Shown here: one piece after another, positions 1 through 9,850 of the stretch | Layout: every line of letters begins with the position of its first letter | Position numbering within the stretch: the stretch's first letter is position 1 | NCBI GenBank assembly: GCA_964035545.1 | Contig: CAXIUT010000049.1 | Location: forward strand, 1 to 9,850 | Length of the DNA: 9,850 bases | Direction: 5' to 3' | DNA from: Bugula neritina | Lineage: Eukaryota > Animalia > Bryozoa | Notes under the pieces: model-generated | What the model saw: the letters and a program-made list of their open reading frames with translations, nothing else | Database searches by the model: none | Told to the model about the DNA's origin: nothing | Made by a program: the position numbers and the translations under genes

Positions 1-87
1 CCCAACCCAACCCCAACCCCAACCCCCAACCCCAACCCCAACCCCAACCCCAACCCCAACCCCAACCCCAACCCCAACCCCAACCCC
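1..87 (+). repeat. Left telomere, (CCCCAA)n
   Basis: Tandem C4A2 hexamers from base 1 to 87, with a few C3/C5 units at the distal end. This is the Tetrahymena-type ciliate telomere repeat, with the C-rich strand at the 5' end as expected. Confidence 0.98.
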
Positions 88-132
88 AGAATCTTTATAT
101 AAAGGTTATTATTCAATATTTAATTAAAAACA

Positions 133-2273
133 TCAAAAATATTTGCGACTATCGTTACTACCTATCGGAATTGGCTACAACTTCTACGCCCGTCTTCTTC
201 TGTTTTCTTCAAATACCATCATCTCCTGCTTAGCTTTTTCATAAGTCTCAGACTTCAGAGGAGTCAACTGTGCAGTCTTACCAGCAACTCCATTCTTAAA
301 GTAGTGTCCAGAAGGCACAGAATGCATCTCGCTGCCTTCTCTAGCTCCTCTAATGATATTATTCATCTTATAGCTGTCATGGCTTGATCTTTTATCGAAA
401 GAATCTTTCCTTTCCCTGGTATCTCTAAACACTATCTCCTTTCTATCTCTTTACTGCTCTATCATATCCTTGCTCATTCCATGTAACTTGGGGAAGTTAA
501 CTAGTCTCTATCTGTAAGTAAAATGAGGCACCATCCACTCTCTACGCTCTTAGCTCCACTAAGAATTATTTATAATCATTTAGACTTGATCTTGGTTCAT
601 CAAGATTGATATAATCGCATTGAACTTTTTAATTTCTTTTTATTGATATCGAATAGTATCTAATAATTCTTATTTTTCTTCTTCATGCTCATCTTGGACA
701 TCTTTTAGTTATACCAAGTTAGCAGTATATTTCTTTTTTATCTATTGGAATCTTTATCTCATTTAATCTACTTCCTCATTTAAATTTTTATAATTCTTTT
801 AAATATTAAGTAACTCATGTTCTCGACGTTATTTTTCCTTTTTGAACTCTTCTTCTTTCTTCTTTTGAATCTTAAGCTTTTATTTCAACTTTTTGATCTT
901 CTACATTTCACTTTTATCATCACTATCAGGACCTTTTCTCTAAAAATTGCTTTGCAACTGTTCTAGTTTTTATCTAAGTAGTTTTTTCTCTTATTGTTAA
1001 CTTCTCAACAAATTATCTTTATTTTTCAACTACTCCTCAAGTTACTTGCTATTTTCTTTATTTTATCCATCACGATATATCACTCTATCTTGATAGACTA
1101 TTTCCTGTGACCCAGCAGCAGCATGAGAAGATGCTGTTGAATTCATACTTACAGGCATCTTTCCTTCCAACATCAACTTCAACTTCTTTATTTCCTACAT
1201 ATACTCCTTTAATAAGGCATCTTTTGGATCTTCATTTACCTTTGGTTTATTCTGAATAAATTTAGCACGGCTAGCATATCGAAGAGTACTCAAAGTTTAC
1301 TCATAGTTATAGTTAGCAGGCGATACAGCAGCTATCATTACTGTTTTAGTATTGCCACCCAAAGAGTCCTGAAGCAATCTAGTCAACTTAGAATCTCTAT
1401 ATGGAATATGATGAGTTTTACCATCAACTAATGCTGAGATAACATTACCCAAAGCGCTCAAAGATAAGTTGATTTTAGTTGCTTCTTTCATGCCATCTCC
1501 AGTAGCTCCAGTTTTAGCAGCTCTTTCAGATCCAGCCAAATCAACTAGATTGAGTTTAGAGGCTTTATATTTTTAATTACCTTTTTAATCACTTTCCTGA
1601 GAATCAATGTAGATGCTAAAAATGCTATGAGATCGAGATGACTAAGCATTCATGTTGGTAGCTCTTGTGGCTCTATTTTTGAACCCAATATCCATATAAT
1701 GTTCCATTTTAGAGATAGAATCAACTTGAATTTGATTTAGATCTTTAACAAAAACTCCTTTATCTGGACTTTCTTTGAGCTACATCTTAGCTTTAGTATC
1801 TTTTCCCAACAAATCATGAATTTATTCATTATAGATTTAAATAAAACTGCAACGTATGAGATGAGTTTTAGATGTGTCATTTTTAGTAATAGTAACTATT
1901 TGACTGAAAGTTCTAGGAATAATACCTCTAGCCTCTTAACTATCATTTCCACCCATCATTGTATGAGTTTTACCACAGCCTGTCTGTCCATACGCAAAGA
2001 TAGTCCCATTGTAACCATCCAAGACGTTTTCAACTAATGAAAATGCACTTTGTTCATAGATGAGGTTTTGAGGAGAATCAGGAGCAAACACAAAGTCATA
2101 AGCAAAGGCTTTGGGATCTCCTTTGACTTATTCTTTGAAGAGATGAATGGAGTTAGATTTGTAGTCAACATTAACTATACTTTTGCAACCTTTATTAAAT
2201 GATATCTACCTCTATCTTTCTCTTTTTGATTCATAGGACGCACACGAACCATCACCTTCACTGCTTCAGCCAT
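133..2273 (-). CDS. Kinesin-2 family motor, KIF17/OSM-3-like, 706 aa; complement(join(133..2189,2210..2273)); TAR=Glu
   Basis: Starts [18 protein letters not shown]. Contains the P-loop [31 protein letters not shown], switch [13 protein letters not shown], switch [49 protein letters not shown] and the kinesin-2 neck [18 protein letters not shown] coiled coil and a tail with SEWSEERREW follow. The frame is open to TGA at 133-135 once the 20-nt intron is removed (2121 nt). Confidence 0.95.
2190..2209 (-). other. 20-nt spliceosomal intron in the kinesin gene
   Basis: The minus strand reads GTAGATATCATTTAATAAAG (GT..AG, AT-rich). Removing it joins ...[14 protein letters not shown] and restores the frame between the N-terminal VRVRP strand and the rest of the motor domain. 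Confidence 0.9.
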
Positions 2274-2698
2274 TAAGAACCCTGATAAAAATATTATATT
2301 GCATTCATCAGACAAATATCATCATTCATCAAAAAACCGTAACTCTCAAACCAACCAAATCAAAATCAATTATAAACAAAAAATAACTACTACAAATTGT
2401 CTTCAACTATGTTAGTCTCCAAATAATTTAATTATTTTGAATAATAATAATATTTTGAAAAGAGCATTCAATGTAGTTGAATTGGAAATAACTAGGACTC
2501 ATTCATTTGCCATTAAAGGGCTGATTATTTTTATTCATTTATTCATTGATAATTACTCATCCCATAAGTATATTTATTTGATGATTATTTTGAAATAAAA
2601 CAACTTTTATCATCTAAAACTTCAAATAGTTATAAAATCTTATCCATTCTTTCAAAACCAATATATTATAATGAAACATAATATGGTAATAGATTGAT

Positions 2699-3658
2699 TC
2701 AGAAATCAGTTTAGTTGAAGTTAGTCATATACAATTCTTTGATAAGAACATGCGAAGGAAAATCCATCATACTTATTCCTATACATTTCTGTCCTCTATT
2801 CTATCTCAGCCACTAGAGACCAGTCCGATTGGGTCCTTTCCCTATTTTTGCAAACATGTAGGGTAGAACAGCAAAAGCTCCAGTCCAAAAGTTGATGGTA
2901 AATCTATGCAAGTCACAGTTTTTATGTAACGCATCAGCTACAATACTTTTTTTGAATTTAACGTCCCAAGGAAATAGAATAAACATGTTTTGAATGTATG
3001 CAGTGGGCAGATCCCATATGCCATAGTATCCCTCTATTTTATAAGTATCAGGAAAGAATACATCAACTCCAGCTATTATAAAAGCCTTTCCTCTCACCTC
3101 CCCAATAGTTGGTATCTTAGTTGAAAAGTAAGCATCAATATTCGCTTTAGCCATTTCCTAAAGAATGTACTTATGAGGATCATATTTACCAAATTCAAGT
3201 TGAAAAGACACAAAAACGAACTACGATGGATTCTACTTCAAAAACTGACCCAACTGCACCAACATAGGAAACAAAGGAGTCAACCTGAATGGTCCGTGGT
3301 AGATAGTCAAAGGTTCAACATCATTAACTCTGAAATCGAGATATCTCATGCCAGCTTTAAGTTGATTAGTTATGTCCCATCCTTGACATTGATTCACTAT
3401 ACAAGCTCGAGGACAGTTGTAGGTTCCAGTATTATGGGATCCAGGGATAGTTAGATTGGAAATGAGGATGTTATCATTGAGATCAGACATCCAGTTGTCA
3501 GACAAATGGTCGGGATGAGTGACCATCTGCTAGTTATAATGCTAGTGGTCCAGTTATGACTGAATAGTAGCTACTAGATGAGAGAAGTGTTCTTCTGCTC
3601 TGTAGAGGAGGTAGAAGAAGTAGACCAACAGTCCCAAAAATATGTGTTTGCACTTCAT
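2699..3658 (-). CDS. Bacterial-type phosphatidylinositol-specific phospholipase C (PI-PLC X domain) with N-terminal signal/anchor, 319 aa
   Basis: With TAR=Glu there is one ORF from ATG 3658 to TGA 2699-2701, merging ORF-track fragments 3233..3526 and 2813..3154. It has a hydrophobic N-terminus MKCKHIFLGLLVYFFYLLY and the motifs NWMS, LTIPGSHNTG (catalytic His), QL.AGMRYLDFR, IYHG (second His), FLKENPSEFV, IPTIGEVRGK and GISMMDFP. Confidence 0.92.
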
Positions 3659-3779
3659 TTATTATCAATATATCCTATCAACATTATCATAATATTCATA
3701 GAAGATAGTTAAGGTAGTTTTATAAAAATAAACCATCCGTTCTTATCAACTAGATCCATGATTTAATAATATATAAATA
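3659..3779. promoter_or_regulatory. Putative bidirectional promoter region between PI-PLC and 3CxxC paralog A
   Basis: A 121-bp AT-rich spacer between head-to-head start codons (3658 minus, 3780 plus). Positional inference only. Confidence 0.45.
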
Positions 3780-4379
3780 ATGGACACAATATTCAATCCA
3801 GAATATGGCCACCTCTAGCAAGAATCCTAGATGGGTTTCAAGCCATTCCAACTAGATGACTATCTCCAACTATAAATACAACTCCACTAACACAGTAAAC
3901 CATAGCAAAGATCTCAAAATAAGTACAACATAAAGCAGTGCTACTCAATGATGAAAAAGCAATTATAGACAATGTTCTAATATGGAATAGATATAATAAG
4001 TGAGATAAGAATAGGACTATCTAAGAGGAAAGATAGACATTAGTATTTTACTAAAAAATATCAAATCTAGTATCAATGCTGCAATAAAAAATGGAACAAT
4101 AAATTCAAAAATATACATATCTACTATCAAATAGCCAAATAGTTTTAATAATCATCATAAAAAGATAAATAGAATAACAACTAAGACTAAGGATAAAGCT
4201 AGATATAAAATTTGGTTAACTTTCCATATGTGCTTCAATATTAATTAAAAATAACTCATGAGTTATGCAGCAAGTGCAAGAAAGGAGTATAAGGTAAAAT
4301 CGGATAATCTGATTTGATATCTTTTATCAAAAAAGTAACACATAAAATAGCTAAGTAACTTGTCAATTAAAAACAGTGA
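3780..4379 (+). CDS. Divergent, C-terminally truncated zf-3CxxC-like protein (paralog A), 199 aa
   Basis: A 600-nt ATG..TGA frame under TAR=Glu. It aligns by eye to the next two genes: KYNIKQCYSM vs SYTTKHAYSV; YQCCNKKWN vs FKC..RC..WTS; LKITHELCSKCKKGVEGKIGESDL vs FKIYGQKCRECKIWGSGSIIEPDM. It lacks the final H-x4-CEAC-x2-G-x-C motif. Confidence 0.72.
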
Positions 4380-4455
4380 TCTTATTCTCTTTATATCATT
4401 TATATTATTTATATGATTTAACTTTTTAAATATTAGAATTGATATCATACAAAAC

Positions 4456-4508
4456 TATTGATTAGATATAAAAATGAGAGGCAAATTTAACTACTTAATT
4501 GACTGTTA
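4456..4508 (+). promoter_or_regulatory. Conserved upstream block of paralog B (copy 1)
   Basis: TATTGATTAGATATAAAAATG (4456-4476) matches TATTGACTAGATATAAAAATG (5549-5569) at 20/21 positions. Both are followed by CAA.TTT.ACTACT and CTGTTA. Confidence 0.6.
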
Positions 4509-4528
4509 GCACCACTATAAATTCAAAT

Positions 4529-5452
4529 ATGGCGAAAAGAACTATCAACTTTGAACTAGATGATGACACTCCTGAGAAAAACATTCAAAAACCAAAATAC
4601 AAACCTTCATCTGAACCTAAAGATGAAAATAAAGAGTAAGATTCTTGGTTTGAATCTGAAAAAGACAAATTTTAAGATGAAAATAATGAAAAAGAAGAAT
4701 CTTGGGTTGAATATCAAGAAGAAGAGTTCAAAAATGAAAAGAAAGAGAAATACAAGATGTCCAGGTAAGATCAACTTGATCAACTAAACTACTAACTTGC
4801 TAATCCATCTCATTCAGCCAAAGGAGTCTGCAGCTATACTACCAAACATGCCTATTCAGTTATTTATGATCAATTTGACTAATTGAGAGACAAAGGCTAT
4901 GGCTTTATCACAGATTCTAATAAAAGATTATTTTTTGAGGGAAAAGATGCTCAAAACTACATTTACGAGATCAAAAGAGCCATCAAGCTTAGATTCAAAT
5001 GCAAAAACAATCGTTGCCCCTAATTTCAACGCGATGATAGCCAAAGATTATGGACTAGCTACAGGGGTGTAGTTTATTTCAGTTTTTATTTTGAGAAGAA
5101 AAGACAATAGAACTAAATGGCCTTTATGAGAATTAACTTTAAGATCTATGGACAAAAGTGCAGAGAATGTAAAATATGGGGAAGTGGGTCTATTATTGAA
5201 CCAGATATGAAAAATATGGCTAAGATATATGGTATGATTATTGAAAAGATTTTGAGTAAAGTGAAAAACCTATCAAATGGGATGGAACTAACCAATAACG
5301 AGAAAAATGGGAAAGCACCTTGGAGTAAGACTAAACTATTAGGTGGAAAATGTTTGACACACGAAGAAAGTTTATGTGAAGCTTGTGCCGAAGGAAAATG
5401 CATGTCATTCTATAAAAAGAAATATCACTATAAATAAAAAGAAACTAAATGA
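4529..5452 (+). CDS. zf-3CxxC (RTP/ZAR1-type zinc-binding domain) protein with acidic N-terminal extension (paralog B), 307 aa
   Basis: A 924-nt ATG..TGA frame. Motifs RFKCKNNRC...RLWTS, KIYGQKCREC and HEESLCEACAEGKC match the 3CxxC pattern (F-x-C..C..W-x-S; Y/F-x-Q-x-C-x2-C; H-x4-CEAC-x2-G-x-C). No transmembrane segment is visible. Confidence 0.87.
4620..4740 (+). repeat. Imperfect in-frame tandem repeat (~54-57 nt, about 2 copies) in the paralog B N-terminus
   Basis: AAGATGAAAATAA starts at 4620 and 4674, each followed by TCTTGG.TTGAAT. Peptides are DENKEEDSWFESEKDKFE and DENNEKEESWVEYQEEEFK. Confidence 0.7.
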
Positions 5453-5548
5453 TCTCCCTATTTGATTATATAATTATTCAGCTTTATCTAGAGGAAATAA
5501 AAATGTTGTTTAATTTATACTTTTAAGATTATTATTTCAAAAATATTT

Positions 5549-5604
5549 TATTGACTAGATATAAAAATGGTGTATCAATTTTACTACTAATAAAGAGGCT
5601 GTTA
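5549..5604 (+). promoter_or_regulatory. Conserved upstream block of paralog C (copy 2)
   Basis: Second copy of the block at 4456-4508, at nearly the same distance from the start codon (begins 76 nt vs 73 nt upstream). Confidence 0.6.
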
Positions 5605-5624
5605 TCTTGATATATATTAAAACA

Positions 5625-6311
5625 ATGCCAAATAAACCCAAACGATACGACCCGAAGGCTCTATAAGAAGAACTCGACTATTTGAACTAATAACTTGCTG
5701 ATCTCCCTTCATAAGCTAGAAGAGTTCACAGTTATACCTTTAAGCATGCTTATGATGTAATTCTGGATGAATTTGACTGTTTAAATGAATAGGGTTATCT
5801 TTTCGTTGCAAATAAAAACAAATACTAATTTTTGACAGGAAAAAGTGCTAATAACTATGAATTTTAGATAAAAAGATATATCAAATTAAGATTTAAATGC
5901 AAAAACAATCGATGTCCTTAGTTTCACAATACAGACAATCTAAGAAAATGGACTTCTTATCATGGTTTGGTTTGCTTTTCTTTTTACTTTTTGAAAAAAA
6001 CCAGATTAAATCCATAAAACTTCATGAGAATGAACCTAAAAATCTATGGACAGAAATGTAGACGCTGTCTAGAAGATGGAAGTGGATCTATCCTTGCCAC
6101 AGATATGAAAATACTAGCTAGAATATATGGAATAGTCATTGAAACTATCATGAATAAAGCAAAAAATCTTTCTAGAGGAATGAGACTTAACTATAAAGAG
6201 TAATATGGAGTCAGACCTTAAAACAAACGAAATAAAAGAAATTTGATTCATTAAAAAAAGTTATGTGAAGCCTGTACGAAAGGAATTTGTAGGTTTTCAA
6301 AAAGAAAATGA
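5625..6311 (+). CDS. zf-3CxxC (RTP/ZAR1-type zinc-binding domain) protein (paralog C), 228 aa
   Basis: A 687-nt ATG..TGA frame absent from the ORF track. Contains RFKCKNNRCPEF...RKWTSY, KIYGQKCRRC and HEKKLCEACTKGIC. Colinear with paralog B over essentially its whole length. Confidence 0.87.
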
Positions 6312-6417
6312 TTTCTTTTGATTGTCCTTTATTGTTAAATATTAGATCTAATAAATCATTCAGATATTGTTTGTTTAGTATTTAATATTTCAAACTATTA
6401 ATCATTCATATTCAATA

Positions 6418-7131
6418 ATGAACTACCAAGACAACTTCTTCAAACCCTACTCAAAAAAAATAAAATAACCTCCAAAACCATACCATCACCATCATTCCCC
6501 TTATAGAAAATAATACGAAATATAAGATCTTATTTACTCTCCTTAAGCCCACCAACTGCATTAATACGATTCGAGTCCTTCCTTTAAACTAACAAAAAAT
6601 TAGCATATCGCATTTAATCGAGTATAGACCGAACCAATCTGGGAACACCTCTACAACTAGGGAATGAAATCACAAAGATAAATCGAATAAATACATCATA
6701 AACATCTAAACAAAATAGATATCTAGTGCACCTTTCAACCAGCTATTCTAAATAGCAAAAGATACCTCATGCCTAGTAGTTCAACCTTCTTGTAAAGAAA
6801 TTAAGCTTGGCAATAGCATCGTATCTAGAAAATCGTTAGAGATAAATAAGAAAAGACCAATAAAAATATCAAATAGTGTACATTTACACCCAAATTAAAC
6901 AAACCTTATCGACCTCGTCACAGTCCTTAAGATGAAAAATTGCATACATTTATATAAAGGAAATAAATAAGTTAAAAAAATAGACTAATTAATCCATACT
7001 ACTCTCCATACAAACTCAATAAAAGTAGATAGAAAAGTTCTCCCAAAAGAAAAAAAGTCAATACGGCTACATATGATATGAAAAATGTTAAAAATATGAT
7101 TAGAAAATAATTAAAAAAAATAAATATCTGA
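6418..7131 (+). CDS. Uncharacterised protein with two ECTFxP motifs, 237 aa
   Basis: A 714-nt ATG..TGA frame under TAR=Glu. Contains IWEHLYNEG, IECTFQPAI, FLERNEAWQEHR and KECTFTPKLN. This motif spacing is familiar from uncharacterised protist, putatively cytoskeletal, proteins. Confidence 0.78.
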
Positions 7132-7343
7132 TTATTGTATTGTTTTTAATTAATCGCCTATATCAACCTTTATTAACTCATAATTGGTCTTATAATTGAG
7201 GAATCATCTAATTTTGAATAATATTTTGACTAATATTTATTATTATAGGCTAAGAACATTCTAGAATATTCGAGTATAATCTGGAAAACTCTTAATAATA
7301 TAAAGGAAACGACAGGTTGCTGTCTTCTATAATAATAAAACCA

Positions 7344-9662
7344 ATGAACAAAACAACCAATCATTCAGAATACAAACCTTCAGTTGTAGGAATAGACCTA
7401 GGCTCACAGTCAACCAAAATAGCAGCAGTGTAAAAAGGAGTAGTCGACATCATAACCAACTAAGCCAACCTCAGAACCACTCCATCTGTTATAGGCTATG
7501 GAAATAAAGAAAGACTAATAGGAGAGGCAGGATATTTAAAAATGAAATCTAATTTAGCTAATACCATAGTAGCTCCTCAAAGATATCTTGGATTACAATA
7601 ATCATAATATGCCAAAGAGTAAGGTAAGTATGCACCTTGTCCACCAAAATATCAAAACAATAACATCACATTCAATATCAATCACCAAGGATAACAACAG
7701 ACAATCACACCAGAACAAGTAACTGCCAGTTTTTTAACTAAAATATAAAAAATAGTACAACTCAACAAACTCAACAACCAGTTCTAAATTATAGCTGTTC
7801 CCAACTACCTCACTTATAGCTAGAGAAAAGCCATGTTGAATTCTATATAAATAGCAAAAAGAAGTATGAAATAAAACTATGGATTTATGCTTGTAAATTA
7901 ATCTACTGCAATTGGCATGGATTATGGCTTCTATAAAATGAATTAATTTCCATAAAAATAGTAAGATGCTAAAGTTGTCCTCTTTATTGACTTTGGACAT
8001 TCTAAACTATCTATATATGCCATGAAGTTTACTAAACAGTATCAAAAAGTTATCTATCAAAAACACATCAGACAACTTGGATGCAAAAATATTGATTAAC
8101 TCATGTTGTAGTTCTATGTTGAACTCTTTGAAAATGCCAATAAGGATCTGTAAATTGGTGTCAAATAAAGCAAAAAAGCTGTTTTGAAGTTATTTTAAAG
8201 TATATAAAAACAAAGAAAAGTTCTATCAGGCAACTCAGAAGCTGACTTCAACATCGACTGCCTCTTATAAGACAACGACTTAACATATACCATGAAAAGA
8301 TAGCAGTTCTAATAAATATCACAACCAGTCTTCACCAAAATATCTACCTTCTTTGCCTAGGTCAAACAAAACCTCAAATAACTAGGAGTAGACATCAGTC
8401 ACATCGAACTCATAGGCGGAGGATCAAGAATTCCTAGCTTTATCAAAACAGTCCAAGAAGGGTTCAATATCTAACCTTCGAGAACTCTTAATTCTAGTGA
8501 ATGCATTGCCAGAGGAGCAGCTCTTTGTGCAGCTATTCATAGCAGTATATTCAGAGCAAAACAATATTTATCTTTTGATGTTAGTTCATCAACTTTGGTT
8601 TGCAGCTGGAAAGGCTAAGGATAAAACATGGAAATATAAAATAACTAAACAGTTATTCTCAGATAAAACTAAACTATTATCACATAGAAAAAGGTAGATA
8701 TCTTAATAAAACCAACCCAATCTAAAATGTTATTCGATCTCAACTAAAAAACTTAAATTCAAGGTATAAAATCTCACATCTGCTCATTTGCTATCACTTT
8801 CCCTGAACAATAATAACCAACGGAAATAAAAGTATCTTTAGTAGTAGAGTTTGATTCTAACAGAATGGTCAATAAAATAAGAGTATTCTAGCAAAGAGAT
8901 AAATAGTATTCTTTGAAGATATAGGAATTGTCTTTTGAATAGAATTTATCAAAATAAACAATAGGTAATTTGATATAGATCTAACAAACTAGTTTAACAA
9001 GAGATAACAAAATATTATAATCATACTAAAAAAGAAATCAACTAGAATCACAACTATATTCCTTCAAAGAACAACTAAATAACCTATCAACAAATAAAGA
9101 TTTTATAAATCCTTCAATTGTCGAAGAAATACTATCTTACTTCAATGATGTTGAAGATAGACTTGATGACATCGTTGAATATCAGCTAGAAATGGATAAT
9201 ATGATAAATAAAATGAAATTGGTAAATGGAGAGATTTAAAATAATAAAAATAAATATGTATAAGTTTAATAGGAATTGAAAAAGCTGAAAGGATTTATAG
9301 AGTCAGTTATCAATGGAAAAATCAAATCTATCAAGTACTATCCCGGATAGGAAGTATAAAAAGTAAAAAAATGGATCAAATCTACTCTAGAATAACTCAA
9401 AAATCAACCCAAATATCAATAACTTTGTACCTCAGTCAACCAAATCAAAAATGTTCAAGAAGATCTGATAGAAAAGATAGAAGAATGTCAAGCATAAGAA
9501 CTAAGAAAATAACAAGAAGCACAAAGACAACACTACCGACCTCAACAACAAAGATACAACAACAGTCCTTTTAACTTCAATGGTTTTGGGCAACCAAGTT
9601 ACCAAACTCCAAGAAGAAGCAGAAACACATTTAATTCTGGATTTTTCCCAGGATTTTTCTGA
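7344..9662 (+). CDS. Hsp110/SSE (HSPA4-like) Hsp70-superfamily chaperone, divergent, 772 aa
   Basis: A 2319-nt uninterrupted frame. Motifs: SVVGIDLGSQ, IITNEANLRTTPS, TPEQVTA, AVPNY, LVNESTAIGMDYG, VLFIDFGHS (the Hsp110-type D-x-GHS), IEKQRKVLSGN, FNIDCLLED, IELIGGGSRIP, SRTLNSSECIARGAAL and KRNQLESQLY. Confidence 0.93.
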
Positions 9663-9718
9663 TATGCATATATTATACTTTTTAATCATATCTCATTGAT
9701 ATTTAACTATAATAACAA

Positions 9719-9850
9719 GGGGTTGGGGTTGGGGTTGGGGTTGGGGTTGGGGTTGGGGTTGGGGTTGGGGTTGGGGTTGGGGTTGGGGTTGGGGTTGGGG
9801 TTGGGGTTGGGGGGGTTGGGGTTGGGGTTGGGGTTGGGGTTGGGGTTGGG
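9719..9850 (+). repeat. Right telomere, (GGGGTT)n
   Basis: Tandem G4T2 hexamers to the end of the window, the reverse complement of the left repeat. Both ends are therefore capped. Confidence 0.98.

What the first reader, a model, noticed from the sequence alone, without database searches (positions are those of the whole stretch)
133..9662. Non-standard genetic code: UAA and UAG both read as glutamate, UGA the sole stop
Seen in sequence: in-frame TAA/TAG sit at conserved Glu positions in unrelated families. Kinesin: SFI[TAA 1837-39]IYNE[TAA 1822-24]IHDLL, NYE[TAA 1297-99]TLSTLRY and MNA[TAG 1642-44]SSRSH. PI-PLC: FLK[TAG 3233-35]NPS[TAG 3221-23]FV. Hsp110: ITN[TAA 7461-63] and LVN[TAA 7899-7901]STA. 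The 3CxxC paralogs give an internal control: GAG 4967 aligns with TAG 5865, GAA 5363 with TAA 6252, and TAA 5021 with TAG 5919. Conserved Gln sites (AYGQTG, LLQDSL, YGQKC) use CAG. All seven genes end at their first in-frame TGA. Established knowledge: this is NCBI table 30, described from peritrich ciliates. Inference: the source is a peritrich; if it is not, this would be an independent reassignment.
Basis: partly seen in the sequence, partly recalled or inferred. Interest (0 to 1): 0.8.

Follow-up and report, generated by a model that had tools for sequence, protein, structure and literature searches.

The report
UAA/UAG encode glutamate; known ciliate code

Summary
Observation confirmed. 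The one slip is that the Gln in zfA's YGQKC is CAA, not CAG.

The seven UGA-delimited genes hold 118 TAA and 52 TAG in frame and no TGA. The other two frames hold 75 and 95 TGA.

Three independent tests give Glu for both codons:
- **Orthologue codons.** In 13 metagenomic kinesin orthologues, TAA and TAG pair with Glu 68-69%, Asp 14%, Gln 3-5% and Lys under 2%. That matches GAA and GAG.
- **Outgroups.** In 31 kinesin-2 loci with no in-frame stop, TAA sites favour Glu by +14.8 log2 odds (next best -3.2). Two TAA sit at invariant Glu.
- **Other genes.** PI-PLC and Hsp110 orthologues, and solved PI-PLC, Sse1 and Hsc70 structures, have Glu at the cited sites.

Ciliate loci from the same search that carry stops at invariant Gln serve as a control.

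The kinesin lies in a strongly supported clade of 15 in which every member places its in-frame stops on Glu or Asp columns. One Logan contig is syntenic with the window.

The window has C4A2 telomeres and a 20-nt intron. The code itself is already known.

The parts
1..87 (.). 5' telomere, C4A2 repeats running to the first base of the window (a few irregular units: CCCAA, CCCCCAA)
   Evidence: Read directly; 12 exact CCCCAA units
133..2273 (-). Kinesin-2 gene. ATG 2273-2271, exon 1 to 2210, intron 2190-2209, exon 2 2189-136, TGA 135-133. In-frame TAA/TAG run through the motor, coiled coil and tail
   Evidence: Pfam Kinesin E 3.7e-41 and 2.4e-21 on pieces. Best solved relatives are OSM-3 and KIF3B. 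13 full-length orthologues at about 70% nucleotide identity
2190..2209 (-). 20-nt GT..AG intron, phase 1, after codon 21 of the kinesin
   Evidence: It restores the frame between [22 protein letters not shown] and CKSIVNVD. The same site holds 21-24-nt GT..AG introns in L001, L003, L005, L012 and L014, and none in L004 and L007
1837..1839 (-). TAA at the Glu of the kinesin (I/L)EIYNE motif
   Evidence: Glu in 29/29 no-stop outgroup loci and 29/31 others. Orthologues: GAA 8, GAG 1, TAA 2, TAG 2
1297..1299 (-). TAA at the Glu of kinesin Y(E/D)ETLSTLRYA
   Evidence: Glu in 31/31 and 35/35 outgroup loci. Orthologues: TAA 7, GAA 4, TAG 2
1780..1782 (-). TAG in the kinesin motor (KM[TAG]LKESP)
   Evidence: Outgroup: Glu 17, Asp 11. 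Orthologues: TAG 4, GAT 3, GAA 2, GAG 2, GAC 1, TAA 1
2699..3658 (-). Bacterial-type PI-PLC / PLC X-domain protein with a hydrophobic N-terminus, 319 codons, TGA 2701-2699
   Evidence: Pfam PI-PLC-X is weak on the window piece (E 0.0016, below cut-off). The orthologue P0001 matches Listeria and Bacillus PI-PLC structures at 3e-13 to 8e-11. Nine distinct orthologue sequences aligned
3221..3223 (-). TAG at the Glu of the PI-PLC NPxE motif
   Evidence: Orthologues: GAA 7, GAG 1, TAA 1. Glu in Listeria and Bacillus PI-PLC structures
3780..4379 (+). Gene u1, function unknown, 199 codons, rich in TAA/TAG, ends at TGA 4377-4379
   Evidence: Conserved in the syntenic contig L083 (tblastn E 3e-17). No Pfam family
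4529..5452 (+). 3CxxC zinc-ribbon gene zfA
   Evidence: Pfam Zn_ribbon_3CxxC at 31 bits, cut-off 23. Aligned with zfB and L083
5625..6311 (+). 3CxxC zinc-ribbon gene zfB, tandem paralogue of zfA
   Evidence: Codon alignment gives TAG 5865 = GAG 4967, TAA 6252 = GAA 5363 (and TAA in L083), and TAG 5919 = TAA 5021
6418..7131 (+). Gene u2, function unknown, 237 codons, with a repeated ECTFxP motif in which two of the Glu are TAG
   Evidence: Conserved in L083 (tblastn E 3e-34). L083 has Glu at both motif positions. No Pfam family
7344..9662 (+). Hsp110/Sse1-type chaperone, 772 codons with 59 in-frame TAA/TAG, TGA 9660-9662
   Evidence: Pfam HSP70 on a piece. Pieces of the orthologue L083 (51% identity) match HSPH1 and Sse1 best
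7461..7463 (+). TAA in Hsp110 (ITN[TAA]ANLRTTPS)
   Evidence: Glu in L083 and in Sse1; Asp in Hsc70
9719..9850 (.). 3' telomere, G4T2 repeats running to the last base
   Evidence: Read directly; 21 exact GGGGTT units

Best explanation
The window is a whole macronuclear chromosome of a ciliate that uses the peritrich nuclear code. UAA and UAG are ordinary glutamate codons, and together they supply 54% of the Glu codons here. UGA is the only terminator.

Shown here: both codons behave as synonyms of GAA and GAG in orthologues, in paralogues and against outgroups, and UGA is excluded from the reading frames and closes all seven genes.

Inferred from established knowledge of such codes, not seen here: decoding is by tRNA-Glu variants with UUA and CUA anticodons, together with an eRF1 that no longer recognises UAA or UAG. 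Also inferred: the organism is a peritrich (Oligohymenophorea, Peritrichia).
For: 1. Codon use. The seven genes hold GAA 106, GAG 36, TAA 118, TAG 52 and TGA 0 in 2768 codons. TGA occurs 75 and 95 times in the other two frames.

2. Orthologue codon pairs. In a 14-sequence kinesin alignment, the sense partners of TAA are Glu 68.9%, Asp 13.6%, Gln 5.5% and Lys 1.5%. Those of TAG are Glu 67.6%, Asp 14.0% and Gln 3.1%. The codon-level partner lists of TAA, TAG, GAA and GAG are nearly identical. Mean log-likelihood per pair is -1.26 and -1.34 for Glu, against -2.3 for Asp and -3.2 for Gln.

3. Column counts. Of 103 columns holding a TAA, 68 are Glu-majority. Of 76 holding a TAG, 48 are Glu-majority.

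4. Outgroups. In 31 kinesin-2 loci with no in-frame stop, summed log2 odds at the TAA sites are Glu +14.8, next best -3.2, Lys -7.3 and Gln -8.8.

5. PI-PLC. All nine window TAA/TAG sites were checked against nine orthologues. Six align with GAA/GAG/TAA/TAG only. The NPxE Glu is also present in the solved PI-PLC structures matched.

6. Hsp110 against L083. TAA aligns with Glu 23, TAA/TAG 6 and Gln 7 of 46. TAG aligns with Glu 6 of 13. GAA shows the same profile. The conserved Glu of Hsc70 in the CER and FEG motifs aligns with Glu in the orthologue L083, and L083 aligns there with window TAA.

7. Control. Gln-code ciliate loci from the same search carry their stops at invariant Gln (AYGQTG, LLQDSL), where the window has CAG.

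8. Clade. The window's kinesin sits in a clade of 15 (SH-aLRT 99) whose members all put in-frame stops on Glu or Asp columns.

9. Table identity. Table 30 is TAA = E, TAG = E, stop TGA. The literature assigns UAR = Glu to peritrichs.
Against: - No tRNA gene occurs in the window or in the 24 loci scanned with ARAGORN, and Rfam adds only one tRNA, the tRNA-Lys of L059. There is no eRF1 gene. The mechanism is therefore unobserved.
- No rRNA or named relative is available, so peritrich identity is untested.
- From the three outgroup kinesin sites alone, TAG cannot be separated from Asp (Asp +7.5, Glu +6.0). The call for Glu rests on the orthologue data.
- Pair counts are pseudo-replicated by shared ancestry.
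- Seven genes cannot exclude occasional context-dependent termination at UAA or UAG.
- A paper I could not read, known only from a reference list, is titled as reporting 'less biased stop codon usage' in three peritrichs.
Confidence: 0.93

Rival explanations
1. The common ciliate code (table 6): UAA and UAG both encode glutamine.
For: It is the commonest reassignment in ciliates and the inferred ancestral state of Oligohymenophorea. A minority of sites align with Gln: 7 of 46 Hsp110 TAA sites and 5.5% of kinesin TAA partners.
Against: The Gln share is no higher than for GAA/GAG themselves. Outgroup log2 odds for Gln are -8.8 (TAA) and -5.5 (TAG). Invariant Gln sites in the window use CAG or CAA, while true Gln-code loci in the same search carry stops there.
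Confidence: 0.01
2. A split code like Oligohymenophorea sp. PL0344: UAA = lysine, UAG = glutamate.
For: It is known in a related class member (PMC10553269). One Hsp110 TAA (LTKI[TAA]KIV) aligns with Lys in HSPH1 and Sse1.
Against: That same site is Glu in the orthologue L083. Lys makes up 1.5% of TAA partners. TAA sits at two invariant-Glu kinesin columns. Log2 odds for Lys are -7.3. None of the 26 Lys-majority columns in the window's kinesin motor carries a TAA or TAG.
Confidence: 0.01
3. UAG encodes aspartate rather than glutamate, while UAA = Glu.
For: At the three kinesin-motor TAG sites, outgroups slightly favour Asp (+7.5 against +6.0). PI-PLC TAG 2813-15 aligns only with GAC/GAT.
Against: Across the clade, TAG partners are Glu 68% and Asp 14%, the same as for GAG, and not the profile of Asp codons. 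TAG interchanges freely with TAA at the same columns. 48 of 76 TAG columns are Glu-majority against 10 Asp-majority. The NPxE Glu is a TAG.
Confidence: 0.02
4. An ambiguous code: UAA and/or UAG are Glu inside genes but also terminate some genes depending on context, as UAA does in Blastocrithidia or all stops do in Condylostoma.
For: Such codes exist. Only seven gene ends are available. The title of an unread paper hints at mixed stop usage in some peritrichs.
Against: All seven genes run to a TGA. Conserved residues follow the last TAA/TAG in the kinesin, PI-PLC, u2 and Hsp110 C-termini. TGA is wholly absent in frame.
Confidence: 0.05
5. The code is as described, but the organism is not a peritrich: an independent UAR-to-Glu reassignment in another ciliate lineage.
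For: Nothing in the window ties it to Peritrichia directly. C4A2 telomeres and tiny introns are not unique to peritrichs. All relatives found are unnamed metagenome or SRA contigs.
Against: Published ciliate surveys find UAR = Glu only in peritrichs. The window belongs to a diverse, widespread Glu-code clade. C4A2 telomeres fit Oligohymenophorea (my own knowledge). A narrow distribution of intron lengths is reported for three peritrich genomes (PMC13685798), and the 20-24-nt introns here fit that.
Confidence: 0.07
6. TAA and TAG are real stops: the genes are pseudogenes or are rescued by occasional read-through.
For: Under the standard code every gene is broken; the longest standard ORF is 113 aa.
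Against: Homology continues across 170 in-frame TAA/TAG without frame loss. The same pattern holds in about 20 orthologous loci from different samples, and the substitution spectrum is that of a sense codon.
Confidence: 0.005

Closest known systems
NCBI translation table 30, Peritrich nuclear code (Vorticella, Opisthonecta, Carchesium, Campanella)
   Same: UAA = Glu, UAG = Glu, and UGA the only stop.
   Different: No difference detected. Whether the source organism is a peritrich was not testable.
Oligohymenophorea sp. PL0344 code (UAA = Lys, UAG = Glu; PMC10553269)
   Same: UAG = Glu, UGA the stop, and probably the same ciliate class.
   Different: UAA is Glu here, not Lys. The one intron seen here is 20 nt, against a median of 57 bp in PL0344.
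Ciliate/dasycladacean code, table 6 (Tetrahymena, Paramecium, Oxytricha)
   Same: Both UAA and UAG are sense and UGA is the sole stop. The telomere repeat is of the Tetrahymena type, C4A2 (my own knowledge).
   Different: The amino acid is Glu, not Gln. Gln-code loci in the same search act as the contrast.
Blastocrithidia nonstop code (UAR = Glu, UGA = Trp, UAA also stop; PMC12153298 abstract)
   Same: UAR is read as Glu.
   Different: Here UGA is never in frame and ends every gene. The telomeres are ciliate-type, not trypanosomatid.

Membership tests
Peritrich nuclear code (NCBI table 30) | UAA decoded as glutamate | tested here: met
   Two TAA sit at invariant-Glu kinesin columns. Log2 odds for Glu are +14.8. 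The orthologue partner profile equals that of GAA/GAG.
Peritrich nuclear code (NCBI table 30) | UAG decoded as glutamate | tested here: met
   TAG partners are Glu 68% and Asp 14%, the same as for GAG. 48 of 76 TAG columns are Glu-majority. The PI-PLC NPxE Glu is a TAG. Outgroups alone give only 'acidic'.
Peritrich nuclear code (NCBI table 30) | UGA is the only stop codon | tested here: met
   No in-frame TGA in 2768 codons, against 75 and 95 out of frame. All seven genes end at TGA. Only seven genes, so rare use of UAA or UAG as stops is not excluded.
Peritrich nuclear code (NCBI table 30) | Source organism belongs to Peritrichia | not testable with these tools
   No rRNA in the window or in the 14 loci scanned with Rfam. 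Relatives are unnamed metagenome or SRA contigs. The sample accessions are not found in the paper library.
Peritrich nuclear code (NCBI table 30) | tRNA-Glu genes with UUA and CUA anticodons, and an eRF1 restricted to UGA | not testable with these tools
   No tRNA in the window. The only tRNA in the scanned relatives is tRNA-Lys(UUU) in L059. No eRF1 gene is present.
Ciliate macronuclear chromosome | Telomere repeats of opposite polarity at both ends (C-rich 5', G-rich 3'), gene-dense, with tiny introns | tested here: met
   C4A2 at 1-87 and G4T2 at 9719-9850. Seven genes with spacers of 106-425 nt, and 45 and 56 nt to the telomeres. One 20-nt intron.
Kinesin-2 (OSM-3/KIF17/KIF3) | Kinesin motor domain closest to kinesin-2 motors | tested here: met
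   Pfam Kinesin E 3.7e-41. Best PDB matches are OSM-3 (6e-43) and KIF3B (3e-41).
Hsp110/Sse1 branch of the Hsp70 superfamily | Hsp70-type nucleotide-binding domain closer to Hsp110 than to Hsp70 | tested here: met
   Pieces of the orthologue L083 match HSPH1 (2.6e-12) and Sse1 (1e-13) ahead of Hsc70 (2e-10). The window piece matches Pfam HSP70 weakly.
Bacterial-type PI-PLC / PLC X-domain proteins | X-domain with the catalytic His motif and sequence homology to PI-PLC | tested here: met
   The window piece is below Pfam's cut-off (18.5 against 23.1 bits). The orthologue P0001 matches Listeria and Bacillus PI-PLC at 3e-13 to 8e-11, with IPGSHNT aligned on IPGTHD. Enzyme activity was not tested.
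Zn_ribbon_3CxxC (PF13695) | Match to the family profile above the curated cut-off | tested here: met
   The zfA piece scores 31 bits against a cut-off of 23. zfB is assigned by alignment to zfA only; its own 61-aa piece gave no hit.

The most novel reading that the evidence does not exclude
The chromosome, and the environmental Glu-code clade it belongs to, come from a ciliate lineage outside Peritrichia. UAR-to-Glu would then have arisen a second time among ciliates.
Probability: 0.06. Interest if true: 0.6.

Novelty: already known. Interest (0 to 1): 0.25.

Why it matters
For annotation it matters a great deal. Under the standard or bacterial code all seven genes shatter into fragments; the public gene calls for the relatives are exactly such fragments. 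Under the usual ciliate table 6, 170 residues, 6% of all codons and 54% of the glutamates, would be mistranslated as Gln.

For biology it adds little that is new. The code has been described for peritrichs. The useful by-products are:
- a complete seven-gene telomere-to-telomere mini-chromosome;
- evidence that Glu-code ciliates are common and diverse in public metagenomes;
- a simple internal control that separates the two codes, by asking whether in-frame stops fall at invariant Glu or at invariant Gln in kinesin.

Tried and rejected
- **Exact look-up of a window ORF in the assemblies index:** nothing on record. The tools also mask names for the window's own proteins, so I did not pursue the source.
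- **Synteny in the 80 metagenome kinesin loci:** none carries the other window genes. Synteny was found only in Logan contigs L083 and L084.
- **tRNA and Rfam scans** of the window and of the scanned relatives (24 loci with ARAGORN, 14 with Rfam): only one tRNA-Lys, and no suppressor tRNA, rRNA or other RNA family.
- **Naming the relatives from their sample accessions:** no paper holds SRR8581135, SRR23403440, SRR12350688 or GROS21. The supplement of PMC11321004 is not held. Front Mar Sci 2020;7:602323 is not held. No held paper gives a peritrich telomere repeat.
- **Pfam on u1 and u2,** through the longer pieces of the L083 orthologues: only sub-threshold noise.
- **My automatic code labels** (at least two stops on Glu/Asp columns) are noisy outside the window's clade, for example L022, L041 and L043. 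I rely only on loci inspected site by site.
- **Not run, because not needed:** the large representative search, structure prediction, and the two remaining word searches.
- **Handling of in-frame stops:** TAA and TAG were written as X or as markers in every script and never replaced by a residue. No contig looked human.

Full report
**What the window is.** Both ends are telomeric. C4A2 repeats occupy 1-87 and G4T2 repeats occupy 9719-9850, each running to the edge of the sequence. The 9850 bases are therefore a complete linear chromosome of the ciliate macronuclear type, about 30% G+C.

Under the bacterial or standard code the longest ORF is 113 aa. If only TGA is taken as a stop, seven long ORFs appear:
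- kinesin (-), ATG 2273 to TGA 133-135;
- PI-PLC (-), 3658-2699;
- u1 (+), 3780-4379;
- 3CxxC zinc-ribbon zfA (+), 4529-5452;
- 3CxxC zinc-ribbon zfB (+), 5625-6311;
- u2 (+), 6418-7131;
- Hsp110 (+), 7344-9662.

Family assignments hold:
- Kinesin: Pfam Kinesin E 3.7e-41. Best solved relatives are OSM-3 and KIF3B, so it is a kinesin-2.
- zfA: Zn_ribbon_3CxxC at 31 bits against a cut-off of 23.
- Hsp110: Pfam HSP70 on a piece. The longer orthologue pieces match HSPH1 and Sse1 ahead of Hsc70.
- PI-PLC: Pfam PI-PLC-X is weak on the window piece. An orthologue fragment matches Listeria and Bacillus PI-PLC structures at 3e-13 to 8e-11.
- u1 and u2 have no family, but they are conserved in a syntenic relative (E 3e-17 and 3e-34).

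The kinesin has one 20-nt GT..AG intron at 2190-2209. Orthologues carry 21-24-nt introns at the same site, or none.

**Checking the observation.** The paralogue control is as described: GAG 4967 / TAG 5865, GAA 5363 / TAA 6252 (with TAA in the L083 orthologue too), and TAA 5021 / TAG 5919.

The coding frames hold GAA 106, GAG 36, TAA 118, TAG 52 and no TGA in 2768 codons. The two other frames of the same DNA hold 75 and 95 TGA.

There is one slip: the Gln of YGQKC in zfA is CAA, not CAG. Some of the 'conserved Glu' sites are also only acidic or variable outside the clade:
- MNA[TAG]SSRSH is mostly Asp in outgroups.
- The first PI-PLC TAG is Lys or Asp in the bacterial enzymes.
- LVN[TAA]STA is Asp in HSPH1 and Sse1.

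**Related sequences.** A metagenome scan with the 91-aa kinesin piece returned 80 loci. Thirteen distinct ones (L001-L014, with L008 a near-copy of L007) carry full-length orthologues at about 70% nucleotide identity. All are themselves full of in-frame TAA and TAG.

A word search with a PI-PLC piece found nine fragments at 71-75% identity. These are gene calls made under a standard-type code, so they are cut at the relatives' own TAA/TAG. Where a relative has GAA or GAG at a window stop, its fragment reads straight through with Glu.

Their contigs include L083 and L084, from Logan assemblies of two SRA runs. These keep the window's gene order, Hsp110-u2-zf-u1-PI-PLC-...-kinesin. They also include L081 and L082, which begin with C4A2 telomere repeats.

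**Test 1, codon substitution among orthologues.** In the 14-sequence kinesin codon alignment, the window's 34 TAA/TAG sites downstream of the intron align almost only with GAA, GAG, TAA, TAG, GAT and GAC.

Over all sequence pairs, the sense partners are:

| Codon | Glu | Asp | Gln | Lys |
|---|---|---|---|---|
| TAA | 68.9% | 13.6% | 5.5% | 1.5% |
| TAG | 67.6% | 14.0% | 3.1% | not among the eight commonest |

The codon-level partner lists of TAA, TAG, GAA and GAG are nearly the same. Those of CAA/CAG and AAA/AAG are quite different.

Counted by column, which is more conservative, 68 of 103 TAA columns and 48 of 76 TAG columns are Glu-majority.

PI-PLC was aligned against nine distinct orthologues. 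Six of the nine window sites align only with GAA/GAG/TAA/TAG. One aligns only with GAC/GAT. Two are variable.

Hsp110 against L083: TAA aligns with Glu 23, TAA/TAG 6, Gln 7 and others 10. TAG aligns with Glu 6 of 13. GAA gives the same profile.

**Test 2, outgroups that do not share the code.** Thirty-one kinesin-2 loci outside the clade have no in-frame stop in the aligned part. At the window's TAA sites they give:
- Glu 29/29 (1837-39);
- Glu 31/31 (1297-99);
- Glu 22/29 (1822-24).

Summed log2 odds over seven TAA sites are Glu +14.8, next best -3.2, Lys -7.3 and Gln -8.8. Six of the ten motor-domain sites fall on the 25 Glu-majority columns of 331 (P = 1.7e-5).

The three TAG sites are acidic in the outgroups (Asp +7.5, Glu +6.0). 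Outgroups alone therefore do not separate Glu from Asp for TAG; the orthologue data do.

Solved structures agree:
- The NPxE Glu of PI-PLC is a window TAG.
- ITN[TAA] is Glu in Sse1.
- The Glu of the Hsc70 motifs CER and FEG aligns with Glu in L083. L083 aligns there with window TAA.

**Control.** The same metagenome search also brought in ciliates of the usual Gln code. Their in-frame stops sit at invariant Gln (AYGQTG, LLQDSL), where the window has CAG. Stops in the window's clade sit at invariant Glu (IEIYNE, LAGSER, NEDPKD). The method therefore tells the two codes apart.

**Stop codon.** All seven genes end at TGA, six of them followed by T. Orthologue C-termini remain alignable after the last TAA/TAG for five of the seven genes: NFN[TAA]TDF against NFPETHF in PI-PLC, and likewise in the kinesin, u2 and Hsp110.

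**What it is, and what is inferred.** The decoding is exactly NCBI table 30, 'Peritrich Nuclear'. Surveys state that UAR-to-Glu arose once among ciliates, in Peritrichia. The nearest variant, Oligohymenophorea sp. PL0344, reads UAA as Lys and UAG as Glu (PMC10553269; PMC11687900). The PL0344 code is excluded here.

The mechanism is carried over from what is known of such codes: tRNA-Glu with UUA/CUA anticodons and an eRF1 blind to UAR. Neither the window nor the scanned relatives carry such a tRNA.

Peritrich identity is likely on four grounds:
- the code itself;
- C4A2 telomeres, which I know as typical of Oligohymenophorea;
- 20-24-nt introns, which fit the narrow intron-length distribution reported for three peritrich genomes (PMC13685798);
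- a kinesin tree in which the window lies in a clade of 15 (SH-aLRT 99) whose members all put stops on Glu/Asp columns.

It is not shown, however. One caveat: a paper I could not obtain is titled as reporting 'less biased stop codon usage' in three peritrichs. Occasional termination at UAA or UAG elsewhere in such genomes cannot be excluded from seven genes.

**Verdict.** The phenomenon is already known, so interest is low to moderate. The residual novel reading, a non-peritrich with an independently evolved Glu code, has a probability of about 6%.

Throughout, in-frame TAA and TAG were handled as X or as markers. No contig looked human.

Noticed in passing
window 1-87 and 9719-9850: The window is an entire telomere-to-telomere chromosome. 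Only 45 and 56 nt separate the outermost TGA stops from the telomere repeats. The repeats contain a few irregular units (CCCAA, CCCCCAA, GGGGGGGTT), possibly read errors.
   Followed up: partly
window 2190-2209; L001, L003, L005, L012, L014, L004, L007: The kinesin's 20-nt intron is present or absent at one site among relatives: 21-24 nt in five orthologues and none in two.
   Followed up: yes
window 3780-4379 (u1) and 6418-7131 (u2): Two conserved genes with no Pfam family and 10-12% TAA/TAG codons. u2 has a repeated ECTFxP motif. u1 has CxxC-like cysteine pairs and lies next to the two 3CxxC genes, so it might be a third, divergent member.
   Followed up: partly
L083 1206-14999 against window 133-9662: The syntenic Logan contig (found in two SRA runs) has the same gene order. 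It has a single 3CxxC gene where the window has a tandem pair, and about 5 kb of extra genes (MTPAP-like, protein kinase) between PI-PLC and the kinesin.
   Followed up: partly
window stops at 133-135, 2699-2701, 4377-4379, 5450-5452, 6309-6311, 7129-7131, 9660-9662: Six of the seven TGA stops are followed by T.
   Followed up: no
L062, L068, L075; L015, L059: Further kinesin-2 loci outside the window's immediate clade also carry in-frame stops at invariant Glu. Glu-code ciliates contribute more than one kinesin-2 lineage to public metagenomes. In the tree, L062/L068/L075 sit next to a Gln-code locus, L072.
   Followed up: partly
L018, L019: Complete about 3.4-kb single-gene nanochromosomes capped by C4A4/G4T4 repeats (spirotrich type) were among the kinesin hits.
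   Followed up: no
L081 1-16, L082 1-16: The contigs of 48 and 38 kb that carry the PI-PLC orthologue start with C4A2 telomere repeats. Chromosomes in this clade therefore range from about 10 kb to at least 48 kb.
   Followed up: no
window coding regions: TAA is the single most used glutamate codon (118 of 312). Relatives differ widely in how much they use TAA/TAG: L009 and L081 have very few, L012 very many.
   Followed up: partly

What the first reader, a model, noticed from the sequence alone, without database searches (positions are those of the whole stretch)
3780..6311. Tandem array of three diverging RTP/ZAR1-type 3CxxC zinc-finger genes in a ciliate: candidate RNA-binding or defence locus
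Seen in sequence: three adjacent same-strand paralogs, almost invisible in the standard-code ORF track. B and C carry the full F-x-C..C..WTS / YGQKCxxC / H-x4-CEAC-x2-G-x-C signature. All three share an additional N-terminal region (LD.L..EL; Y..K..Y; ..G) that I do not recognise from any named domain. They are clearly diverged from each other and have no C-terminal transmembrane anchor. Established knowledge: zf-3CxxC (Pfam PF13695) is characterised in animal RTP1-4 and ZAR1. RTP4 is an interferon-induced antiviral RNA-binding effector and ZAR1 binds maternal mRNA. Inference: a locally expanded, diversified set of soluble 3CxxC proteins in a ciliate could be an undescribed RNA-surveillance, antiviral or translational-control module. 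I know of no functional description in ciliates, but I cannot check this here.
Basis: partly seen in the sequence, partly recalled or inferred. Interest (0 to 1): 0.78.

Follow-up and report, generated by a model that had tools for sequence, protein, structure and literature searches.

The report
Ciliate tandem 3CxxC zinc-ribbon genes
Three neighbouring genes on a tiny chromosome of a ciliate living with a moss animal belong to one small, so far undescribed ciliate branch of the ZAR1/RTP4-type zinc-binding (probably RNA-binding) protein family. They look like conserved, ordinary cellular genes, not a fast-evolving defence locus.

Summary
The window is a complete 9.85-kb ciliate macronuclear chromosome with C4A2 telomeres. 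It reads TAA/TAG as Glu and sits in a mostly bryozoan assembly.

- **Genes B and C.** B (4529-5452) and C (5625-6311) are sister paralogs, 54% identical. Both pass Pfam PF13695 Zn_ribbon_3CxxC (38.5 and 38.4 bits, cut-off 23) and keep 7 Cys + 1 His. They have a basic domain (pI about 9.3) and no membrane anchor.
- **Gene A.** A (3780-4379) fails Pfam but is a real, highly diverged paralog. It has orthologs in two other ciliate contigs and matches family profiles (E 4e-4; hhalign E 1.8e-5). It has lost the last zinc knuckle.
- **Conserved order.** The order A-type, B-type, unknown gene, Hsp110 is kept in three ciliates.
- **Selection.** Nonsynonymous divergence is far below saturated synonymous divergence, which indicates purifying selection.
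- **Relatives.** Only about 22 unnamed fragments were found among 1.84 billion representative proteins. No paper on 3CxxC in ciliates was found.
- **Structure.** The shared roughly 75-residue N-terminal extension has no recognisable family or fold.

RNA binding is inferred from ZAR1 and RTP4 only. The defence reading has no support. This scan had noted host (bryozoan) 3CxxC genes on other contigs, but not this ciliate family.

The parts
3780..4379 (+). Gene A, 199 aa: a zinc-poor 'A-type' paralog. It keeps the N-terminal family region and the middle CxxC, has an adjacent CC in place of the first Cys pair, and lacks the His and the last three Cys.
   Evidence: ORF with TGA as the only stop. Orthologs L014_2 (E 2.6e-11) and L021_A (E 2e-7). 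Family profile E 4e-4; hhalign E 1.8e-5. No PF13695 match at E<=10.
4458..4476 (+). 19-nt motif TTGATTAGATATAAAAATG, 71 nt upstream of the start codon of B; probable core promoter kept since the duplication.
   Evidence: Occurs only twice in the window, at matching distances before B and C. The promoter role is inferred.
4529..5452 (+). Gene B, 307 aa: an acidic low-complexity N-terminus (about 80 aa, net charge -10) followed by the extended basic 3CxxC domain (net +13, pI 9.2).
4991..5395 (+). PF13695 Zn_ribbon_3CxxC match in B (model positions 5-100 of 100).
   Evidence: 38.5 bits, cut-off 23, E 2.1e-7, read through 1 TAG and 2 TAA.
5551..5569 (+). Second copy of the 19-nt motif (TTGACTAGATATAAAAATG), 74 nt upstream of the start codon of C.
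5625..6311 (+). Gene C, 228 aa: the same extended basic 3CxxC domain (net +14, pI 9.35) without the long acidic N-terminus. It is the sister of B.
   Evidence: B+C clade supported at 95/97.
5886..6284 (+). PF13695 Zn_ribbon_3CxxC match in C (model positions 4-100 of 100).
   Evidence: 38.4 bits, cut-off 23, E 2.3e-7.
6418..7131 (+). Conserved gene of unknown function with a repeated C-T-F-x-P motif. It is a syntenic neighbour and not a family member.
   Evidence: 37-40% identity to the ORF in the same position in L014 and L021. No match to the family profile.
7344..9662 (+). Hsp110/Hsp70-family gene, the syntenic anchor of the block.
   Evidence: PF00012 on stop-free pieces. 56-57% identity over about 780 aa to L014 and L021.

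Best explanation
A, B and C are members of a small, ciliate-restricted subfamily of the eukaryotic Zn_ribbon_3CxxC (PF13695) family. The host is probably a peritrich and uses the UAR = Glu code.

B and C are soluble proteins. Their basic domain consists of a family-specific N-terminal alpha/beta extension of about 75 residues fused to the zinc ribbon. The ribbon has eight conserved ligand positions: Cx4C, CxxC, and H-x4-CxxC-x3-C. B and C arose by a lineage-specific tandem duplication that also copied a 19-nt upstream motif.

A represents an older, conserved sister type. It has lost the last zinc knuckle and the basic charge, and it evolves about twice as fast as the B-type.

The most likely mechanism, which is inferred and not shown, is that B and C bind RNA through the zinc-ribbon domain, as ZAR1 and RTP4 do, and act in ordinary cytoplasmic mRNA handling (storage or translational control). 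A would be a non-canonical partner or regulator.

Confidence breaks down as follows: about 0.9 that this is a conserved ciliate 3CxxC subfamily with A as a degenerate paralog, and about 0.45 for RNA binding. The figure given is for the whole statement.
For: - **Domain.** PF13695 scores above the cut-off for B and C, for the stop-free piece and for relative P0002 (29.4 bits).
- **Ligands.** The ligand positions are conserved in 10 or more relatives.
- **Gene A.** A is linked to the family.
- **Synteny.** A-type / B-type / unknown gene / Hsp110 occur in the same order in L014 and L021.
- **Duplication.** B and C are sisters at 95/97 support and share the upstream motif.
- **Selection.** B vs C gives dN 0.37 and dS about 1.9. 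For L014 vs L021, dN is 0.24 (B-type), 0.53 (A-type), 0.21 (unknown gene) and 0.10 (Hsp110), with dS at least 1.57.
- **Charge and anchor.** The B/C domain has pI 9.2-9.35, the A-type 6.7-6.95, and there is no membrane segment.
- **Fold.** An AlphaFold model of relative P0008 places the N-terminal extension in the same globule with high confidence (pLDDT 92-94 for residues 41-60).
- **RNA-binding precedent.** ZAR1 (PMC12799850) and RTP4 (PMC10470548) bind RNA through this domain.
- **Weak structural match.** The human ZAR1 RNA-binding domain 9jko_B aligns over 84 of its 98 residues (Z 3.9, rmsd 4.5 A).
Against: - No RNA-binding, zinc-content or expression data exist for any member.
- The structural match to ZAR1 is within noise (rank 10, tied with START-like folds). 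Foldseek found nothing.
- The family profile does not hit ZAR1 among PDB sequences.
- The models are of fragmentary relatives, not of B or C themselves, and are of middling confidence (pLDDT 72.7 and 77.8).
- Synonymous sites are saturated, so site-specific positive selection cannot be excluded.
- The organism is assigned to the peritrichs by its genetic code only.
Confidence: 0.5

Rival explanations
1. An RTP4-like innate defence or RNA-surveillance module: tandemly diversifying soluble 3CxxC proteins that recognise foreign (viral or endosymbiont) RNA.
For: RTP4 uses the same domain to bind viral RNA (PMC10470548). The family shows repeated tandem duplications: B/C here, L023_1/L023_2 as sisters at 88/90, and two copies each on L013 and L017. 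Branches are uneven after duplication (C 0.91 vs B 0.56), and the loop before the last knuckle varies in length and sequence.
Against: The block is syntenic in three ciliates whose Hsp110 proteins are only 57% identical. Average dN is well below dS. Only 2-3 copies are present, and no further copy was found in the ciliate contigs of this assembly. The neighbours are housekeeping genes. No PADLOC match was found, although that library covers prokaryotes.
Confidence: 0.1
2. A protein-binding zinc-ribbon adaptor or co-chaperone (like RTP1/2 escorting receptors), with no nucleic-acid role.
For: RTP1-3 act on membrane receptors, not RNA (background stated in PMC10470548). The gene pair is kept next to an Hsp110 gene in three species. 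The A-type is neutral in charge.
Against: There is no membrane anchor. The strongly basic B/C domain fits nucleic acid better. Adjacency to Hsp110 is shared by the whole block, including an unrelated gene, so it does not point to a functional link.
Confidence: 0.2
3. A nuclear DNA-binding or genome-rearrangement factor specific to ciliate biology (for example acting at conjugation).
For: The domain is basic and zinc-binding, and the subfamily is restricted to ciliate-like contigs that read TAA/TAG as sense.
Against: No known member of PF13695 is a DNA-binding factor in the papers read. No nuclear localisation or expression data exist, and no match to DNA-binding families was found.
Confidence: 0.1
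4. Gene A is a decaying pseudogene, or an unrelated ORF, and not a functional family member.
For: Pairwise similarity to B and C is marginal. A gets no Pfam hit. The first Cys pair is collapsed to CC, the C-terminal knuckle is gone, and the protein ends about 12-25 residues before its orthologs. 24 of its 28 Glu codons are TAA/TAG, unlike B.
Against: A 199-codon frame free of TGA is kept. Orthologous ORFs of similar length sit in the same position in L014 and L021. For that ortholog pair, dN of 0.53 lies below saturated dS. Profile links to the family are significant.
Confidence: 0.1

Closest known systems
ZAR1 / ZAR1L (animal oocyte mRNA-storage proteins)
   Same: The PF13695 domain sits at the extreme C-terminus of a soluble protein. 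B also has a low-complexity N-terminal region. In ZAR1 the domain is the RNA-binding part (PMC12799850). A solved ZAR1 RNA-binding domain (9jko_B) aligns weakly over its whole length with the model of relative P0002.
   Different: There is no direct sequence match. The first knuckle is Cx4C, not CxxC. An extra conserved N-terminal alpha/beta extension of about 75 residues has no Pfam or Atlas relative. The genes are in a ciliate, arranged in tandem with a zinc-poor partner type, and orthology to ZAR1 is not shown.
RTP4 and RTP1-3 (vertebrate receptor-transporting proteins)
   Same: They share the PF13695 domain. RTP4 binds viral RNA through it, and its third zinc finger is dispensable for activity (PMC10470548). 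This is of interest because the A-type lacks that knuckle.
   Different: [quoted passage not shown] A, B and C have no anchor. No interferon-like regulation is known or testable here.
Uncharacterised small PF13695 proteins of rotifers and ascomycetes (nearest ESM Atlas clusters)
   Same: They are short soluble proteins consisting mainly of the domain (96-165 aa), and are the nearest feature-space neighbours of relative P0001 (scores 0.90-0.92).
   Different: These are different lineages. Whether they have the N-terminal extension is not shown, and they also have no known function.
Host (bryozoan) ZAR1-like genes in the same assembly
   Same: They match PF13695 (39.4 and 38 bits on contig C3).
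   Different: They use the standard code and have exons separated by kb-sized introns on Mb-sized contigs. They belong to the animal, not the ciliate, and the ciliate family profile barely touches them (E 0.05).

Membership tests
Pfam PF13695 Zn_ribbon_3CxxC | Profile score above the curated gathering cut-off (23 bits) | tested here: met
   B 38.5 bits and C 38.4 bits, nearly full model length; piece 5117-5434 scores 31 bits. Gene A has no match at E<=10, so A alone does not meet it.
Pfam PF13695 Zn_ribbon_3CxxC | Three Cys pairs plus a conserved His and a final Cys as metal ligands | tested here: met
   B and C have Cx4C, CxxC and H-x4-CxxC-x3-C, conserved across relatives. The first pair has spacing 4 instead of 2. 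A keeps only the middle CxxC and an adjacent CC. Zinc content itself was not measured.
Pfam PF13695 Zn_ribbon_3CxxC | Fold like a solved family member (human ZAR1 RNA-binding domain, 9JKO) | tested here: inconclusive
   The model of relative P0002 (pLDDT 72.7) against 9jko_B gives Z 3.9, rmsd 4.5 A and 84 of 98 residues aligned. This is rank 10 and tied with unrelated folds. Foldseek gave nothing at E<=0.001. B and C themselves could not be folded whole.
RTP1-4 (receptor-transporting proteins) | N-terminal 3CxxC domain followed by a C-terminal transmembrane anchor | tested here: not met
   The domain is C-terminal. The maximum 19-residue hydropathy is 0.54-1.28 and there is no hydrophobic tail.
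RTP1-4 (receptor-transporting proteins) | Infection- or interferon-induced expression and antiviral activity (RTP4) | not testable with these tools
   No expression or infection data are available for this ciliate.
ZAR1/ZAR1L | Disordered N-terminal region followed by the 3CxxC domain at the extreme C-terminus | tested here: inconclusive
   B has an acidic low-complexity N-terminus of about 80 aa (net -10) and the domain ends 15 residues before the stop. C has only 14 residues before the family region.
ZAR1/ZAR1L | Detectable direct sequence relationship or orthology to ZAR1 | tested here: not met
   The family profile against PDB sequences gives no ZAR1 hit at E<=10. The big profile search returned only ciliate-like fragments. 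The relationship runs only through the Pfam model.
ZAR1/ZAR1L | RNA binding by the zinc domain | not testable with these tools
   Inferred from PMC12799850 and from the basic charge of the domain only.
Known defence-system proteins (PADLOC-DB) | Profile match to a defence family | tested here: not met
   0 families at E<=1 for the B piece, P0002, P0008 and two L014 pieces. The library is prokaryotic, so this is a weak test.

The most novel reading that the evidence does not exclude
The conserved adjacent pair, a basic zinc-complete B-type next to a neutral A-type that has lost the last zinc knuckle, forms a two-component RNA-regulatory module peculiar to peritrich-like ciliates. The degenerate partner would tune or cap the RNA-binding partner, for example during mRNA storage at life-stage switches (stalked cell to swarmer, cyst, conjugation). 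The family-specific N-terminal extension would be a new fold used for pairing.
Probability: 0.1. Interest if true: 0.55.

Novelty: new member of a known kind. Interest (0 to 1): 0.3.

Why it matters
The 3CxxC zinc ribbon has been studied only in animal proteins: ZAR1 in oocyte mRNA storage and RTP4 in antiviral RNA binding. A conserved, soluble, multi-copy branch in ciliates shows that the domain serves cellular functions far outside animals. It also offers a simple unicellular setting, with a natural zinc-poor paralog as a built-in comparison, for asking what the domain recognises.

In practice, these genes are invisible to annotation pipelines that use the wrong genetic code. Every public relative found is a truncated, unnamed fragment.

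The result also removes a tempting over-reading, since nothing here marks the locus as a defence island.

Tried and rejected
- **Cold-shock domain hint.** A 14.8-bit match in B (K-G-Y-G-F-I) was rejected because the motif is not conserved in C or any relative.
- **B+C profile for A.** The profile failed to find A. Only profiles with more relatives succeeded.
- **Word-based protein search.** It gave one hit, P0001.
- **Big profile search, long hits.** The three long hits (P0021, P0023, P0026) are spurious. Pfam shows P0021 and P0023 to be bacterial multihaem cytochromes c caught through CxxC(H). P0026 (614 aa, four short stretches, E 8e-4) has the same pattern but was not scanned.
- **PDB sequence searches.** Searches with the B piece, the family profile and two host ZAR1-like exons did not reach ZAR1. 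So I could not map the RNA-binding Arg of human ZAR1 (R397, PMC12799850) onto B or C. The profile's TIM9 hit (E 0.0012) covers only the long helix and is taken as chance.
- **Fold searches.** Foldseek and VIA-align on two models gave no clear fold.
- **N-terminal extension.** The Atlas and Pfam gave nothing usable for it.
- **Family tree.** The first 18-row tree was unresolved because of the long A-type branches. A 12-row tree without them was used instead.
- **Metagenome scan.** It was repeated with closer sequences.
- **dN/dS.** It cannot be computed properly because synonymous sites are saturated in all ortholog pairs.
- **Further paralogs.** None were found in the assembly's ciliate contigs.
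Full report
**What the window is**

Both ends carry C4A2/G4T2 telomere repeats, so the 9,850 bases are a complete macronuclear chromosome of a ciliate. It is contig C58 of a 216-Mb assembly. The Mb-sized contigs of that assembly carry intron-split, standard-code genes, that is, the animal host. Earlier notes of this scan call the host a bryozoan, probably Bugula neritina. Hundreds of small contigs carry the same telomere repeat.

TGA is the only stop. TAA and TAG face Glu in 54 of about 130 aligned positions, against 5 for Gln. Invariant kinesin and Hsp70-family motifs require Glu at those codons. Assigning the organism to the peritrichs rests on the code alone.

**Gene content**

Read with that code, the chromosome carries:
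- a kinesin (minus strand, 133 to about 2100);
- a weak PI-PLC-X-like gene (minus strand, 2699 to about 3655);
- gene A (3780-4379);
- gene B (4529-5452);
- gene C (5625-6311);
- a conserved gene of unknown function (6418-7131);
- an Hsp110-type gene (7344-9662).

In the standard-code ORF list only one 106-aa piece of B is visible.

**The domain call**

Searching the assembly in six frames with read-through of stops, PF13695 (Zn_ribbon_3CxxC) matches B at 38.5 bits (4991-5395, model positions 5-100 of 100). It matches C at 38.4 bits (5886-6284, positions 4-100). The curated cut-off is 23 bits. The largest stop-free piece of B (5117-5434) alone gives 31 bits.

B and C are 54% identical. They share eight ligand positions, spaced Cx4C, CxxC and H-x4-CxxC-x3-C. 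That is enough for two tetrahedral zinc sites, but zinc content was not measured.

The other PF13695 matches in the assembly lie on Mb-sized host contigs and have no in-frame stops. They are the animal's own ZAR1-like genes.

**Is A a paralog?**

Pairwise, A resembles B and C only marginally (z 2.2-2.7), and a B+C profile does not find it. Relatives from other ciliates settle the question.

- A contig from a JGI metagenome (L014) starts with the same telomere. It carries, in order, a divergent family member (L014_1), an ortholog of A (L014_2; 28% identity, E 2.6e-11), an ortholog of B/C (L014_3; 46%), an ortholog of the unknown gene (37%) and the Hsp110 gene (57%).
- A also hits L014_1 (E 6.6e-9), and L014_1 hits B at E 2.5e-21.
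- A profile of eight members built without A finds the A frame at E 4e-4. That alignment is collinear across the N-terminal region, the first knuckle and the second knuckle. The next best of about 350 ORFs scores E 0.3.
- With a third A-type sequence (L021_A), profile-profile comparison of A-type against B-type gives E 1.8e-5.

So A is a genuine but very diverged paralog. All three A-type proteins keep the middle CxxC. The first pair drifts (CxxC, CxC, and CC in the window's A). The His-CxxC-C knuckle is replaced by a short Cys-free tail, which the window's A lacks altogether.

**The family**

The costly profile search over 1.84 billion representatives returned only about 22 true relatives. 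All are short, unnamed fragments from Logan, ENA or JGI assemblies, as expected for genes cut by mis-read TAA/TAG. The three long hits are spurious; the two scanned (P0021, P0023) are bacterial cytochromes c. No named protein of a model ciliate appeared.

Several contigs carry tandem copies: L013 has two, L014 three, L017 two and L023 two. A second metagenome contig (L021) repeats the order A-type, B-type, unknown gene, Hsp110.

In a 12-row tree B and C are sisters (95/97), as are L023_1 and L023_2 (88/90). Tandem duplication has therefore recurred, and the B/C duplication is specific to this lineage. It also copied a 19-nt upstream motif, found 71 and 74 nt before the two start codons.

In the ciliate contigs of this assembly no further copy was found.

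**Selection**

Synonymous sites are saturated between all species pairs, so formal dN/dS is out of reach. The direction is still clear.
- B against C: dN 0.37, dS about 1.9.
- L014 against L021: dN is 0.10 for Hsp110, 0.21 for the unknown gene, 0.24 for the B-type and 0.53 for the A-type. Synonymous divergence is at least 1.57.

Both types are under purifying selection on average. The A-type evolves about twice as fast as the B-type. Site-specific positive selection cannot be excluded.

**Architecture and fold**

All members share about 75 conserved residues ahead of the Pfam domain. B adds an acidic low-complexity N-terminus of about 80 residues. The family domain of B and C is strongly basic (net +13 and +14, pI 9.2-9.35), while the A-type is neutral (pI 6.7-6.95). 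None has a membrane segment.

Full-length A, B and C contain reassigned stop codons, and the tools take no such protein by reference. I therefore searched stop-free pieces and folded two database relatives with family alignments.

- **P0002** (complete zinc domain) gave pLDDT 72.7.
- **P0008** (N-terminal extension plus two knuckles) gave pLDDT 77.8. It places the extension (helix, strand, helix) in one globule with the beta-sheet and the long helix, at pLDDT 92-94.

Foldseek found nothing in the PDB. The wide structural search listed the solved RNA-binding domain of human ZAR1 (9jko_B) at Z 3.9, rmsd 4.5 A, with 84 of its 98 residues aligned. That is rank 10, tied with unrelated START-like folds, so it is consistent with the domain call but not evidence on its own. 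The extension has no Pfam, Atlas or structural relative.

**Function**

What is shown is a conserved, soluble, basic, Cys/His-rich domain of a family whose two studied animal branches bind RNA through it. ZAR1 loses mRNA binding when the domain is mutated or removed (PMC12799850). RTP4 binds viral RNA depending on the zinc-finger domain, and its third finger is dispensable (PMC10470548).

What is inferred is that B and C bind RNA and act in ordinary mRNA handling, with A as a zinc-poor partner or regulator.

The defence reading has only the RTP4 analogy and the recurrent duplications in its favour. Several observations weigh against it:
- deep synteny with housekeeping neighbours;
- purifying selection;
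- the small copy number;
- the absence of any defence-family match (a weak test because that library is prokaryotic).

**Comparison and novelty**

B and C are members of PF13695 by the family's own test. They are not RTPs, because the domain is C-terminal and there is no membrane anchor. Orthology to ZAR1 is not shown. The architecture is nearest to ZAR1, with the domain at the extreme C-terminus of a soluble protein and, in B, a low-complexity N-terminus.

The new points are:
- the ciliate-restricted subfamily;
- its N-terminal extension of unknown fold;
- the Cx4C first knuckle;
- the conserved zinc-poor A-type next door.

No paper in the searchable library mentions this domain in ciliates. 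This is a new member of a known kind and of modest interest. The locus is real and correctly read, but it is an uncharacterised lineage-specific branch of a known domain family, not a new kind of system.

Noticed in passing
window 1-90 and 9700-9850: C4A2/G4T2 telomere repeats lie at both ends, so the window is a complete 9.85-kb, seven-gene macronuclear chromosome of a ciliate inside a mostly bryozoan assembly. In the related contig L014 the telomere lies elsewhere, directly before an extra family member, so chromosome breakage sites differ between species.
   Followed up: partly
window 6418-7131 (+): A conserved gene of unknown function contains a repeated C-T-F-x-P-(K/A)-(I/L) motif. It is 37-40% identical to the ORF in the same position in L014 (3017-3790) and L021 (1792-2559). 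One 56-aa stop-free piece of its L014 ortholog gave no Pfam hit; the window gene has no stop-free piece long enough to scan.
   Followed up: partly
window 4458-4476 and 5551-5569 (+): A 19-nt motif, TTGAYTAGATATAAAAATG, lies 71 and 74 nt upstream of the start codons of B and C. It has been kept although the coding sequences have diverged to 54% protein identity, so it is a candidate core promoter or regulatory element. It was not found upstream of A, the unknown gene or Hsp110, nor in L013, L014, L016 or L017.
   Followed up: partly
window 3780-6311: Glu codon choice differs sharply between the paralogs. A writes 24 of 28 Glu as TAA/TAG, C writes 12 of 21, and B only 9 of 39. This may reflect expression level or the age of the sequence.
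   Followed up: no
window 4377-4420: Just after A's TGA stop, the same frame reads S-Y-S-L-Y-I-I-Y. This faintly recalls the S-L-(L)-N-F-F-Y tail that ends the A-type orthologs in L014 and L021. A may have been shortened by a recent stop, but the resemblance is too short to judge.
   Followed up: no
window 2699-3655 (-): This gene gives only a weak PI-PLC X-domain match (18.5 bits, below the cut-off of 23.1) on one stop-free piece. It may be a small PLC-like protein with a hydrophobic N-terminus.
   Followed up: no
L013 (Logan SRR25018411), 53-964 and 1125-1568: Two tandem family members lie on a 1.57-kb contig of another ciliate with 43% G+C and few in-frame TAA/TAG. The second copy runs off the contig end and groups with P0002, not with its neighbour, which points to an older duplication.
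   Followed up: partly
G000 contig C3, 20363627-20364613 and 28373572-28375653: Host (animal) PF13695 genes are split by kb-sized introns and have no in-frame stops. They are separate from the ciliate family, and earlier notes of this scan describe them as bryozoan ZAR1-like genes.
   Followed up: no
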